Shown here: one piece after another, positions 1 through 64,000 of the stretch
Position numbering within the stretch: position 1 is the stretch's first letter
Layout of the letters: each line of letters begins with the position of its first letter
From: Kiritimatiellia bacterium
GTDB lineage: Bacteria > Verrucomicrobiota > Kiritimatiellia > RFP12 > UBA1067
Length of the DNA stretch: 64,000 nt
Direction: 5' to 3'
Assembly (NCBI GenBank): GCA_017514235.1
Contig: JAFWKK010000003.1
Coordinates: 119,905-183,904 of the forward strand
Position numbers and translations under genes: made by a program
Notes under the pieces: generated by a model
The model's database searches: none
What the model was told of the DNA's origin: nothing
What the model saw: only the letters and a program-made list of their open reading frames with translations

Positions 1-396
1 CCTCGTTTCATGCCGGGTGTGACTCTCGTTTATATCGGCGACACGGGCGACAAGTGGGGGTTCTTCGACAAGGAACTCGCTGCGCAGCTTGGCCTAAACG
101 TTGAGGAACATGGCAAGATGCCTGATGTCGTGCTCTGGTACGAAGCTAAAAACTGGCTTGTGCTTGTCGAGTCCGTCACGTCCCATGGTCCCGTTGATTC
201 CAAGCGTCACATCGAGTTGAAGGCATTGTTTGCTTCGGCATCCGCCGACATAGTTTACATATCGGCATTCCCGGACAAGCGGACATTTGCACGCTTTGCG
301 TCCGATGTCGCATGGGAGACCGAGGTCTGGGTGGCCGACAACCCGACCCACATGGTTCATTTCAACGGCAGCCGATTCCTTGGACCATACGCGTAA
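1..396 (+). CDS. Type II restriction endonuclease, BsuBI/PstI family, C-terminal part (gene runs off the left edge)
   Basis: Frame 1 is open from base 1. The C-terminal sequence (GKMPDVVLWY, LVESVTSHGPV, WETEVWVADNPTHMVHFNGSRFLGPY) matches my recollection of the BsuBI/PstI endonuclease C-terminal domain. Confidence 0.7.
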   Translation, partial: PRFMPGVTLVYIGDTGDKWGFFDKELAAQLGLNVEEHGKMPDVVLWYEAKNWLVLVESVTSHGPVDSKRHIELKALFASASADIVYISAFPDKRTFARFASDVAWETEVWVADNPTHMVHFNGSRFLGPYA

Positions 397-476
397 CGGC
401 AGCGCCGGCCATCGCCGCGCTGGAGTTCGTGCGTGGTCACGGGATGAATTTGCCAGTTGTCATCCAACCATAGTTG

Positions 477-485
477 TGATAGAAT
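477..485 (+). promoter_or_regulatory. Candidate extended -10 promoter element (TGATAGAAT) for the 525 gene
   Basis: TGnTAGAAT lies in an AT-rich intergenic stretch about 40 nt upstream of the first ATG. Confidence 0.35.
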
Positions 486-524
486 ATCTGTAATAAGGCC
501 AAAATTGGAAACTGTTGCTGAACT

Positions 525-3500
525 ATGGTGAACATTATGACTAAAAAGTCCGTCTTTTCGTTTGTCGCCGCGCTGACAACGGCGATTCTCACGACATCGT
601 CCGCCTTTGCGGACGATGTTTTCGCCGTCAAGAGCTTCACGAAGTACGATCGCGAAGCCTCGTCGTACACGGTTCCTGCGACGGTCAACCTAGTCATCCT
701 CAAGAAAGCATCTTCGGACATCGTTATCTGGACCCGCGACGAACTCACCGGCGCCCAGCTCACGGTTATCGAGAGCTATGCGCGTGCGCATGACCACAGC
801 CTCAAGGACCGGAACGCCATTTTCATCTCCGGCACGGGCGACCACTACATTGACAGCATGTACGGCACGGCGACCTTCGCCTACGGCGATCTGGGCCTCA
901 CCGTCACCATGCCGCGCAAGTGGTCGCACCTCGACTACGGCCACTACACGGACACGACACCCGAGCCGGATCCCGAACCTGACCCCAAACCCGGCAAGAT
1001 CACGATCACCAAGACGGTCAATGGCGGTTTGTGGCGCGTCGGCTGCGACTACATGGATGTCAACGGGCAGGGCACCTGCGACGTACTCCACATAAACAGC
1101 ACTTTGTGGAAGCGGGACTGGATCACGAACCCGAAGGGAGTCACAAGCGACGAAGGCCACCGCAAGAACAAGTGCGGCGATGACGAGCACTGGGTGATCT
1201 GGGTGGGGACCAATGGCGTGCCCTACCGCATGGACGAAATCAAGTCCGGCGCGACCGGCGGCACGCTGCCAACGGTCGTCTATCGCACGAAGGAGACCAT
1301 GACGGACGAGGAAATCGCCAACATCGGCAATCCCGACCGCCCGGAATGCCTGGCAAAGTACAAGCAGAACTTCCAGGAGCCGATGTCCTACGCGGACATC
1401 CGCGTTGGCGAGCGCATCTACTGGATCACCTTCAACAACGGGCGGATCTGGTATCATACGGGCGTCCCCTACGAGACCCAGCCGTCTTTTGTCATTTCCG
1501 TCGATGGCGTTCCCTATACCCTGACGGGCGGGCAAACCGTGGAAATCGCCGACCTTGAGCCGGGGCTTCATGAAATCACCGAATCCGAAAATCCCCTCTA
1601 TACGCTGGGACCGGTTGTGTCTTCGGAGCCCGGAAGAACGGTTCAGCGTGAGAACGGCTGGACGGTGCAGATTCTCGTCAACGCGGGCGACGACATCGTC
1701 CTGACATGGCCCAACATCCAGCCGCCGCCGACACCGCCGCCGACACCGCCGACACCGCCGGACGTTCCGCCGCCCGCCATCACCAACGTCCTCACCCTCT
1801 GCGAACTCATGGACTTCGGCAAGCGCTTCAACGCCGTTGTCTTCGGCGACCTCACCGTTTCCGGCGGCGACAGCGAAGGCGCCCTACTCGTATGGGGCAA
1901 CGCCACCCTTCCTGCCGGCTATACGGTCGGGCTCAACTCCGGCGCAGGCGAGCCGACCCCCGATGCGGGCGAACGCGACGACGGACTCATCGTCGGCGGC
2001 AACCTCGTCATCGGCCCCCAGCCCGTCAACGGCAATATCGTCTACGGCGGCACCTTCCAGGGACCGGAGCGCTGGTGGAACTATGCGTTCCGCCATGTCG
2101 CGCCCGTGACAATCGACAGCCATGGCAACGTCCCCGCCGACGGATCGGGCCGCACGGCGGCCGACCTGCTCGCGGCCGTTTGCGAACTTTCGCAGCGCGT
2201 GGCGGAGATGGAGGCCGATGGCGTCGTCACCAACACGGCGGACGGCTGTCTTGTCCTGACCGGTGCCGACACACGCCGCAACGTCTTCGAGGTCACGGCC
2301 GCTCAGTGGAGCGGTTCGCTGCGCGACTGGATCTTCGACGTCCCGTCCGGCAGCAAGATCATCGTCAATGTCGTCGGCGACTTCGTCGACATGGCCAACG
2401 GCCGCATGGTTCTCCCCGAAGGCGTTTCCAACGTGGACGTCCTCGTGAACTACGTTGACGCGACGGGCATCTCCCTTGCCTACATCGCCCACAGCGGCTC
2501 CGTTCTCGCCCCCTACGCCTCCGGCTCCTTCACCGGCGGCGCGATCGAGGGCATCGCAATTCTCGGTGGCTCGGTCGTGAGCAAAGGCGGCTTCGAGTTC
2601 CACAACTTCGGCCTCGACGTCTTCTTCTGCCCGACGGTTCCCGAAGTGGTTCTGACCACCACGGCCGGCTTTGCCCCAGACGGCGCGATTCTCGGTGCCG
2701 CGGCAGGCGCGACGGTCGTCATCACAAACTACGTCTCCAACCCCAGCGAATACTGGCTCCGCTCCGTCACCCTCGTCGGCTCGGACGGCACGACAGTTTC
2801 GCTTGGCGACCTCGCCCCCGGTGCCAGCGCCTTTGCGACGACGACCATCACGAGCGATGCCGTCGGCCGCTACACCTACTCCGCGACCGTCACGGCCGCG
2901 GCGTTCGACGCCGGCAACGTCGCCGCCATTGCGTCGCGTCCAAGCGTCACGGCATCCGACGTGGCCGTCGTCGAGTTCAGCGACGGCTCCTGTGCGGCAA
3001 CCGTCATCGACGGCGTCGTCTCGAACGAGACGGCCGCCAACTCGGCTCCGCCCGCGCCGGCGGCGAAGGCCGACTACGGCGTCACGGAAATGTGGTTCTC
3101 CTGCGTGCCGACCTTCGCCGGCGAGACCTTCACGGCCAACGTCCGTGTTGCGAACACCGGCGACGCTGACGGCGAGGGCGCCATCCTCGGCCTCTACCTC
3201 GTGAATACCAACCACGACGTCACGATTCCCGCGACCGAAAAGAACACGGCGGTGCGCACCGTCGAGCTGGGGCGGATTCCCGCCGGCCAGTCCCGCGTCT
3301 ACTCCTTCGGCGGCCTTACGGCCCCCGACGTGAGCGGCGTCTGCCGCGTGATCGCCTACGCCGACATCGAAGAGATCGAGACCGAATACAGCAAGGGCGA
3401 CAACCAGAACAACCTCACCTACGAACTCAGCCAGATCAATCTCCATATCTCCATCTCCGCCAAAGGCGTGACACTGAGATGGAGCAACGGCTGGGGGCAG

Positions 3501-3659
3501 AAGTACTCGATTCTCGGCAGCAACGACCTCGAGAACTGGGAGGCCGTTGTCACGGACATTCCCTCCGCGCGTGACGAGTTCGGCCTTATCGAGAACACCT
3601 ATACGGTGAGCTTCGATACGGGCTACAACTTCTTCAAGCTCCGCGTCAACCAGCGCTAG
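525..3659 (+). CDS. Large secreted surface protein: signal peptide, choice-of-anchor-A-like domain, Pro/Thr linker, CARDB-like C-terminal modules
   Basis: The 1044-aa ORF has an N-terminal signal peptide (MTKKSVFSFVAALTTAILTTSSAFA; the second ATG at 537 may be the true start). It has a PPPTPPPTPPTPPDVPPP linker. FNAVVFGDLTVSGGDSEGALLVWGNATL resembles the choice-of-anchor A signature, and NVRVANTGDADGEG resembles a CARDB module. Long Arg/Ala-rich ORFs on other frames are shadows. Confidence 0.8.
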   Translation: MVNIMTKKSVFSFVAALTTAILTTSSAFADDVFAVKSFTKYDREASSYTVPATVNLVILKKASSDIVIWTRDELTGAQLTVIESYARAHDHSLKDRNAIFISGTGDHYIDSMYGTATFAYGDLGLTVTMPRKWSHLDYGHYTDTTPEPDPEPDPKPGKITITKTVNGGLWRVGCDYMDVNGQGTCDVLHINSTLWKRDWITNPKGVTSDEGHRKNKCGDDEHWVIWVGTNGVPYRMDEIKSGATGGTLPTVVYRTKETMTDEEIANIGNPDRPECLAKYKQNFQEPMSYADIRVGERIYWITFNNGRIWYHTGVPYETQPSFVISVDGVPYTLTGGQTVEIADLEPGLHEITESENPLYTLGPVVSSEPGRTVQRENGWTVQILVNAGDDIVLTWPNIQPPPTPPPTPPTPPDVPPPAITNVLTLCELMDFGKRFNAVVFGDLTVSGGDSEGALLVWGNATLPAGYTVGLNSGAGEPTPDAGERDDGLIVGGNLVIGPQPVNGNIVYGGTFQGPERWWNYAFRHVAPVTIDSHGNVPADGSGRTAADLLAAVCELSQRVAEMEADGVVTNTADGCLVLTGADTRRNVFEVTAAQWSGSLRDWIFDVPSGSKIIVNVVGDFVDMANGRMVLPEGVSNVDVLVNYVDATGISLAYIAHSGSVLAPYASGSFTGGAIEGIAILGGSVVSKGGFEFHNFGLDVFFCPTVPEVVLTTTAGFAPDGAILGAAAGATVVITNYVSNPSEYWLRSVTLVGSDGTTVSLGDLAPGASAFATTTITSDAVGRYTYSATVTAAAFDAGNVAAIASRPSVTASDVAVVEFSDGSCAATVIDGVVSNETAANSAPPAPAAKADYGVTEMWFSCVPTFAGETFTANVRVANTGDADGEGAILGLYLVNTNHDVTIPATEKNTAVRTVELGRIPAGQSRVYSFGGLTAPDVSGVCRVIAYADIEEIETEYSKGDNQNNLTYELSQINLHISISAKGVTLRWSNGWGQKYSILGSNDLENWEAVVTDIPSARDEFGLIENTYTVSFDTGYNFFKLRVNQR

Positions 3660-4026
3660 CCACAAGGGTTAGTCCTCGGTTGACGTGCGTGTAGAGCGTT
3701 CCACCTTGTGCTCCGCGTGATCCAACCGAAGTTTCGCAGGCAATCATGACGAGCCTGAAACTGGGGGCGCGGCCCCCAGACCCCAAAAAACAACGCCGTG
3801 TCGGCAGACTGTCGGCTGGAGGGCGCGAAGCCGAGGCGAAACGGTAGTGTAGCCTACTGCTTTTTCAGCCGTCGGAGTTCCTTTATGAGGCACGGGCGGC
3901 TCAAATGGTTCGGCAGGCATTTCAAGAGGTGGGGATATTCCAGAGTGCGCGCAATTATTGCGCGAGGGGCGGGAGAAATGGTACACTATCCGCCGAGCAT
4001 TCATCAGACCCTACAAAAAGGACGCT

Positions 4027-7000
4027 ATGAAACTCCATATTACCTACGCAACCGTTGCCGCGATGATCGCCATCGCCAGCTTGACTGTTTGTCCACCCAG
4101 CTACGCCGACGACTGGGATGATCCGGGCGAAGATCCGGGCGAAGATCCAGGAGGGGGGCCGCAACCCGGCGATCCCGCGTATTGCGATACGTATGGCCAC
4201 TGGTGGGTGTTCCAGGATACGCTTGAACCGACTTGCGAGTATGAAGGCTGCGACCATTACACATGCGTAAATTGCGGTGATTGGGATGAACGAAACATCA
4301 CCCCCCCTCGGCCACAACTACGTGAACGGCGTCTGCACGCGCTGTGACGCGGGAGCGGTCACCTATACCTTCGTCCCCGCCGTCGACCCAACGTGCACGA
4401 CACCGGGGAATGTCGCCTATCTACTTGGTTCCGACAACAAGTGGTATGATCCGACAACGACGAATCAATTGTATTGGATTGCGCTCAACGCCATCGGCCA
4501 CAGCTATGGCGCATGGACCACGAACACGCCGCCCACGTGCACGACGGCGGGCGAAGAGACGCGCGCCTGCATCCGTGGCGATGTCTCGGAGACGCGCCCG
4601 CTCGCCGCCCTCGGCCACGACTGGACCGCGTGGACGGTCGTCGCGCCTGCCACCTACGCGGCGTCCGGCGAGGAGGCGCGCGACTGCACCCGTTGCGACG
4701 CCCACGAGACGCACGTGCTTCCCATGCTCCAGCGTTCTTCCACGTTCAGCATAAGCAACTCCGGGCGCACGTTCACCGTCACGCGCTCAAGCGGTACGGC
4801 CACCGAGACCGTCCACTACCGCACCGTCGGCCTCAGCGCCTACGGCGGACAACACTTCACCGGCACGAGCGGCAGTCTCACGTTCGACCCCGGCGTAACC
4901 AACCTGTCCGTAACCGTCACGGAGCAGACGCCATCCCAAGCCGCCTACAAGTTCCAGACCGGCAACTCGCGCTACTACCGCTTCGAGATCACCGACGCGG
5001 GCGGCTTCCTGGTCACCAACGCGACGCGCACCCTCACCACCGGCACGAGCGTGCCTTCGAGCGGCGCCTTCGGCGTAAAGAACCTCACGATCCAATCCGC
5101 CGAATACACAGCCGACGACAGAGGCTACGACAACAACGGCTACAAGTCCGTCTCCAGCAACGGCTACTTCGCCGCCGCCGCGCCGCGACCGTATTTCCAG
5201 CTTGTCGACGCCCAGCTGCACATGACGCTCAGCATGAGCGCCAAGGAGAACGACGACGCCTACGAGTACCTCCAGCTCCTCTTCAACAACACATCCGCCT
5301 GCGACAACCGCTCCGGCTGCAACAACGGCAACCCCGGCAACATCAGCCTCTCTGCCTACATGGCGGGCTTCGAGATGGATACCGGCAGCAAGGACAGCAC
5401 GTACAGGAACTATACCTTCCCCGTAACGAACGTCGGCAACAACGCAGGCGCCGCCAATCCCTGGGGACATGGCACCAAATACCCCCTCTCGATGCAGAAG
5501 TTCAACACCGCCACCGGCAGCCGCGCCTCCGACGGCCGCATCGTCGTGCCTCTGGACTTCAGCTCCATCGTCCTCCGCCTCAACGCCTCCGGCAGCAGCG
5601 GCAGCGACGAGTGGGCCGCCAAGAGCGTCGTCGCCCACGTCCAGGCCGTCGATACCGCCGCGCCCGCCAGGCTCGCCACCGCCGTCGCCCCGGGCATCCG
5701 CGCAAGGGGCAACGAATTCTACGTCTCCGTGGCGTTCAGCGAGCCCGTCACCTGCTCCTCCGCGACGCTCACCAACTCCTGGGGCTCGCTCACCTACAAC
5801 TCCGGCAGCGGCTCGAACGTCCTCACCTTCAAGGGCACGATCCCCGCCGACGCCACCGGCGCCCTCAACATCACCGGCTGGAGCGGCAACATCAAGGACC
5901 TCGCCGGCAACCCGCTTGGCGCCACCGCCCTCACCCAGAAGAACCTCGCCACCATAGACGCCTCCCACGCCTACGCCATCGCCTACGACCTCGCGGGCGG
6001 CGCGCTCCCCGAAGGCGCGTCCAACCACGACACCTACACCTACGAAACGCCGTCCTTCACCCTCGCGAACCCCCTCCGCCCCGGCTACGCCTTCGCGGGC
6101 TGGACGGAAGGCAACGGCTCGACGCCCAATCCTTCCGTCGCCATCTACCGTTCCCACGGCGACCGCGCCTACACCGCCAACTGGACGCCCGTCACGTACT
6201 TTGTCCACTTCGACCCCGGCACCGCGGACGCCACCGGCTCGATGCCCGACCAGTCCTTCACCTACGACACGCCGCAGGCGATAGCGTCCAACGCCTTCAC
6301 GCGCGCGGGCTACACCTTCACCGGCTGGCGCGGCGCGGACGGCGCCATCTACCCAGACCGCGCGACCGTCCTGAACCTCACCAACGCCCAGGACGCCGTC
6401 GTGTCGCTCACCGCCACTTGGCGGCCCAACATCCCGTACATCGACGAAGACGGCACCGAGCGGCTCTGCACCAACTACACCGTCCTCACGGACGCCACGA
6501 GCGGTGTCACATACGGCGAATTTGGTGCGACGGCCTGGTACGTCGTCACCAACGCCGTCACCATCAGCGGACAGCTCGGCTTCCGCGGAACCTCCCACCT
6601 GATCCTCTGCGGCGGCGCATCCCTCGCCGTCACGAACGAGGACGACATCGCCATCGACGCCAACGACCTCACCATCTACGGCCAGACGAACGGCTCGGGC
6701 GCCGTCACCGCCACAGGCACAAACGGCGGCGGCATCTACGCAGGCTCCGTCACGATCAACGGCGGCAATGTCACCGCCGAGGGCGGCAACGGCATCTGCG
6801 CCGTCTACGGCTCCGTCACGATCAACGGCGGCACCGTCACCGCCGAGAGCGGCCCTGGCGGGGGCGGCTGGGGCATCTACGCCAACAACGGCTCCATCAT
6901 CCTCGGCTGGACGAACCCCACCGACAGCATCACCGCCAGCAGCTACTATACCGGCGGCTCCGTCGTCCGCGTCAAGGACGGCCAGGTGCTCACCGACGGC

Positions 7001-7699
7001 AGCGCCATCTACATGGACGACCTCACCCACTCCGCCATCGCGGGCGTGACGCTGCGGCCATACATCGACACGCCGACGTATCCGGCGTATCTGGGCCTGC
7101 CTGCAGACTCGGATGACGACACGGATGAAGACTTCGATATCCGGGCGAACTACGACGCCTGGGCGCAACGGTACGGCTACGACGCGCTTGGCGCGAACGA
7201 GACGGCCTACCTCCTCGACGTCGCGCCGTGGGCGGTCACGAACGGCGTGACGCCGCTGAAGGTCGCCGAGATGGGCGTCACGAACATCCTCGTCAGAGAA
7301 GCCGGCGACTTCGGGTGGGTCGCCCAGAGGATGGGCTACACCGGCGACACGCTGCCGATCTGGCGTCTCGTGCTGGCGAGCGACGTGGCGCCGCTCAAGG
7401 ACGGCTTCTACGACAGCCTTATGGTCTGCAACGGCTATCTCGTGCTGCGAATCGGCACGGATCTCTCCGTGCCGAAGAGCGAATGGCTGGAGACGGGCTG
7501 GTTCGCCAGGGTCGAGGACGGCCGTGCGGAGCTCTTGTGCCCGGAGTTCATACTTGAGAAGTACCGCGAGCGCGTCGCGAGGGAGACCGGCAAGCCCTGC
7601 CCCGGGCTTTTCCTCTCGGTGACCCTCTCGCCCCGTCAGTCGAGCTCGACCGCGTTCGCCGAAATCCTGGAAGAAGAGCTCGGGGACAAGCTGCAGTGA
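4027..7699 (+). pseudogene. Giant secreted Listeria-Bacteroides-repeat (InlB B-repeat / Flg_new) surface protein, split by a frameshift at a C7 tract
   Basis: The signal peptide MKLHITYATVAAMIAIASLTVCPPSYA starts at 4027 in frame 1, and this frame stops at 4347. Frame 2 (ORF 4277-7699) continues the same Cys motif. Across the C7 run (4301-4307) the text reads TCVNCGDWDERNITP/PLGHNYVNGVCTRC, a single CxxCG...LGHxY repeat unit. Downstream are Flg_new-like repeats (YAIAYDLAGG...GYAFAGW; YFVHFDPG...GYTFTGW). Confidence 0.75.
4301..4307 (+). repeat. Homopolymeric C7 tract at the frameshift site
   Basis: The sequence reads atca-ccccccc-tcg. Losing one C (or gaining two) fuses frame 1 to frame 2. 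Confidence 0.9.
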
Positions 7700-7781
7700 G
7701 GGGGACTATGGGGACGATGGGGACAATGGGGACTGTGGGGACGGCGGGTCGCCACAGTCGCCAATGTCCCCATAGTCCCCC
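7700..7781 (+). repeat. 82-nt palindromic array of nine 9-nt units (GGGGACNNT switching to GTC[C/G]CCNNN), copy L
   Basis: It starts directly after the TGA at 7697-7699 and ends 4 nt before the AAGGAGG Shine-Dalgarno of the next gene. It has perfect 16-nt terminal inverted repeats at 7700-7715 and 7766-7781. Confidence 0.9.
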
Positions 7782-7799
7782 AAAAGGAGGCACCAGCCA

Positions 7800-8477
7800 A
7801 TGGCCACGAAGATCATTTTGCCGCATGGCGGTTACCGAAATCTGCTCACCTACAAGAAGAGCGACGTCATCTACCAGGGCACGGCAGTCTTCGTGAAGCG
7901 TTTTCTTCAGCGCGGCGACCGCACCATCGACCAGATGGTGCAGGCCGCGCGCAGCGGCAAGCAGAACATCGTCGAAGGCAGCGAGGCGTCTGCGACGAGC
8001 AAGGAGACCGAGCTCAAGCTCACCAACGTCGCCAAGGCGAGCCTTGAGGAGCTTCTCGAAGACTACCTCGACTATCTCAAGGTCCACGGCCTGCCCGAAT
8101 GGCCGAAAGATTCCGAAAAGGGTCTCGCGGCGCGCCGGCTCGGGCGCGAGGGCGGCTGGGAGGCCTTCGCGCCGCACATCGAGAAGAAGAGCGACGAGGT
8201 GGCGGCGAACCTGATGGTCTCGCTCATCCGGCAATGCACGTATCTGCTGGCGAAGCAGATCGCGCAGCTCGAAGAAGACTTCAAGAAGCATGGCGGCATC
8301 AAGGAGCGCATGTACGCCGCCCGCAGCGAGGCGCGCGCCGAAGACTGGGGCAAGGCCGCCTACTCGCGCCTCGCCGCCGCGCAGTCGCTCGACGAACTGA
8401 CCGCGCGCTGCCGCGAGATGTCGGCCGAGCTCCGCCGGATGGCCGACGGCATCAAACAGAGAAAGGGCTGGTCATGA
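7800..8477 (+). CDS. Four-helix-bundle protein with suffix domain (23S rRNA intervening-sequence protein / Avd-like family)
   Basis: The 225-aa ORF has an AAGGAGG Shine-Dalgarno 9 nt upstream. The motifs GGYRNLLTYKKSDVIY, DRTIDQMVQAARSGKQNIVEGSEASATSKETELKLTNVAKASLEELLEDY match my recollection of the four-helix-bundle suffix-domain family. Confidence 0.8.
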   Translation: MATKIILPHGGYRNLLTYKKSDVIYQGTAVFVKRFLQRGDRTIDQMVQAARSGKQNIVEGSEASATSKETELKLTNVAKASLEELLEDYLDYLKVHGLPEWPKDSEKGLAARRLGREGGWEAFAPHIEKKSDEVAANLMVSLIRQCTYLLAKQIAQLEEDFKKHGGIKERMYAARSEARAEDWGKAAYSRLAAAQSLDELTARCREMSAELRRMADGIKQRKGWS

Positions 8478-8559
8478 GGGGGAGAATGGGGACTGTGGGG
8501 ACAATGGGGACGGCTGGTCGCCAAAGTCGCCACCGTCCCCATTGTCCCCACCGTCCCCC
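8478..8559 (+). repeat. 82-nt palindromic array of nine 9-nt units, copy R (direct repeat of 7700-7781)
   Basis: It starts directly after the TGA at 8475-8477. It has a perfect 17-bp stem at 8497-8513 and 8533-8549. It has the same length and the same unit vocabulary as copy L. Confidence 0.9.
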
Positions 8560-8575
8560 AGAAAGGCTCAATTCT

Positions 8576-10786
8576 ATGAAGACACTCGTAATATTCGCGG
8601 CTGCGGCCGTTCTCGCGGCATGCGCCAGGGGCGAAACCGCAAACGCTTCGCCCACTCTCATCACCACCCGCGAAGGTCTTGCCGCCATTGCGGACAACCT
8701 CGCTGGCTCATACGCGCTCGGAGCGAACATCGACCTCGACGGAGCGGACTGGACGCCCATCGGCAACAACTCCGCGCCGTTCACCGGCACGCTCCACGGC
8801 AACGGCTACGCCATCCGCAACCTCTTCTGCACGAACAGCCTGTCGGGCAGCGACTATCGCGGACTCTTCGGCTGTGCGAGCAACGCGACGATCGAGTGCG
8901 TCTCCGTCTCGGGAACGGTCGCGGGCAAGCAGTACGTCGGCGGTCTCGTTGGATGCATCACGGGCGGAACTCTCATCAGCAACTGCATCGCGACGGTCGA
9001 AATCGCGGCGACCAACTCATACGCCGGAGGCCTGATCGGGGCGTGTGCCGGCGGCAGCGCGACCAATCGAATCGTCAACTGCCGCGCGGACGGCTTCGTG
9101 AGCGGTTCCGGCATGACGGGCGGCTTCATCGGCTACGTCTATGCGCCGGCCGTGATCTCCAACTGCGTGGCGCGCGGCGACGTGCGCTCCGCCGCCAGCT
9201 ACTACGGCGGCTTCGTCGGGCGGCTCGCCCACGATGACGCGACTATCAGCGGCTGCTGGTGCTCCGGCGCCGTGTGGGGCACGGGCGGCGACATTGGCTC
9301 GTTCATCGGCCACCACGTGAGGGGAACGAATGTCAACTGCGCGGTTTCGGCCTACGCCAACGGTCCGCGTCCGTTCTGCGGGAGCAACCCGGCCATCACG
9401 GGCGGCAGTCTCACGCAGGCGGAAATCAAGGCGCTCTCCGATGGCTGGCCTGAAGCGCCGAAGCGCGCCAAGTCCAGCGCGATGATTCCGATTTCGACAC
9501 CCGAGGAACTGTTTGCCGTCACGAACAACCCCTCGGGCAGCTATGTGCTGACGGCGGACATCGACTTCGTCGGCGAGACCATCGAGCCCATCGGCAACTA
9601 CAGGACCCCATTCAAAGGCGAGTTCTACGGACAGAACCACAAGATCAGCAACTTCTACATCGACACCTCTGAAAGGTATGCGGGTCTCTTCGGCAAGATC
9701 AACGGCGGCCGCGTGAGCGGCGTGCAAGTGGAGGAGGGTCATGTCACCGGCGGTCCGGCCGACTCCGGATTGGAGGACGTCGGCGTTGGCGGTCTCGCGG
9801 GCAAGATCGACTCCAAGACGCTGGTGGACGGCTGCTGGTTCGTCGGAGAAGTCGTGAACACGAGCAGCGCCAACGCCGGCGGCTTCGTCGGCTACACCGC
9901 AGATTCGCCCGTCATTCTCCGCTGCTGCGTGGAAAGTTATGTGGCGAACGAGTCCGGCAAGTCGTACACGGGCGGCTTCGTCGGCAACCACGGCGGCGGC
10001 TTCATCGCGGACTCGAGCGCCCAATCGTCAGTGGATAGCAGCGACGGCTACGGCGGCAATGGCGGCGACAATGTCGGCGGCTTCGCGGGCGGCGTGTCGA
10101 AGGCGGCCCGTATCGCCACCTCCTGGTGCTACAGCTACGTCTCGAGCGATGGTGGGCACTATCGCGGCGCGTTCGTCGGCCAGGCCAGTTCCGGTCTCGT
10201 CACTGGTTCCTACTATGAAGACACCGAGAACAGCCTGAAGGCCGCCGGCACGAGTAGCGGCTCCGACGACTACGCCGGCATCACGCCGCTCGGCGACGAG
10301 GAGATGCAGCGGAAAGAGTCCTTCACAGCCCTCGACTTCGACGACGTCTGGATGATCGACGAAGGGGAGACGATGCCGTATCTGCGGTGCTTCGGCGAAA
10401 TCGTGATCAGCTCGTTTTCCGACTGGCTGTCCTACTGCGAACTGCCTGCGGACTCGCGGCCGGATTACGTCACGAACGGCATACCGCTCATCGCGCGGTA
10501 CGTGTTCGGCATCAACTCCATGGATTCCGTCCTGAACGAGAACAATGAACCCGTCTTCCGCGTCGAGTTCACCGACGATGGCGAACCATACGTCCAGTTC
10601 GCGAAGCACGTCTACGGTACCGCCAGGGAAGTGACGCTCGAAGTCCTGGCCACACAAGACGCAACGGACTGGAAAGACCCCGAGATCATTCCTGTGGACC
10701 TTGACGAAGGTCGCGCCAAGCCAGCCTGCCCGGACGGCGTACCCTCTTCCATGTTCTTCCGCTGGCGGATGCACCTGGCGGAATAG
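8576..10786 (+). CDS. Secreted GLUG-motif repeat protein (adhesin or IgA-protease-like passenger type)
   Basis: The signal peptide MKTLVIFAAAAVLAACARG begins at ATG 8576; the ORF portion upstream of it reads through repeat R and is unlikely to be real. Repeated GGLVG, GGLIG, GGFIG, GGFVG and GGLAG motifs with surrounding periodicity are typical of GLUG domains. Confidence 0.75.
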   Translation: MKTLVIFAAAAVLAACARGETANASPTLITTREGLAAIADNLAGSYALGANIDLDGADWTPIGNNSAPFTGTLHGNGYAIRNLFCTNSLSGSDYRGLFGCASNATIECVSVSGTVAGKQYVGGLVGCITGGTLISNCIATVEIAATNSYAGGLIGACAGGSATNRIVNCRADGFVSGSGMTGGFIGYVYAPAVISNCVARGDVRSAASYYGGFVGRLAHDDATISGCWCSGAVWGTGGDIGSFIGHHVRGTNVNCAVSAYANGPRPFCGSNPAITGGSLTQAEIKALSDGWPEAPKRAKSSAMIPISTPEELFAVTNNPSGSYVLTADIDFVGETIEPIGNYRTPFKGEFYGQNHKISNFYIDTSERYAGLFGKINGGRVSGVQVEEGHVTGGPADSGLEDVGVGGLAGKIDSKTLVDGCWFVGEVVNTSSANAGGFVGYTADSPVILRCCVESYVANESGKSYTGGFVGNHGGGFIADSSAQSSVDSSDGYGGNGGDNVGGFAGGVSKAARIATSWCYSYVSSDGGHYRGAFVGQASSGLVTGSYYEDTENSLKAAGTSSGSDDYAGITPLGDEEMQRKESFTALDFDDVWMIDEGETMPYLRCFGEIVISSFSDWLSYCELPADSRPDYVTNGIPLIARYVFGINSMDSVLNENNEPVFRVEFTDDGEPYVQFAKHVYGTAREVTLEVLATQDATDWKDPEIIPVDLDEGRAKPACPDGVPSSMFFRWRMHLAE

Positions 10787-10862
10787 CCTCAGGGCCACCG
10801 CCTGCCGGAACGACATTTCAGCGCTCCGCGCCCCGCCCAATCGCCAGGATTTTTCAACCCAC

Positions 10863-10891
10863 TTGCGAAATCGGCGCAGATTTGAGATAAT
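10863..10891 (+). promoter_or_regulatory. Sigma-70-type promoter for fusA (-35 TTGCGA, 17-nt spacer, TGaGATAAT)
   Basis: The hexamers and spacing were read directly. It is followed by a roughly 50-nt leader carrying a AAGGAGAAGAG Shine-Dalgarno. Confidence 0.5.
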
Positions 10892-10942
10892 ATACAGAAT
10901 CATGCGGTCAAGAGGATCGCAAAACCAAGGAGAAGAGAAGAA

Positions 10943-13042
10943 ATGGCAAAGCGTGACATACCGCTCGAAAGAGTACGCAACTTCGGCATCATGGCTCACA
11001 TTGATGGCGGCAAGACGACTACATCGGAGCGAATCCTTTACTATTCCGGCAAGAACTACAAGATCGGCGAGGTGCACGACGGCGCTGCGACGATGGACTT
11101 CATGGTCCAGGAGCAGGAACGCGGCATCACGATCCAGTCGGCGGCCACGACCGTCATGTGGGGCGACTACCGCCTCGCGCTCATCGACACTCCCGGACAC
11201 GTCGACTTCACGGCCGAGGTGGAGCGCTCCCTGCGCGTCCTCGACGGCGCGGTCGCGCTCTACTGCGCGGTCGGCGGGGTGCAGCCGCAGTCCGAGCAGG
11301 TGTGGCGACAGAGCGAGAAGTACAAGGTGCCTAAGATTGCGTTCGTAAACAAGATGGACCGCGTTGGCGCGAACTTCTACAGCGTGATGGACCAGATGAA
11401 GAACCAGCTCGGCGCGAACCCGGTTCCGATGGTCATCCCGATCGGCGCGGCGGAGACGTTCGAGGGCGTCATCGACCTGGTGCGCATGAAGGCGCTGTAC
11501 TTCGACATGAAGTCGCTCGGCAAGACGGTCATAGAGAAGGATATCCCCGAGGAGTACCTGGAGAAGGCGAAGGAGTACCGCGAGAAGATGGTCGACGCGG
11601 CCGCCGCGCAGGATGACGAGCTGGCGGAGAAGTTCCTTGGCGGCGAGGATCTTACCATTGACGAGATCAAGCGCGCGATACGCAAGGGGTGCCTCTCTCG
11701 CGACATCACGCCCGCGTTCTGCGGCAGCGCGTTCAAGGACAAGGGCGTGCAGCCCCTTCTCGACGCGATCTGCGACTACCTGCCGTCGCCTCTCGACACT
11801 GGCGCGGCGGTCTCGGCGGACGATCCGAGCCAGAAGCGCGAGGTCAGCGACGACGAGCCGTTCTGCGGCCTGGCGTTCAAGATCATGTCCGACAAGAACA
11901 TGGGCAAGATCACCTTCGTGCGCGTCTATTCCGGCACGATGAAGCTCGGCGCCGAGCTTCTCGACTCTACGATCAACCAGGAGCAGCGCATCTCGCGCCT
12001 GTTCCGCATGCACGCGAACAAGCAGGAGCCGCTGGAGGAGGCGCGCGCCGGCGACATCGTCGCGTGCGTCGGCCTAACCCAGACGCGCACGGGCGACACG
12101 TTGTGCGACCCGGAGCATCCGATAACGCTTGAGTCCATCGACTTCCCGGCGCCGGTCATCTCTGTCGCCGTCAAGCCGAAGAGCCGCGGCGACAACGAGA
12201 AGCTCGGAGTCGCGCTGCACGCGCTCGCCATGGAGGACCCGACGTTCGTCGTGAGCTTCGACCAGGAGACGAGCGAGACGATCATCGCCGGCATGGGCGA
12301 GCTCTACCTCGAAGTCATCGTCGACCGCCTGAAGCGCGAGTTCAACGTCGACTGCGACGTGGGCGCCCCGCAGGTCGCCTACCGCGAGACCATACAGACG
12401 AAAGTCGAGAACGAGTACAAGCACGTCAAGCAGTCCGGCGGCCGCGGCCAGTACGCGCACGTCTGCCTCAGGCTCGAGCCGCAGGAGCCCGGCAAGGGCT
12501 TCGAGTTCGTCAACGAGATCAAGGGCGGCGTCATCCCCACGGAATACATACCGGCGGTCGAAAAAGGCGTCAAGAAGGCGCTCGAGTCCGGTCCGCTCGC
12601 GGGCTTCCCGGTGGTGGACGTCAAGGCTACGGTCTACTTCGGCAGCTACCACGAGGTCGACTCGAACGAGTTCGCGTTCATCACCTGCGCGATGCAGTGC
12701 TTCAAGCAGGCGTTCATGAAGGCGAAGCCCCAGCTGCTGGAGCCGATGATGGACGTCGAAGTCGCCGTGCCCGAGCAGTACATGGGCGCGGCGAACGGCT
12801 CCATCAACCAGAGGCGCGGCCGCGTCGAGGGCATGGAGGACCGCGCGGGCGTCAAGCTCATCAAGGCGACCGTCCCGCTCGGCGAGATGTTCGGTTACTC
12901 GAACGCGATCCGCACGGTTACGCAGGGCCGCGGCACCTTCACGATGATCTTCAAGCAGTACGAGGCCGTTCCGAAGGCAATCGCCGAGGAAGTCGTGCAG
13001 AAGCGCATCAAGGAAGGCAAGGTCCGCCCGTCGGCGGAATGA
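10943..13042 (+). CDS. fusA: Translation elongation factor G
   Basis: The 699-aa protein has the G1 motif [18 protein letters not shown] and NKMD, and the full-length EF-G architecture. Confidence 0.95.
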
Positions 13043-13077
13043 TTGCCCAACCGTTTGCTACGGCAAGGGCAACTATC

Positions 13078-13107
13078 GGCCGCATGCGCATCGAAGCGCA
13101 TGCGGCC
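13078..13107 (+). terminator. Strong GC hairpin downstream of fusA (12-bp perfect stem, 6-nt loop)
   Basis: The hairpin reads GGCCGCATGCGC-ATCGAA-GCGCATGCGGCC. There is no U-tract after it, so intrinsic-terminator status is uncertain. Confidence 0.45.
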
Positions 13108-13208
13108 GATGCGTTCATATGCGCGGCATGGTCACGGCGGCGTTTCGTTCTGCCGGTCGGGGCACTTGGGCAATGAACCGGCGCAAGCGGCGCACACCTC
13201 GTTTTTTT

Positions 13209-13217
13209 TGGTATAAT
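13209..13217 (+). promoter_or_regulatory. Extended -10 box TGGTATAAT, 7 nt upstream of the sigma-factor ATG (leaderless configuration)
   Basis: The consensus is exact, it is preceded by a T8 run, and the ATG is at 13225. Confidence 0.6.
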
Positions 13218-13224
13218 AACGGCA

Positions 13225-13875
13225 ATGGCAGGGTCGTTTCCAGTTACGTCGGTCACGCTGATCGCGAAGATCAAGGATCTCGCGCCCGGCGAGGACGCCG
13301 CGGCATGGGTCAGGTTCTGGGACATGTACCAGGGCGCGATCCGTCAGTTCGCGGCGCTAAAGGGCGGTGAACAAAACGCCGACGACATAGTCATGCAGGT
13401 GCTCGGCAAGCTCGTCGACGTGCTGCGGAGCGGCCAGTACACTCCGGAGAAAGGGCGCTTCCACTCCTACCTCGCGACAATGATCGTCAACGAGGTGCAC
13501 ATGGCCCACCGCAAGAACATGGCGCGTGCAGGCGACCGCAGGATTTCGCTCGACGCCGCGTCCGACGGCCGCGACGACGACTCGGGCGCCTCCATAGCCG
13601 ACAGGCTGGCGGCGCCGGACGAGTCGCCCGAGAAGATCGACGAGGACTGGCGGCAGGCGGTCCTGCAGAGCGCGGTCAACCACGTCCTCATGCACACGGC
13701 GCTCTCCGACCGAGACCGCCAGGTCTACCGTGCCTATGCGCTCGAAGGCGAGGACATCGTAGCCGTCGCACGTCGTTTCGGCATCTCGCGGAACCTGGTC
13801 AGCCAGATCAAGACGCGCGTCGACCGCCGCATCGTCGCCGCCGGCCGCGAGATGATAGAGAACACGGGGCTCTGA
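13225..13875 (+). CDS. Sigma-70 family RNA polymerase sigma factor (ECF-like)
   Basis: The 216-aa protein has a region-2-like segment (ADDIVMQVLGKLV, FHSYLATMIVNEV) and a region-4 HTH (EDIVAVARRFGISRNLVSQIKTR). Confidence 0.7.
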   Translation: MAGSFPVTSVTLIAKIKDLAPGEDAAAWVRFWDMYQGAIRQFAALKGGEQNADDIVMQVLGKLVDVLRSGQYTPEKGRFHSYLATMIVNEVHMAHRKNMARAGDRRISLDAASDGRDDDSGASIADRLAAPDESPEKIDEDWRQAVLQSAVNHVLMHTALSDRDRQVYRAYALEGEDIVAVARRFGISRNLVSQIKTRVDRRIVAAGREMIENTGL

Positions 13876-13882
13876 CAAGACA

Positions 13883-14587
13883 ATGCTGCACGTCATCGCA
13901 ACGCCGATCGGCAACCTCGGCGACCTTTCGCCGCGTGCGCAGGACGCTCTCCGCGCAGCCTCTCTCGTAGCCTGCGAGGACACGCGGCGCACATGGCAGC
14001 TGCTCTCGCACATCGGCGTACCGCGCCCGGAGATGCTTTCGTACCGTCAGGGCAACGAGGAGCGACTCGTTGACCGCATAGTCGCGGCGGTTCAGGCAGG
14101 GCGCGAGGTCGCCCTCTGTTCGGACGGCGGGTACCCGGGAATATCCGATCCGGGCTACCGCCTCATCCGCGCCTGCGCGCAAGCCAACGTCCCCTACGAA
14201 GTGATTCCTGGCGCAAGCGCGGTCAACGTCGCGCTTCTGATGAGCGGGCTCTCCACGTCGTCCTTCACGTTCCGCGGTTTTCCGCCACGCGGCCCCGGCG
14301 CACTCCGCAACTGGTTCGCAGAAGACCGCGACAGGCCGCATACGCTCGTATGCTACGAGTCGCCGTTCCGCGTCGCCGCGACGCTCGAGGCGGCGCTGGA
14401 TGCGTTGGGCGACCGCGAGGCCGCCGTGTGCATCGAGCTTACGAAGCTCCATGAGCGCGTCTCCCGCGGCTACCTGTCGGACCTTGTCCGGGAGTTCCGC
14501 GGCACTGAGGTCAAGGGCGAAGTGACGCTGGTCATCGCCGGCGACAACCCGAAGTTCAGGAGATCCGATGCACGCGACGATAGCTGA
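13883..14587 (+). CDS. rsmI: 16S rRNA (cytidine1402-2'-O)-methyltransferase
   Basis: The N-terminus MLHVIATPIGNLGDLSPRA...ACEDTRRT and the tetrapyrrole-methylase fold signature are present. Confidence 0.9.
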   Translation: MLHVIATPIGNLGDLSPRAQDALRAASLVACEDTRRTWQLLSHIGVPRPEMLSYRQGNEERLVDRIVAAVQAGREVALCSDGGYPGISDPGYRLIRACAQANVPYEVIPGASAVNVALLMSGLSTSSFTFRGFPPRGPGALRNWFAEDRDRPHTLVCYESPFRVAATLEAALDALGDREAAVCIELTKLHERVSRGYLSDLVREFRGTEVKGEVTLVIAGDNPKFRRSDARDDS

Positions 14588-15104
14588 CGTGATCGCAGAC
14601 ACGGCGCAGAACTCAATCGAGGCGGGAGCGACGCGCATCGACGTGACGCTCGCCGAGGACGGCGCGACCGTAGCCGTCGCCATCGCAGACAACGGCAAGG
14701 GCATGGACGAGACAACGAGGCAGCGGGCGTTCGACCCCTTCTTCTCCGAAGCCGGCAAGCACGACAAGCGACGCGTTGGACTCGGGCTGCCGATACTGAA
14801 GCAACTCTGCGAGGCTTGCGGCGGCGGACTGTCCCTTGAAAGCGAAAAAGGAGTCGGTACGACGCTCCGCTACAGTTTCGACGCAACTAACATCGACCTG
14901 CCGCCGATGGGCGACCTCGCTGAGACGGTCACCACGCTGTTCAACTACCCCGGCGACTTCGAGATGTCCTTCACCCATCGCACGGCGAACGGCGAATACT
15001 CGATCTCGCGCAGCGAACTCGCCGAGGCAGTCGGCGGACTGGAATCCGTGGAGGGACTGGGGCTGGCCAAGGAGTTCTTGCGCAGCCAGGAGGATTCGTT
15101 GTGA
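14568..15104 (+). CDS. Stand-alone GHKL (HATPase_c) ATP-binding protein
   Basis: The N-box (AQNSIEAGA), G1 (DNGKGM) and G2 (GLGLPI) are present, with no HisKA or sensor domain. It overlaps rsmI by 20 nt and ruvC by 4 nt (GTGA). Confidence 0.7.
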   Translation: MHATIADVIADTAQNSIEAGATRIDVTLAEDGATVAVAIADNGKGMDETTRQRAFDPFFSEAGKHDKRRVGLGLPILKQLCEACGGGLSLESEKGVGTTLRYSFDATNIDLPPMGDLAETVTTLFNYPGDFEMSFTHRTANGEYSISRSELAEAVGGLESVEGLGLAKEFLRSQEDSL

Positions 15105-15592
15105 CGGTTCTCGGCATAGACACGTCGCTCAGAAGCACCGGATACGGCGTCTTGAACGCAGCCGGAAACCGTCTGAACATGCTCGTCTGCGGCAACATCC
15201 GCAACGCGCCGCGCCTGCCGCTCACCGCCTGCCTTAAGGCCATTCACGAGAAGGTTTCGGAACTCATCGCGGAACACCGTCCCGACGTGATGGCGATCGA
15301 ATCGGTAATCTACGGCAAGAACGCCGGCACGATGCTGGTGCTGGGCGAGGCGCGCGGCGCAGTGCTGACCGCTGCCGCCGCAGCCGGCCTTCCGGTATAC
15401 GAATACGAACCTCGCCGCATGAAGAAGGCTGTCTGCGGCAACGGGCTTGCCGAGAAGGAGCAGATTCAGCGAATGGTTAAGACGCTCCTGAACCTGCAGG
15501 AGCTGCCGCAGAACGACGCCGCCGATGCGCTCGGCCTCGCCATCTGCCACGTCCATTCCAACTCGTTGCTTTCGTCGGCGGCGGCGATCTGA
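15101..15592 (+). CDS. ruvC: Crossover junction endodeoxyribonuclease RuvC
   Basis: It has a GTG start, begins VLGIDTSLRSTGYGVL, and ends with the C-terminal DAADALGLAICH motif. Confidence 0.9.
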   Translation: MTVLGIDTSLRSTGYGVLNAAGNRLNMLVCGNIRNAPRLPLTACLKAIHEKVSELIAEHRPDVMAIESVIYGKNAGTMLVLGEARGAVLTAAAAAGLPVYEYEPRRMKKAVCGNGLAEKEQIQRMVKTLLNLQELPQNDAADALGLAICHVHSNSLLSSAAAI

Positions 15593-15599
15593 AAAACCG

Positions 15600-16319
15600 T
15601 CACCGCTCTCCGCGCGGCAATTGCAGAGGCTTGCCTCGGGCTCGGTTCCGCAGTATGCGGCAGGCGGCGACTGCCGCGCCGAAGCCGTTGTCGATGTTGA
15701 CCACGGTAACGCCTTCCGCACAGCTCGAAAGCATGGACAGCGCGGCGGCGACGCCTCCGGCTCCGCATCCGTAGCCCACGGACGTCGGAAGAGCGATGAC
15801 CGGCGCGGACACGAGACCGGCCACGACGCTCGGCAACGCACCCTCCATGCCGGCGGCGGCGATGACGACGTCGGCCTTGCGAACCTTGCCGATTACGCCA
15901 AGCAAGCGATGAAGCCCCGCTATGCCGACGTCATAGAACCGTTCGACGCGGCCGCCGAAGAACTCCACGGTCTTTGCGGCCTCCTCGGCGACAGGCAGGT
16001 CGGCAGTGCCAGCGGCGAGAACCGCTGCCGTTCCGGGCAGTTCCGGCGCCGGACGTCGCGTGCGCCATGCGCTCGCCAACGTCCTGGAGACCGGGTCATA
16101 GCATACGCCCGGCAGTCGCTCCGCTAGCGCGGCGGCCTGCTCCGCCGAGACACGCGTTGCCAGAACGGAGCGTCCCTTGCGCCGGAACGCGGCGAAAATC
16201 TCCGCGAGCTGTCCCGCTGTCTTGCCGGGACCGTAGACAGTCTCGCCGAAACCGGTGCGACGGTCGCGGTCGAAATCGAGCCTGGCGAACGCGCCGATGT
16301 CAGGCATTGAACTTCTCAC
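15600..16319 (-). CDS. larB: Nickel-pincer cofactor biosynthesis protein LarB (AIR-carboxylase-like)
   Basis: The sequence VVIAAAGMEGALPSVVAGLVSAPVIALPTSVGYG is typical of LarB/PurE-like proteins. The start is GTG 16319 or ATG 16307, and either overlaps the 3' end of the upstream gene. Confidence 0.75.
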   Translation of the reverse strand: MRSSMPDIGAFARLDFDRDRRTGFGETVYGPGKTAGQLAEIFAAFRRKGRSVLATRVSAEQAAALAERLPGVCYDPVSRTLASAWRTRRPAPELPGTAAVLAAGTADLPVAEEAAKTVEFFGGRVERFYDVGIAGLHRLLGVIGKVRKADVVIAAAGMEGALPSVVAGLVSAPVIALPTSVGYGCGAGGVAAALSMLSSCAEGVTVVNIDNGFGAAVAACRILRNRARGKPLQLPRGER

Positions 16320-17592
16320 GGTTGATCCAGAGCCCTAGCGCGGGATTGGGAATGAAGTATATCTCCTCGCCGTCGACTGTGTTGTAGCCATACTTCAACT
16401 TCGCCGGGTCGTACTTCGCGGCCATCTCGTCATAGTCCGCCGACTTGAAGCCCACGCCCTCGACTTCCTCACGCGTGATGTTCTTCACGCAATAGGTGAT
16501 CTCGAAGCGTCCGTCGGACGAACCGTGAATGAGGTGCGCCGCCGCGCCCATGTTCGCGCGCAAGTCGTCCGCATCTTCGCGCCGGAACACCTCCAGCGTA
16601 TGAAGACGGCCTCGATAGCCGTACTTGCGTATCAGCCCGTCCACCGTCATGTCCTCGCCGAACTGACGGACGCCAGGCGCGAGAATGATCAGCTCGCCGC
16701 CGTCCGCCATCGCCATGCGAGTGCGATAGATGGCCTTGTTGCCCAGCCAGGTGGAGGTGAACTCCGACGGGTCGAGGTAGACGACGCACTTCCTTATCCC
16801 GTGCTCCACGTAGTCTATGTTCTTCTCCTGGGCGAGCTTGACCGCCTCGGTGAGGCAGTTGCGGCCTTCGCCTATGAAGATGCCGTGGGAGCGTATCTTC
16901 CCTCCTGGCGCGGTGTTTACGGTCAGCACCCATAGGATAGGACGGTCGGCCATGTAGTGCTCGAACGCATAGTCGAAGAGCTGCCGCACCGGCGTATGGT
17001 CTCGTCCCATCGCCTTCTCCATGCCGCAGACGGCGCCGATCATGTGCGACTTGTTGATCATGTCGCTGCCGCCTGTGCCGACGAAGATGTTCTTGGCGTG
17101 GTTGGCCATGCCGATCACCTCGTGCGGCACGACCTGCCCGGGTGAGACGATCAGGTCGTATTTCTCGTCCATGAGCCGGCGGTTGACCTCCACGGAAACC
17201 GGGTCCTTCCACAGCCCTTCCGATATCTTCTCCACTGCATCGGACGGCACCTCGCCGAGGCGCACGACGTCGGTGCGCCAGTTATGGACGATCATCTTGC
17301 CGTAGGGTATGTCGCCGAACATCGTCTTCCATTGCGATTCCGAGACCGGAACGTGGGTGCCGAGGGCGGGCAGAACGTCCACCGCCGCGCCTTTAGCAGT
17401 CAGCAGGCGGTAGAAGACCTGCGTGATAAAACCGGCGTTAGAGTGAAAGCGAGTGAAGTCCGGCGGTATGACTAGCGCATTGCGCACCTTGCCGCGTCGC
17501 GCCTCCCAGTCAGTCAGCGCCTGTTCAAGCAGCGCGGCAATTTCGTCGTTGGAAATTCCGCTCTCGTCGCTTGCAATCCTGAAGATGTCCAT
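16300..17592 (-). CDS. LarA-like (lactate racemase domain, DUF2088) protein, substrate unknown
   Basis: The 430-aa protein carries the PPDFTRFHS motif and a His-rich core typical of LarA-superfamily 2-hydroxyacid racemases/epimerases. A GGAGG Shine-Dalgarno lies upstream. Confidence 0.65.
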   Translation of the reverse strand: MDIFRIASDESGISNDEIAALLEQALTDWEARRGKVRNALVIPPDFTRFHSNAGFITQVFYRLLTAKGAAVDVLPALGTHVPVSESQWKTMFGDIPYGKMIVHNWRTDVVRLGEVPSDAVEKISEGLWKDPVSVEVNRRLMDEKYDLIVSPGQVVPHEVIGMANHAKNIFVGTGGSDMINKSHMIGAVCGMEKAMGRDHTPVRQLFDYAFEHYMADRPILWVLTVNTAPGGKIRSHGIFIGEGRNCLTEAVKLAQEKNIDYVEHGIRKCVVYLDPSEFTSTWLGNKAIYRTRMAMADGGELIILAPGVRQFGEDMTVDGLIRKYGYRGRLHTLEVFRREDADDLRANMGAAAHLIHGSSDGRFEITYCVKNITREEVEGVGFKSADYDEMAAKYDPAKLKYGYNTVDGEEIYFIPNPALGLWINREKFNA

Positions 17593-17648
17593 GTCGTTCT
17601 GCCTCCGCCATGAATTGTATCACATTGTATGGCAAAAAATCATTGCCG

Positions 17649-18575
17649 TCAGCGCTCAATTTCCTTGCTGAATCCGGCGCCATGCTCGGTGAAGTCGAAC
17701 ACCTGGCCGTCCTTCAGCTCGACAAACTGGATGATGCCGTTGATAGGAAGCTTCTCTTTCTTGCACAGCCTGCCTATCCAGTTGGACGTGAAGCACCAGG
17801 CGAAGCGCACCGCGCCGTCCTTGCCGCCTGGAACCACGTCGATTCCATGGTTCCAGCCGAACCTGTACTTGGCGACGACCTTGAAGGTGTCCTTGTCATG
17901 CACGACTACGTTCGGCGTCCTGGCGGCCTCGTCGTGGGTATAGTGGCTGGAGTAGATGTACTTGCCGTCGGTCGTCATGTTCTGCGAGCCGCAGTCCGAA
18001 TCGTCGCCGTGATCCACGAAGAACGGCTCGCCGACCTGTTCCAGCGTCTCGGCCTTGAACTTGCAGTACCAGCACTTGCGGCCGCTCTTCTTCACGGGAT
18101 CGTACTTGCCGGTCGCGCCCATGGCGAGGTAGATCACGCCGTCGAGGACGGTGATTCCGTCAACGCCGGCGTCCAGCGACTTGACCTTCTGGGTCTTGAG
18201 AAGCTCCAGCGTGTCGGCGTCGTACATGTAGATTGCGCCGCACCACTTTTCGCCCTTCTCCTTGGGCTTTAGCCACACGCCCGTGTAGAGCTTGCCGTTC
18301 CAGATGCAGATGTCTCCGCCGTGGGGATCCGTCGGCGTGCGGTCGAGGAGCCGCCCGTACCAGTCGGTCTTCACAATCTGGTCGTGGAACGAGAAGTATA
18401 TGGCGTTCGAGCTGACGCACATGCCCTGAACGTGTCCGCACCAGTTCTTCGTCTGGCCGTACTGCTCCTGTATGGCGCCCGGCTCCGTGACGATGGTCGT
18501 CCAGTTCGGCACCTTCCACGCGAACGCAGTGCCGGCCGTCAGCAATCCGCAGACAACTGCAATCAAGTTCTTCAT
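17649..18575 (-). CDS. Secreted protein of unknown function, tandem paralog A
   Basis: It has a signal peptide (MKNLIAVVCGLLTAGTAFA). I estimate about 50% identity by eye to the neighbouring ORF, with shared blocks WCGHVQGMC, QIVKTDW.GRLL, QNMTTDGKYIY, VDVVPGGKDGAVRF. Confidence 0.75.
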   Translation of the reverse strand: MKNLIAVVCGLLTAGTAFAWKVPNWTTIVTEPGAIQEQYGQTKNWCGHVQGMCVSSNAIYFSFHDQIVKTDWYGRLLDRTPTDPHGGDICIWNGKLYTGVWLKPKEKGEKWCGAIYMYDADTLELLKTQKVKSLDAGVDGITVLDGVIYLAMGATGKYDPVKKSGRKCWYCKFKAETLEQVGEPFFVDHGDDSDCGSQNMTTDGKYIYSSHYTHDEAARTPNVVVHDKDTFKVVAKYRFGWNHGIDVVPGGKDGAVRFAWCFTSNWIGRLCKKEKLPINGIIQFVELKDGQVFDFTEHGAGFSKEIER

Positions 18576-18606
18576 GTTATCCTTTCATCTAGGTGCATGC
18601 GCCGCC

Positions 18607-19482
18607 TTACCGGTCGAGGGGCTTGCGGAAGATGCAGTGGCGGGAGATGTCGCGTATCTTGCCGCCCTTCAGCTCGGCGAACTGGATAAGCCCCTGGACC
18701 GGAACCGAGCACTTTGTGCTGCCGCCGATCCAGTTGATCGTGGTGCAGTAGACGAACCGCACCGCACCGTCCTTGCCGCCTGGCACGACGTCAACGCCCT
18801 GCCTCCAGCCGAAAAGATGCGCGCCCTTCACGTTCATGTCCCTGTCGAACATGATGAAGCACGGGGTGTCGGCTGTCTCGTCGGGACAGTAGTAGTTGGC
18901 GTATATGTACTTGCCGTCCGTCGTCATGTTCTGGACGCCTGCGCTGCAGTCGAAACCGTGGTCGAGGCGGAACGGCTCGCAGAGCGGCTCCAGCGTCACG
19001 GCGTCGAACTTGCCGTACCAGTTTCCGCGATACGGCTGCTCCTTCGTGCCGGCCGGTCCCAGCCCCACGTACAGTACGCCGTCAAGGCACGTGATGCCGT
19101 CGGCCGGCCGCGCAAACGGCCGTTCCATTATGAAGTTCAAATCCTCGTCGAACACCTGTATGCGCCCGCGTCCCTCGCCGGTGTCGGAATGGCACACCGC
19201 CGTGTAGAGCCGGCCGTTCCATAGGCAGATGTCGCCTGTGTGGCGCACAACCTCCACGCGCTTCAAGAGGCGCCCGAGCCAGTCCGTCTTGACGATCTGC
19301 GTGTGATAGGCGAAGTAGAGGGCGTTGGAGTTGGCGCACATGCCCTGCACGTGGCCGCACCATGTCTTGCCCACGAACTCCTTCACCGCGCCGACTTCGG
19401 TAAGGCGCGGATCCCAGCTCGGCACCTCCCATGCCAACGCCGTTCCTGCCGCAAGCGTTGCGATGACAACCAGCCTCTTCAC
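18607..19482 (-). CDS. Secreted protein of unknown function, tandem paralog B
   Basis: It has a GTG start with a GGGAGGAA Shine-Dalgarno, beginning 12 nt after the stop of the upstream coiled-coil gene. It has a signal peptide and the same conserved blocks as 17649-18575. Confidence 0.75.
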   Translation of the reverse strand: MKRLVVIATLAAGTALAWEVPSWDPRLTEVGAVKEFVGKTWCGHVQGMCANSNALYFAYHTQIVKTDWLGRLLKRVEVVRHTGDICLWNGRLYTAVCHSDTGEGRGRIQVFDEDLNFIMERPFARPADGITCLDGVLYVGLGPAGTKEQPYRGNWYGKFDAVTLEPLCEPFRLDHGFDCSAGVQNMTTDGKYIYANYYCPDETADTPCFIMFDRDMNVKGAHLFGWRQGVDVVPGGKDGAVRFVYCTTINWIGGSTKCSVPVQGLIQFAELKGGKIRDISRHCIFRKPLDR

Positions 19483-19494
19483 GTCGTTCCTCCC

Positions 19495-20484
19495 TTATTC
19501 GCCGTCCGGTTCCTCGGCCTTGTCCGCCTTCGGATCGCCCTTGCCGGGATTGTCTGGGCGGAACTCCCAGTCCGGATAGAGGGTCTTCAGCGTCGCACGG
19601 TAGTATTCGGCGTCGATCACGCGGTCCTCCTTGAGCGCCAGGACATACAATGACTCAAGCGACCCGACAACCGCCGAGCGCACGTCCGACGCCTCCTTCG
19701 CGAACGCCTCGTCCACCAGACGCTGTTCGCGCGCGAGCTTGCGAGACTCGCGAGGGATCGAGCGGTCGGTCTCAGGGTCGTAGGCAACCTTCACCTGCTT
19801 CTTGACGTTGCCGTCCGCGTCGATGATGGTGTCTTCCTGTCCGCCGGCCCATGAGAGGTCGGCCACGGTCTTTTCCGGCTTAAGGGCACGTTCGCGCTCC
19901 TCAAGGTCGGCCTTCCATTCGGCGAGGTCGCGGGCCAGCGTCTCGAAATCGACCTTGTGGAGTTCCAGAAGCTTTGCCTCCGCTATGACCTTGTCGGCCT
20001 TCAGCTTTTCAGCTGCAAGCTTCGCCTCCTCGGCCTCCGCCTTGGAAGCCTCTGCCGCGGCATTCTCGCGGGCGGTTTCCTGCTCCGCCTTGGCGGCCTC
20101 GGCCTTCGCCTTCGCTTCGTCTCGCACCGCCTTGGCGGCCTCGGCCTTCGCGCGCTCCGCCTTCGCGTTCTCCTCGGCTGCGGCCTTCTTGTCGGCTGCG
20201 GCCTGGGCCTCCAGCTCCGCCGTGCTGTGCGCAGACTTCTCCGCCTCCAGCGCGTCGGCCTGCGCCTTTGCATTGGACTCCGCCGCACGGCGCTTCTCGG
20301 TCTCGGCAGCAGCCGCCTTCTCCGCCGCGCGCGCCTTCGCGGAAGCGGCATCGGCCCGCGCCGCTTCCGCGTCGGCCTCGGCCCTGGCAATCGCCGCCTT
20401 CTTGCTGAACACGACGGTCCCGGAGACCCCGGCGGCGATCACGGCGACGCATACGGCGATAATTGAGATTGTCTTGGGATTCAT
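19495..20484 (-). CDS. N-terminally membrane-anchored Ala/Glu/Lys-rich coiled-coil protein with a globular C-terminal domain
   Basis: The start is taken at MNPKTISIIAVCVAVIAAGV (ATG 20484, AAAGGAG Shine-Dalgarno). It has a ~170-aa low-complexity A/E/K helix followed by a non-repetitive ~140-aa domain. Confidence 0.7.
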   Translation of the reverse strand: MNPKTISIIAVCVAVIAAGVSGTVVFSKKAAIARAEADAEAARADAASAKARAAEKAAAAETEKRRAAESNAKAQADALEAEKSAHSTAELEAQAAADKKAAAEENAKAERAKAEAAKAVRDEAKAKAEAAKAEQETARENAAAEASKAEAEEAKLAAEKLKADKVIAEAKLLELHKVDFETLARDLAEWKADLEERERALKPEKTVADLSWAGGQEDTIIDADGNVKKQVKVAYDPETDRSIPRESRKLAREQRLVDEAFAKEASDVRSAVVGSLESLYVLALKEDRVIDAEYYRATLKTLYPDWEFRPDNPGKGDPKADKAEEPDGE

Positions 20485-20513
20485 CGGAGAACTCCTTTGG
20501 ACGAGGGAGCGTG

Positions 20514-20670
20514 ATGACATGAGAGGCATGGGGGGCATGAGAGGCGCGAGACGGAGATGGCGTGAGGGACGTGGGGGGCGAGAGAGACGCGAGGGCTCTC
20601 GCCTCTCATGTCTCTCACGTCCCTCATGTCATTGACCCTCTCGCCTCTCATGTCTCTCGCGCCCCTCCCG
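20514..20670 (-). repeat. Palindromic array of about seventeen 9-nt units (CATGAGAGG / CATGGGGGG and complements) between the secretin stop and the next Shine-Dalgarno
   Basis: Read directly. There is 9-nt periodicity, with inverted repeats at 20563-20573/20616-20626, 20582-20588/20610-20616, 20589-20593/20598-20602 and 20514-20523/20624-20633. Confidence 0.85.
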
Positions 20671-23600
20671 TCATTCTTCAAACTTCGTCGCAGCCGCAGG
20701 CTTCTCCTCGGCCTCAGGCTCGGGCTTTACTTCTGCAACAGGCTCTTGCTTTACCTCGGCAACGGGTTCAGGCTTTACTTCTGCAACAGGCTCGGGCTTT
20801 ACCTCAGCAACTGGCTCAGGCTTCACCTCGGCAACTGGCTCGGGCTTTACCTCAGCCACTGGCTCCGGCTTTGCCTCGGCCTCCGGCTTCTCGTCATCGG
20901 CCTTAGCCTTTTCAGCTTTCTCGGCATCGAGCTTTGCGCGCTCGTTGTCGCTGTGCGTAAGCTCCTCGTTAGCCTTGATCTCCTTCTCGGCCTCAGCAAG
21001 CTTCTTAGCCCTAATATCTTCGGCGAGCTTCTTGAGCTCCTCCTGACTTTCCTTGTCGAGCATCTTCTCCTCAAGTTCCTTCTGCTTCTCCTCCTCCAGC
21101 TCTTCCTTGTGCATCTTGAGCCAGAGATCACGCTCTTCCTTCGAGAGAGTCTGTAGCTTCTTGGCGCGCTCCACCTTCTCCTTCTCGATGGCAATCTTGG
21201 TCTTGCGCTCCTCATCCTGCTTCTTCCACTCGTCCTTCAAGCGCCTGAGCTGCTCGCGCTTGCTGACGGGATCGGCCAACTTCGACGCGGACCACCCGTG
21301 GTCATCCCACGGTCTCGGGTCGGACAGCGTCTTCTTGCGGCGAATCGCCTCCGCCTGCGCCACTTGCGCGTCATCAAGCACATAAGGCGTGAGGAAGATC
21401 ATCAGTTCCTTGCGGCTCTCATTGTTCTTCACCGTCCCGAAAAGCCATTTGCCGATGAAGGGTATGTCCTTTAAGAAAGGAATGCCCTTCTCGTACTCCG
21501 ACTTGACCGTCTCGACAAGACCGGCAAAGACCACGGTCTGACCGTCCTCAAGCAGCACGTCGGCAGTCATCTTGCGCTCGACGGCGATATCAACGTCCTG
21601 CGGAATGTACTGTCCGTTCTGCGGAACAAGCATCGACTGGCCGCCATAGTTCACCTGCGAATACTCCTCTTCCACCGTCAGCATGACCGTGCCGTTGGGG
21701 TTGATCTTCGGGGTGATCTTGAGCTTAATGCCGATGTCCTTGGCAGTGTAGTTCGGCGTCGGCTGGCCACTGTTGCCGTAGCTGCCCGACTGAGCCGACC
21801 AGCCAGTAATGAACTGCCTGTTCTCGGTGGCGTCGATCGTAGCCTCCTTGTTATCCACCGTCATGACAACTGGCGACGCTACGTACTTGGTGCGGTTGTC
21901 AGTCTTCGCTGCCTGGAGAATCGTAGAAAGCCCCAGCCTATCGGAGTCGAAGACGAACGAAAACGCCTGTCCGAATACGTTCGATACGACACCAGCGGCG
22001 ATGTCATGCGCCTGCGAACCGCCGTAACTGCCGCCGCCGAGCGCAGCTGCCGCACCGCCGCCGTAATACGCCATTGCGCCGTCACGGGCCACAGCAGCCA
22101 TCGTAGCAGCAACACTGCTGGCTTTCTCGCTTACGGTCTTTGTCCAGGTGTCATTCCCGGTGCCGGTCGTAGTCGTGTTTTCGTAGGAGAAGGTTGACGG
22201 CACAAGCTCGCCGATAAGTGAAGTGGAAGTCTGCGATTTGCCTTGGTTGTCTCCTGTGCCGGTCCATGTGGTCGTGCGCTCTTTGAAAAACATGTTCTGC
22301 GGAACAAGATTTCCGTTCTCGTCAATGGTATGACCGTTCGTCACTGGCTTGGTAATCTTCTGGCGGCCCTTCTGCACCCAGTCCATGCCGGTCTCGATGC
22401 CGTCGCCAAGGCCCACCACGATGATGACCGTCTCGATAAGCACCTGCGAGAGCTTGATGTCCATCGACTCGATGATCTGCTCCAGCGTCGGCACAAGCTC
22501 CTTCTGCGTCATGACGACGAGACCGTTGATGCGCTTGTCATGGAGGACGGTGGTGTTCTCCTTCGAAAGCTCGCCGGCCTTGACGTCTCCGGTGCGCTGG
22601 TTGGCCGACTTCTTCGCGGCGGACGTGCCGCCTGTAGGCGTGTTGCGCGTAAGGTTGCCGCCCGACCCCTGCTTGGCGTTCTGGTTCTGGTTCGCCTTGC
22701 TGGACCCCTTTGACGACGGCGCGTTGCCGATGAGGTCGTTGATCATGTCGGAGACATCCTCCGCAAGGGCGTACTTGAGGCGGTACACCTTTACGACTGT
22801 GTCGGGAGTGGTCTCCACGTCGAGCTGCTCGATGACCTTGTCGAAGAAGTCCATGTTCGACTTCATCGTGACGATGATAAGCTTGTTCGACCGCTCGTCG
22901 GCGAGAATCAGCACCTTGCCGCGTATCATGCCGCGGTCCGCGTCGGAGACGTTCATCACGAGCGACTGGTTGCTCGCCGACGCGGCGGCGGGCTGGTTGC
23001 CGTTCTGGCCCGGGCGGCGCAGCATGCTGCCCAGGAGCGGCGGACGCGGAGCGTTGTTCTGCTGCTGCGCCTGGTTCTGGTTCACGGCCTTGCCGTTCTT
23101 CTCCTGCTCTTTCTGCGACTCCTGCACGATCGCCTCGAGCGCCATCTTGATGTCCTGGGCCGAGGCGTTCTTCACCTGGCGCACGAACACGTTCTCGAGG
23201 ACCGGCGTCGCCACGTCGACCGCTCTCGCGATCTCGAGCATGCGGTTGATGTTCTGCTCCGTATCGGTGACGAGAATCGAGTTGGTGCGCTCGAACACGA
23301 GCAGCACGCCGTCGTTGGACTTAAGCCCCTCCAGCACCTTCTGCGCCTCGTCGGTGGCGATGTTCTTGAACGGAATCATCATCGACACGGTGCGGCTCGT
23401 CTCGCCGACCTTCGTCTCCGAGTCCATGATGAGCGGAATGCCGCCCTTGCGCACGTCCTTGCGGGGCAGCGCGCGCACGAAGCTCTCGCCGTATGGCTCG
23501 AGATGAACGCCGTTCATCTCAAGGATCGTCTCTATGGCCTGGATGTATTCCTCGTCGGTGAGCTTCTGCCCGGCACGCGTCTTCAGCGTGATTGTCGCGC

Positions 23601-23901
23601 TCGGGCAGGCAGGGTCCTTGAGAACGGTCTTGCCGACGCGCTCGCCATACGCCTGCAGCACGATGTCAACGGGCGCGGCGTCCCAGTTCAGCGCCGACGG
23701 GTCGGCGTTCTCGTCCGCAGCCTCGGAGGAATCGGAAGAGTCCGAAGCGGCGGAACGAGACGAACGAGACGAGCGCGACTCGGACGACCTGTTGCGGTCG
23801 CGGCTTCGGCGCAGAAGCGACTGCGCCGAAGCCGATTCGGCCATGACGGCGGCAAGCGCAAGCACCGCGACTATGACATATAAGCCTCTCATGTCTCTCA
23901 T
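20671..23901 (-). CDS. Secretin (GspD/PilQ family) with a long charged C-terminal extension
   Basis: The 1076-aa protein has a signal peptide, secretin-N-type repeats and a secretin core ending in ELMIFLTPYVLDD. This is followed by a ~232-aa E/K-rich helical tail ending in (KPEPVAEV)x6. Confidence 0.85.
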   Translation of the reverse strand: MRDMRGLYVIVAVLALAAVMAESASAQSLLRRSRDRNRSSESRSSRSSRSAASDSSDSSEAADENADPSALNWDAAPVDIVLQAYGERVGKTVLKDPACPSATITLKTRAGQKLTDEEYIQAIETILEMNGVHLEPYGESFVRALPRKDVRKGGIPLIMDSETKVGETSRTVSMMIPFKNIATDEAQKVLEGLKSNDGVLLVFERTNSILVTDTEQNINRMLEIARAVDVATPVLENVFVRQVKNASAQDIKMALEAIVQESQKEQEKNGKAVNQNQAQQQNNAPRPPLLGSMLRRPGQNGNQPAAASASNQSLVMNVSDADRGMIRGKVLILADERSNKLIIVTMKSNMDFFDKVIEQLDVETTPDTVVKVYRLKYALAEDVSDMINDLIGNAPSSKGSSKANQNQNAKQGSGGNLTRNTPTGGTSAAKKSANQRTGDVKAGELSKENTTVLHDKRINGLVVMTQKELVPTLEQIIESMDIKLSQVLIETVIIVVGLGDGIETGMDWVQKGRQKITKPVTNGHTIDENGNLVPQNMFFKERTTTWTGTGDNQGKSQTSTSLIGELVPSTFSYENTTTTGTGNDTWTKTVSEKASSVAATMAAVARDGAMAYYGGGAAAALGGGSYGGSQAHDIAAGVVSNVFGQAFSFVFDSDRLGLSTILQAAKTDNRTKYVASPVVMTVDNKEATIDATENRQFITGWSAQSGSYGNSGQPTPNYTAKDIGIKLKITPKINPNGTVMLTVEEEYSQVNYGGQSMLVPQNGQYIPQDVDIAVERKMTADVLLEDGQTVVFAGLVETVKSEYEKGIPFLKDIPFIGKWLFGTVKNNESRKELMIFLTPYVLDDAQVAQAEAIRRKKTLSDPRPWDDHGWSASKLADPVSKREQLRRLKDEWKKQDEERKTKIAIEKEKVERAKKLQTLSKEERDLWLKMHKEELEEEKQKELEEKMLDKESQEELKKLAEDIRAKKLAEAEKEIKANEELTHSDNERAKLDAEKAEKAKADDEKPEAEAKPEPVAEVKPEPVAEVKPEPVAEVKPEPVAEVKPEPVAEVKQEPVAEVKPEPEAEEKPAAATKFEE
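20724..20891 (-). repeat. In-frame 24-bp tandem repeat (about 7 units) encoding KPEPVAEV repeats at the secretin C-terminus
   Basis: The units begin at 20724, 20748, 20772, 20796, 20820, 20844 and 20868. They differ mainly at wobble positions. Confidence 0.9.
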
Positions 23902-23917
23902 GTCCTCTCTCCCTTCA

Positions 23918-24460
23918 CTAGTTCTCCCTCATGTAGGCGCAATTGAGCGTGAAATCAATGTTGAGATAGCCCGCCTTGCGGCTGGGCCTGGCCCTGAGCT
24001 GGGTGATGCTGAACATGCCGTCGTCGGTGTTCTCCAGCTCGTGCATGAACTTGACAAGCGCTTCAAGCGAACCCTCGCAGCCGGTCACCTTAACGGGCAG
24101 CTCCTTCACGTCATCGGCATCGACCTCCGCCTCGGCCTGGTGCTGCCCGAGCAGTATCAGGTTGCGCTGCGCGATCTCCTCCATCTTGCGCAGCCACGCG
24201 GTATCCGTCGACTTGCCGGCGTCGAACGTCGGCATCTGGGCCTTCTCGGCCTCGTACGCCTCCTCCCATTTCGACTTCTCGCCTATGAGCTTGCGCTCGC
24301 GGACGCATGTCTTGGCCGCCTCCTCGTACTTGCGCTGCGCCGTCTTCCACGCGCGTTCGGAGTACATGAACCAGACGCCGACAGCCGCCGCGTACAGCAC
24401 GACGACCGTTCCGACGGCAAGAACCGCCTTCTCCTTCAGGCCCATCGCGCTCATTGCCAC
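23918..24460 (-). CDS. PilO/GspM-like pilus or secretion assembly protein
   Basis: The 180-aa protein has a single N-terminal TM (AVLAVGTVVVLYAAAVGVWF), a coiled coil and a small C-terminal domain. It sits between the PilM/N-like gene and the secretin. Confidence 0.55.
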   Translation of the reverse strand: MAMSAMGLKEKAVLAVGTVVVLYAAAVGVWFMYSERAWKTAQRKYEEAAKTCVRERKLIGEKSKWEEAYEAEKAQMPTFDAGKSTDTAWLRKMEEIAQRNLILLGQHQAEAEVDADDVKELPVKVTGCEGSLEALVKFMHELENTDDGMFSITQLRARPSRKAGYLNIDFTLNCAYMREN

Positions 24461-25749
24461 CCCTCCTCCGGGAATTCGAGCTCCAGCGTGAAGCGGTACC
24501 TTCCGCCGCGCGAAGAGCCGACGGACCCCATGCGGACCGCACTGAACACGCGCTCTGCGTCGTCGCCCTCGCCGAACGCCATGGCCTCCAACCTGTCCTT
24601 GAACTCGTAGATTTCCGATGACTGGCCGGCGTCGCCCTTCACGACTATGCCCTTGTCGTGCCGGTAGTCCCAGTCCGACAGCGTGACGTCTTCAGGCAGG
24701 CGGTCGGAGACGGCCTTCAGGAGCTCAAGCGCGCTATGGTCCCGGTCGGAGTACTTGCGCACGAGGTTCACCTTGTCGACCATCTTCTTCACCTCGGAGA
24801 ACTTCGCGTGGTGACGCTTCGTGTCCGCCCTCTGCCCGTCGGTCATGAAGCCGTACACGAGCGGCACGCCGAAGAGTACGCCCATCGCCAGCGCCCAAAT
24901 GCCGACGGCGACGGCAAGGAACCTCACGAGCTTCGACTTGAAGCGCGTCTCGGCGAGAACCTCGGCCCAGCTCGCCGGCAGGGCGTTCAGCGACTCCGCC
25001 TCCTCGCTGCGCTCTGCAACGCCAACGAGACCGGCGTCGGCGCCTACGGTCAGCTCGCGGACAGGCGCAAAATCGGAAAGCGAGGCGAAGTCGGGCTGAG
25101 CCGCAGGTTGCGGCTCCTCCGGCGATTCCGCATTCTCCGGACTTTCCGGCCTCTCCGGCGGCTCGGCCTTAACTACAACGATCTCGGAGAGCGGCTTCGC
25201 GCCGCCGAAGTCCTCGGCCTCCAGGAGCGAAAGCATCAGCTCGCGCTTCAGCTCGGCACCGTCGGTAGTGGCGCGTATCGCAGTCGGATGGTCGCCGTCC
25301 AGCACAAATATCGATATGCAGTCGGGCGACGGGAAGAGAACCGCGCGACGCGACGAGCCTTCGCCCGGGCCGAGCGCGTTCCATACGCCGCGCAGCTGCC
25401 CGAGCGCCAGGGAATCGACGCGGGTCACGCTGAGCTTCTCCGCGTCAAGCGCGTCGGCGATGTCGTCCGCCGCGCTCTCAGGCAGGGCGGCGGCGATGAC
25501 GGACGCTCCGTCCTCGTCTTCGCGAACAGTCTCGCAGCCGACGGTCAGCTGGTCGTCTGGGAACGGACTCGCCTTCTGCAGCAGGGGTGTGGCGAATGCG
25601 ACGCGGTCCTCCCCCGCCGGCACCCGCACCATCTTCACGATGAGACGGTTCAGGGGCAACGCAAGGACGGCCTCGCGCCCCGTCTCGCCGGAGGCAAGGA
25701 ACCTCAACGCGCCGCCCTCGAAGGCGACAACCTGTACTCCCTTTGGCAT
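24451..25749 (-). CDS. PilM-PilN fusion-like (GspL-like) assembly protein
   Basis: The 432-aa protein has a cytoplasmic N-domain, an acidic/Pro linker, one TM (LVRFLAVAVGIWALAMGVLFGV) and a periplasmic PilN-like domain. The gene order is M/N-O-secretin. Confidence 0.55.
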   Translation of the reverse strand: MPKGVQVVAFEGGALRFLASGETGREAVLALPLNRLIVKMVRVPAGEDRVAFATPLLQKASPFPDDQLTVGCETVREDEDGASVIAAALPESAADDIADALDAEKLSVTRVDSLALGQLRGVWNALGPGEGSSRRAVLFPSPDCISIFVLDGDHPTAIRATTDGAELKRELMLSLLEAEDFGGAKPLSEIVVVKAEPPERPESPENAESPEEPQPAAQPDFASLSDFAPVRELTVGADAGLVGVAERSEEAESLNALPASWAEVLAETRFKSKLVRFLAVAVGIWALAMGVLFGVPLVYGFMTDGQRADTKRHHAKFSEVKKMVDKVNLVRKYSDRDHSALELLKAVSDRLPEDVTLSDWDYRHDKGIVVKGDAGQSSEIYEFKDRLEAMAFGEGDDAERVFSAVRMGSVGSSRGGRYRFTLELEFPEEGWQ

Positions 25750-25757
25750 TAGCTGTA

Positions 25758-25766
25758 ATTATACCA
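25758..25766 (-). promoter_or_regulatory. Extended -10 TGGTATAAT, 8 nt upstream of the pilM/N-like ATG
   Basis: The consensus is exact on the minus strand, and the ATG is at 25749. Confidence 0.55.
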
Positions 25767-25795
25767 AATATTCGACGGTCTTTCCCATATGTCTT

Positions 25796-26557
25796 TCATC
25801 TCCTCCCCTTCGGCCATATGACGCCAGCGACCTTGAACAGGTACTTCGGCAGCATCATGGCGAGGCAGGATCGGTATCCGTTGGCGCGGTTCGCGCGCAC
25901 GTTCTCGCGGTTGAGCCGCAGGGTCGCGCCTAGCCCCGCCGTCGATATGCCGCCCGGCGACATGCGAACCACGCATCGCGGCAGGTACTTCGTGCGGATC
26001 CTCGCCCGGCAGAAGTAGCGAACCATCAGCTCGAAGTCGGCGCTGATTCGGTAGTCGGTGCGGTACGGCCCTAGCCTGGCGAACAGCTCGCGCCGCATGT
26101 AGACGCTCGGGTGCGGCGGCATGTGGCCGAACGCATGCATCCATGGTCGCCAGCTTCGTCCGGAGTAGTAGCGCACGGAGCGCCCGTCGCGAACGAAGCG
26201 AATGTCGGCGTAGACGGCGTCCGTTTCGGCGTCGAACGCGGCGGCGATCGCGGCCAGCGTATCGTCGCTCTCGAACACGTCGTCGGCGTTTAGGATTCCG
26301 ACGATGTCGCCGGTCGCCATGGCGATGCCCTTGTTGATGGCGTCGTAGAAACCGTCGTCGCGCTCGGACAGGAAGCGGAAGTCGCGGTCGGGCCAGGCGG
26401 CGCGCGCCTCGCGCACGCGGCCGAGGGTGCCGTCGTCGGAGGCGCCGTCTACGACGATGTACTCGAGGTCGACGCCCTTCTGCGAAAAGGCCGACTCGAG
26501 CGTCTTGGAGATCGTGCGCTCCGCGTTCCTCGCGGCGGTGACGAGCGAGACCTTCAT
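25796..26557 (-). CDS. Family 2 glycosyltransferase
   Basis: The N-terminus reads VSLVTAARNAERTISKTLESAFSQKGVDLEYIVVDGASDDGT, and a DxD-type motif (NADD) is present. Confidence 0.85.
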   Translation of the reverse strand: MKVSLVTAARNAERTISKTLESAFSQKGVDLEYIVVDGASDDGTLGRVREARAAWPDRDFRFLSERDDGFYDAINKGIAMATGDIVGILNADDVFESDDTLAAIAAAFDAETDAVYADIRFVRDGRSVRYYSGRSWRPWMHAFGHMPPHPSVYMRRELFARLGPYRTDYRISADFELMVRYFCRARIRTKYLPRCVVRMSPGGISTAGLGATLRLNRENVRANRANGYRSCLAMMLPKYLFKVAGVIWPKGRR

Positions 26558-27957
26558 CAGTCGAACCTGTACGTCTGGCCAGGCTGGGGCGCGACGGCGT
26601 TCTTGACGCCGAGGTCCTTGAGCAGCTCGACCATCGCCGACACCTTCTCAGGCTCGCCGTGGACGGCGAAGGCGTGCCGCACGTTGTCCTTCACTTCGCC
26701 TAGCCAGTCCTTGAGCCCGGCGCGGTCAGCGTGCGCGGAGAGAGCGTTTATCACCTCCACCTGCGCCTTGAGAGGCGTCTCCTCGCCAAGCACGCGGATC
26801 GTCTCGCGCTTCTCGACGATGCGCCGGCCGAGAGTGTTCTCGGCCTGGAAGCCTACGATGAGGATTATGTTGTCGGGATCCTGGGCGCAGTGCTTAAGGT
26901 GGTGCAGCACGCGCCCGCCCTCGCACATTCCGCTCGCGGCGATGACGATCATCGGGCCAGGCTCGTCGTTGAGCGCCATCGACTCCTCCGGCGTGCCGAC
27001 GAACAACATGCCGGGGTATTCAAGCGGGTTGCGCCCCGACTCGATCATCGCCTTCGCCTCTTCGTTGTAGACTTCGCGGTGGTTCGCGTAGATGCGAGTC
27101 GCCTTCTGCGAAAGCGGAGAGTCGATGTAGACCTTCACCTCGCGCGGCACCTTGTTGCGCTCGCGCAGCCTGTTGAGGTAGTAGATTATCTGCTGCGTGC
27201 GGCCGACGGAGAACGCCGGTATCAGGAGCTTGGCGTTGTGGCGGTCGATGTGCCTGAGGTACTTCTCGAGGCGCAGCTCCACGTCGTCGGCGGACGGGTG
27301 GTAACGGTCGGCGTAGGTCGACTCGACGAGCAGTATGTCGGCACCGGCCGGATACTCGTAGTGGCGCAGGATGGGCTGGTCAGGCTGGCCGAGGTCGCCG
27401 GAGAACAGGAGCCTGTGGCTGTGCCCGTGGTCGGAGCGTATGTCTAGCTGGACAAGCGCGGAGCCGAGTATGTGCCCGGCGTTGAAGAACTCGAGCGTTA
27501 CGCCAGGCGCGATCTCGCGCGGCTGGTGCAGGTGCGTCGGAACGAACAGCTGCATCAGCGCGGTCACGTCGCTTTCCTCGTAAAGCGGCTCGAAGAGCTT
27601 CTTGCCTTCGCGGCGCCTCTTCTTGTTTATGCATTCGAGGTCGCGCTTCTGCAGGTAGCACGAGTCGCGCAGCATGATGTCGCAGAGCTCCATCGTAGAC
27701 TGCCGCGCGAAGACACGCCCCCGGAAGCCCTGCCGCACGAGCTGCGGCAGGTTGCCGGAATGGTCGATGTGCGCGTGCGAAAGGATCACGTAGTCGATCT
27801 TCGCCGGGTCGACCGGCAGGTTGCGGTTCTTCTCGAAGGCCTCCTTGCGGTGGCCCTGGTACAGCCCGCAGTCAAGCAGGATGCGCTTGCCGTTGGTCTC
27901 GACGAGATGCATGGAGCCGGTCGTGGTCTGCGCCGCCCCGTAGAAAGTTATTCTCAT
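26557..27957 (-). CDS. MBL-fold beta-CASP ribonuclease (RNase J / CPSF-like)
   Basis: It has the HAHIDHSG motif, a beta-CASP region and a C-terminal RNA-specificity domain. It is 466 aa. Confidence 0.8.
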   Translation of the reverse strand: MRITFYGAAQTTTGSMHLVETNGKRILLDCGLYQGHRKEAFEKNRNLPVDPAKIDYVILSHAHIDHSGNLPQLVRQGFRGRVFARQSTMELCDIMLRDSCYLQKRDLECINKKRRREGKKLFEPLYEESDVTALMQLFVPTHLHQPREIAPGVTLEFFNAGHILGSALVQLDIRSDHGHSHRLLFSGDLGQPDQPILRHYEYPAGADILLVESTYADRYHPSADDVELRLEKYLRHIDRHNAKLLIPAFSVGRTQQIIYYLNRLRERNKVPREVKVYIDSPLSQKATRIYANHREVYNEEAKAMIESGRNPLEYPGMLFVGTPEESMALNDEPGPMIVIAASGMCEGGRVLHHLKHCAQDPDNIILIVGFQAENTLGRRIVEKRETIRVLGEETPLKAQVEVINALSAHADRAGLKDWLGEVKDNVRHAFAVHGEPEKVSAMVELLKDLGVKNAVAPQPGQTYRFD

Positions 27958-28736
27958 GCTGTGCGTCCTTTCAGGCTGATTGCAAGTTGCGACAGGAACT
28001 CCGTGTCGCCGGGAAGCCCGGCGAGCGCGGCTATGGCGGCGGCCGTAGCCGACTCGACGCGTCGCGCCGCCTCTTCGCGAGGGAGCGTGCCGTCGCCGTC
28101 AAGAAGGTCGTCCTCGTACTGGAAGGCGACGCCGAGGTTCAGCGCGAACGAGCGCAGCCTGGCGACGTCTTCCGCCGAGCCTCCGCCGGCGAGCGCGCCG
28201 GTTACGGCGGCGGCGACGAAAAGGTCCGCAGTCTTGTGGCGGACGACGAAGTCGTCCGCCAGGCCAGGCGCCGGCCCGGCCAGCTCGTCGGCCTGTCCGC
28301 GCACCACGCCGACGCCGGCCTCGCCCAGCGCCTCCACGATTTCCGCCGCCTTGCGCGGGGCACGCGCAGCCGTGCGGTATGCCAGCGCCTGCAGCGCGTC
28401 ACCGGCGAGCACAGCCACGGCTTCGCCGAACTTCTTCCAGACGGAAGGCTTGCCGCGCCGCTCCGCGTCGTCGTCCATCGCGGGCAGGTCGTCGTGAATC
28501 AAGGTGTAGCTGTGGAGCAGCTCGACGGCGGCTGCCGGGTACAGCGCATCCTCGGCGCGACCGCCTGCGGCAACGGCGGAGGCGAGGCATATCTTCGGGC
28601 GTATGCGCTTGCCCCCGCCGCAGGCTGCGTAGCGCATCGCGGAGGAAAGCGCGTCGGGGCGCTCGCCCTCGCACGGCAGCACCTCGTCCAACGTAGCCTC
28701 GATACGGTCTGCGTCTAGATTCATCTTCATGCGCAT
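27954..28736 (-). CDS. ispA: Polyprenyl (farnesyl/geranylgeranyl) diphosphate synthase
   Basis: It has LIHDDLPAMDDDAERRG (the first DDxxD) and a second Asp-rich motif (YEDDLLD). The first ATG overlaps the -10 box, so the true start is probably 28730 or 28724. Confidence 0.8.
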   Translation of the reverse strand: MRMKMNLDADRIEATLDEVLPCEGERPDALSSAMRYAACGGGKRIRPKICLASAVAAGGRAEDALYPAAAVELLHSYTLIHDDLPAMDDDAERRGKPSVWKKFGEAVAVLAGDALQALAYRTAARAPRKAAEIVEALGEAGVGVVRGQADELAGPAPGLADDFVVRHKTADLFVAAAVTGALAGGGSAEDVARLRSFALNLGVAFQYEDDLLDGDGTLPREEAARRVESATAAAIAALAGLPGDTEFLSQLAISLKGRTA

Positions 28737-28743
28737 TATACCA
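28735..28743 (-). promoter_or_regulatory. Extended -10 TGGTATAAT immediately upstream of (and overlapping) the ispA start region
   Basis: The consensus is exact on the minus strand. Confidence 0.5.
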
Positions 28744-28748
28744 CAAAA

Positions 28749-30173
28749 TCACCCCTGGGCGGCGGACACCCGGCAGTGCACCTGGCTGCGGTAGAGAGAC
28801 CAGCCGTTGTTGAGCCAGAATGAGATTCCGCAGACCCACATGGCAGGCAGCAGGAGGCCGTGGTTGCCGGATATCTCGGCGACCATGACGATGGCGGTGA
28901 TGGGGATGCGTATCGACGACGCAAGGAACCCCGCCATGCCGACGAGCGCGAATGCCGCGGGATGTATGTTGAACCAGGCCGGCAGGACGTGTGCGAAGAA
29001 AATCCCCACCGCCGCGCCCAGCGTGCCGCCGCAGACGAGCGCCGGCGCGAAAAGTCCGCCAGACCCGCCGCTGCCGACGGTGAACGACGTCGCCAGGGCC
29101 TTCATGAAGAAGAAGCCCACGAACCCGAGAAGCACGGCAAGGGACCCGTTGTCCGCTAGCAGCTCGCCCTGCCCCGCGGTCAGGGACGTCTGTATGACCG
29201 AGTAGCTGGCTCCCATGACGTCCGGGAAGAAAAACCCGATGACGCCGGTGAGCAATCCGCCAAGAGCGACCTTGGCCGGACGCGGCAGACGCATCGTCGC
29301 GAACTTCATCTCTGCCTTCCGGAAGCAGCGTATGTAGAAGCGAACGCCGAACGTGACAGCGAGCGCGAGAGCGAAGTAAGGCAAGAGGCGGAGCCCGGAG
29401 TCGTAGACGCAGTCGGCCGGCATCGAGAAAAGCGGCGCCCAGCCGAAGAAGTAGGCGTATATGGTGTAAGACACGACCGAAGCGATGAAGCAGGGCAGAA
29501 GAGTCTCGTAGGCGACGTCGCTCGACGAGTAGAATATCTCAAACCCGAATATGGCGCCGGCAAGCGGGGCCTGGAAGAGCGCGGCGATGCCGGCGGCAAG
29601 GCCGGCCGCCATCAGGATGCGGCATGCGCGTGCGGTCAGGCCGAGGTGCCTGGCGATGACGCTGCCCACTGCTGCGCCCATCAGCGTGACCGGCCCCTCG
29701 TAGCCGGCGGAGCCGCCGGACGAGACGGTAAGCACGGACGCGACGGACTTCACCGGTATCACCGCGCCGGGGATCTCGCCGTTGCGGTGGTGGAACGCGC
29801 GGATCGCGCTGTCCGTTCCGCGGACATGCTCGACCGACGAGAACCTGCGGATCACAAGGTAGCCGAGGCAGGCGCCGACGGCAGGAAGAAACACCATTAT
29901 CCAGCGATGGGGGTCGAGCAAGGACTCATGCGAGAACATCTGCCCGAAAGCATGGCTGTCCGCGAACCCGGAGAGCTTCGCATGGCCGCCGATTCCGTCC
30001 AGTATGAAGCGGCGCCCGAGGTCTATCATGTAGCGGAACGCCACAACGACAAGGCCTGTGGCCGCCCCGACGAGCATTGACTCGCCAAAGTACTGGCCCG
30101 TCCTGAAGGAAAGGCCCTTGCCGGCGAAGAAGAACTTCCAGGCGTGAAGCAGGAGACCCCTGACGCTCATCAT
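28749..30173 (-). CDS. ClC-family voltage-gated chloride channel / H+-Cl- antiporter
   Basis: It has multiple TM helices and the GGSAGYEGP and GAIFGFE selectivity-filter-like motifs. It shares a 4-nt ATGA overlap with the upstream gene. Confidence 0.85.
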   Translation of the reverse strand: MMSVRGLLLHAWKFFFAGKGLSFRTGQYFGESMLVGAATGLVVVAFRYMIDLGRRFILDGIGGHAKLSGFADSHAFGQMFSHESLLDPHRWIMVFLPAVGACLGYLVIRRFSSVEHVRGTDSAIRAFHHRNGEIPGAVIPVKSVASVLTVSSGGSAGYEGPVTLMGAAVGSVIARHLGLTARACRILMAAGLAAGIAALFQAPLAGAIFGFEIFYSSSDVAYETLLPCFIASVVSYTIYAYFFGWAPLFSMPADCVYDSGLRLLPYFALALAVTFGVRFYIRCFRKAEMKFATMRLPRPAKVALGGLLTGVIGFFFPDVMGASYSVIQTSLTAGQGELLADNGSLAVLLGFVGFFFMKALATSFTVGSGGSGGLFAPALVCGGTLGAAVGIFFAHVLPAWFNIHPAAFALVGMAGFLASSIRIPITAIVMVAEISGNHGLLLPAMWVCGISFWLNNGWSLYRSQVHCRVSAAQG

Positions 30174-30733
30174 GCGTCGTCGAGGACGTCCGTCACCATC
30201 GCGCGGGCGACTTTCCTCGCCGCCGGCTCGCCAACGAGCGTCTGGAGCACCACCAGCGAAAACAGGAGCGCGGAGCCCGGGGCCTGACCGGTGATCACGT
30301 TCGCGTCCGCCACGACGGGGACGGGCGACCAGGCGCGGTCAAGCTCCATCTGGCACGTCGGGTAGCACGTGACGTGGACGCCTGGCTCAAGCACGCCGGC
30401 CTCGACAAGCACCGTAGGCGCCGCGCAGATGGCGCAGATGAGCCGTCTTTCCTCGGCCTGCCGCCGGAGTCTGCGCACGAGGGCGTCGGAGTTCCGCAGG
30501 CGCTCGGTCCCCGGGCCGCCGCCCGGAAGCACGATGGCGTCGAAGTCCCCCTCCTCCACCTCGGAGAACAGCGCGTCGGCCTTCACGGCGATGCCGTGCG
30601 AGCCGCGCGTCTCCAGCTCGTCGCCGATGGCGGCGAGCACGACGCCTACGCCTCCGCGGCGCAGGACGTCGGCTATGGTTACGGCCTCGACCTCCTCGAA
30701 GCCCTCTGCCAGCGGAATCAGTACGCGCGCCAT
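30170..30733 (-). CDS. DJ-1/PfpI (ThiJ) family protein
   Basis: It begins MARVLIPLAEGFEEVEAV and has the AICAAP nucleophile-elbow Cys. An alternative GTG start lies at 30766. Confidence 0.8.
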   Translation of the reverse strand: MARVLIPLAEGFEEVEAVTIADVLRRGGVGVVLAAIGDELETRGSHGIAVKADALFSEVEEGDFDAIVLPGGGPGTERLRNSDALVRRLRRQAEERRLICAICAAPTVLVEAGVLEPGVHVTCYPTCQMELDRAWSPVPVVADANVITGQAPGSALLFSLVVLQTLVGEPAARKVARAMVTDVLDDA

Positions 30734-30738
30734 GACGG

Positions 30739-31233
30739 TCAGATAAGGTTCTTGGCCTCGTTGCACTTCATGCGGCGGCCCATGAAGTCCTTGTCGTTCA
30801 AAGCCGCCACCGCCTTCTCGGCCTCCTCGCGGTTCGGCATCTGCACGAAACCGAAGCCCTTGGACTTGCCGTTGTAGCGGTTGGTGATCAGGCGGACCGA
30901 ACCAACCGCGCCGTACGCCGCAAACGCCTGGCGGAGCTGTTCTTCCGTCATGTCATAGCTGAGGTTGCCCACGTATATCTCGACGGATCCGTCCGCCGGG
31001 GCCGGATGCGGCTTGCGCTTCTCGAACGGCTTCTTCTCGCCCCTGTTCGACTGCATGCGCCACGAGGACGCCGTGCGCGACTTGCCGCAACGGCAGAACG
31101 CCTTTAGCAGGATCCACATTGCCGCCATTCCGAGCAAGAACGCGATTATGGCCACGGCCGTGGCCGCACACCTGGAGTCGCCCTGGAAGAGGGCGAACAC
31201 CCCGTCAATGCATGACTGCTGACACTGGTTCAT
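30739..31233 (-). CDS. RRM-domain RNA-binding protein with an N-terminal Cys-rich segment and a transmembrane helix
   Basis: RNP2 (IYVGNL) and RNP1 (KGFGFVQM) are present in the C-terminal 85 aa. A predicted TM (AVAIIAFLLGMAAMWILLKAF) lies in the N-terminal half. Confidence 0.8.
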   Translation of the reverse strand: MNQCQQSCIDGVFALFQGDSRCAATAVAIIAFLLGMAAMWILLKAFCRCGKSRTASSWRMQSNRGEKKPFEKRKPHPAPADGSVEIYVGNLSYDMTEEQLRQAFAAYGAVGSVRLITNRYNGKSKGFGFVQMPNREEAEKAVAALNDKDFMGRRMKCNEAKNLI

Positions 31234-31310
31234 TTGGTTTCTCTCTCTTTCTTTTTCTTCTTCTTGTCTTTTGTTTCCTTACCGGTCTTGCCGGCGGCCT
31301 TGCGCGGCCG

Positions 31311-33359
<2,049 letters not shown>

Positions 33360-33411
33360 AGCCTCTCCAGTATACAATCCACCCACTTTCACTTTGTCAA
33401 GTGTTTTGTAT

Positions 33412-33420
33412 ATTATACCA
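33412..33420 (-). promoter_or_regulatory. Extended -10 TGGTATAAT for rpoD (about 50-nt leader)
   Basis: The consensus is exact on the minus strand in the divergent intergenic region. Confidence 0.55.
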
Positions 33421-33474
33421 TAAATTCGAAGCGTGTGGCGGAGGAAATTGCACATCGGCGGCGCTGGGTATTTA

Positions 33475-33483
33475 TGGTATAAT
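33475..33483 (+). promoter_or_regulatory. Extended -10 TGGTATAAT, 6 nt upstream of ATG 33490 (leaderless configuration)
   Basis: The consensus is exact. The longer ORF from 33433 would include the promoter itself. Confidence 0.6.
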
Positions 33484-33489
33484 TTCCGC

Positions 33490-34362
33490 ATGGACGACTA
33501 CGAACTTCTAGATTCTGGCGGCGGACGCAAGCTGGAGCGCTTCGGACGCTACGTCTTGGCGCGTCCCTGCTCCCAGGCACTGTGGCAGCCGTCCCTGTCC
33601 GAAGAGGAATGGAGCCGCGCCGACGCCTCCTTCGACCGCGAGGACGGCAACCGCTGGCACGGCCGCGCCAACCTGCCGAAGGAATGGGCAGTAGAGACGG
33701 CCGGAATACGGCTTCTGCTCGGCGGAACCGACTTCGGGCACCTAGGCGTGTTCCCGGAGCAGCGCAAGCAATGGGAATGGATACGCAGGACCGTGGGCGC
33801 GGCCTGCGCCGGCGGAGCCGTCCCAAGCGTGCTCAACCTCTTCGCCTATTCCGGCGGCTCGACGCTGGCAGCCGCGCTCGGCGGCGCGGAAGTATGCCAT
33901 CTCGACGCCTCCAAGGGCATGGTCGAATGGGCCCGCAGGAACGCGCGCCTGAACGGACTCGACGGCCGCCCGATCCGCTGGATCACGGACGACGCGCACA
34001 AGTTCATGCGTCGGGAGGTGCGCCGCGGGCGCCGGTACGACGCGATCATACTCGACCCGCCGACGTTCGGGCGCGGAACGTCCGGCGAAATGTACAAGAT
34101 AGAGCGCGACCTCCAGAAGACGCTCTCGCTTGCAAGCGACCTCCTGTCGGACGACCCGATCTTCGTGCTCCTGTCGTCCCACACCCCCGGCCTCACCCGT
34201 ACCGTGGCCGAGAACGTCATGGGTCAGCGCTTCCCCGGCGCCAGGATAGAATCGGGCGAGATGCTTCTCGAAGGGCGCGGGCTGCCGTGCCCCAGCGGCA
34301 TATACTGCCGCGCGGTTTTTGATATACTACCGGCAGGAGAGAAAAAAGGACCCAGGAAATGA
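33490..34362 (+). CDS. Class I SAM-dependent (rRNA-type) methyltransferase
   Basis: It begins [19 protein letters not shown] and has the SAM-binding [10 protein letters not shown] and DPPTFGRG motifs. Confidence 0.75.
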
Positions 34363-34997
34363 GAGACCTTTTCATCGTGGGCGCAGGCGGGTTCGGACGC
34401 GAGGCGGTCTGGACGGTCGAGCGCATAAACAAGGCGACGGAGGAGCCGCAGTGGCGCATAATCGGCTTTGCCGACGACGACCCGGCCAAGGCGTCAGGCA
34501 ACTTCGAGGGCTATCCTATGCTCGGCTCGCCCGAACGCGCGTCTGCGGACAACCCGGGCGCGTCCGTCTTCATAGCCATCGGCGACAACAAGGTGCGCCG
34601 CGACGTCTACAGGCGGCTGCGCGGACACGACTTCCCGGCGATCATCGACCCCACCGCGCAAGTCTCGCCCACGACGGATTTCAGGCATGGCGTCTACATA
34701 GCAGTCGGCGCGGTGGTGTCCGTCGGCACGGACATCGGCAAGTTCGTGATCGTCAACGCGCGCGCCGGCGTCGGCCACGACTCGACCATAGGCGACTTCG
34801 CCAACATCGCGCCGGGCGTCTCGCTCTCCGGCCACACGCGCATAGGCGAGGGAGCCTTCATGGGCACCAACAGCTGCACCGCGCCGGGAATGACGGTAGG
34901 CGACGGGGCCACGGTCGCATGCGGCACACCCGTCATGAAGGACGTCGCGCCCGGCTCCACGCTGTCGCCGTTCGGGATGCTTAAGGCTATGCAGTAG
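34359..34997 (+). CDS. NeuD/PglD-like sugar O/N-acyltransferase (hexapeptide repeat)
   Basis: It has an N-terminal Rossmann-like segment (LFIVGAGGFGREA) and a C-terminal left-handed beta-helix repeat region. Confidence 0.75.
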   Translation: MRDLFIVGAGGFGREAVWTVERINKATEEPQWRIIGFADDDPAKASGNFEGYPMLGSPERASADNPGASVFIAIGDNKVRRDVYRRLRGHDFPAIIDPTAQVSPTTDFRHGVYIAVGAVVSVGTDIGKFVIVNARAGVGHDSTIGDFANIAPGVSLSGHTRIGEGAFMGTNSCTAPGMTVGDGATVACGTPVMKDVAPGSTLSPFGMLKAMQ

Positions 34998-36426
34998 CGG
35001 CGAGCTTCCTGGCGACGATTCCGCCTACGATCTTCGGGTCGGCCTTGCCCTTCGAAAGCTTCATTACCTGCCCGACGAAAAAGCCGGCGGCGGCCTTCTT
35101 GCCGGCCTTGAAGTCGGCTACTACGTTCGGGTTGGCGGCAATGGCCTGGTCGACGAACGCCTCCAGCGCGGCCGCATCGCTGACTGCGCCAAGCCCGCGC
35201 TCCCTTACGATCGCCTCGGGATCGCCGCCCTTCTCGAATATCTCCGGCAGCAGTTCCTTCAGAGTCGGGCCGTTGATCGTGCCGGACGCGGCGAGGCGGA
35301 CCAGCGCCGCAAGCGCCGACGGCGTCATGGCGCATTCCGATATCGCCTTTCCGCTGGCGTTCAGGAGCGCCATCACGTCGCTCATGTAAAGGTTGCAGAG
35401 CTGCTTGGCCAGCTTCCTGTCGAGACCCTTCGCGGCCGCCTCGAAATAGTCGGCGTTAGCCTTGTGCTGCGAAAGCACCTCGGCGTCATACTCGGCTATG
35501 CCGTAGTCGGCGACCATGCGCGAACGGCGCGCCTCCGGCTTCTCAGGCAGCAGCCGGCGCCATTCCTCGATCTGCTCGTCGGCCAGCTCGACCGGCACGA
35601 GGTCCGGCTCGGGGAAGTAGCGGTAGTCGTGCGCGTTCTCCTTCGAGCGCATCGACGCCGTCTCCATCGCCTCCGGATCCCACCGCCGCGTCTCCTGCAC
35701 GATCAGGATGGAATGCGCCATGCACTCGCGCTGGCGGCGCGCCTCGTACTCGAGCGCGGCATGGATGCCGCTGAACGAGTTCATGTTCTTGATCTCGACC
35801 TTGACGCCAAGCTCCGCGGCACCGACGGGGCGTATCGAGATGTTCACGTCCGAGCGCATGTTGCCCTCTTCGAGGTTGCAGTCGCTTACGCCCGCGTAGA
35901 CGAGCATCTCCTTGAGGGCCGTCAGGTAGGCGATCGCCTCGTCCGCGCTCGACATGTCAGGCTCCGAGACGATCTCCATGAGCGGCGTCCCGCCGCGGTT
36001 GAAGTCCACGCCAGAGGTCGTCGCGTAATGGTTGATCTTCGCGGCGTCCTCCTCAAGGTGTATGTGGTTGATGCGGATGAGCTGCTTGGTGCCGTCGGCG
36101 CGCACGATCTCGACCCCGCCGCCGATGCAGAGCGGCTGCCCGTTCTCGGAGATCTGGTAGTCCTTGGCCATGTCGGGGTAGAAGTAGTTCTTCCGGTCGA
36201 ACGTGGCGTGGCGGCTCACTTCGCAGCCGAGCATCATTCCGCTCATGACCGTCAGCTTCACCGCCTCCTTGTTCATGACCGGCAGCGCCCCCGGATAGCC
36301 GAGGCAGACGGGGCATACGTTCGTGTTCGGCTCACAGCCGGTCTTCAGCAGGCACGAGCAGAACATCTTGGTCCTGGTCTTCAGCTGGACGTGCGTCTCA
36401 AGCCCTATGGTGTTCTCGAATTCCAT
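34987..36426 (-). CDS. gatB: Asp-tRNA(Asn)/Glu-tRNA(Gln) amidotransferase subunit B
   Basis: The 479-aa protein begins MEFENTIGLETHVQLKT, contains PGALPV, and has the GatB/YqeY tail. Confidence 0.95.
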   Translation of the reverse strand: MEFENTIGLETHVQLKTRTKMFCSCLLKTGCEPNTNVCPVCLGYPGALPVMNKEAVKLTVMSGMMLGCEVSRHATFDRKNYFYPDMAKDYQISENGQPLCIGGGVEIVRADGTKQLIRINHIHLEEDAAKINHYATTSGVDFNRGGTPLMEIVSEPDMSSADEAIAYLTALKEMLVYAGVSDCNLEEGNMRSDVNISIRPVGAAELGVKVEIKNMNSFSGIHAALEYEARRQRECMAHSILIVQETRRWDPEAMETASMRSKENAHDYRYFPEPDLVPVELADEQIEEWRRLLPEKPEARRSRMVADYGIAEYDAEVLSQHKANADYFEAAAKGLDRKLAKQLCNLYMSDVMALLNASGKAISECAMTPSALAALVRLAASGTINGPTLKELLPEIFEKGGDPEAIVRERGLGAVSDAAALEAFVDQAIAANPNVVADFKAGKKAAAGFFVGQVMKLSKGKADPKIVGGIVARKLAATA

Positions 36427-36434
36427 GAGCGTGT

Positions 36435-36443
36435 ATTATACCA
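36435..36443 (-). promoter_or_regulatory. Extended -10 TGGTATAAT, 8 nt upstream of the gatB ATG
   Basis: The consensus is exact on the minus strand, inside a 26-nt intergenic gap. Confidence 0.55.
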
Positions 36444-36452
36444 TAACCGCCG

Positions 36453-37211
36453 TCAGAGCTCGGCGAACCCGGGTTCGGGCGCGTCCGGCGCATAGATGGC
36501 GTGGGCCTGAAGGATGGCAAGGAGCGCAAACGCCGCAAGCATCATCTCCCCGCCCTCCTCAAACGCCGTCATGAGCGCCGCCAGAGAACCGGTGGTCTTG
36601 TCAAGCAGCTCGGGACGTATCCACCCCGTGTCGCGCAGCGTCGACGGCAGGCGGTCGCACGTCTGCACCATGACGCCCGTGGCACCGAAGCAGGCCATCG
36701 TCCACGCGACCGGATGGAAGCGGAACAGCCCCTTTATAAGCCGCCTGATGAAGTACAGGAGAGGCCCGACGGTCGCGGCGAAGAACAGCACGAAGAAAAA
36801 CAGCACGAAGAGCTTCGGCACGAACGGCACCTCGCCGGAAGTGAGAAAGCGCATCTTGAAGACCGTGCCCCGGAACGACAACGCCACCTCCGGCCACAGC
36901 TGCGCGAACCAGATCTTGTGCCAGTCAAGTTCGCGCACAAGCGCCATGAAGCCGAGGACCGAGAAGACAAAGCTCCAGAACGCCTTGCGGCGGACGCTTC
37001 CGGCGACGGGGCAGCAGAGCCACGAGAGAGGGATGACCATCGCGAAGAGCGGCAGTGTCATCAGCTCCACTATGGAATGCCCGTCTGCGTCGAAGTTCGC
37101 TATCAGTGCCTCAGGGGCCGCGACCGCCCAGCAGCAGAGAAACACGGTGACGCCGGCGAAGAAGAGCGCCGGTGACAGCAACCATGCGTTGCGCGATACG
37201 AGAATGTTCAT
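36453..37211 (-). CDS. Polytopic membrane protein of unknown function
   Basis: The 252-aa protein has about 6 hydrophobic helices and a GGAGG Shine-Dalgarno. I recognise no family. Confidence 0.6.
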   Translation of the reverse strand: MNILVSRNAWLLSPALFFAGVTVFLCCWAVAAPEALIANFDADGHSIVELMTLPLFAMVIPLSWLCCPVAGSVRRKAFWSFVFSVLGFMALVRELDWHKIWFAQLWPEVALSFRGTVFKMRFLTSGEVPFVPKLFVLFFFVLFFAATVGPLLYFIRRLIKGLFRFHPVAWTMACFGATGVMVQTCDRLPSTLRDTGWIRPELLDKTTGSLAALMTAFEEGGEMMLAAFALLAILQAHAIYAPDAPEPGFAEL

Positions 37212-37246
37212 TTGCCTCCGATAGGGTTTGATAAGTGACGGCGCAT

Positions 37247-37255
37247 ATTATAACA
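37247..37255 (-). promoter_or_regulatory. Extended -10 TGTTATAAT for the 37211 membrane-protein gene
   Basis: It is near-consensus and lies about 35 nt upstream of the ATG. Confidence 0.45.
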
Positions 37256-37272
37256 TAAAGCGCCGCGACTGT

Positions 37273-38004
37273 TCATTCCGCGCCGAGGCGGGAAAGGAGG
37301 GCGATGACGGCGGTGTCGGTGCGCAAGATGCGCGGACCGAGCGACATGCGGCGGAAACCGCGCTCCTCAAGGAGGGCGACCTCGCCGTCCGTCCAGCCGC
37401 CCTCAGGGCCGACGGCCAGCAAAGGCCTCCCCGCAGGGGAGGTGCCGCCGCCGGAACCGTCGCACTGACCGTACGGGTGCGCCACGATCCTGTTCGCCGT
37501 GGGGAAAAGCGCGTCCATCTCGTCACGCACGAACCGCCGGAAGTTCCGCCGAGTCTCGACCGTCGGCAAAACGCCCGTGCCGGCCTGCATCAGCCCGTCC
37601 ACGAGCAGCGGACGCCAGTTCGCCTCCTTCAGCAGCGTCGCGCCCCAGAAATCCTTCTCGACCTTCTGCGCCCCGACGAGCACGATGCGCCCGACGCCCA
37701 GCGTCGCCAGCTGCGGCAGCAGTCGCTTCATCGCGCGAGGGCGCGGCGGCGCGAGGATCAGGTCCGCCCAGGACGGCAAGGGCGTCTCCGTGTGGTTGAC
37801 GCGAACGGTGACCAGACGTCCGTCAGCGCCGTCGCTGTCGATGCGGAGGATCTCAGACGTGCCGTTAAGCCCGCCTATCTCGCCAGTCTTCAGCACCTGT
37901 CCGGCTTCCCCGTGCAAGATACCGACGACATGCGCCGCACGTGCGCCGCCGAATGTCGCGACGCCATCCCTGATTTCGCCAGGCTCTAGAAGTATGCGGT
38001 TCAT
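37273..38004 (-). CDS. rsmE: 16S rRNA (uracil1498-N3)-methyltransferase
   Basis: The start is taken at MNRILLEP (ATGA overlap with the murI stop). The C-terminal LGPRILRTDTAVIALL signature is present. Confidence 0.85.
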   Translation of the reverse strand: MNRILLEPGEIRDGVATFGGARAAHVVGILHGEAGQVLKTGEIGGLNGTSEILRIDSDGADGRLVTVRVNHTETPLPSWADLILAPPRPRAMKRLLPQLATLGVGRIVLVGAQKVEKDFWGATLLKEANWRPLLVDGLMQAGTGVLPTVETRRNFRRFVRDEMDALFPTANRIVAHPYGQCDGSGGGTSPAGRPLLAVGPEGGWTDGEVALLEERGFRRMSLGPRILRTDTAVIALLSRLGAE

Positions 38005-38714
38005 CGCCCGGCAAGGAGTCCCCGTGACTCGAGGATCCGACGCGCCTGCCGCGCCACCGCCTCGGACGAATCCACGACCTCCGCGCGCCCCGCGCAGACC
38101 CGCTCTATCACCGGCCTCAGGTGCGGGAAGTGCGTGCAACCGAGCACGATGCGGTCTGCCCCGGCCTCCAGCAGCGGCTCGACCCGCGCACGAACGATCC
38201 GCTCGACCTCCGGTCCCGAAGTCTCGCCGCGCTCCACAAGCCGCACGAACTCGTCAGCAACCGCCGTGACGACCCTGACGTCCTTCGCAAACCTGGCCTT
38301 CGTCCCGCCGTAAAGCCGTCCGCGCAGGGTGCCGGCCGTCGCGAGAACGCCGACCACTCCGCTGCGCGTCGTCTGCGCCGCCGGCTTCAGCGCAGGCTCC
38401 ATGCCGACGAAGGGAATTTCCGGATGCTCCGCCCGCAGAACGTCGATCGCCGCCGCCGTCGCCGTGTTGCAGGCAACGACGATCATCTTGCATCCGCGCC
38501 CGAGAAGCCGGCGCACGCACGCCTCGGCCAGGCGCACCACCTCTTCCGGCGGACGGTTCCCGTAAGGGCAGTGCTCCGTGTCGGCCAGGTATATGGTCTT
38601 TTCAAGCGGGCACAGCCGCCGGAACGCATCAAGTACGCATCTGCCGCCGACGCCGCTGTCGAAGAAGCCGACGGGGCGAGAGGCCGGGCTTTTCTCGTCA
38701 ACGGCGCTAGGCAT
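38001..38714 (-). CDS. murI: Glutamate racemase
   Basis: It has the FFDSGVGG, ACNTA and GCTHFP motifs. The start is taken at MPSAVDEK; the longer Arg/Ser-rich N-terminal extension is implausible. Confidence 0.85.
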   Translation of the reverse strand: MPSAVDEKSPASRPVGFFDSGVGGRCVLDAFRRLCPLEKTIYLADTEHCPYGNRPPEEVVRLAEACVRRLLGRGCKMIVVACNTATAAAIDVLRAEHPEIPFVGMEPALKPAAQTTRSGVVGVLATAGTLRGRLYGGTKARFAKDVRVVTAVADEFVRLVERGETSGPEVERIVRARVEPLLEAGADRIVLGCTHFPHLRPVIERVCAGRAEVVDSSEAVARQARRILESRGLLAGR

Positions 38715-39111
38715 CTGGATCGACCTTGCGCCGCATCGCCTTGACAGCGGAATGAGCGTGCTTGTCGTCAAGCATCTTCTGCTTCTGGCGGCGGCTGCGG
38801 CGGCGCTTCTGGCGGCGGATCTTCTCCCGCTTCTGCTGCGCCTCGGACTTCCTGCCGCGCTCGCGCTCAAGGATCGCCTCTGCGAGCATGCGCCTTGCGA
38901 GCCACCTGTTCGTCTCGCGGCTGCGGGTCGCCCCGCACTTCACCTGCATGCCGCTCGGCGCATGCGAAAGCCTGACGACGCTCGACGTCTTGTTGGTCTT
39001 CTGCCCCCCGGGACCGCCGCCGAGGATAAAACTTTCCTCAATGTCCTCCTCGAAGACCGAAGCCTCGGCCATAAGCGACCGTATGCGCTCGATTGTCTCG
39101 GGAGATATCAT
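38707..39111 (-). CDS. arfB: Alternative ribosome-rescue factor ArfB (GGQ peptidyl-tRNA hydrolase)
   Basis: The 134-aa protein has the GGQ motif (GGPGGQKTNKTSS) and a basic C-terminal tail with HSAVKAMRRKV, similar to E. coli YaeJ. Confidence 0.8.
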   Translation of the reverse strand: MISPETIERIRSLMAEASVFEEDIEESFILGGGPGGQKTNKTSSVVRLSHAPSGMQVKCGATRSRETNRWLARRMLAEAILERERGRKSEAQQKREKIRRQKRRRSRRQKQKMLDDKHAHSAVKAMRRKVDPDA

Positions 39112-39144
39112 GACTCAGGCATGGCTCCGAAGCCGCTCGGACTT

Positions 39145-40497
39145 TCAGCTCCTCAGGTAGGCGCTGTAAGCCCGGTAGGTCTGCCAGCAGTCGTTCGCAG
39201 AGACGATCTCCCACGGCGCGTGCATGTTCCACATGGGCGTGCCCATGTCGAGAACCTTCATGCCGAAGCGCGCCATGTACTGCGAAATCGTGCCGCCGCC
39301 GCCCTTTTCCATCTTGCCCAACTCCGCCATCTGCCACATCACTCCGCCTTTTTCCATGATCCGGCGGATCTCGGCGATGAACTCAGGGCCGCAGTCGCTG
39401 GCGCCGCCCTTCGACGTTCCGCCGGTATACTTCGAAGCGGCAACGCCCTTGTGAAGGCGGGCCTCGTTCCCGGTAGAATCGACATCGGGGAAGTGCGGGT
39501 CGGCCGCCGCCGTCACGTCCGCCGACAGCATCGTGGACATCTCGAGCGCGCGCCGCACGAGTATGTCTCGGGCGTTGCGCTCCTGGCGCTCGATCAGCTC
39601 GGCGACGGTGTTCTCGAAGAAGGAGCTCTGCATTCCCGTAGAGCCCATCGAGCCGATCTCCTCCTTGTCGCACATGAGGATGGACGCCGTCCTGTCGGGA
39701 ATCTCGCCGGCCGCGTCGATGAGGGCGCGAAGCCCCGCGAACGAGCAGACGCGGTCGTCGTGCCCGTAGCCGGCGATGAGGGCCTTGTCTAGGCCGAGAT
39801 AGCGCGGCATTCCTGCCGGCACGATCTCCAGCTCGGCGCTGAGAAGATCCTCTTCGTCTATCTTGTACGTCTTCTTGAGATACGCCACAAGACCGTCCTT
39901 GGCCTTTTTCTTCTTGTCGTCGTCCTCATCTCCGCCTGTGGACCACGCGACGACGTCAAGGTCTTCGGCAGGGAAGAACTCGTCTCGCGTCTTCTTGGCC
40001 TGATCCTTGCCGAGATGTGGCAGAATGTCGGAAATCATGAAGACCGGGTCGCCGGGTTCGTCGCCAACCGCGACCTGGACCTTGGTGCCGTCCTTTCGCA
40101 CTACCGTTCCGTAGAGCGCGAGCGGCAGGGTGAGCCACTGGTACTTCTTTATGCCGCCGTAGACGTGGCAGTCGAAATAGACGACGCCGCCCTTCTCGTA
40201 GAGAGGCCTGGGCTTGAGGTCAAGGCGAGGCGCGTCGGTGTGGCCGCCGACGACCTTGAGGCCGGCTTCGGATATCCGCTTCTTGCCGATCACCGCCGCC
40301 ATGAGCGTGCGGTCCTCGTATCCGCGGTAGACGCGGTCGCCGGCCTTCAGCTTCGCGAACGAGGAAAGTTCGCGGAAGCCCTTGGCCTTCAGGAGCCTTA
40401 CGCTCTCGGCATAGCTGCGGCGTTCGGTCTTGGCGACGCCGAGGTAACTCATGTAGTCGCGGCAATACTGCGCGAGCGGCACATATTTCGTTTTCAT
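39145..40497 (-). CDS. M18-family aminopeptidase
   Basis: The 450-aa protein has VGGHTDAPRLDLKP and a metal-ligand pattern typical of aminopeptidase 1/M18. Confidence 0.8.
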   Translation of the reverse strand: MKTKYVPLAQYCRDYMSYLGVAKTERRSYAESVRLLKAKGFRELSSFAKLKAGDRVYRGYEDRTLMAAVIGKKRISEAGLKVVGGHTDAPRLDLKPRPLYEKGGVVYFDCHVYGGIKKYQWLTLPLALYGTVVRKDGTKVQVAVGDEPGDPVFMISDILPHLGKDQAKKTRDEFFPAEDLDVVAWSTGGDEDDDKKKKAKDGLVAYLKKTYKIDEEDLLSAELEIVPAGMPRYLGLDKALIAGYGHDDRVCSFAGLRALIDAAGEIPDRTASILMCDKEEIGSMGSTGMQSSFFENTVAELIERQERNARDILVRRALEMSTMLSADVTAAADPHFPDVDSTGNEARLHKGVAASKYTGGTSKGGASDCGPEFIAEIRRIMEKGGVMWQMAELGKMEKGGGGTISQYMARFGMKVLDMGTPMWNMHAPWEIVSANDCWQTYRAYSAYLRS

Positions 40498-40504
40498 CGC
40501 AATG

Positions 40505-40513
40505 ATTATACCA
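40505..40513 (-). promoter_or_regulatory. Extended -10 TGGTATAAT, 7 nt upstream of the aminopeptidase ATG
   Basis: The consensus is exact on the minus strand. Confidence 0.6.
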
Positions 40514-40585
40514 CAATGTGCGACGGCACTACAAGACGAGCCGCACTATCACCCAGCGCCCCTTCCGTAGAACCGCAATGCTTCG

Positions 40586-43500
40586 TCAATGAATCATAAG
40601 ATAGAACCCTATCGGCGCCACCTCGCAAACGACATCCGGCGACTCGGTCGTGAGTTCGCCGTCGGACGCCACAAGTCGCAGCACATAGGTTCCTGCCTTT
40701 GCAAACGTGACGGACGTTGTTGCGTCCGTCTTGTCGGCAAACACGACATTGGCCGCATTGCCTTCCACCACCTTCCACGTCACGGAAAGCACGCCATTGC
40801 CATCGTCGTATGCCGCGCCGGAAAGCGCCTCCGGGCGACGCGCCGTGGCCGTGAGCGCGGAAGGAGCCTCTACTAGAGGCGCGCGGTTGTGCGGCGCGAA
40901 CTCCCACGCCAGGCGGCGGATCTCCGCCTGGCTGAGCGCGTTCGTGTAGTACCGCAGTTCATCCAACGTGCCAGGGAAGTATCGGCTGTTGCTGGTGTTT
41001 CCGACAAATGTCGTGGCGGTTGTGTTGACCGTCTTCGGTGCGATGCACACCATGTTCTGCTGGTTCGTTGCGGTCGTCGTGCACTTGTTCGGTATGAACT
41101 TCTCGCCGTCCACATAGACGCGCAAACGGTTAAAACGCTCTGTAGTATAAGTCGCAACGGTGTTCGTATAGGCTGAAAAGTCGAAGACTACGGCACAATG
41201 GCTCCAACGCCCCTTCCGTGTCCCGTTCCTCATGTTGGAGAACGGTACCTGGTAGTTGTCCTGACCGGATTCATAGTTCACGTAAATGTTCATTGACGAT
41301 TCAGTTGCGTCTTTGTAATTGTTGTATTGGATCTCGAACGGGCCGCCAATCCAGACGCGGCTATATTGACATGAACTATACTGGTTGGCCGAATCGTCGT
41401 ACATCCAGAATGTCGCCGTGCCGCGATTGGAAACCGGCAGCGTTACGTTGGCCGTGACGTACGCTTTCGTGTCGACCGTTTGAGGCGGCGTGCCGATGCC
41501 CATGCCGACCTTCGACTTCATCGGCTGCGCCGCATTGTGCAGCACGTATCGAGTCTGCGAGAGTTCCTCGAGCGGCGCGGAATCGAAGTTCCAGTAGGCC
41601 ACCATACCCCGGTTCGTGCCCGGCACGGTACAGTCCGCAGGGCCTGTCACGGCGACCGCAATGTCCTCAGCAGCCGAAGCGCCACCGTCCTCCACGGTGC
41701 ATGTCAGCACATACTCGCCGGCCGCCGTGAAGATCGCCTCGGCCTTGGCTGACGCTGTATCATTGAAGTAAACGCCTCCCGGACCGGACTTCTTCGCCCA
41801 GAAGTATCTTGGCAAGGAAGCGGATGTGGTCGCCGTAAGATACACCGGTTCAGGCATTGTCACGGCGGTCGATGTCGCCGAAAGGGTCACGGTCAGGGCG
41901 ACTGGCGCGCCGGACGTGCGCGTTACCGTCACCTCATCGGACGTTGAGCCGAAGTCATCCGTGTTCGTCAGGCGGAACACATACGAACCTTCAACGGGAA
42001 GGGAGACAGCTGTCACAAGCTGATCTGGTTCCGCAAACGTCACCCCTTCGCCGCCTTCCGGCGCCGAAACGAGCGTCCATTCAGTGGCACCATACTCGCT
42101 GACGGCATAGACGAAGTTCGTCGCGGGGTTGCGCACACCATGGAGCATGGCCGTCTCCGCCACCACTGAAAAGTCGGCTCCTGCGCTTACCGGCGACGCG
42201 CCACAGTAGAGATGCTTCACCTCGGCATCGTCCAGCGCTCGGCAAAACATCCATACGTCATCCATGTAGCCATAAAACGGACGGCTCGCCCCGTCGCCGC
42301 CGATGCGCACCGTATCGACCAAACCATTTACGGGAATCCGTATGCCGCCGACAGTCTCGTCGGCAACATACGTCTTTGCGCTCGTGGCGACCCTTGTGCC
42401 GTTGCGGTAGAAGCGCACCGTGCAGTGGAGGCCTCCCGCATCCCGCCCGACATCATACACAAGCGTGACGTGCGTCCAATGGGTCTTGCTGGCCAAAACA
42501 TTGCCCGCGCCGAAATTGGCGCTGTCACCATAATAGGCCGTCATGCTGAACTCCGTCTTCGATGCAGACGGATATGCCTTCGTGCCATTTGACGTGTTGA
42601 ACATTCTGGGATATGAATTCCCGGAAATGATATCGCCCGGCGTTTTGTCGTTTGGTATGTACAGCCAGGCGGCGAACGTGAGCGACTGCGCGGTGCGGTT
42701 GGCGATTGTGGATGCGCAGGTTCCGCGTTCCCCGCTGAAGAATATCGCCTGCGATGTCCAGTGATCGGCATTCGTCAGCACGGCGCCGCCCGAGAGTTCG
42801 AGCGTCTGCCGGCCAAATTCATCGTTGACATACACTTTCCCCGAACTGGTGTATGTATCTTCCATCGTCCAGTGTGCGAACACGGCGTCTGGGTTGGCGA
42901 AGGCCTCGAACTCCTCCTGGACCTCAGCAGGGGTCAGGGCCACATCATATACTTTCACCTCGTCGATTGCGCCATGGATCGTACGGTTGCCACCGTTTCC
43001 GGCCAGCGATACCGTGGTCGCCCCGGCTGTACTCCAGCTGCTGGCAAGTGCAAATCCGTTTGTAGCACTCATCAAAACACCATCCTGGTAGATCGAGAAG
43101 TCCGCCGTCGATTCGTCCGCCGCAACATTGCCGACCACGACCGCAAGATGCGACCAATTGCCACGCGACTTATGCCATTTCATGCCCGAAGGCGCGAAGG
43201 CTCCGGCATAAAGCGTAACACCGCCGCCTGTATCGCCGTATGTCCAAAGCAAACGCATGCCCGAGAAATTGTTGAACAGGTGCGGGTAGGAGTTGTTCCC
43301 GTTGGGATAGGCGTAGGTTCCATCGTCGTCCGCAAGCTTCACCCACATGGTAATCGAGCGCGCCTTCACGCCACCCGGGCAGGAGAACTGCGCGCAAGCT
43401 CCCAGCGTGTTGCCAGGATTGTACAATGCCATTCCAGAGATAGCGTCGTTTGTAAGGCACACGTTCTCCTTCAGCGTGAGCGCGCGCCCGTTCCCGGAAA

Positions 43501-43627
43501 GGTCTGGCACGCATCCTTGTGCATCAAGAGAATCCATTGACCACCAGCCAATCGGCGTAGCGGCGAATGTTCCGGCCATGGGCAACATGGCGGACAACGC
43601 AATCGCTGACATCCAGTTTCTCTGCAT
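40586..43627 (-). CDS. Secreted multi-LamG (concanavalin-like lectin) protein with Ig/PKD-like C-terminal modules
   Basis: It has a signal peptide (MQRNWMSAIALSAMLPMAGTFA). Three LamG-type closing motifs are present (IDEVKVYDVALTPAEV, MDDVWMFCRALDDAEV, LDELRYYTNALSQAEI). Confidence 0.8.
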   Translation of the reverse strand: MQRNWMSAIALSAMLPMAGTFAATPIGWWSMDSLDAQGCVPDLSGNGRALTLKENVCLTNDAISGMALYNPGNTLGACAQFSCPGGVKARSITMWVKLADDDGTYAYPNGNNSYPHLFNNFSGMRLLWTYGDTGGGVTLYAGAFAPSGMKWHKSRGNWSHLAVVVGNVAADESTADFSIYQDGVLMSATNGFALASSWSTAGATTVSLAGNGGNRTIHGAIDEVKVYDVALTPAEVQEEFEAFANPDAVFAHWTMEDTYTSSGKVYVNDEFGRQTLELSGGAVLTNADHWTSQAIFFSGERGTCASTIANRTAQSLTFAAWLYIPNDKTPGDIISGNSYPRMFNTSNGTKAYPSASKTEFSMTAYYGDSANFGAGNVLASKTHWTHVTLVYDVGRDAGGLHCTVRFYRNGTRVATSAKTYVADETVGGIRIPVNGLVDTVRIGGDGASRPFYGYMDDVWMFCRALDDAEVKHLYCGASPVSAGADFSVVAETAMLHGVRNPATNFVYAVSEYGATEWTLVSAPEGGEGVTFAEPDQLVTAVSLPVEGSYVFRLTNTDDFGSTSDEVTVTRTSGAPVALTVTLSATSTAVTMPEPVYLTATTSASLPRYFWAKKSGPGGVYFNDTASAKAEAIFTAAGEYVLTCTVEDGGASAAEDIAVAVTGPADCTVPGTNRGMVAYWNFDSAPLEELSQTRYVLHNAAQPMKSKVGMGIGTPPQTVDTKAYVTANVTLPVSNRGTATFWMYDDSANQYSSCQYSRVWIGGPFEIQYNNYKDATESSMNIYVNYESGQDNYQVPFSNMRNGTRKGRWSHCAVVFDFSAYTNTVATYTTERFNRLRVYVDGEKFIPNKCTTTATNQQNMVCIAPKTVNTTATTFVGNTSNSRYFPGTLDELRYYTNALSQAEIRRLAWEFAPHNRAPLVEAPSALTATARRPEALSGAAYDDGNGVLSVTWKVVEGNAANVVFADKTDATTSVTFAKAGTYVLRLVASDGELTTESPDVVCEVAPIGFYLMIH

Positions 43628-43670
43628 GATTTCGTCCTTTCTTTTTCAAATGCGAAATGAATATGACCGG

Positions 43671-45392
43671 TCAACGAGCAATGTCCTGACGACGCGGAAT
43701 CCGGGAGACCGGAACGCGCGCGCACACCACGGAATTAGCCTTGTCCCTTGGACGGTACCAGATGTACGTAGTGCAGAGAATCGTGCCGTCGTGCAGCAGC
43801 TCCACGCCCGAATAGCCGGTATCCCAGGCACGTTCGCCCACGTGTTCGAGAATGTGAACGCGGCAGTCGCCGGGCTTGCCCGCGCGGAGATCACCGTATG
43901 TACCGACCCAGGCGACGTACTGGCCCCTCGTGGACGACCCGTGTGCCTGATCGCGAAACGCAATGAAAAGCCGTCCGTCCGGCAGATAAATGCCCTCGTG
44001 CCGGTCGCCAGTCAGCCCCCAGCACGTATCCTTCGGCTTCGTCCATGTCTTGCCTTCATCGCGGCTGAAGCACATCATGCTGCGCGCCGCATGGCGGTTC
44101 TCGCGGATGAGCAGGCACAGTTCCTGTCCGTCGGGCGAACGAAGGCAGAACGGCTCGCACAGGTTCTTCTGTGGAGCGGTGGCCACCACGCGCATCGGGC
44201 CCCACGTCCAGCCGCCGTCCTTGGAGACGCTCATCCACACGGACTGGTCGTCGGCGGCGCGATCCGTCTTGACTTTCGGATCGTTGCGGATTTGGCCGAA
44301 GAGCGCGGCCGTGCCGTCCTTGAGCATCATGAACCCCGTTGGCGGCATGCCGGCGGAAAGCTTCGCCGTGGGCGCCTCCCACCATGACTTGCCGCCGTCT
44401 GGCGAGATCACGATGCCGCAGCCGCCCTTCTTTGCGGAAAAGACAACCAGGTTCGTGCCGCCGTCCGGACGGATGACGGTCTGCAGCGTCGGACAGTTGA
44501 CGTGGTCATGGTATCCGGCGGGCATGATTCCGTCACAGCGCACCCACGACCTGCCGCCATCAGTCGATTTCGCCATGGGACCGCATTTGCCGCCATGGTT
44601 GATCGTCCACACGCAGTAGATCGTGCCGTCCGGCGCGACGACTGTAGTTGGGTGCCCTTGATATACGCCGTCCGAGCCCGAAGCAATGACTGTTTGGTTC
44701 GATGCGTCACGCGAAAGATCGACAATGGGCAATTCGTCCGAGGGCCTGAGCGAAAACGGCTTCGGCGGCTTTCCGTCAGGAGCGATGCGAGCCATCTCCG
44801 CAATGACCGTCGCGTCGACGGCGGTCGTCTCAAGCCGAAAGTCTGCGAGGCGACCCGCGAGCGGACGATCCCCATCCGGCATGGTGTTGCCCACGCAAAA
44901 CCGGCCGCCGGGGAAGACGTCGGGCAACGGCCTCGCCCGCATCCGTGACGGAACACGTGCACCGTTTACGTACAGTTCTGGCACGGCATTGGAATCGGCA
45001 CGGGCGACAAGCGCGATGTGTGCCCATTGCCGGAATGGCACGGCCGAGAAGAAAGACCATCTGCTTGCCCCCTTCGGCACCCGGTCTTTCGGGACGGCAA
45101 ACTCGAGGATGAGATCGGAACTCTCCGCATCGCGGACACCTATCGGGCATGAGAGATGCAGATAGCCGCCGGGGAACTGGAAGATTCGAGGATACTGGCA
45201 TTGGTTCGTGCCGGAGGTTTCGGCATTCACCCACACGGACGCGGAGAAGACCGTGGTTTCCGGCACCTCCACACACATGCCGCCAGCGAACTCTCCGGCA
45301 ACTGTCATCGCCTGAGCCGCCGTGCAGAGGACAAGAAGCACCAATCCCGAACAGGATAAAGCCTGACAGCCGCGTCTTGTGATTTCAATCAT
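43671..45392 (-). CDS. Exo-alpha-sialidase (BNR/Asp-box, GH33-like) with an N-terminal LamG-like module
   Basis: It has four Asp-boxes (STDGGRSW, SPDGGKSW, SKDGGWTW, SRDEGKTW), a signal peptide, and an ATGA overlap with the upstream gene. Confidence 0.8.
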   Translation of the reverse strand: MIEITRRGCQALSCSGLVLLVLCTAAQAMTVAGEFAGGMCVEVPETTVFSASVWVNAETSGTNQCQYPRIFQFPGGYLHLSCPIGVRDAESSDLILEFAVPKDRVPKGASRWSFFSAVPFRQWAHIALVARADSNAVPELYVNGARVPSRMRARPLPDVFPGGRFCVGNTMPDGDRPLAGRLADFRLETTAVDATVIAEMARIAPDGKPPKPFSLRPSDELPIVDLSRDASNQTVIASGSDGVYQGHPTTVVAPDGTIYCVWTINHGGKCGPMAKSTDGGRSWVRCDGIMPAGYHDHVNCPTLQTVIRPDGGTNLVVFSAKKGGCGIVISPDGGKSWWEAPTAKLSAGMPPTGFMMLKDGTAALFGQIRNDPKVKTDRAADDQSVWMSVSKDGGWTWGPMRVVATAPQKNLCEPFCLRSPDGQELCLLIRENRHAARSMMCFSRDEGKTWTKPKDTCWGLTGDRHEGIYLPDGRLFIAFRDQAHGSSTRGQYVAWVGTYGDLRAGKPGDCRVHILEHVGERAWDTGYSGVELLHDGTILCTTYIWYRPRDKANSVVCARVPVSRIPRRQDIAR

Positions 45393-47179
45393 TTCACCCT
45401 TCCCCCTCCCTTAGGTTCATAATGCAACCTCTGCCGCTTGGCATTTTCATGCTCCGTGACGGGCGGGCACGTATAGCCGCACCAGATGCCGTCCTGCAGC
45501 TCGGTTGCCTGACGTTCGGCATGATAGAGACGAAGAAGTTCGGCATAGGCCGGCAGGGCTGCCGCCGGACGTATGTCGCGGGCGGCAAAGATCGCCTCGT
45601 CGATCTGGGCGCGGAGATACAACTGCCGCCACCGCCAGCAGCTGCGCATGTTCGGCAGGATGGACCGGTCGATGCGGTCGGCCAGCGCGCGCGTCCCGCA
45701 GGCCACCGTGGCCCGCCGCACCAGCTCCTCTGGCGGGCCGTCAAGCAGATAGTTGGCGACCACGCAACCCCGCCATCCCCATTTGCCGCCGGGCGACCTT
45801 GTCTCGTATACGTCTTCCATCCTGTTGCAAAGCTCGATGAAGTCCTTGGCGTCGCAACCCGGCAGCTCCCATCGCGCATAGTCCGCCAGCACATCGGAAC
45901 CCGTACGGCCTGGCGAAACATACAAGCCGTTGACAACGATCTTGTTCACGTCTTCGAAAAGCCCTTCCGAATAAAGTTCAAATCCGGTGGCGATCTTCTC
46001 GCACTGCCTATAGAGGCGTTCGAAACGAGCCGGGAGCGGATTGGCGCCGGTGCCGCCCCAAGGAAACCGTCCCCACATGCTGATCTCGGGAAACGTAATG
46101 ACAGGGATGCGTTTCGGGAACGGATGCTTCAGCGGATATTCGGGAAAATCGCCGTGTCCGTCGATCATGAGCGCGTCAATCCAGTCCTGCCGCTCAAGAT
46201 ACCTGTAGAACATCTCCCAGTCGTCGTCCCTGAAGAACCAGGTGGAAACGATGTGGCGTGCACCCGGATGGGCTTTAGCATTCATGTCGCGGAACCGTTC
46301 GATGAGCTTCACATAGCCGCGGCCGCCCCAGGGCGCACATTTGCCGCACGCGCAGCCGCCCTCGTCAAAGGGCCAATAGGTATAACCTGAGATTGGGAAC
46401 TTCCGCACCGTATCAAGCGCATCCCGCCTGAGCGAAAGCAGATAGTCGAGCGCGCCGGGCTTCTCCGGACAGACGTTGAAATCATCTGCGCCCCGCCCAC
46501 CCTTCGGATCCTTCTCCGCCCTGAAACGCGCCGGCATGTTGGAAGGTGCGCAGTTGCTCCCACCGCTGACGATCAGATCCAAGTCGAGCTGCCTGACGCG
46601 TTCGGCAAAGGCGTCCGAAATCGCCTCGAACACCGCCCGTTCGCTCGCCGTTGACTTTGCGGCGTCAACGACCGGATACACGAGCTGCGTGGTGAATCCA
46701 TTGATGCCCCAGAGCGCCAGATCGTCCACATAGCGGATCAATTCGTCCATCGACGCCCATTGGTACCAATTGTCGAAGTGGCGTGCCAGATAGGCGATGC
46801 GAGTCGCGTTTGCCGGTTCGAACCGATACTCGCCGTCAGCCAGCTCGAACGCCTCCGCACCGTAGCGGATCGTCCGCAGCAGCAAGCCTGCGCCAAACAC
46901 GAGGGCCCGGAAGCGTCCGCCCCGAACCTCCGCCACGCCGTCCGCGACCCTGACCGCCGCGTTCTCGCCGGAGAGCGAGTCGTCAAGCGACAGGCGCACC
47001 GTCAAGGTGCGACCGGCAGATGAGGCGGGCGTGCGGCTCCACACGCGCGACAGCAGGACGCGCCGGAAGAACGCCCTGTCCGCCGGGAGAGGCGAAACGT
47101 CCACCTCCATCCGCGAATAGGTTGCCGCCTCGGCAGCCAGTGCGGCAAAAGCCGCCAGACATATCGCCATCCGCTTCAT
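45389..47179 (-). CDS. Secreted protein of unknown function, possibly a TIM-barrel glycoside-hydrolase-like enzyme
   Basis: The start is taken at MKRMAICLAAFAALAAEA (ATGA overlap with the nanA-like stop). It has a WPFDEGGCACGKC motif. The family is not recognised with confidence. Confidence 0.6.
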   Translation of the reverse strand: MKRMAICLAAFAALAAEAATYSRMEVDVSPLPADRAFFRRVLLSRVWSRTPASSAGRTLTVRLSLDDSLSGENAAVRVADGVAEVRGGRFRALVFGAGLLLRTIRYGAEAFELADGEYRFEPANATRIAYLARHFDNWYQWASMDELIRYVDDLALWGINGFTTQLVYPVVDAAKSTASERAVFEAISDAFAERVRQLDLDLIVSGGSNCAPSNMPARFRAEKDPKGGRGADDFNVCPEKPGALDYLLSLRRDALDTVRKFPISGYTYWPFDEGGCACGKCAPWGGRGYVKLIERFRDMNAKAHPGARHIVSTWFFRDDDWEMFYRYLERQDWIDALMIDGHGDFPEYPLKHPFPKRIPVITFPEISMWGRFPWGGTGANPLPARFERLYRQCEKIATGFELYSEGLFEDVNKIVVNGLYVSPGRTGSDVLADYARWELPGCDAKDFIELCNRMEDVYETRSPGGKWGWRGCVVANYLLDGPPEELVRRATVACGTRALADRIDRSILPNMRSCWRWRQLYLRAQIDEAIFAARDIRPAAALPAYAELLRLYHAERQATELQDGIWCGYTCPPVTEHENAKRQRLHYEPKGGGRVK

Positions 47180-48108
47180 CTTGCCGCTTTCGTCTTGATC
47201 GCCTGGTTCTCCTTCGCGATTCCAAGCGCGGCGAAGCGCTTGGAATAGGCGCGGTACTGCGCCGCCGTCAGCGGCTCGAACGGCTTGCGGAACCAGCCGC
47301 AGTCGAGTCCGATGAACTTCATCATCGCCTTGCGATAGCTCCAGTTGTCGGATTCGATCATCAGCTCCACAACGCGGTTCGCCTCGTCCTGCCACTTCGC
47401 CGCTTCGCGGAAACGGTCTTTCGCGGCAAGTGCGCAGATGGTTGCGAAGTGCTTCGGGATGATGTTGTAAGTCGTCCCTATGCCGCCGGAAAAGACATTG
47501 CAGAGCGACAGGCCGCACAGGAGCTGTTCGTCGCAGCCCGCGAACCAGATTGTCTCCTTGCTCCCGTCGAGTCTCCGTTTGAGGCATTGCGCGGCATAAT
47601 AGTCGCGACCGGTGTACTTCATCCCCTTCACGTTCGGGATGTCGAACAGGCGGATGTCGCGCTCCGGCACGAGCGCACTCCCCATCGAATACACCATGAA
47701 CGGCAGATCGGTCGCGGCGGCGATGGTACGATAGTGGTACATCGCCGCATCAAAGGAATTGCGGTAGAGCTGCGGCGTGATCGAGGACACCCAGTCGACG
47801 CCGACGTCTGCGGCGTACTTGGCAAGCGACACCGAATCATCAGTGCAATTCGCGCCGACATGCGCGACGAGCTTGCCGCGTCCCCGGTTCGCTTTCGCCG
47901 CCGCTGCGTAAACCTGCTTGCGCTCGTCGGTCGAGAGAAGCCACCATTCGCCGGTCGTGCCGGTCAGGTAAAAGCCATTAAGCCCGTTCGCGTAGCCATA
48001 GTCCATGATGCGCGCGACCGCCTCGACGTCCACGCGCCCCTTGGAGTCATAGGGCGTAAACATCGCCGCATATGCGCCGGACATTCCCTTGAAGACATTT
48101 TCCCTCAT
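47176..48108 (-). CDS. DapA-family aldolase, N-acetylneuraminate-lyase-like
   Basis: It has FTPYD, YLTGTTGEW and a Schiff-base Lys context (VKGMKYTG). The sialidase context supports a NanA-like role. Confidence 0.7.
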   Translation of the reverse strand: MRENVFKGMSGAYAAMFTPYDSKGRVDVEAVARIMDYGYANGLNGFYLTGTTGEWWLLSTDERKQVYAAAAKANRGRGKLVAHVGANCTDDSVSLAKYAADVGVDWVSSITPQLYRNSFDAAMYHYRTIAAATDLPFMVYSMGSALVPERDIRLFDIPNVKGMKYTGRDYYAAQCLKRRLDGSKETIWFAGCDEQLLCGLSLCNVFSGGIGTTYNIIPKHFATICALAAKDRFREAAKWQDEANRVVELMIESDNWSYRKAMMKFIGLDCGWFRKPFEPLTAAQYRAYSKRFAALGIAKENQAIKTKAAR

Positions 48109-48241
48109 TTTCCAGTCAACCTTCCTGTATTAAACGCCCATAGGATATCACATCCGCGGACGCCAGAATAACCAATAATGGTTTTAACGATTTTTTGTAC
48201 GGCGGGGAGATTCCCGCACAACGTTCACCGGAAACGCTCCG

Positions 48242-49132
48242 TCAGGCGCCTTGAACCCATTTTGTCGGCGAGACGCCGGTGGCGGCCTTGAAGTGGTTAG
48301 AGAAATGCTGGCTCGACGAAAACCCGAGCCGATGCGCGACAACGGCGACCGGCACGGCCGACGACAGCATTTCCTTGGCCTTGGCAATGCGCTGCGAAAG
48401 GAGAAAGGCATGTGGCGGAGATCCCGTCAGCCGCTTGAACCTGACCATAAGGTTGCTTGGAGAAATTCCGAGTCCCTCCGCCATCCGATCCAACGGATAC
48501 TCACGCTCCGGATGCTCACGCATGTCCTCGACAAGGCGCTTCAGCCGTACCTCCGCCCGGTCCCGAGGAGCGCACATCGCCGCATCAACGACCGCCAGCA
48601 GGAGCGCAAGCACCGTCGAACGGAGCCTCAGCGACCTGTCAACGGTGTTCGGCGGCAGGCTGTCATACTGGCGGAACAGCTTCTTGAACAGGTGCCGCAC
48701 CTCGTCCGTGCCCGCGAAAAGGCGGTTCGGCAGGTGCGTCAGCGAATGGACCAGGGCCTTGGCCTCGTCTGGCGGCAGGCTCAACAGGGGAAAATTCCGC
48801 CTGGGAATCCTGAACAGGAACCAGTACTTGCTCATGCCCTTGGGATACGAACGCAGCCTGTGCACGTCCCTCGGGCCGGAAACGAACATCGCGCCGGGCC
48901 GGAAGGGGTAGGTCTGCTCCCGTGTCTCGAACGCCAGGTCGCCGCGCAGGCAAAGCGTAACCTCAAGGCATTCGTCGTGCACGTGGAACGGCGGCTGCGA
49001 CCACCGCTTGCGGTAGCAGTCGTACCCTACGACCGGCAGGCACAAGATTCCGTCCGGCTCCAGCGACAGGACGCGCCGCTCGGGCGTATCCATGTAGTCG
49101 AACGACAGCCTGAGCGGAGCCCGTTTCCTCAT
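48242..49132 (-). CDS. AraC-family transcriptional regulator (cupin N-domain)
   Basis: The C-terminal double HTH is present (VAHRLGFSSSQHFSNHFKAATGVSPTKW). Confidence 0.85.
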   Translation of the reverse strand: MRKRAPLRLSFDYMDTPERRVLSLEPDGILCLPVVGYDCYRKRWSQPPFHVHDECLEVTLCLRGDLAFETREQTYPFRPGAMFVSGPRDVHRLRSYPKGMSKYWFLFRIPRRNFPLLSLPPDEAKALVHSLTHLPNRLFAGTDEVRHLFKKLFRQYDSLPPNTVDRSLRLRSTVLALLLAVVDAAMCAPRDRAEVRLKRLVEDMREHPEREYPLDRMAEGLGISPSNLMVRFKRLTGSPPHAFLLSQRIAKAKEMLSSAVPVAVVAHRLGFSSSQHFSNHFKAATGVSPTKWVQGA

Positions 49133-49148
49133 GGGGGCCGCCTGCGCC

Positions 49149-50828
49149 TTACGGCACCGGGAAGCCGGCGACCAGTTCGGCGGCCTCGCGCTTGACGCGG
49201 GCCTGAACCTCTACGTTCGCGATGTCGTCGAGGACGTCGGCGATCCACGTGCCGATCTTCACCATCTCCGGCTCCTTCATGCCGCGTGTCGTCACGGACG
49301 CCGTGCCGACGCGTATGCCGGAGGTCTTGAACGGGCTTTCCGTGTCGAACGGGATCGTGTTCTTGTTCACGATGATGCCGGCCGCGTCGAGCGCCGCCGC
49401 CGCGTCCTTGCCCGTGATTCCCTTGGACTTCTTCACGTCCACGAGGAACAGGTGGTTGTCGGTGCCGCCGGAGACGATGCGGTAGCCGCGGTCCTGCACG
49501 GTCTTGCACATGACCGCGCAGTTCTTCACGACCTGCTGCGCATAGTCCTTCTTCGCCGGCTGCATCCATTCGCGGAAACAGACCGCCTTTGCCGCGATTA
49601 TGTTCTCGAGCGGTCCGCCCTGCATGCCGGGGAACACCGCGCTGTCCAGCGCCTTGGCGTACTTCTCCTTGCAGAGGACCATGCCGCCGCGCGGACCGCC
49701 GAGCGTCTTGTGCGTAGTCGTCGTGACGAAGTCGGCGTAGGGCACGGGCGACTCGTGCGCCCCGCCTGCGACCAGCCCGGCGATGTGCGCCATGTCAACC
49801 ATCATAAGGCAACCGGCCTTGTCGCAGATCTCGCGAATGCGCTTGAAATCGATCTTGCGCGGATACGCGGAGGCGCCCGTCAGGAGAATCTTCGGCTTCA
49901 CCTCGAGCGCCTGCCTCTCCAGCGCGTCATAGTCGAGCATCTCGGTCTCGCGGTCCACGGTGTACGGCACGATGTTGTAGATCTTGCCGGAGAAGTTAAC
50001 CGGCGAGCCGTGCGAGAGGTGACCGCCCTGGTCGAGCGCGAGCGAAAGGATCGTGTCGCCCGGCTTGATCGTCGCGAAGTAGACGGCCATGTTCGCCGCG
50101 CTGCCGCAGTGCGGCTGCACGTTCGCGTGCTCGGCGCCGAAGAGCTGGCAGGCGCGGCGGCGGGCGAGCTCTTCCGCCGCGTCGACCGGCAGGCAGCCGG
50201 AATACCAGCGCTTCCCGGGATAGCCCTCGGCGTACTTGTTCATGAGCACGCTGCCGGCCGCCTCGCGGCACGCGCGCGACGACGTGTTCTCGGAGGCGAT
50301 GAGGTTGATCTCGGCGTCCTCCTGGCGCGTCTGCGCCTCAATGGCGGCAAACACCTCCGGATCGTCGCGCATGAGGCCGGAGCAGTCCGACAGGCGCTGC
50401 GCCCTCTCCAGCTTCCAGCGACGGCGCACATGGCGCGCGTCACCGTCGGTTTCGGTGGCGATAAAGGTGCGCAGAATCGCCAGCGCCTGGTCTGCCGCCG
50501 TGTTGTCCGCCCCGAGGCAGAGCACGTTGGCGTCGTTGTGCCGACGGGTCACTGCCGCCTGCTCGACGGTCGTGCAGATGGTGGCGCGGACGTTCTGAAA
50601 GCGATTGGCCGTCATAGACATGCCGATGCCGCTCCGGCAGACGAGCACGCCGAAGTCGGCCGCGCCGGACGCCACGGCCTTCGCGACGGGTATCGCATAG
50701 TCGGGGTAATCGCAGGGCTCGCCTGACGCAGGGCCTAAGTCCTGAACCTCGCTTTCGCCTGAAATGGCCGCGACAAGCGCAGCCTTCATCTCGAAGCCGC
50801 CGTGGTCTGATGCAATGGCAATTCTCAT
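49149..50828 (-). CDS. Fusion protein: ribose-5-phosphate isomerase B (N-terminal ~150 aa) plus serine hydroxymethyltransferase
   Basis: The N-terminal part reads [15 protein letters not shown]...[13 protein letters not shown]...[10 protein letters not shown] (RpiB/LacAB). It is followed by INLIASEN...[14 protein letters not shown] (SHMT PLP-lysine motif) in one 559-aa frame. Confidence 0.85.
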
Positions 50829-50863
50829 TTCTTCTCCATTCTTGATCTGAACTGTGATTTGTT

Positions 50864-50872
50864 ATTATACCA
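50864..50872 (-). promoter_or_regulatory. Extended -10 TGGTATAAT for the rpiB-glyA fusion gene (about 35-nt leader)
   Basis: The consensus is exact on the minus strand, and a GGAGAAG Shine-Dalgarno lies downstream. Confidence 0.55.
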
Positions 50873-50913
50873 TAAATCGGGAGGATAAGGGGTTAGTGGG
50901 CTGCGGGGAATTA

Positions 50914-50922
50914 TGGTAAAAT
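50914..50922 (+). promoter_or_regulatory. Extended -10 TGGTAAAAT, 6 nt upstream of the nth ATG
   Basis: It is near-consensus, and the ATG is at 50929. Confidence 0.55.
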
Positions 50923-50928
50923 GCGCAC

Positions 50929-51591
50929 ATGACAGCAAAGGACATTCCCGTAGTGGACCGTGCGCTTAAGAAGGAATTCAAGGCGCACTCCGCGCCTATC
51001 ATCGAGCTTATAGAGGCCCAGACGCACGACCCCTTCTGCGTTCTCGTCGGAACGATACTGTCCGCCCGCACCAAGGACGCCTGCACCGCCGGCGCCGTCA
51101 AGCGGCTGTTCGCGGCAGGCGGCGGCACGCCGGATGGCCTTGAGCGGCTTTCGGTTCCGCAGATCGAGAAGCTAGTCTACCCCGTGGGGTTCTACCGCGA
51201 CAAGGCGCGTCATCTAAAGGACCTTCCGCGAGTCCTTCGCGAGAGGTTCGGCGGCGTCCTGCCGCACACGGTGGAGGAGCTTTGCGAGCTGCCGGGCGTC
51301 GGACGCAAGACTGCGAACCTCACGGTTGCCGTCGGTTTCGACCTGCCGGCGATATGCGTCGACGTGCACGTCCACCGCATATGCAACTGGCTGGAGCTGG
51401 TAAAGACGAAGAAGCCTGTCGAGACCGAGATGAAGCTGCGCGAGATACTGCCCGTAAGGTACTGGAAGACTTGGAACAGCCATCTGGTGAGCTTCGGGCA
51501 GACTCGCTGCGACCCCGTGCGCCCGAAATGCGCCGGCTGCCCCATCGCGGCATACTGCCACAGCCCGAAGAAGAAGGCCAAGGCCGGCTAG
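50929..51591 (+). CDS. nth: Endonuclease III (HhH-GPD DNA glycosylase/lyase with a 4Fe-4S cluster)
   Basis: It has the HhH motif LPGVGRKTANL and the C-terminal Cys cluster CDPVRPKCAGCPIAAYC. Confidence 0.9.
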   Translation: MTAKDIPVVDRALKKEFKAHSAPIIELIEAQTHDPFCVLVGTILSARTKDACTAGAVKRLFAAGGGTPDGLERLSVPQIEKLVYPVGFYRDKARHLKDLPRVLRERFGGVLPHTVEELCELPGVGRKTANLTVAVGFDLPAICVDVHVHRICNWLELVKTKKPVETEMKLREILPVRYWKTWNSHLVSFGQTRCDPVRPKCAGCPIAAYCHSPKKKAKAG

Positions 51592-52346
51592 AGGGCGCTG
51601 CCGGGGAAGAACGTGCCGACCGACTTGCCGCCAAGAAGCGGCTCAAGGACGGACTTGCGTCCGTTGGCGATGTACGTGTCGATGCCGGCGGCGACGGCGG
51701 CCTTGACCGCCTTAAGCTTAGAGTCCATGCCGCCCTTGGAAAGGCTGCCCTTCTCGCCGGAGCGGACCAGCCGCCCGACGCTGCGCAGCCGCACAACGAC
51801 GGGAATGCGTCGGCCCTGCGCGTCCAGAAGGCCGTCTACCGTGGTCAGCAGCACCAGCGCGTCGGCCTTCACGAGCTTCGCTATCAGGAAGCTCAGCCAG
51901 TCGTTGTCTCCGAACGTCTGGCCCTTAAGCTCCTCGTCGGCCACGACGTCGTTCTCGTTTATGATCGGCACTATGCCGGCACGCACGAGATGGTCCAGGG
52001 ACTTCCTGACGTTCTGGCTGCGCCGCCGGTCCTCGAAGTCGTCGTGCGTGAGAAGGACCTGCCCTATCTTGACGCCATGAACCTCGAACAGCTTCTCGTA
52101 CTCGCTGATGAACCGGGCCTGCCCGACCGCCGCGCACATCTGCACGTCGTTCACGTCCGCCGGACGCGCCCTCAGCCCGAGCGCCTCCACGCCGGCCGCC
52201 ACCGCCCCCGACGACACGAAGAACACGTCATGACCCGCCTTGCGCAACACGCAGAGCTGGGCAACGAGACGACGGAGCGCCGGGTAGTCCGGACGGCCGG
52301 ACTTCGCGGCGATTGCATGAGTTCCTACCTTGACGACAATTCGCAT
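51588..52346 (-). CDS. proB: Glutamate 5-kinase (short form without a PUA domain)
   Basis: It begins MRIVVKVGTHAIA, contains VSSGAVAAG, and has the amino-acid-kinase fold. It is 252 aa. Confidence 0.85.
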   Translation of the reverse strand: MRIVVKVGTHAIAAKSGRPDYPALRRLVAQLCVLRKAGHDVFFVSSGAVAAGVEALGLRARPADVNDVQMCAAVGQARFISEYEKLFEVHGVKIGQVLLTHDDFEDRRRSQNVRKSLDHLVRAGIVPIINENDVVADEELKGQTFGDNDWLSFLIAKLVKADALVLLTTVDGLLDAQGRRIPVVVRLRSVGRLVRSGEKGSLSKGGMDSKLKAVKAAVAAGIDTYIANGRKSVLEPLLGGKSVGTFFPGSAL

Positions 52347-52369
52347 GGTGAAAGGACGAAACGGCTGCT

Positions 52370-52446
52370 TGGTGGGCTATAGTGGATTCGAACCACTGAC
52401 CTCTTCCATGTCAAGGAAGCGCTCTAACCAACTGAGCTAATAGCCC
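52370..52446 (-). tRNA. tRNA-Val (anticodon GAC), CCA encoded
   Basis: I folded the cloverleaf by hand: acceptor GGGCTAT/ATAGCCC, D-stem GCTC/GAGC, anticodon stem CTTCC/GGAAG with loop TTGACAT, T-stem AGTGG/CCACT with TTCGAAT, then A-CCA. Confidence 0.9.
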
Positions 52447-52467
52447 AAGCGTCCGTGGAATGGTGAA

Positions 52468-52498
52468 AGTATATCATCTCGACCGTGCGTCTGTCAAT
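52468..52498 (-). promoter_or_regulatory. Promoter for tRNA-Val (-35 TTGACA, 18-nt spacer, TGaTATACT)
   Basis: The hexamers were read on the minus strand. The predicted start is about 15 nt upstream of the mature 5' end. Confidence 0.5.
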
Positions 52499-52613
52499 CC
52501 CCCTTGGTTGGCCTTGATCGGCTCAAGCATGATTTCGCGTTCCAACCATAGGAACACGAACGCCACCTGTCATTGCCCAACCCCCATGTCTCTGTCTTGA
52601 CGCAATTGGCGCA

Positions 52614-53627
52614 TCACCCTCCGAACACGATCGTCGCAACGATCGGGAAGTGATCGGACGGGTAGAGCTGTCGGCCGGGGCGCGCGTCTGACCTCGTCGA
52701 GTAATCCAGCACCTTGGTGCCGGGCGAGACGTAGATGTAGTCGATGCGCGCGCCGCAGTCTTCCCACACGTGGCCGCCGTTCTTGGTCTTTTCGGCATCG
52801 GGCGAGCCCTTGCGCGCGTTGCGGACGTTCTCAAGGAGCTTCAGCGCGGCAACGGTCGGGTATTCCCGGTCGCGCCAGCTCCATCCGTTGAACGTGCGCC
52901 AGGAGCCGTCCGGCGGGGTCTCCGTCTCGTAAAGCGCATTGGCCAGAAGCTTCGACACCGCCCTGGCCGGCGCTTCCGTCTCGCGACAGTTGTGGTCGCC
53001 GGTGAATACGATCGGGCAACCCTCGCCGAAGACCTTCATGCGCTCGATGATGAGCAGCATGCCCTTCTCGCGGGCCTCGGCGGAGACGTGGTCTGTGTGC
53101 GTGTTGGCGAAGCAGAAGCGGCGCCCCGTCGTGCGGTCGCGCAGAACCAGGTAGGAGCAGACGCGCGGACACGCCGCGCCCCAGCCCTTCAGCCCCGGCA
53201 CGTCTGGCGTCTCCGAGAGCCAGAACGTGCCGGCCTTAAGCTCCTCGAAGCGGGACGTGCGGTAGCAGACCGGCGAAGCCTCGCCGCTCTTGCGGTCGGC
53301 ATTGCGGTGCTCGCCCACGAACGTGTAGCCGGGCAGGTTCTCGCGCAGGTACGCCGCCTGGTCGGGGCAGACCTCCTGAAGGCCGAACACGTCCAGGTCG
53401 AGGCTGCGCAGCAGCGCAACGAGATCGGCCTTGCGCTGTTCCCATGTGTTCGGAGTGCCGGCGTCGGCGACATGCGAGACGCCGCCGGAAAGGCGTATGT
53501 TGTACGTGCCGACGCGAATCGGCGCTTCGTCCGCGGCCGACGGCATGCGGCAGCCTGCGAGCGCAGCCGCGGACGCGGCGAGCGCAACGAACGACATTCT
53601 GGTCAGGCGCACTGCGGTGCAGTTCAT
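52614..53627 (-). CDS. Endonuclease/exonuclease/phosphatase (EEP) family lipoprotein
   Basis: It has a lipobox LAGC. The motifs GTYNIR, FGLQEV, THTDH and SDHFP are typical of the EEP fold. Confidence 0.8.
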
Positions 53628-54637
53628 AGGTCCAGCTCTCCTTGCCGCGAAACCGGTTTCAGCCCGATGCGGTTCCAGGCTAGCGCGGTCGCGACGCGTC
53701 CCTTGGGGGTTCTCTCAAGATAGCCTTCCATTATCAGGAACGGCTCGTAAGCCTCCTCGATCGTATCCGGTTCCTCGCCCACCGAGACGGCGATGGTGGA
53801 AAGCCCGACCGGGCCGCCGCCGAACTTCGCGCAGATGGTCTCGAGAATGCGCCGGTCCATCTCGTCGAGTCCGTTAGGGTCGATCTCAAGGAGCGTCAGG
53901 GAGGCCTTGGCCACCTCGCCTGTGATGAAGTTGCCGGCGTTCACCTGCGCGTAGTCGCGCACGCGGCGAAGAAGGTTGTTTGCGATGCGCGGCGTGCCGC
54001 GGCTGCGGCGCGCTATCTCCGCCGCGCCATCGTCGTCGACGTCCACGCCAAGCTTCGCCGCGGAGCGCCTCACGATCTCGGCAAGCTCCGCCGGCTCGTA
54101 GTAGGAAAGCCTGTTGACGAGTCCGAAGCGGGCCCTGAGAGGGGAGGCGATAAGGCCGATGCGCGTAGTCGCGCCGACAAGCGTGAAGCGCGGCAGGTCG
54201 AGGCGGACGGAGCGCGCGTTCGGCCCCTGGTCGAGCACGATGTCGATCGCGTAGTCCTCCATCGCCGAATAGAGATATTCCTCTACCGTCTTCGCCAGAC
54301 GGTGTATCTCGTCGATGAACACGATGTCGCCGGGCTCCAGCGAGGTAAGCAGCCCCGCCAGGTCGCCCGGCTTCGTTATGACGGGGCCGGACGTCGTCTT
54401 GACGTTCGCCCCCATCGCCTCGCCGAGAATGTAGGAGAGCGTGGTCTTGCCGAGGCCGGGCGGGCCGGAGAAAAGCACATGGTCCAGCGACTCGCCGCGG
54501 TCCTTCGCCGCGCGCACCGCCAGCATGAGCCGGTCGCGTATCTTCTCCTGCCCGACGAAGCCCTCGAAATCGGTCGGCCGCAGCCTGTTGTCGAACGCGG
54601 TCGACCGGTTCAGCTCATCGCTCTTGCGCTCAGTCAT
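53624..54637 (-). CDS. ruvB: Holliday junction branch migration helicase RuvB
   Basis: It has Walker A (GPPGLGKTT), DEIHRL and the winged-helix C-terminus. It is 337 aa. Confidence 0.95.
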
Positions 54638-54650
54638 GCGCCCGGGAATC

Positions 54651-55901
54651 TTACTTCAGCCTTCCCGTGTAGGCGTCGACGCCGGCGTTGTCAACGATAT
54701 GCTTGAAGAACTTGCCCGCCGCCTCGTCGCGGTCCTTGTTCCACGGACGCTTGCCGCCGCGCTCCTGCACCGCCCAGAGCTTCAGCGCCTTCTTGTGCCA
54801 GTTCACACTGCAGTTCGTGCCCCATGCGCCGCCATGCCCGAACCATGCGTCGTCGCTGTCGGTGACAGGCGCGGAAAGCCCGAGCGAGTAGCCGCCGAAG
54901 TCCTTGCCGTCCGCCGTCTTGCCCTTCGGACGCGTGGAGACGGCGAGAATCGACTTCACCGTCTCCTCCTTGAGAATCCTCACGCCGTTCTCGCCGACGC
55001 CGAGGTTCATCAGCATCTTGTAGAACTTGAGCTGGTCGCGCGCCGTAGTCCAGAGGCCCGCGCCGGCGGACGAGAACACGCGGTCGTCGTTGTACGGGCG
55101 CTGCATCCAGTCGGCCTGCTTCTGCCACTGCGCAGGCTGACCGTCCTTGATCTCGTACAGCTCGATCTTCCTGGCGAGCTGCGCGTCAGTCGGCCAGAAG
55201 CCGGAATCCTTCATGCCCAGCGGCTCGAGGACGCGCTCCTTCAGGAAATCCTCCCAGCGCTTTCCGGTCACTATCTCCACGACCGCCGCGCCGATGTCGA
55301 TGCCGACGTTGGAGTACTGGGCCTTCGTGCCCGGCTCGAAGGCGATGGGCTGCGACGCGGCAGTCGCCGCCACGCTCCTGAGCGGCATCCTGCGCGACCA
55401 CCCGCCCATGGCGATTCCGTTGGGAAGCTCGAACGGGAATCCGCCCGTATGGTTCATCACCATGCGCACGGTGAGCTCGTTCTTCGCCTTGACGAGCGTC
55501 CTGCTGCCGTCCTCGTTCTTCTTCTCGACCCAAAGCTCCTTGAACTCGGGCAGATACTTGGAAACCGGATCGTCAAGCGTGATCTTGCCCTCTTCCACGA
55601 GCATGGCTATCGTCACGCCGCAGAACCCCTTTGTCTGCGAACACTGCATGTAGACGTCGTCGAGCGAGATCGGACGCTTCGCGTCAACGTCCGCATAGCC
55701 GATGCAGCACGTCTCCTGCACGCCGTCCTTGTAGAACACGTTAACCGCGCCCGGCAACTCTCCGGAGTCGACGTACTTCTGGAGCGCGTCGCGCGCGAAC
55801 GTGGTTCCCGAGTCCTTCGGGCAGTTGCAGGTGCAGCAGCCGGCGAGAGCGGCCGCAAGGCCCAGCATCACGGTTATCTTTTGCATTTTCATTTCATTCA
55901 C
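54651..55901 (-). CDS. Serine hydrolase / class C beta-lactamase-family lipoprotein
   Basis: It has a lipobox LAGC, SxxK (SQTK), YxN (YSN) and an HGG triad-equivalent. Confidence 0.8.
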
Positions 55902-55928
55902 TCCTTGTTTGTTGGTTGAAATCAGGAA

Positions 55929-56933
55929 TCATCCCTCCGGCTGCGCCTCGTCCCGGCCGTCCACGAGCCCTTCTCTCTCGTCGCAACCGAGCACGATGTT
56001 CATGTTCTGTATCGCCGCGCCGGACGCGCCCTTGCCTAGATTGTCGAATCGCGAGACGAGAACCGTGCGCTCGCCGCTGCCGTAGGCTGAAACCTCCATG
56101 TCGTCGCGGCCGGACAGCACCGCAGACGAGAGGAAGCCCCCTTCCTCCGCCGCAGGATCGGCGACGAACGAAACAAGGCCGCTCCCCGCGCCGTGCGTTC
56201 CGTAATACTCGCGGTAGCAGTCCCTGACCGCATCGACGTCCACGCCGTGGAGAGGCACTGTCACCTCCATGCCGCTCAGGTGCGGCACGACCACCGGCGA
56301 GAAGCACGGCGCATGGGCCAGCCCGCATATCGCGGTCATCTCCGGCAGATGCTTGTGCGCCTGGCCGAGCGCATACTGGCGCCCGCCGAGGAACATGGGT
56401 CGTGGAGAACCTTCCGGACCTCCTGCCGTTGCGCGCAGCTCATCGCCATACTGCGCTATCATCTTCTTGCCGCCGCCGGAATAGCCGGTCAGCGAGAACG
56501 CCGAGAGCTTCGCGTCCGCAGGGATCAGCCCGGCGCGGACGAGCGGTTCCACTAGCGCGACGAAGCCGCTCGCATGGCAGCCGGGATTCGCTATCCGCTT
56601 CGCCTTCGCAATGCGCCCGCGGCGGCCGGCAAGCTCGGGGAAGCCGTACTCCCAGCCTTCCGCCGTGCGGTGCGCGGTCGAAGTGTCTATGACGACGGTC
56701 TCTGGGTTCTCGACAAGCGAGACGGCTTCCACGGCCGCGGCGTCAGGAAGGCACAGGAACGCCACGTCAGCAGCGTTCAGGGCGTCGCGCCGGGCGGAAA
56801 CGTCCTTGCGCAGCTCGTCCGGCAGCACGACCGTCTCAAGGTCGCCCCGTCCGTCCAGCCGCTCGCGAATCCTGAGCCCCGTCGTGCCAGCCGAGCCGTC
56901 GATGAAGACCCTCTTCTTCAAATGTCCCTCCAT
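55929..56933 (-). CDS. argC: N-acetyl-gamma-glutamyl-phosphate reductase
   Basis: It has an N-terminal NAD-binding segment (VFIDGSAGTTG) and the active-site motif NPGCHASG. Confidence 0.85.
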   Translation of the reverse strand: MEGHLKKRVFIDGSAGTTGLRIRERLDGRGDLETVVLPDELRKDVSARRDALNAADVAFLCLPDAAAVEAVSLVENPETVVIDTSTAHRTAEGWEYGFPELAGRRGRIAKAKRIANPGCHASGFVALVEPLVRAGLIPADAKLSAFSLTGYSGGGKKMIAQYGDELRATAGGPEGSPRPMFLGGRQYALGQAHKHLPEMTAICGLAHAPCFSPVVVPHLSGMEVTVPLHGVDVDAVRDCYREYYGTHGAGSGLVSFVADPAAEEGGFLSSAVLSGRDDMEVSAYGSGERTVLVSRFDNLGKGASGAAIQNMNIVLGCDEREGLVDGRDEAQPEG

Positions 56934-56940
56934 GCCGCAT

Positions 56941-56949
56941 ATTATACCA
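56941..56949 (-). promoter_or_regulatory. Extended -10 TGGTATAAT, 7 nt upstream of the argC ATG
   Basis: The consensus is exact on the minus strand. Confidence 0.6.
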
Positions 56950-56993
56950 CATTCCCCGGCGGCAGCGGCGGCCCGGACGATTCCGGCGGACAG

Positions 56994-57401
56994 CTACGGA
57001 AGGAGCTTGAAGTCGGGGAGCGCGTCGAGAACCTGCGTGCGCGTCTCGTTCGTGTCGAGGAGACGCTCGTCGTCGTTGCGCAGGAACCGCACCTTGGCGC
57101 CGTAGAACTTCGCGGCCTCCAGCGCCTCCTTCTCGCGGGTTTCGCCGATGAGCTTCGTGTCGGTCATCTCGTTGGAGCCGGTGTTTCCGCTTGTCGCCAG
57201 TGCGATGAAGATGTTGTGGCCGGCCTTCCTGTACTTGAGAAGCGTGCCGCCGACGTTAAGCTCCACGTCGTCAGGGTGCGCCCCGAAGGCCAGTATGTTC
57301 AACTTCCCGTCGGGCTTTTCCGCAGCGCCGGCGCATGGCGCCATCATCATTCCCAGCGCGGCAAGCACCGCAAGCCTGCGCGTAGTCATTGCCATGTGCA
57401 T
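56994..57401 (-). CDS. PIG-L/LmbE-family deacetylase, short (possibly truncated)
   Basis: It has a signal-like N-terminus and the AHPDD motif (LAFGAHPDDVELNVGG). It is only 135 aa, whereas the fold is usually about 220 aa or more. Confidence 0.55.
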   Translation of the reverse strand: MHMAMTTRRLAVLAALGMMMAPCAGAAEKPDGKLNILAFGAHPDDVELNVGGTLLKYRKAGHNIFIALATSGNTGSNEMTDTKLIGETREKEALEAAKFYGAKVRFLRNDDERLLDTNETRTQVLDALPDFKLLP

Positions 57402-57413
57402 TCCCTCCCGTCT

Positions 57414-58376
57414 TTATCTTGCGGCCATCAGCTGATCGATGGACGCGAAATGCTTAGCGACGTTGGCCTCTTTCGTCTCTCCCCACGGCGCGGTCATGAA
57501 GCCCTTGAGCCGTTCGGGGGCGATCACCTTGCGGCAGAACGGAACCGTCAGGCCGTTGTTCTGCCGGTTGTAGCAGTTCGACCCGGTAGGAACCTGGTCG
57601 AAGCCCGCCTTCTCCAGAAGCTCGTACGCCTCGGCGCGCGTCTTCTGATGGGCGTCCTTCTCCTCCGTAAACGCCGTGCCGTAGTACCAGTTGGACTGAA
57701 GAACGCTTTTGGGCATGCGGCTGACGAATTCGTCAGGGTGCTTCCAGCAGTAGTCGCTCCATATCCAGGGACGGCACCCGAGCTTCTCCACGAATCCCGA
57801 AAGGTACAGGAAGTCGTGCCACCACAGCTCTCCCTGGCGCACGATGGAGATCGCATAGTAGGCCTGATTGCCGGCCGTCTCCTCGTCGTAGCCGAGATGG
57901 AAGAGCCGTGGCTTGTCGAAGGCTTCCCAGACTTCGCGTATCACGTCGGCGCAGACCCTGTAGTACTCCGGGGTCGAGACCATGCGCCCGTAGTCCTTCA
58001 GCCACGTGTCGTGGCATGTGGAGAAGTTGAGCTTCGGAATCGGCTCAAGGCCCATCCCGCGCAGGCGTTCCAGCTCCTTTCGGAAGCGGTCGATCTCCCA
58101 CGACCCCTTCACCGCCAGCTCTGGATGGCTCTTGAGCAGAAGGCCCTCTCCGATGTCGATGACGACCATGTTCATGCCTTTTTCGGCGGCATGCGCCGTC
58201 ACCTTCCGCCAGGCGTTCTCGTCGAAACGCAGATGGTCCGCCGCGCAGACGCCTGCCAGCCGCTTCGGGTCGGTTACGCGGTTCGCCTTCGGCCCCCAGA
58301 ACGGCACGGGCACGTCGCTCCACATGTTGCGGCCCATGTGCAGAAGCACGGCCCATATGAAATCTTTGTCTTTCAT
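57414..58376 (-). CDS. Putative glycoside hydrolase, GH20-like catalytic-domain signature
   Basis: The 320-aa protein has a FHLGYDEE motif that resembles the H-x-G-x-D-E catalytic motif of GH20 hexosaminidases. It has no signal peptide. Confidence 0.45.
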   Translation of the reverse strand: MKDKDFIWAVLLHMGRNMWSDVPVPFWGPKANRVTDPKRLAGVCAADHLRFDENAWRKVTAHAAEKGMNMVVIDIGEGLLLKSHPELAVKGSWEIDRFRKELERLRGMGLEPIPKLNFSTCHDTWLKDYGRMVSTPEYYRVCADVIREVWEAFDKPRLFHLGYDEETAGNQAYYAISIVRQGELWWHDFLYLSGFVEKLGCRPWIWSDYCWKHPDEFVSRMPKSVLQSNWYYGTAFTEEKDAHQKTRAEAYELLEKAGFDQVPTGSNCYNRQNNGLTVPFCRKVIAPERLKGFMTAPWGETKEANVAKHFASIDQLMAAR

Positions 58377-58423
58377 TTTAGTGATTAGCGGTTGCTGTGG
58401 CTTAGGACAAGCCGTATTGCAAG

Positions 58424-60760
58424 TTACCGGATTAACAGAATTGTGCCGAGACAGACGCTTGTGACTGTCGCGACGGCCGTCGGTTCGCTCTCACGTTCCA
58501 CGCCATAGAGACTGAACACCGCCACCGCCTGATAGTCATGGCGATAGCCTTCATCTGTCTTTGTGCCGCCGCGCGTCCACTGGACAGACAGCTCGCCGTC
58601 CGTTCCGCCTTCGATCGGCTCGCCGTCGCAGAGCCAGCGGTACGACACGGCGCCCGGCGAATATGCGGTAAGCGTAGTCGTGGCGCCATAGTCAAGGCTG
58701 TCGTCATACCCCGGCTTGACGTAGCAGTTCAGCTCGCCGTGATCCGTTCCCGCGCCGCCGAACGTGAACGCCCCGGCGGCGGTGCTGTCGTTCTTCACGA
58801 TCTCGCCCGTCACCGTGTCGTAGAAGCCAACGACGTCACCCTTCTTGTACGGAATCAGCTCGCGCACCGGCGTGTTGTTCCCGCCTTCAACATAGTTCTC
58901 GTAGAACCGGACACTGTAGATGCGGGCGTTCGGGCATCCATCAATAGCCGTCGCGGCGGTAGATGAGTACTTGCCGAAGATCGTAAGCGGGAGAATGGCT
59001 GTCTTTCCTGAAAAATCGGAAGCGAAAGCGGACTTGGGGGCTATCGACACGCCTGTCAAGATGTTCGTGCGGTTCGCCATGTCGGTGACGGCCGTGTGAC
59101 GCTTCGTGTCAGGCGTCATGACCCATTGCCTGTCGCAGCCATTGTTGGAATAGGGTCTCTGGCAGAACTTGAAGGAATCGCCAACGCCGGAACCGGTGGT
59201 GTAGAGGAATGTCTGCAATGTCGAGTCCGCACTGCTGCCGTAGATGTACTTCTGGGCGGCGGCCGTTACGAAGCGGAAGTCCACCTCAACACGGGAGATT
59301 GCGCCTTTCATCTTGTAGCCTGTACTCATGCCTGCCGAACCGTTAGATTCGATGTATGCGTCCTGCTCGCCTTCGATTTCACCGCCATATCCCGGCACGT
59401 TGTCGCCACTTCCTCCCAACACAGGCGCAAAGGCGCCAGTTCCGGTTTCGCGCAGTCCCGGAATGGCGGTTCCAGCCGCATAGTCATATCCCAGATACGG
59501 CACGAAGTCGCGCACCAATGCGCCCGCCTCATAGATCTTGCACCCGTAGATTCTAAGAGGCGTGTTGTAGCTGGTGCCGCTATAATAGGCGGCAATCTTT
59601 AACGTGGTGTTTCCCGAATAAGCGGTTGACGCAGGGACTGTCACCGTGCAGTTGGTGAATCCACATGTCGCGACAGCCGCCCTGACGTTACTCCCGTCAC
59701 CGCCGAGTATGTATGTGCGGCGCAGTTTGCGGAAGTCATTTGCAGCCGTAGCTGCCGGAAATGCGGCACGCCACCAGTTCGTCGTAAAATAAAAATCGTT
59801 TCCCGCCGCGCTCCACCTCAAACACCCCGCATGGGAGAGCGCGCCGAAATTAAACTGGAACCTCTTGCCAGACGACGGCGTACCGTCAAAAAGATACCAA
59901 AGGGTGCTGTTTTCGTACGATCCGCCCATCAGGTCCCCTTCCATCGCGCAGTCAAGCGCAACGCAGGTGTCATCCCCAATTACATAGCCAGTGTCGATGT
60001 ACAGTTTCCCGCCATTGGCATTTGCCGCCGTGGACACATACGCATTGTCCTGATATGTCGGCACGTTGTCGCCACCCGCCCTGAACGCCGCGACGTTCTC
60101 GCCGATGATGAAGCCGCCGCCGACAAGGTCCTTGAAGCATGGCGTCTCGCCGTCCTTCAGGCACGGCACGAAGTCGTGGACAAGCGCGTCGTTCTCGTAG
60201 ATTTTGACACCGTAGATCTTGGCCTTTGAACTGTTGCCAAACGCGGTTGCGCAGGCATTGTTGTACTGGGCGAAGAGCGAAAGCGGCAGATCGGCGACAA
60301 GGTCCGCGAACAGGCTCGCGTTGAATGTTCCCGTATATGTTGCCGTTTCGGAAACAATCTGATTCCTCCCGTTCTTGAGGTCCGTAACAAGAGTGTAGCG
60401 GTTGAGGTTTGCGGTTGCGAATTCACCGACGCTCCACTGGCTGTCGCCGTTCTTGCTTACATCCGTTGACGAAAAATTAGGCGTTCCTCTCACGCGAAAC
60501 GTATGTGCACCGCCAACGCCAGAACCAGTATAGTAGAACATCGTCCCAAGAGTCTTCTCTTGCGTCGTGTCACCGAAGATGCGCCACTGACCGGAGTTCT
60601 CCGTCGTCGTCAACTGGAAGTCCACCTCCACGCGGGAGATGCCGCCTTTCATGCGGTAGCCCGTGGAGATGCCGCTCGTGCCGAGCGATTCGATGTAAGG
60701 GTCTTCAGCCATGGCCGACGCCGTCAGCACGACTGCCGCAAGTGCCATCAGATTCTTCAT
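58424..60760 (-). CDS. Secreted protein with three internally repeated jelly-roll-like modules and an Ig-like C-terminus
   Basis: The start is taken at MKNLMALAAVVLTASAMA (AAGGAG Shine-Dalgarno). There are repeated blocks YIESLGTSGISTGYRMKGGISRVEVDF / YIESNGSAGMSTGYKMKGAISRVEVDF, and three closing motifs (K/R)IY..(K/R)(I/F)YE...V..(F/L)(V/I)P. Confidence 0.75.
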   Translation of the reverse strand: MKNLMALAAVVLTASAMAEDPYIESLGTSGISTGYRMKGGISRVEVDFQLTTTENSGQWRIFGDTTQEKTLGTMFYYTGSGVGGAHTFRVRGTPNFSSTDVSKNGDSQWSVGEFATANLNRYTLVTDLKNGRNQIVSETATYTGTFNASLFADLVADLPLSLFAQYNNACATAFGNSSKAKIYGVKIYENDALVHDFVPCLKDGETPCFKDLVGGGFIIGENVAAFRAGGDNVPTYQDNAYVSTAANANGGKLYIDTGYVIGDDTCVALDCAMEGDLMGGSYENSTLWYLFDGTPSSGKRFQFNFGALSHAGCLRWSAAGNDFYFTTNWWRAAFPAATAANDFRKLRRTYILGGDGSNVRAAVATCGFTNCTVTVPASTAYSGNTTLKIAAYYSGTSYNTPLRIYGCKIYEAGALVRDFVPYLGYDYAAGTAIPGLRETGTGAFAPVLGGSGDNVPGYGGEIEGEQDAYIESNGSAGMSTGYKMKGAISRVEVDFRFVTAAAQKYIYGSSADSTLQTFLYTTGSGVGDSFKFCQRPYSNNGCDRQWVMTPDTKRHTAVTDMANRTNILTGVSIAPKSAFASDFSGKTAILPLTIFGKYSSTAATAIDGCPNARIYSVRFYENYVEGGNNTPVRELIPYKKGDVVGFYDTVTGEIVKNDSTAAGAFTFGGAGTDHGELNCYVKPGYDDSLDYGATTTLTAYSPGAVSYRWLCDGEPIEGGTDGELSVQWTRGGTKTDEGYRHDYQAVAVFSLYGVERESEPTAVATVTSVCLGTILLIR

Positions 60761-60800
60761 GGAACACGCTCCTTGGTTCATGTTGTGACCTGCGGCTCCG

Positions 60801-60809
60801 ATTATACCA
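60801..60809 (-). promoter_or_regulatory. Extended -10 TGGTATAAT for the 60760 gene (about 40-nt leader)
   Basis: The consensus is exact on the minus strand. Confidence 0.55.
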
Positions 60810-60905
60810 AAAAGCGCAGAACGATAAGATTCTCTTTGCGGAAAATTAATAATTCCTTATGCGAACGATTCTGCCACGACCTGCATAGACAGATAACGGG
60901 GGGTA

Positions 60906-60914
60906 TGGTATAAT
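60906..60914 (+). promoter_or_regulatory. Extended -10 TGGTATAAT, 8 nt upstream of ATG 60923
   Basis: The consensus is exact. Confidence 0.6.
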
Positions 60915-60922
60915 CCCGTTGC

Positions 60923-61999
60923 ATGACTGGCAGGCAAATCCAAAGGCATCTCTTGGCGGACATCATGTCCGGAGCGTATTCGGACACGGGCAGGCTTCCG
61001 AGCGAATCTGCGCTTTCGAGCGCTTTCGGCGTGTCGCGCATGACGCTGCGCGGGGCGCTTGACGAACTCCGCAGGCAGGGCCTGATCGAGAAGCGCAACG
61101 GCTCCGGATCGTTCCTGACCAAGCGCGGACTTCGCCGAAGCGGCCTCATCGGTCTGGTCATTCCCGACTACAAGGCGTACAGCTTCTTCTCGGAAATCGA
61201 AAAAGAGGTAAAGCGGCACACTTCGCGACTCGGCTACCATGTCACGCTCGTATTCACCAGCGAGCGAACGCACGAATCCATAGTGCGCGACATCCGGCGC
61301 AAGGTGCGGGAGCTGGCCATAAGGCGTGCAGAAGGCGTCATATTCCGCCCTTTCGTCACTGAAGACCTCGCCGCGACGAACAAGGAGATTGTGGACATCT
61401 TCAGTCATGCCGAGGTTCCGGTAGTCCTCATAGACTCGGACATCACCCGTCCGCCGGAGCGCAGCGACTGCGACCTGGTGGCCGTAAACAACATCGGAGC
61501 GGGACGCCAGATCGCCGACCATCTCTACGGCCGCGGCTACAGGCGCATCGCGTTCCTCATGCGGAACAGGGATCCGTTCGCCAACGCGAACTGGGGCAAC
61601 CGCCTCTTCGGTCTCGCCGGAGAACTTGCGCTGATAGGCTGCGACGAGAGCGTCCGCCAGCTCGACTTCTCGCCGACCGACGAAAGCGCCGTACGCACGC
61701 TCCTTCGAAGCCGCAGGCGCCCGGACGCCATCGTCTGCGGGAACGACGAGCAGGCCACCATGCTTCTTGAAACCATCGGGCGCATCGGGAAGCGCGCGCC
61801 CAAAGACGTCGCCGTCGTCGGCTTCGACGACATCGCGCTCGCACGGACCGCCAAGCCTCCGCTCACGACGATCTCGCAGCCCGTCCGCAAGCTCGCCGCG
61901 ACTGCGTTCAAGACTCTCCTAGCCCGCATCCGCTACCCTAACAACGACCCGCGCGAGATACTGCTCGACGCTCCGCTCGTCGTCCGCCGCTCGACATAG
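60923..61999 (+). CDS. AraR-type chimeric regulator (GntR winged-HTH plus LacI/GalR-type sugar-binding domain)
   Basis: The N-terminus reads LPSESALSSAFGVSRMTLRGALDELRRQGLIEKRNGSGSF (GntR HTH). The C-terminal periplasmic-binding-protein-like fold includes VVGFDDI. Confidence 0.75.
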   Translation: MTGRQIQRHLLADIMSGAYSDTGRLPSESALSSAFGVSRMTLRGALDELRRQGLIEKRNGSGSFLTKRGLRRSGLIGLVIPDYKAYSFFSEIEKEVKRHTSRLGYHVTLVFTSERTHESIVRDIRRKVRELAIRRAEGVIFRPFVTEDLAATNKEIVDIFSHAEVPVVLIDSDITRPPERSDCDLVAVNNIGAGRQIADHLYGRGYRRIAFLMRNRDPFANANWGNRLFGLAGELALIGCDESVRQLDFSPTDESAVRTLLRSRRRPDAIVCGNDEQATMLLETIGRIGKRAPKDVAVVGFDDIALARTAKPPLTTISQPVRKLAATAFKTLLARIRYPNNDPREILLDAPLVVRRST

Positions 62000-62015
62000 C
62001 CGCAGGGGCAAAGCA

Positions 62016-63206
62016 ATGGCCGACACGATACTCTTTCTTCACGGGCCGTTCATAAGGACTTCGCGCCTTATGCTCGAAGGTCTCGCCGCATTCGCCGCCG
62101 AACGCGGCTGGAAGGTGCTGCACTTCTGTCCCCCAAAGGGCGCAAGGCGCGACTACCTCGTCCGACTCGCCGCCTCCTGGAACGCGCTTGGCATCGTCGA
62201 GGACTGCGGCGTCGAGCAGACCATGCCGCTGCCGTCCGGCGGACTCGGCGTGCCGTTCGTCTGCGTCGACCTGTCCCCTCCCAAGGCCGAGGCCCTGATG
62301 GCGTCCGAACGAAAGGCCGGATTGCGAAGCATCGGCTTCGTCAATGCGGACGACGAACTGTTCGTGAAGATGGCGGCCGACGAGCTGCTCAGCCATGACT
62401 TCTCGTCATACGCCTACGTGTCCTCATACTACCGTCGCCACTGGAGCGAACGCCGTCGCGAAGCATTCAGGCATGCGGTAGCGGACTCAGGAGGCGACTT
62501 CCGCGAATTCGACGGCAGGCGACAGGAGACTGGAGACGCCGAGGTCGTCCGCCGGCTCGGCAGCTGGCTCAAGGAACTGCCGAAGCCGTGCGGGCTTCTC
62601 GCCGCCAACGACCGCATAGCGGAACTCGTGCTCTCCGCGGCAAGGTTCAGCGGCGTCAGCGTGCCTGACATGGTCAGTGTCATCGGCATTGACAACGACG
62701 AGATGCTGTGCGAAAGCGTCTCGCCGTCGCTCACAAGCGTTCAGACGGACTTCGCAAGCGGCGGCTACCTCGCCGGCCGTCTCATCTCGGACATCATTGC
62801 AGGGAAACCCCTTTGTGACAAGCCTCTCCGCTATGGCGCACGGTGCATCGTTCACCGGCTCTCGACGCGACGCCTGAAGCGGAGCATGCCGTCGGTAAGG
62901 GGTGCGCTCGAGGCGATTCACCGCCATGCGGTCGAGGGAATGTCGGCTGCGGACGTCCTGCCGCTGCTGGGAGGCTCGCGGCGTTCCGCCGAAAAGCGCT
63001 TTCGGGCTGCGACGGGGAAGAGCATCCTGGAGGAAATCATAGACGTCAGGTTCAAGAAGCTGTTAACGCTGCTTGAACAAAGCCGCATGCCCCTAGGATC
63101 GCTCGCGGGGCATGCGGGGTTCACGTCTGAGAACCAGCTTCAGCGGCAGTTCAAGGCCCGCTTCGGAATGACGCTGTCGGAATACCGCAGGAAATCCCGG
63201 AGATGA
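62016..63206 (+). CDS. XylR-type regulator (sugar-binding domain plus C-terminal AraC HTH)
   Basis: It has a PBP-like N-domain (VIGIDND) and a C-terminal AraC double HTH (AGHAGFTSENQLQRQFKARFGMTLSEYRR). Confidence 0.75.
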   Translation: MADTILFLHGPFIRTSRLMLEGLAAFAAERGWKVLHFCPPKGARRDYLVRLAASWNALGIVEDCGVEQTMPLPSGGLGVPFVCVDLSPPKAEALMASERKAGLRSIGFVNADDELFVKMAADELLSHDFSSYAYVSSYYRRHWSERRREAFRHAVADSGGDFREFDGRRQETGDAEVVRRLGSWLKELPKPCGLLAANDRIAELVLSAARFSGVSVPDMVSVIGIDNDEMLCESVSPSLTSVQTDFASGGYLAGRLISDIIAGKPLCDKPLRYGARCIVHRLSTRRLKRSMPSVRGALEAIHRHAVEGMSAADVLPLLGGSRRSAEKRFRAATGKSILEEIIDVRFKKLLTLLEQSRMPLGSLAGHAGFTSENQLQRQFKARFGMTLSEYRRKSRR

Positions 63207-63225
63207 GCCGCCTGCGCGCCTGCGG

Positions 63226-64000
63226 TCACTCCCACTCTATCGTTGCGGGCGGCTTCGGGGTGACGTCCCAGACGACGCGGTTGACGCCCTTCACCTTCGT
63301 CGCTATCTTCTCGGCGACCATTGTCACGAACTTGAACGGAAGCTCCACGACGCCGGCCTTCACGAACTGCTGGGTCGAGATCGCGCGGATGCCGATCACG
63401 TAGCCGAACGTGCGCGCGCCGTTCTTGACGCCGACGGCCTTCACGTTCGTCATGATCGCGAAGAACTGCTGGGCCTTCCTGTCCAGCTTCGCCTTGCGCA
63501 TCTCGTCGCGGAAGATGAAGTCGGCCTGACGGAGTATGTCGAGCTTCTCCTTCGTCAGCTCGCCGATGCACCTGACCGCGAGGCCCGGGCCTGGGAACGG
63601 CTGGCGCATCACCATCTCCTCCGGAATGCCGAGAAGCTTGCCGACCCTGCGCACTTCGTCCTTGTAGAGGTACTTGACCGGCTCCACGAGCCCCTTGAAG
63701 ATGATGTCCTTCGGCAGCCCGCCGACGTTGTGGTGGGCCTTGACCGCCTTGTGCCCGCCAACGCCGGACTCGATGATGTCCGGGTAGATGGTGCCCTGGC
63801 CGAGGAAGTCGATGTCGCCGACCTTCTTCTTGAGGTCGCGCGCGACGTCGGCGAACACCTTGATGAACTCTCCGCCTATGCACTTGCGCTTCAGCTCGGG
63901 GTCGGTGATGCCCTTGGCCTTGTCAAGGAAACGCTTTTCGGCATCGATCTGGATCAGGTTGATGCCGAACTTGCCCTTGAAGACCTTCTTCACTTCCTTC
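63226..64000 (-). CDS. guaA: GMP synthase (glutamine-hydrolysing), C-terminal part; the gene continues past the right edge
   Basis: It has the dimerisation domain ending in PPATIEWE and upstream GMP-synthase C-domain blocks (GLPEEMVMRQPFPGPGLAVR). Confidence 0.9.
   Translation of the reverse strand, partial: KEVKKVFKGKFGINLIQIDAEKRFLDKAKGITDPELKRKCIGGEFIKVFADVARDLKKKVGDIDFLGQGTIYPDIIESGVGGHKAVKAHHNVGGLPKDIIFKGLVEPVKYLYKDEVRRVGKLLGIPEEMVMRQPFPGPGLAVRCIGELTKEKLDILRQADFIFRDEMRKAKLDRKAQQFFAIMTNVKAVGVKNGARTFGYVIGIRAISTQQFVKAGVVELPFKFVTMVAEKIATKVKGVNRVVWDVTPKPPATIEWE

Follow-up and report, generated by a model that had tools for sequence, protein, structure and literature searches.

What is a four-helix-bundle gene doing between two surface-protein genes, with one 82-nt palindrome immediately before it and another immediately after it, and do gene and palindromes belong together? 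In the window (i.e., the whole 64-kb stretch of DNA analysed here), the upstream gene (4277-7699, + strand) encodes a surface/adhesin-like protein of 1140 aa with Pfam Flg_new/List_Bact_rpt and Calx-beta matches, and its TGA (7697-7699) abuts the first palindromic array, L (7700-7781, unstranded). A spacer conserved with the locus L044 and carrying the Shine-Dalgarno AAAAGGAGG (7782-7799, +) leads to the four-helix-bundle gene (7800-8477, +; ATG at 7800), which encodes 225 aa and whose TGA (8475-8477) abuts the second array, R (8478-8559, unstranded). Then come a weak Shine-Dalgarno, GAAAGG, and, from the ATG at 8576, the gene for a 736-aa Glug/M26_N-like surface protein (spacer and gene, 8560-10786, +), followed by the EF-G gene (10943-13042). 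The array coordinates, the lengths and the abutting stop codons given in the original prediction were all exact on re-reading of the sequence; one correction concerns its two giant adhesin genes, since the downstream protein, of 736 aa, is hardly giant. One GGGGAC already lies inside the upstream ORF, whose 3' codons are CTC GGG GAC AAG CTG CAG TGA. No promoter or terminator match was found for the four-helix-bundle gene, TGGTATAAT is absent from the + strand between 4450 and 13209, and, judged by its sequence, the gene is without a promoter of its own here. A tRNA was the sole Rfam match in the window.

Each array is made of nine 9-nt units of the type GG[G/C/A]GACNNT, which then give way to their complement. 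Array L comprises five GGGGACNNN units (GGGGAC), a 5-nt centre, two GTCGCC and two GTCCCC units, and contains a perfect inverted repeat (7700-7715/7766-7781); array R comprises one GGGGAG and three GGGGAC units, a centre, two GTCGCC and three GTCCCC units, with its perfect inverted repeat at 8497-8513/8533-8549. Furthermore, 15 nt of L (7719-7733) are exactly complementary to R (8535-8549). This unit make-up, both stems and the L:R complementarity had been predicted, and every one of them was confirmed as exact. The two arrays are 85% identical over 71 nt, with the register offset by one unit, and all 12 occurrences of GGGGACN3GGGGAC (at most one mismatch) in the window fall within them, versus a shuffle expectation of 0.48. 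Their hairpins (-66.5 kcal/mol, z = -8.0, for L; -66.0 kcal/mol, z = -6.6, for R) are very stable on either strand, have no U-tract and sit precisely where one gene's stop codon gives way to the ribosome-binding site of the following gene. The arrays are not assembly artefacts, since L and R are identical save for two SNPs in six independent assemblies of the window's population, and the homologous arrays of a relative are identical, and in the same place, in 10 assemblies. The window also contains a second type of array, beside a secretin gene.

Where does the module end? A blastn comparison of window positions 6500-10000 with relatives in other contexts gave matches confined to 7697-8558 (L064), 7701-8558 (L157) and 7747-8558 (L158). 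By these alignments, the block common to the relatives consists of array, gene and array, and nothing outside it. The left flanks are unlike: the window has the adhesin there, L064 and L158 have an FGE-sulfatase variable protein, and L157 and L160 have RT-TR. In the relative L034, a solo array (10 G-type and four C-type units) with no four-helix-bundle gene precedes a close homologue of the downstream gene, and the block common to this locus and the window (81% nucleotide identity across the array and the start of the Glug gene) begins at the first unit of R and extends into that gene. In L074, array L directly follows the initial 11 codons of an HRDC gene; HRDC-RT-TR has therefore been lost by a deletion whose junction lies at the array edge. 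At the level of sequence, homology blocks and one deletion junction thus stop at the outer array edge, so that L (with sequence, fold and the edges in L064 and L157) and R (with sequence, fold and homology edges) can be taken as the left and right boundaries of the module. No clean empty site was obtained among close homologues of the downstream gene, because these occupy other contexts, without arrays.

This arrangement is not a peculiarity of one genome. In a survey of 80 metagenomic loci of the "four helix bundle suffix" family, 80 period-9 arrays lay no more than 300 nt from the gene (43.6 kb in all) versus 25 in the remaining 241 kb, a density near the gene about 18-fold that elsewhere. 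At least one array was present in 47 of the 71 loci having both flanks available, and in around one third of the family loci no array is detectable. The mean difference between upstream and downstream units is 1.1 nt at one and the same gene, versus 3.3 nt between loci, and the unit type, which may be AT-rich (e.g., TAAAGACCT and ATAGGACGT), clusters on the protein tree independently of GC content. Arrays abut the gene in MAGs of Ignavibacteria, Chitinophagales, Verrucomicrobiaceae and Bacteroidetes, and also in the finished genome of Prevotella nigrescens, where no further array of the gene's type occurs in 200 kb of the replicon. The neighbouring genes are unrelated (MmeI, Fic, GroEL, SelB, secretin, HsdM, sigma-70 and others), and one exact protein (P0116) sits in a type I restriction-modification operon every time. 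Gene plus arrays is, by this sequence comparison, the normal state of the family in several phyla. Solo arrays of the same unit type exist as well, many of them in one related MAG, and coding sequence can hold arrays too: the intact MmeI-type gene of L079 has one in frame in its linker, and in L034, P0036 and P0041 ORFs run through arrays. The proposed cassette is supported and can be generalised by the module common to different contexts, the solo array of L034 and the recurrence across phyla; neither did the repeats prove unique to this locus, nor did related genomes carry the gene here without flanking arrays.

The unit consists of a GG[G/C/A]GAC core, two free bases and a T. Positions 7 and 8 of the logo carry 0.07 and 0.19 bits, and G1, G2, G4, A5 and C6 1.7-2.0 bits, values that are inflated at positions 1-6 because the units were picked by similarity to GGGGAC. 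The conserved core and the free 2-nt spacer suggest that the units may be recognition sites. Unit numbers run from 3 to 17, and the architecture is mixed, with hairpins, single-arm and direct arrays, the latter two without stem-forming capacity (e.g., L077 and L134). This mixture, together with the array-less third of the loci, counts against the cassette reading. As for the protein, the 225 residues exceed the cut-offs of TIGR04258 (75.5 bits; cut-off, 40) and TIGR02436 (28.3 bits; cut-off, 24), and PF05635, with 24.5 bits, stays under its own. The AF2 model is all-helical (pLDDT 91) and its top Foldseek matches are 2gsc, 2rld and 8ub7_B, so the protein is predicted to have the fold of the Avd/S23p superfamily, with an extra "suffix" domain. 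It is basic (pI 9.2), and profile searches recognised no catalytic domain in it. Avd itself, likewise basic, is pentameric and binds both RNA and DNA (PMC5758913). In the protein, the segment of highest conservation hardly varies even though the unit sequences do, which counts against binding of the units by the protein.

Could gene and arrays be neighbours by accident, the arrays being generic REP-like repeats, G-quadruplex motifs or terminators, two of which happen to lie beside a small gene? The second array type beside the secretin gene, the related MAG rich in solo arrays and the G-arms, which match G4N5G4N5G4N5G4, would agree with it. Nonetheless, the GGGGAC arrays occur solely at the gene in the window (as does the gene's type in the 200 kb of P. 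nigrescens), AT-rich units are incapable of forming G-quadruplexes, a terminator would lack its U-tract, and the 18-fold enrichment over 80 independent loci, the similarity of the units flanking one gene and the blastn edges at the arrays effectively refute coincidence, which we consider highly improbable. A reading at the RNA level appears better founded, if still unlikely: the arrays would be stems in a read-through transcript, cut by RNase III or blocking exonucleases, and would thereby free the guest ORF or insulate it from the host operon. The stability of both hairpins, their position between stop codon and ribosome-binding site with neither U-tract nor promoter, and the kinship of the protein with those encoded in intervening sequences (IVSs) excised by RNase III speak for it, as does the finding that in L087, L117, L122 and L154 the purine-rich arm is upstream of the gene and the complementary arm downstream, the reverse order never being seen. 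However, the minimum-free-energy fold of the whole cassette favours two local hairpins over an L:R helix enclosing the ORF, and among 34 gene-oriented hairpin arrays, where about 27% of the aligned stem positions are not Watson-Crick, sense-strand mismatches of the G.U type (86) equal those of the A.C type (83; p = 0.88), so that nothing indicates selection for a fold of the coding-strand RNA. With stemless arrays existing besides, and the 9-nt register and conserved core left unexplained, the RNA processing suggested originally finds no support.

Two further readings take the protein's relatives as their starting point. Its IVS and Avd background had been described correctly, and two homologues, 86-89% identical to it, are physically within bona fide diversity-generating retroelements (DGRs), directly after RT and TR (L157, in the order RT, TR, cassette, and L160). 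L160 is a complete DGR, with HRDC and RT, a VR (2916-3054) and a TR (4681-4819) that are 87% identical, N codons in TR versus Y codons in VR, and the cassette directly 3' of TR. The gene might simply encode the Avd protein of a DGR, with RT and TR lost or located elsewhere, and the arrays might be DGR cis elements (a target-marking cruciform, or the template RNA's 3' end). In L064, L158 and L074, array L is immediately preceded by a VR-like FGE-sulfatase gene, which fits this, and a GC-rich inverted repeat 3' of VR is a known DGR element. Yet RT, FGE-sulfatase target and 36-nt post-TR element are all missing from the window. No DGR-type RT occurs in the flanks of any of the 80 more distant family loci, whose neighbours are unrelated housekeeping or restriction-modification genes, and nearly all loci have the arrays around the gene and not around a VR. 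All this makes a DGR relic rather improbable. A possible, though less favoured, reading is a cognate protein-repeat system resembling REPIN-RAYT or TRAP, in which the protein would read the 9-nt units, one per ring subunit, in RNA or single-stranded DNA, and would autoregulate its own and neighbouring genes or drive the copying and spread of arrays, possibly with a reverse transcriptase; the gene would be a resident "master" with its own repeats around it, not mobile cargo. Arrays on both flanks, unit types that track the protein lineage and solo arrays elsewhere form a RAYT-like pattern, and the fixed register with conserved core and free spacer, the basic protein with 2gsc and Avd, pentameric nucleic-acid-binding rings, as homologues, the coupling of close homologues to DGR RT-TR and the stable position within populations would all be expected. 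Against it, unit numbers from 3 to 17 match no ring size, the protein motif stays invariant where the unit sequence changes, an RT within 4 kb is absent from most loci, and no catalytic domain can be recognised in the protein.

How does the cassette compare with known systems? The statement that no described element has this 9-nt modular architecture is consistent with literature searches, the partial precedent being the Coxiella IVS, with two to three tandem GACAGAT heptamers, variable in copy number, just upstream of its S23p ORF (PMC4990558). IVSs are regarded as selfish elements spread horizontally (PMC4990558). The 23S rRNA IVS carrying an S23p ORF is indeed the nearest precedent: in Coxiella and Leptospira it shares the protein superfamily (PF05635/TIGR02436) and a small guest ORF in a host transcript, bounded by complementary sequences, and in Coxiella also short tandem repeats with a GAC core near the ORF. 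Unlike an IVS, the cassette lies between protein-coding genes and not in an rRNA helix, has a full palindromic array on each side instead of one terminal stem, and encodes a protein with the additional suffix domain and about 100 residues more; IVSs are excised by RNase III, whereas the wobble test lends excision of the cassette no support. Avd shares the homologous fold (Foldseek 8ub7_B; cd16375 link) and the basic pI, and the homologues following RT-TR in two DGRs bring it closer, but the window and most family loci lack RT, TR and VR, the linked DGRs are ordered RT-TR-gene and not avd-TR-RT, and classical Avd has about 128 aa and is not reported as flanked by unit arrays.

Other likenesses are more distant. 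REP/REPIN sequences are short extragenic palindromes, and repeats of its own type border the RAYT gene on either side; this type co-varies with the protein lineage and has solo copies elsewhere in the genome. The cassette shares all of this, i.e., palindromes, a single gene flanked by its own type, co-variation and solo copies; its gene, however, encodes a four-helix bundle and not an HUH/Y1 transposase, its repeats are modular arrays where REP/REPIN has one palindrome of 20-40 nt tagged with GTAG or CGTC, and the array copy numbers seen are low, unlike those of REP/REPIN. An integron cassette is a promoterless ORF plus one imperfect palindromic hairpin site (attC), which recalls "gene plus one repeat" as the exchangeable unit, and the G.G mismatches at GTCGCC, conserved as unpaired, recall the extrahelical bases of attC. 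Here, in contrast, there is no IntI integrase, attI, Pc promoter, cassette array or R/L core site, and, in contrast to attC, recombination of the arrays is read from homology breakpoints only. Rickettsia palindromic elements are single palindromes of 100-150 bp inserted in frame in genes; the arrays are likewise tolerated in coding sequence (the L079 linker and the read-through ORFs), but those elements have neither unit structure nor an associated protein gene. Finally, TRAP is a ring homo-oligomer that binds (G/U)AG repeats in trp leader RNA, and the unit logo matches the pattern of its sites (tandem short cores, free spacers, fixed register); the likeness is purely formal, and protein binding, ring stoichiometry and regulation would be carried over by analogy only.

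On balance, we give about an even chance to the view that 7700-8559 is a discrete module, namely a recombining cassette of which the arrays would be the DNA-level cis elements, and whose basic protein would probably bind them. Recombination between arrays may have deleted the segment between them, leaving a solo array, or have captured or exchanged it, which dispersed, partly identical sequences would permit. Given the fixed 9-nt register, the conserved core and the free spacer, the arrays would also be multi-site binding platforms, whose likeliest ligand would be the cassette's own oligomeric, nucleic-acid-binding protein. In a polycistronic transcript they would have to form very stable hairpins without a U-tract, and this position, behind one gene's stop codon and ahead of the ribosome-binding site that follows, gives them a further, putative role as structural punctuation. 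No recombinase, transposase or target-site duplication was found associated with the cassette, and since arrays are fixed in 6 of 6 and 10 of 10 assemblies and P0116 is always in one operon, the pattern could largely reflect vertical inheritance with local deletions. The recurrence of gene plus arrays across phyla and contexts, for its part, points to a kind of gene cassette that may not have been described before.

Direct inspection of the sequence agrees with the original prediction on the layout of window positions 7697-8578, where a gene for a four-helix-bundle (4HB) protein lies between two palindromic arrays of 9-nt units. The upstream adhesin-like ORF (4277-7699, plus strand) ends with a TGA at 7697-7699 and is directly followed by array L (7700-7781, 82 nt), which consists of five GGGGACNNN units, a 5-nt centre and two GTCGCC plus two GTCCCC units. 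After the spacer AAAAGGAGG, the ATG at 7800 opens the 4HB ORF (7800-8477, 225 codons, TGA at 8475-8477), which runs into array R (8478-8559, 82 nt; GGGGAG and three GGGGAC, a centre, two GTCGCC and three GTCCCC), and behind it comes GAAAGG, followed by the start codon (ATG, 8576) of a 736-aa ORF, the Glug gene. The two arrays share 85% identity over 71 nt, with the register offset by one unit, and are 74% complementary over 82 nt; their predicted folds reach about -66 kcal/mol each (z = -8.0 for L and -6.6 for R) on either strand. The motif GGGGACN3GGGGAC (up to one mismatch) is found 12 times across the 64 kb of the window, always within L and R, for 0.48 expected. The window is a rumen-metagenome scaffold, and in six independent assemblies the arrays are the same except for two SNPs. 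The end of the adhesin gene (7682-7699, GGG GAC AAG CTG CAG TGA) itself starts with GGGGAC and resembles degenerate units (73% to 7719-7740), and the C-terminal residues and stop codon of that gene may be supplied by the array. Some familiar classes of repeat can be set aside. CRISPR repeats have at least 24 nt and unique spacers of similar length, whereas these units are 9 nt long and contiguous. An intrinsic terminator would fit the GC-rich stem but not the lack of a U-tract, the arrays being followed by AAAAGG and AGAAAG, and no terminator-like site was found in 7000-9000. The window arrays satisfy the G-quadruplex motif (at least four tracts of G3+ with loops of 1-7 nt), but this is not a property of the family, since the AT-rich units of many members are unable to form one.

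Few bacterial proteins of unknown function are as common as S23p or "four helix bundle" proteins; to our knowledge, the Avd accessory protein of diversity-generating retroelements (DGRs) is their only characterised relative. The 225-aa product scores 75.5 bits against TIGR04258, the four helix bundle suffix domain (cut-off 40), and 28.3 bits against TIGR02436 (cut-off 24), its 24.5 bits against PF05635 being under the cut-off of 33.8. Its AlphaFold (AF2) model is all helical (pLDDT 91), and the best Foldseek neighbours are Xcc0516 (2gsc), BT_0352 (2rld) and the Avd of a DGR ribonucleoprotein (8ub7_B), with target-normalised TM scores of 0.66-0.77, probabilities of 0.9-1.0 and weak E-values; the modelled fold is that of S23p/Avd-type four-helix bundles. 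A sequence search of the PDB gave nothing significant. The protein is basic (pI 9.2), as is Avd (average pI 9.5), a pentamer that binds RNA and DNA (PMC5758913). A central segment, DRTxDQMxQAARSGKQNIxEGS...SKETELKLTNVA..LEELLxDY, is near-invariant down to 51% overall identity, and the suffix subfamily alone comprises 3,275 clusters at 50% identity. A defence, phage or plasmid origin was rejected: the PADLOC and PHROGs libraries contain no match to the family, 2.9 million viral contigs contain no relative, and the one match in a plasmid collection turned out to be a secondary replicon (568 kb) of Prevotella. A tblastn search with the N-terminal domain, aimed at classical non-suffix PF05635 genes, had the same Prevotella gene as its sole match.

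The original prediction made its cassette idea depend on repeats beyond this locus, and the genome pattern scan together with 80 metagenomic loci supports it, in that a discrete array-gene-array module recurs across phyla and contexts. In the scan, which covered 185,579 species genomes, GGGGAC hairpin arrays abut a 4HB-suffix gene in Ignavibacteria, Chitinophagales, Verrucomicrobiaceae, Bacteroidetes MAGs and a rumen MAG. In the metagenomic loci, TRF detected 80 arrays of period 9 in the 43.6 kb lying no more than 300 nt from the gene and 25 in the remaining 241 kb, an enrichment of about 18-fold, and 80 of the 92 near-gene arrays have period 9, with periods of 8 nt at locus L094 and 10 nt at L096. 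At least one array is present in 47 of the 71 loci having both flanks, and 17 have arrays on both sides. The units are lineage-specific (GGGGACNNN, AAGGGACNN, CTGGGACAA, ATAGGACGT, TAAAGACCT, AAGCGATNN) and keep an (R)GAC-type core. The purine-rich arm precedes the pyrimidine-rich one in some 20 flanks against one reverse case, so that the units point to the array centre; at four other family loci the gene lies between a purine-rich arm on its upstream side and the complementary arm on its downstream side, and some loci carry single-arm or direct arrays. L134, considered as a gene-enclosing inverted pair, turned out to have direct repeats. In the finished genome of Prevotella nigrescens FDAARGOS_1486, the annotated family member K8O81_RS09930 is followed by a TAGGAAy/TTCCTA 9-nt hairpin array, and no further array of this type was found in 200 kb of the replicon. 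Different loci have unrelated genes as neighbours (MmeI, Fic, GroEL, SelB, secretin, HsdM, sigma-70, TonB receptor). One related protein, the 185-aa P0116 (L164-L173), is always encoded inside a type I restriction-modification operon (hsdM, hsdS, 4HB-suffix, DUF6088/AbiEii, hsdR), with a short TATrGAC x4 9-nt array upstream of its gene, and L079, L131 and other family loci also adjoin restriction-modification genes.

Arrays also exist on their own. In a Kiritimatiellaeota MAG, at least seven GGGGAC arrays stand alone between genes, and the arrays lying far from the gene in the metagenomic loci are mostly of the same unit type as the gene's own. At L079 (2864-2939), an AAGGGAC/GTCGCTT hairpin array is found in frame within an intact 1000-aa MmeI-type restriction-modification gene, exactly in the linker of the methyltransferase (aa 365-621) and target-recognition (aa 676-880) domains. 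The window itself has a second array type at 20535-20655 (GAGAGACAT/GAGGGACGT and complements; -89.5 kcal/mol, z = -7.6), just beyond the stop of a secretin-like gene (20671-23901, minus strand) and with no 4HB gene adjoining; at the other end of the secretin-like gene, a half array (23885-23915) overlaps the annotated start, where MRDMRG is translated array. Within the same gene, a 24/48-nt tandem repeat (20699-20880) encodes the PEPVAEVK repeats of the C-terminus. The intergenic 7-nt tandem repeats TAGTGGC, TGAATGT and AGTGTAA of a related Kiritimatiellae contig (L161, 1928-1996 and 3405-3440) form a separate short-repeat class, reminiscent of cyanobacterial STRR sequences. Gene callers read through the arrays because G-type units are stop-free in every frame, and this leads to systematic mis-annotation in the form of N-terminal extensions, fused ORFs and in-frame inserts. 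A TetR-like ORF of a Verrucomicrobia MAG (L034, 778-1563, minus strand) is lengthened by MGTVGTMETIGT..., and read-through gives N-terminal extensions on 4HB proteins, P0036, P0041 and P0144 being among the array-affected ones; Pfam matches in the database "protein" P0144 join TetR_N and Glug domains, and for many family members in the 50% library the match does not start before residue 40-90.

Close relatives connect the cassette with DGRs and reveal where its homology ends. L160 (protein 86% identical; 1830-5678) is a complete DGR with an FGE-sulfatase target, an HRDC gene and a reverse transcriptase (RT), whose variable repeat (VR, 2916-3054) and template repeat (TR, 4681-4819) are 87% identical, runs of Asn codons in the TR being Tyr in the VR; the 4HB-suffix gene follows the TR and has an array downstream. 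L157 (318-2359), whose protein is 89% identical and which comes from the study that also yielded the window, is likewise a bona fide DGR, in the order RT, TR, array, gene, array. The RTs of both loci are only 39% identical to each other, and a 36-nt element, GGCTGGTAGGCGArAyGCCGAACGCCACGCGGGGCT, is common to the two between TR and array. From this arrangement, the 4HB protein is plausibly an Avd-type factor. A blastn comparison of window 6500-10000 with relatives at 86-89% protein identity gave matches over 7697-8558 (L064), 7701-8558 (L157) and 7747-8558 (L158) only, that is, array L, gene and array R, with no match outside in any of the three. The left neighbours differ, being an FGE-sulfatase protein in L064 and L158, RT and TR in L157 and L160, and the adhesin in the window. 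At L074 (about 4880-4925), after an FGE-sulfatase gene, the first 11 HRDC codons (MAQFNTFYIPM, as in L160) abut array L, so that HRDC, RT and TR were deleted with a junction at the array's outer edge; L074 is a DGR that has lost these parts, and array breakpoints coincide with partial DGR loss in at least one relative. In L034, a Glug-gene homologue with 81% nucleotide identity across array and gene start has a single array in front of it (10 G-type and 4 C-type units) and no 4HB gene; the first unit, GGGGAGAAT, and the 3' flank are the same as in R, and homology with the window starts at the first unit of R. Taken together, L064, L157, L158, L074 and L034 place the beginnings and ends of homology blocks, as well as the deletion breakpoint, at array edges. 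Other Glug-gene homologues, 77-81% identical, are uninformative about a clean empty site because their contexts are unrelated and arrays are absent, and a search with the exact upstream adhesin protein, intended to find a population-level empty allele, returned no record. A phase-variation-like, hypervariable unit number is rejected within populations, where 6 assemblies in one case and 10 in another have identical arrays; unit number does vary between species-level relatives. The impression that assemblies break at arrays was dropped as well, as metagenome contigs are generally short and several short ones extend past the arrays. A second 4HB-suffix gene in L030 (3630-3788, minus strand), of which only a 3' fragment with the suffix domain is present, lies across an array from the complete gene, so that either tandem cassettes or a recombination event at this array may be suspected.

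At what level, then, do the arrays act? The nearest known thing is the intervening sequence (IVS) of 23S rRNA, which encodes S23p just as the window cassette carries an S23p-family ORF; the Coxiella IVS has copy-number-variable GACAGAT repeats before its ORF and is excised by RNase III (PMC4990558). Each window array follows a stop codon and precedes the next gene's ribosome-binding site, has neither promoter nor U-tract, and would therefore be transcribed polycistronically and fold. An extended -10 promoter motif, TGGTATAAT, has 15 sites in the window (up to one mismatch) for 1.6 expected (e.g., 13209, 25758, 28735, 33412, 60801), usually shortly upstream of genes, which it also precedes in L044 and L161-L163; since the plus strand has no such site between positions 4450 and 13209, the adhesin, 4HB, Glug and EF-G genes may be transcribed as a single unit. 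The rRNA helix that defines an IVS is, however, not where the cassette is located: its flanks are protein-coding, and the only Rfam match in the window is a tRNA. Besides, in 34 gene-oriented hairpin arrays about 27% of the aligned stem positions are non-Watson-Crick, and G.U-type mismatches number 86 on the sense strand against 83 on the antisense strand only (A.C in the sense strand; p = 0.88), a balance that gives no sign of selection on a sense-strand RNA. The long-range L:R helix around the ORF that the original prediction had envisaged is not favoured either, as the minimum-free-energy fold of the whole cassette chooses local hairpins. These even mismatch counts, the single-arm and direct arrays and the preference for local hairpins leave selection for RNA structure unsupported, and we consider an IVS-like RNA processing unit unlikely. 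In the window's clade, the unit logo has the core G-G-[G/C/A]-G-A-C, the information of positions 1-6 being inflated by ascertainment, followed by near-random positions 7-8 (0.07 and 0.19 bits) and mostly T at position 9, a profile that reads as repeated recognition sites in fixed register and not as a slippage microsatellite.

There is, in our estimation, an even chance that the arrays are DNA-level cis elements. Recombination between them would then delete, capture or exchange the gene, and their units would provide multi-site platforms for a binding factor, for which the Avd-like oligomer encoded by the cassette is the likeliest candidate. Neither a recombinase nor a target-site duplication or an excision product was observed with the cassette. 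The logic resembles that of an integron cassette, but nothing in the 9-nt unit arrays is organised like the R/L core sites of attC, the genes called on L001 include no integrase for about 10 kb to the left and right of the cassette, and the only integrase seen is a Xer-like gene in L160, outside the cassette. REPIN-RAYT systems have a similar logic too, except that the flanked gene here encodes a four-helix bundle and not an HUH/Y1 (RAYT) transposase; as for dispersal, the 64-kb window has two GGGGAC arrays, both at the gene. A resident, REPIN/RAYT-like or TRAP-like cognate pair of protein and repeat, which partly overlaps the cassette reading, is possible though doubtful. That the pair would also copy itself is a more speculative extension, on the unlikely side: an Avd-like ring would recognise (R)GAC units in single-stranded nucleic acid and would, either by itself or together with an RT recruited as in DGRs, copy or insert the arrays and itself into transcribed DNA. 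The locus could instead be a relic of a DGR, as L157, L160 and L074 might invite one to think. Nevertheless, tblastn with two DGR RTs found no RT in the 64-kb window, which also has no FGE-sulfatase match, no 36-nt post-TR element and no TR/VR pair, and no DGR-type RT occurs in the flanks of 80 more distant family loci; the arrays therefore track the gene and not the DGR, and a relic seems quite improbable. Coincidence, with gene and arrays associated by chance, is hardly credible; units differ by 1.1 nt on average between the two flanks of one gene and by 3.3 nt between loci, and unit types group by branch of the protein tree, irrespective of GC content. Full-text searches with family names and repeat-related terms found no description of an array-gene-array architecture, in keeping with the original prediction, which knew of no described element with this 9-nt modular design.

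A widespread family thus has a conserved and easily recognised cis architecture, which leads to the hypothesis that the units serve the protein as binding sites and the cassette as sites of recombination, and Prevotella nigrescens offers a cultured carrier of the cassette that is open to simple experiments. The origin and movement of rRNA intervening sequences, the elements that carry S23p-type genes, have been a question since the 1990s. If copying by a cognate pair were true, it would define a new class of mobile element that has no transposase, and it would explain how S23p-encoding intervening sequences entered rRNA genes.

What the first reader, a model, noticed from the sequence alone, without database searches (positions are those of the whole stretch)
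20485..20673. Second member of the 9-nt-unit palindromic family lies after the secretin stop and shares an exact 16-mer with the secretin start codon region
Seen directly. Immediately after the secretin stop (TGA, complement of 20671-20673), about 157 nt (20514-20670) decompose into roughly seventeen 9-mers. On the plus strand these are CATGAGAGG, CATGGGGGG, CATGAGAGG and so on, switching at 20595 to the complements CCTCTCATG, TCTCTC.... Several nested inverted repeats are present, for example 20563-20573/20616-20626. The AAAGGAG Shine-Dalgarno of the next gene follows.

The exact 16-mer GCCTCTCATGTCTCTC occurs three times in the window: at 20601-20616, at 20643-20658 and at 23884-23899. The last copy encodes the first residues (MRDMRG) of the secretin itself.

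The unit CATGGGGGG links this array to the ATGGGGAC units at 7700-8559. The architecture is the same in all three cases: stop codon, then array, then Shine-Dalgarno.

Inference: this is an intercistronic RNA structure family, functionally analogous to REP/BIME elements. It could set differential mRNA stability or translation coupling inside operons. The periodic in-frame ATGs are unexplained.
Basis: partly seen in the sequence, partly recalled or inferred. Interest (0 to 1): 0.68.

Follow-up and report, generated by a model that had tools for sequence, protein, structure and literature searches.

The report
Leftover hairpin of a mobile gene cassette
The 160-base repeat-built hairpin after the secretin gene is real, and it is most likely the gene-less remnant (or landing site) of a small selfish cassette that in close relatives carries a four-helix-bundle gene at exactly this spot; genes of that family, in many bacterial lineages, turn out to be flanked by the same odd 9-base repeat arrays.

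Summary
Bases 20514-20673 (minus strand) form about 17.8 nonamers in one register, running from the secretin TGA. A purine arm faces a pyrimidine arm (RNA fold -98.8 kcal/mol, z -5.6). The 16-mer occurs three times against 0.06 expected.

The REP/BIME-like regulatory reading is only partly supported. The organism is a Kiritimatiellae bacterium. In two relatives (secretin 84% and 79% identical) the same site holds a four-helix-bundle gene (TIGR04258/TIGR02436, 23S-rRNA-IVS-protein/Avd fold). That gene sits between direct copies of the purine arm, and recombination between them would give the window's arrangement with the same 189-nt spacing. A 94% relative and two others lack the array. Pairing shows no clear selection, no sense-strand bias and no terminator.

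Arrays A and B (7700-8558) flank the window's own four-helix-bundle gene. Cassettes 86-96% identical to it sit at other genomic sites. Among 80 metagenomic homologues (GC 30-68%), period-9 arrays are about 8-fold to 29-fold enriched at the gene ends.

The periodic ATGs serve as start codons in relatives, and the 9-nt unit keeps the reading frame.

Best reading: a solo, IVS-like hairpin of a mobile four-helix-bundle cassette. I found no description of the nonamer-array association.

The parts
20514..20673 (-). Array C: ORF-less ('solo') nonamer-array hairpin, 17.8 units in one register, beginning with the secretin stop codon
20596..20674 (-). 5' (purine-rich) arm on the sense strand. Two tandem 42-nt copies (20633-20674 and 20596-20632). 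Units are GAGAGR / GAGGGAC followed by CAT/CGT. It holds two copies of the 16-mer.
   Evidence: TRF period 42 x1.9, 89%
20514..20593 (-). 3' (pyrimidine-rich) arm on the sense strand: inner copy 20557-20593, outer copy 20514-20550. Each can pair with either purine copy.
   Evidence: inverted repeats I1, I4, I5, I12
20671..20673 (-). Secretin stop codon TGA, which is also the first triplet of the array. The T of TGA to the A of the next ATG is 189 nt = 21 x 9, the same as in L137.
20492..20498 (-). Shine-Dalgarno AAAGGAG of the downstream 329-aa gene (ATG at 20484-20482). It lies outside the main stem.
20671..23901 (-). Secretin gene (PF00263 + Secretin_N). The alternative start at 23892 is the one used by gene callers.
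23885..23916 (-). Remnant purine array at the secretin start, containing the third 16-mer copy. In four relatives this site holds an in-frame array that folds as a hairpin in L138, weakly in L137 and L222 and not in L224 (MRDTRD...SLVSRV...). In the window and L141 it is reduced to 2-3 units.
7700..7781 (+). Array A: GGGGACNNT hairpin between the stop of the 1140-aa gene and the SD of the four-helix-bundle gene
7800..8477 (+). Four-helix-bundle suffix-domain gene (TIGR04258 75.5 bits against cutoff 40; TIGR02436 28.3 against 24). The AF2 model has pLDDT 90, and its top structural hits are 2GSC, 2RLD and a chain of the DGR RT ribonucleoprotein entry 8UB7 (chain B).
8479..8558 (+). Array B: GGGGACNNT hairpin between the four-helix-bundle gene stop and the next gene

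Best explanation
Array C is the ORF-less ('solo') form of a small selfish cassette. The cassette consists of a four-helix-bundle gene (TIGR02436/TIGR04258, Pfam 23S_rRNA_IVP, Avd-like fold) bounded by arrays of 9-nt units. In this lineage the arrays are arranged as hairpins.

In relatives the gene sits in the apex of this same hairpin, between two direct copies of the purine arm. Homologous recombination between those copies removes the gene and leaves exactly what the window shows. The reverse, Campbell-type event would load a gene into a solo hairpin. So the array exists because of DNA-level cassette dynamics, not because the secretin operon needs it.

In the polycistronic mRNA it folds into a ~65-70-bp imperfect stem whose base brings the secretin stop and the next gene's SD to within about 15 nt of each other. 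That is probably why the 189-nt insertion is tolerated.

By analogy with rRNA intervening sequences, which have the same gene family, the same stem-plus-ORF or stem-only forms, and short tandem repeats before the ORF, the stem is probably an RNase III substrate.

Shown: the family link, the site polymorphism, the direct repeats and the cross-lineage association with nonamer arrays.
Inferred: the direction of the event (loss in the window lineage), recombination as the mechanism, and RNase III processing.
For: 1. Same site in relatives. L137/L136 (NCBI GCA_017403825.1, Kiritimatiellae; secretin 84% identical) and L222 (79%) carry a 286-aa four-helix-bundle + Zn-ribbon gene between the secretin and the 329/332-aa gene (family).
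2. Direct repeats. L137 has 95-nt direct repeats at 96% identity, the first 80 nt identical, 871 nt apart, and each starts at a TGA stop. Deleting one repeat plus the gene gives the window's layout with an identical 189-nt TGA-to-ATG distance and 89% identity.
3. Patchy presence on the secretin tree. The states are solo (window), empty (L141, L138, L224) and loaded (L137, L222). The two loaded genes are 76% identical, about as diverged as their secretins.
4. The window's arrays A and B flank a gene of the same family.
5. Other sites. Cassettes 96% and 86% identical, with the same GGGGAC hairpins, sit in other genomic contexts (L142; L225 between an FGE-sulfatase gene and a beta-helix gene). 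L142 shows tandem cassettes.
6. Close homologues lie mostly on 1-2-kb contigs, as expected if repeats break assemblies.
7. Generality. In 80 metagenomic loci, period 9/18/27 arrays number 68 in 47 kb at the gene ends against 39 in 212 kb elsewhere. With a strict detector the counts are 31 against 4, and those 4 are extensions of, or share the unit of, the adjacent array. No other period is enriched. 32 of 57 loci with both flanks show flanking direct or inverted repeats, or hairpins.
8. Family members carry tripeptide-periodic N-terminal extensions.
9. Literature. The Coxiella IVS has an RNase III-cut stem, an S23p ORF and a variable number of tandem heptamers before the start codon (PMC4990558). 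IVP genes are found intercalated in cas operons (PMC3936711) and in rRNA insertions with and without ORFs (10.1101/2024.02.27.582315).
Against: - Direction is not proven. The loaded state occurs in both secretin clades, each with empty sisters. Several losses, or two gains at one site, are both possible.
- No recombinase, RT or transposase is in the window, and no excision junction or circle was observed.
- The reverse association fails. GGGGAC nonamer arrays in other phyla have no four-helix-bundle gene nearby, so nonamer arrays are not exclusive to these genes.
- About 45% of homologue loci show no detectable array.
- RNase III cleavage and any effect on expression are untested.
- No whole genome of this organism was available for a copy-number census.
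Confidence: 0.62

Rival explanations
1. REP/BIME-like host regulatory element. The hairpin is kept because it sets differential mRNA stability or translational coupling between the secretin and the downstream genes.
For: - Strong predicted stem exactly between stop and SD.
- Identical sequence in 8 contigs of the population.
- The same stop-array-SD layout in three places.
- Two compensatory pairs relative to L137.
Against: - Absent in the 94% relative and in two others that have the same operon.
- Divergence from L137 (11%) is no lower than that of the coding flanks, and 3-8 pairs are broken.
- The antisense strand folds better than the sense strand, with no bias over 37 hairpins.
- No U-tract, no Rfam family, no RAYT.
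- In relatives the same arrays lie inside ORFs.
Confidence: 0.12
2. Protein-binding array. The nonamers, which often share a GGAC/GRGAC core, are recognition sites on DNA or RNA for the pentameric four-helix-bundle protein. This would resemble heptad arrays bound by plasmid omega repressors, or repeats bound by TRAP/CsrA. The hairpin would be a by-product of having sites in both orientations. The solo array would still be bound in trans by a paralogous protein.
For: - Period 9 is conserved across GC 30-68% while unit sequences differ.
- A GGAC/GTCC core is present in 41 of 71 gene-adjacent arrays (26 of 43 loci) against 9 of 45 elsewhere.
- Several loci have arrays in direct orientation only, with no hairpin (L160, L163, L166).
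- The L137/L222 protein carries a Top1-type zinc ribbon, a DNA-binding module.
- A chain of the DGR reverse-transcriptase ribonucleoprotein entry 8UB7 is among the best structural matches. That this chain is Avd, and that Avd binds nucleic acid, is from my own knowledge.
Against: - No binding data.
- Units differ widely even between the two cassette types of one organism (GGGGAC against GAGAGR).
- Unit numbers range from 3 to more than 50.
- Shared descent of gene and array explains the co-occurrence equally well.
Confidence: 0.22
3. Local simple-sequence growth. An SD-like purine motif at the gene boundary expanded by replication slippage and strand-switching into a quasi-palindrome, independently of any gene. 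The four-helix-bundle gene landed there by chance.
For: - Empty sites already contain two nonamer-like units that double as the SD (L141 'CGAGAGGGGCGCGAGG', L224 'CATAAGGGACGTGAGTGAC').
- Nonamer arrays without four-helix-bundle genes exist in other phyla.
Against: - The same gene family is found at the same site in two clades, and next to arrays in 43 of 80 unrelated loci.
- All strict arrays in 264 kb of those loci relate to the gene.
- None of the other ~44 intergenic regions of the window has such an array.
Confidence: 0.04

Closest known systems
23S rRNA intervening sequences (IVS) with or without the S23p / 23S_rRNA_IVP ORF (Salmonella, Leptospira, Coxiella)
   Same: - Same protein family in the loaded form.
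- Terminal inverted repeats form a long stem.
- ORF-containing and ORF-less versions both exist.
- Short tandem repeats of variable number lie immediately before the ORF start (Coxiella GACAGAT heptamers, PMC4990558).
- Sporadic distribution among close relatives, and regarded as selfish.
   Different: - Located between, or inside the ends of, protein-coding cistrons rather than in helix 25/45 of 23S rRNA.
- The arms are built from 9-nt units.
- The gene is flanked by direct copies of one arm, or by two complete hairpins.
- RNase III excision is not shown here.
REP/BIME elements and their RAYT transposases
   Same: Intergenic imperfect palindromes in operons. Mosaic arrangements in alternating orientation. 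They can act as mRNA stabilisers.
   Different: - 160 nt with internal 9-nt periodicity, against 20-40-nt units.
- No RAYT gene in the window.
- Copies occur in frame inside ORFs in relatives.
- The associated gene is a non-enzymatic helical bundle.
- Copy number is unknown.
MITEs and their autonomous parents; enterobacterial RU/ERIC-type small mobile sequences found inside genes (PMC2759123)
   Same: The solo hairpin stands to the gene-carrying element as a MITE stands to its transposon. In-frame intragenic copies are tolerated.
   Different: No transposase, no target-site duplication seen. Direct repeats of a whole arm point to homologous recombination instead.
Integron gene cassettes with attC hairpins
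   Same: A promoterless ORF followed by an imperfect hairpin directly after the stop codon. Tandem cassettes occur (L142). Sites can be empty or loaded.
   Different: No integrase or attI. The cassettes sit inside ordinary operons at scattered sites. The hairpins lack attC R/L boxes and are nonamer arrays.
Avd of diversity-generating retroelements
   Same: Same fold superfamily: chain B of the DGR reverse-transcriptase ribonucleoprotein entry 8UB7 is a top structural match (that this chain is Avd is from my own knowledge).
   Different: No reverse transcriptase and no template/variable repeat pair in the window. An extra C-terminal 'suffix' domain is present.

Membership tests
Four-helix-bundle / 23S_rRNA_IVP / Avd family (for the associated gene) | Match to the curated family HMMs | tested here: met
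   Window gene: TIGR04258 75.5 bits (cutoff 40) and TIGR02436 28.3 (cutoff 24). L137 gene: TIGR04258 50.8 and TIGR02436 22.6, just below cutoff. Pfam PF05635 scores 24.5 and 22.9, below the gathering score of 33.8. PF05635 is precomputed for many homologues.
Four-helix-bundle / 23S_rRNA_IVP / Avd family (for the associated gene) | Four-helix-bundle fold like Xcc0516 / BT_0352 / Avd | tested here: met
   AF2 with a 33-sequence alignment gives pLDDT 90.4. Foldseek top hits are 2GSC (prob 1.00, TM to target 0.73), 2RLD (0.99, 0.77) and 8UB7_B, a chain of the DGR RT ribonucleoprotein (0.95, 0.67). E-values are weak, 0.035-1. A profile search against PDB sequences gives 2GSC only at E = 0.11.
23S rRNA intervening sequence (IVS) | Inserted in helix 25 or 45 of 23S rRNA | tested here: not met
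   The element lies between the secretin gene and the next ORF. The only Rfam hit in the window is a tRNA.
23S rRNA intervening sequence (IVS) | Terminal inverted repeats forming a long stem; ORF of the IVP family in some copies and none in others | tested here: met
   Stem. Loaded copies: L137, L222. ORF-less copy: the window.
23S rRNA intervening sequence (IVS) | Excision by RNase III | not testable with these tools
   No RNA data. The stem length fits an RNase III substrate (inference).
REP/BIME | Short (20-40 nt) palindromic unit with a conserved head, present in hundreds of extragenic copies | tested here: not met
   The unit is a 9-mer array and the element is 160 nt. There are only 3-4 copies in 64 kb. 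Copies lie inside ORFs in relatives. Genome-wide copy number could not be measured.
REP/BIME | Association with a RAYT (Y1 transposase) gene | tested here: inconclusive
   No such domain among the ORFs scanned or in the precomputed Pfam calls for neighbouring loci. The rest of the genome is unseen.
Intrinsic terminator | GC-rich stem followed by a U-tract on the transcribed strand | tested here: not met
   No minus-strand terminator-like site in 20300-20900. The stem is followed by CAUCACGCUCCC.
MITE | Terminal inverted repeats plus a target-site duplication, and an autonomous partner encoding a transposase | tested here: not met
   Inverted arms are present. No target-site duplication is visible. 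The partner gene is a helical bundle, not a transposase.
Integron cassette / attC | IntI integrase, attI, and attC with R/L boxes | tested here: not met
   No integrase in the window. The flanking genes are core operon genes.
DGR | Reverse transcriptase plus a TR/VR repeat pair next to the Avd-like gene | tested here: not met
   No RT domain in the window or in the neighbouring gene calls.
CRISPR array | Repeats of 24-48 nt separated by unique spacers | tested here: not met
   The units are contiguous 9-mers with no spacers.

The most novel reading that the evidence does not exclude
Four-helix-bundle (IVS-protein/Avd-like) pentamers are sequence-specific binders of 9-nt repeat arrays (GGAC-type core). 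They use those arrays to move their own gene as a transposase-free cassette. Arrays anywhere in a genome would act as landing pads, solo hairpins such as array C would be empty pads or footprints, and the classic rRNA intervening sequences would be the same elements landed in rRNA helices. This would define a new class of mobile element and give the IVS proteins a function after 30 years.
Probability: 0.2. Interest if true: 0.85.

Novelty: new variant of a known kind. Interest (0 to 1): 0.64.

Why it matters
Proteins of the 23S-rRNA-IVS / 'four helix bundle' family are very common. This subfamily alone has 3,275 clusters at 50% identity. They turn up wedged into rRNA genes, cas operons and restriction operons, and they have no known function or known means of spread.

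This work shows three things:
- They travel with 9-nt periodic arrays.
- The same chromosomal site can be empty, hold a solo hairpin, or be loaded.
- Direct repeats of an array arm bracket the gene.

Together these give a concrete, testable model for how these genes move. They also give a sequence signature for finding their footprints.

For annotation, it explains odd N-terminal tripeptide repeats (MRD...) and over-extended ORF calls at gene starts. It also warns against reading such hairpins as host regulatory elements.

Tried and rejected
1. GTDB genome scan for GGGGACN3GGGGACN3GGGGAC. Hits were mostly unrelated tandem nonamers (actinobacterial arrays, apparently coding, and cyanobacterial arrays). 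None had a four-helix-bundle gene within the 8-kb locus, even at E < 10. It is therefore neither a census nor reverse support.
2. Exact look-ups of the secretin protein failed for both start choices. The locus was reached through the neighbouring gene instead.
3. Population contigs are identical across samples, so they say nothing about evolution.
4. Rfam gathering search: only a tRNA.
5. Viral contig scan for the gene family: nothing.
6. Single-sequence AF2 gave pLDDT 53 and was discarded.
7. phmmer and profile searches against PDB sequences were marginal.
8. Covariation between the window and L137 has too little power: 2 compensatory pairs, against roughly 1 by my own rough estimate of chance.
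9. Sense versus antisense folding, used as a test for RNA-level selection, showed no bias.
10. Six literature searches found nothing describing nonamer arrays next to these genes. Ralph & McClelland 1993 is not held.
11. Terminator, CRISPR, integron, DGR and MITE readings were rejected on their defining features (see the membership tests).
Full report
**Observation**

On the minus (sense) strand the secretin gene (20671-23901; PF00263 plus Secretin_N) ends with TGA at 20673-20671. From that TGA, 160 nt down to 20514 read as 17.8 consecutive nonamers in a single register.

- Lag-9 identity is 0.59 in each half, against 0.34-0.36 in composition-matched (first-order Markov) random sequences (0 of 2000 reach it). 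At the purine/pyrimidine level it is 0.84.
- The first half (20674-20596) is purine-rich: GAGAGR/GAGGGAC hexamers followed by CAT/CGT.
- The second half (20593-20514) is its pyrimidine complement. The turn is at 20594/20595.
- Each half is itself a 42-43-nt tandem duplication, so four half-arms can pair in alternative ways (I1, I4, I5, I12).
- The RNA fold is -98.8 kcal/mol, z = -5.55.
- The SD AAAGGAG (20498-20492) and the ATG of a 329-aa gene (20484) follow.
- The 16-mer occurs exactly three times, with 0.06 expected.
- No terminator-like site lies on the minus strand, and Rfam finds only a tRNA in the window.

**Source**

The window is a 66.7-kb metagenome scaffold. Its secretin homologues are named Kiritimatiellae/Kiritimatiellia. 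Array C and arrays A and B are identical, apart from single-base differences in two contigs (within the 181-nt A and 161-nt B regions compared), in all contigs of this population from several samples. Variation had to be sought in relatives.

**The key comparison: the same site in relatives**

| Relative | Secretin identity | State of the site |
|---|---|---|
| L137 (GCA_017403825.1) and L136 | 84% | 286-aa gene between secretin and the 329-aa gene |
| L222 | 79% | orthologous 286-aa gene, 76% identical to that of L137 |
| L141 | 94% | only TGACGAGAGGGGCGCGAGGAAGTTCTCCGATG |
| L224 | 75% | two nonamer-like units |
| L138 | 77% | the genes overlap |

- The inserted protein matches TIGR04258 (four helix bundle suffix domain) above cutoff. 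It matches TIGR02436 and Pfam 23S_rRNA_IVP weakly, and it has a Top1-type zinc ribbon.
- In L137 the gene is bracketed by a 95-nt direct repeat at 96% identity, with the first 80 nt identical, 871 nt apart. This repeat is the purine arm of the hairpin, and each copy starts at a TGA stop. The second copy is followed by the pyrimidine arm and the same SD and ATG.
- Removing one repeat plus the gene gives precisely the window's arrangement. The TGA-to-ATG distance is 189 nt in both, with no indels and 21 substitutions.
- On a secretin tree the loaded state occurs in both clades, and each has empty sisters.

The site is therefore polymorphic: empty, solo hairpin, or loaded.

**The sister arrays**

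Arrays A (7700-7781) and B (8479-8558) are complete GGGGACNNT hairpins. They flank a 225-aa gene (7800-8477) of the same family.

- TIGR04258 scores 75.5 bits against a cutoff of 40, and TIGR02436 scores 28.3 against 24.
- An AF2 model built on 33 homologues has pLDDT 90.
- Its best structural matches are Xcc0516 (2GSC), the 'S23 ribosomal protein family' protein BT_0352 (2RLD), and chain B of the DGR reverse-transcriptase ribonucleoprotein entry 8UB7, which I take from my own knowledge to be Avd.
- A 96%-identical copy with the same hairpins lies in a different upstream context and is followed by the start of a second copy (L142).
- An 86%-identical copy, again hairpin-gene-hairpin, lies between an FGE-sulfatase gene and a giant beta-helix gene (L225).
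- Most close homologues are on 1-2-kb contigs, as expected when flanking repeats break assemblies.

**The 16-mer at the secretin start**

In L137, L222, L138 and L224 the secretin ORF begins with an in-frame array of a purine stretch followed by a pyrimidine stretch. It is translated as MRDTRD...SLVSRV... before the signal-peptide core. These fold with z = -4.2 (L138), -2.1 (L137), -1.8 (L222) and 0.1 (L224; no hairpin beyond chance), so only some are still hairpins.

The window and L141 have lost it, apart from 2-3 purine units. The third 16-mer copy is that remnant.

In L137 and L222 the four-helix-bundle ORF also starts inside the purine arm (MRDVRDMRGE..., MRDARDMRDE...). So the 'unexplained' periodic ATGs are used as start codons, and a 9-nt unit lets arrays grow or shrink without frameshifts.

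**Generality**

A metagenome scan for relatives of the protein returned 80 loci with GC between 30% and 68%.

- TRF finds 68 arrays of period 9, 18 or 27 in the 47 kb adjoining the gene ends, against 39 in the remaining 212 kb. In all, 43 of the 80 loci have at least one.
- A strict detector finds 31 against 4, with no enrichment at periods 6-8 or 10-12.
- Of the four 'distant' arrays, three are continuations of very long adjacent arrays and one shares the unit of the adjacent array.
- Units differ between lineages (GGGGACNNT, GTGAGAGAG, AAGGACCTC, GTCCCATNT, CTCAGAATC, GACTTTAAT and others). Even so, 41 of 71 contain GGAC/GTCC.
- Of 57 loci with both flanks, 11 have flanking direct repeats, 8 have flanking inverted repeats (IVS-like), 17 have an upstream hairpin and 9 a downstream hairpin.
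- Some loci have direct arrays only, with no hairpin (L160, L163, L166).
- Family members in an independent protein library carry tripeptide-periodic N-terminal extensions.
- The subfamily has 3,275 clusters at 50% identity at E <= 0.001.

The converse does not hold. GGGGAC nonamer arrays found in other phyla have no such gene nearby.

**Is the hairpin selected as RNA?**

The evidence is negative or neutral.

- Between the window and L137, 2 pairs changed compensatorily, 3-5 changed on one side with pairing kept, and 3-8 were broken. This is close to what I would roughly expect by chance, given transitions in purine and pyrimidine arms (my estimate, not computed).
- The antisense strand of array C folds better than the sense strand (-118/-123 against -90/-98 kcal/mol).
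- Over 37 hairpins of the family, the sense strand is more stable in 20 and the antisense in 17 (Wilcoxon p = 0.81).
- The element is dispensable in close relatives.

It fits inverted repeats maintained or generated at the DNA level.

**Mechanism proposed**

- Shown: array C belongs to the array family that bounds four-helix-bundle genes. Its site is loaded in relatives, and the loaded form has long, nearly identical direct repeats.
- Inferred: recombination between those repeats deleted the gene in the window lineage. Conversely, a circular gene-plus-arm could integrate into a solo hairpin.
- Inferred: the hairpin is tolerated because the stem juxtaposes the stop codon and the SD. The base of the stem is at 20670/20514, and the SD lies 15 nt further on.
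- Inferred: the long stem is probably cut by RNase III, as shown for rRNA IVSs that carry the same gene family and short tandem repeats before the ORF (PMC4990558).
- Open: whether the protein recognises the nonamers. This is the most interesting open point. The conserved period, the recurrent GGAC core and the DNA-binding zinc ribbon hint at it.

**Comparison with the known**

The closest known systems are the 23S rRNA intervening sequences. They share the gene family, stem-plus-ORF and stem-only forms, and a patchy, selfish distribution (PMC4990558; 10.1101/2024.02.27.582315). It is also known that IVP genes sit intercalated in cas operons (PMC3936711).

What differs here:
- the location in mRNA;
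- the 9-nt array construction;
- the direct-repeat bracketing;
- the solo copies at protein-gene boundaries and inside ORFs.

No reverse transcriptase, RAYT, integrase or transposase domain was found among the ORFs scanned or in the precomputed gene calls; the window is otherwise ordinary chromosome (rpoD, gatB, ruvB, ruvC, SHMT). In six full-text searches I found no description of nonamer arrays associated with these genes.

**Verdict**

The feature is real. The regulatory interpretation is weak. The best-supported reading is a solo hairpin of a mobile four-helix-bundle cassette, which is a new variant of the IVS kind. The cross-lineage link between these genes and 9-nt arrays is the part worth following up.

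Noticed in passing
window 23885-23916 (-); L137:4365-4480, L222:4001-4135, L138:10001-10125, L224:4001-4125: In four relatives the secretin ORF starts with an in-frame array. The purine arm encodes charged MRD-type tripeptides and the pyrimidine arm encodes Leu/Val/Ser. It folds as a hairpin in L138, weakly in L137 and L222, and not in L224. In L137, where I checked the frames, the only in-frame canonical start codons lie at its 5' end, so it must be translated there. The window and L141 have deleted it.
   Followed up: partly
L142:1077-1996 (JGI JAEEGL015231436.1): A 96%-identical four-helix-bundle gene sits in a different upstream context. It is followed by a 7-unit GGGGAC hairpin and then the SD and start of a second copy. 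These are tandem cassettes, reminiscent of a cassette array.
   Followed up: partly
window 7748-7765, 8517-8534; L142, L225 hairpins: In all six GGGGAC-type hairpins read (window A and B; L142 and L225, upstream and downstream), at least two units of the 3' arm next to the apex read GTCGCC instead of GTCCCC. This gives the same G-G mismatches near the loop in independent copies (A, B, L142, L225). It is either a conserved asymmetry or a mark of a common master copy.
   Followed up: no
window 7701-7741 and 8479-8511 (+): The sense-strand arms of arrays A and B are canonical G-quadruplex motifs, (GGGG N5) x4-5. These would compete with the hairpin in RNA or in single-stranded DNA.
   Followed up: no
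window 20699-20880 (-): 24/48-nt tandem repeats at the 3' end of the secretin gene encode a C-terminal (KPEPVAEV)n-like tail. Tail length differs among relatives (secretin 1031-1089 aa).
   Followed up: no
window 33412-33433 / 33462-33483: An AT-rich 22-nt inverted repeat (86% complementary, 28 nt apart) lies at the 5' end of the rpoD-like ORF (31311-33491, minus strand) in an otherwise 63% GC window. It may be an operator or promoter element, or the ORF start may be miscalled.
   Followed up: no
L015, L016, L020, L042, L043, L099, L120 (cyanobacterial genomes): Several of these have long G-rich GGGGACAAG nonamer arrays followed by C-rich heptamer (CTCCCCA-type) arrays; others show the nonamer array alone (L020, L042) or a C-rich complement that could pair with it (L120). 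No four-helix-bundle gene lies within 8 kb. This is a separate class of nonamer array.
   Followed up: partly
L013, L037, L039, L124: GGGGACAC(T/C)GGGGACA triplets with nearby inverted GTGTCCCC copies occur in Thiohalocapsa (L013), Pirellulaceae (L037) and Terriglobia (L039) contigs, and in L124, whose organism I did not identify. They look like iteron- or operator-type sites and are unrelated to the present family.
   Followed up: no
L138:9917-10000: An 8-nt periodic array, GTTGAAAA/GTTGAAGG x ~7, lies in the 83-nt spacer upstream of the secretin start in the 77% relative. It is absent from the window.
   Followed up: no
L203:1852-2700: Here the four-helix-bundle gene is preceded by an array that is translated as (NQN/SSQ)n. 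Immediately downstream begins an ORF that I read by eye as resembling a type I restriction specificity (HsdS) subunit; it was not tested. A second array with the same unit lies 1.6 kb upstream, inside the preceding ORF.
   Followed up: partly
window 25133-25156 (-); L138:8661-8710; L222:2750-2799: In-frame 9-nt repeats lie inside the 432-aa gene upstream of the secretin (tripeptide repeats of variable length among relatives). They may be an ordinary linker or another trace of the same array dynamics.
   Followed up: no
literature: PMC10910872, PMC3936711: 23S_rRNA_IVP proteins are listed as CRISPR-linked or cas-locus genes in two surveys. Repeat arrays flanking these genes might contribute to such calls.
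   Followed up: no
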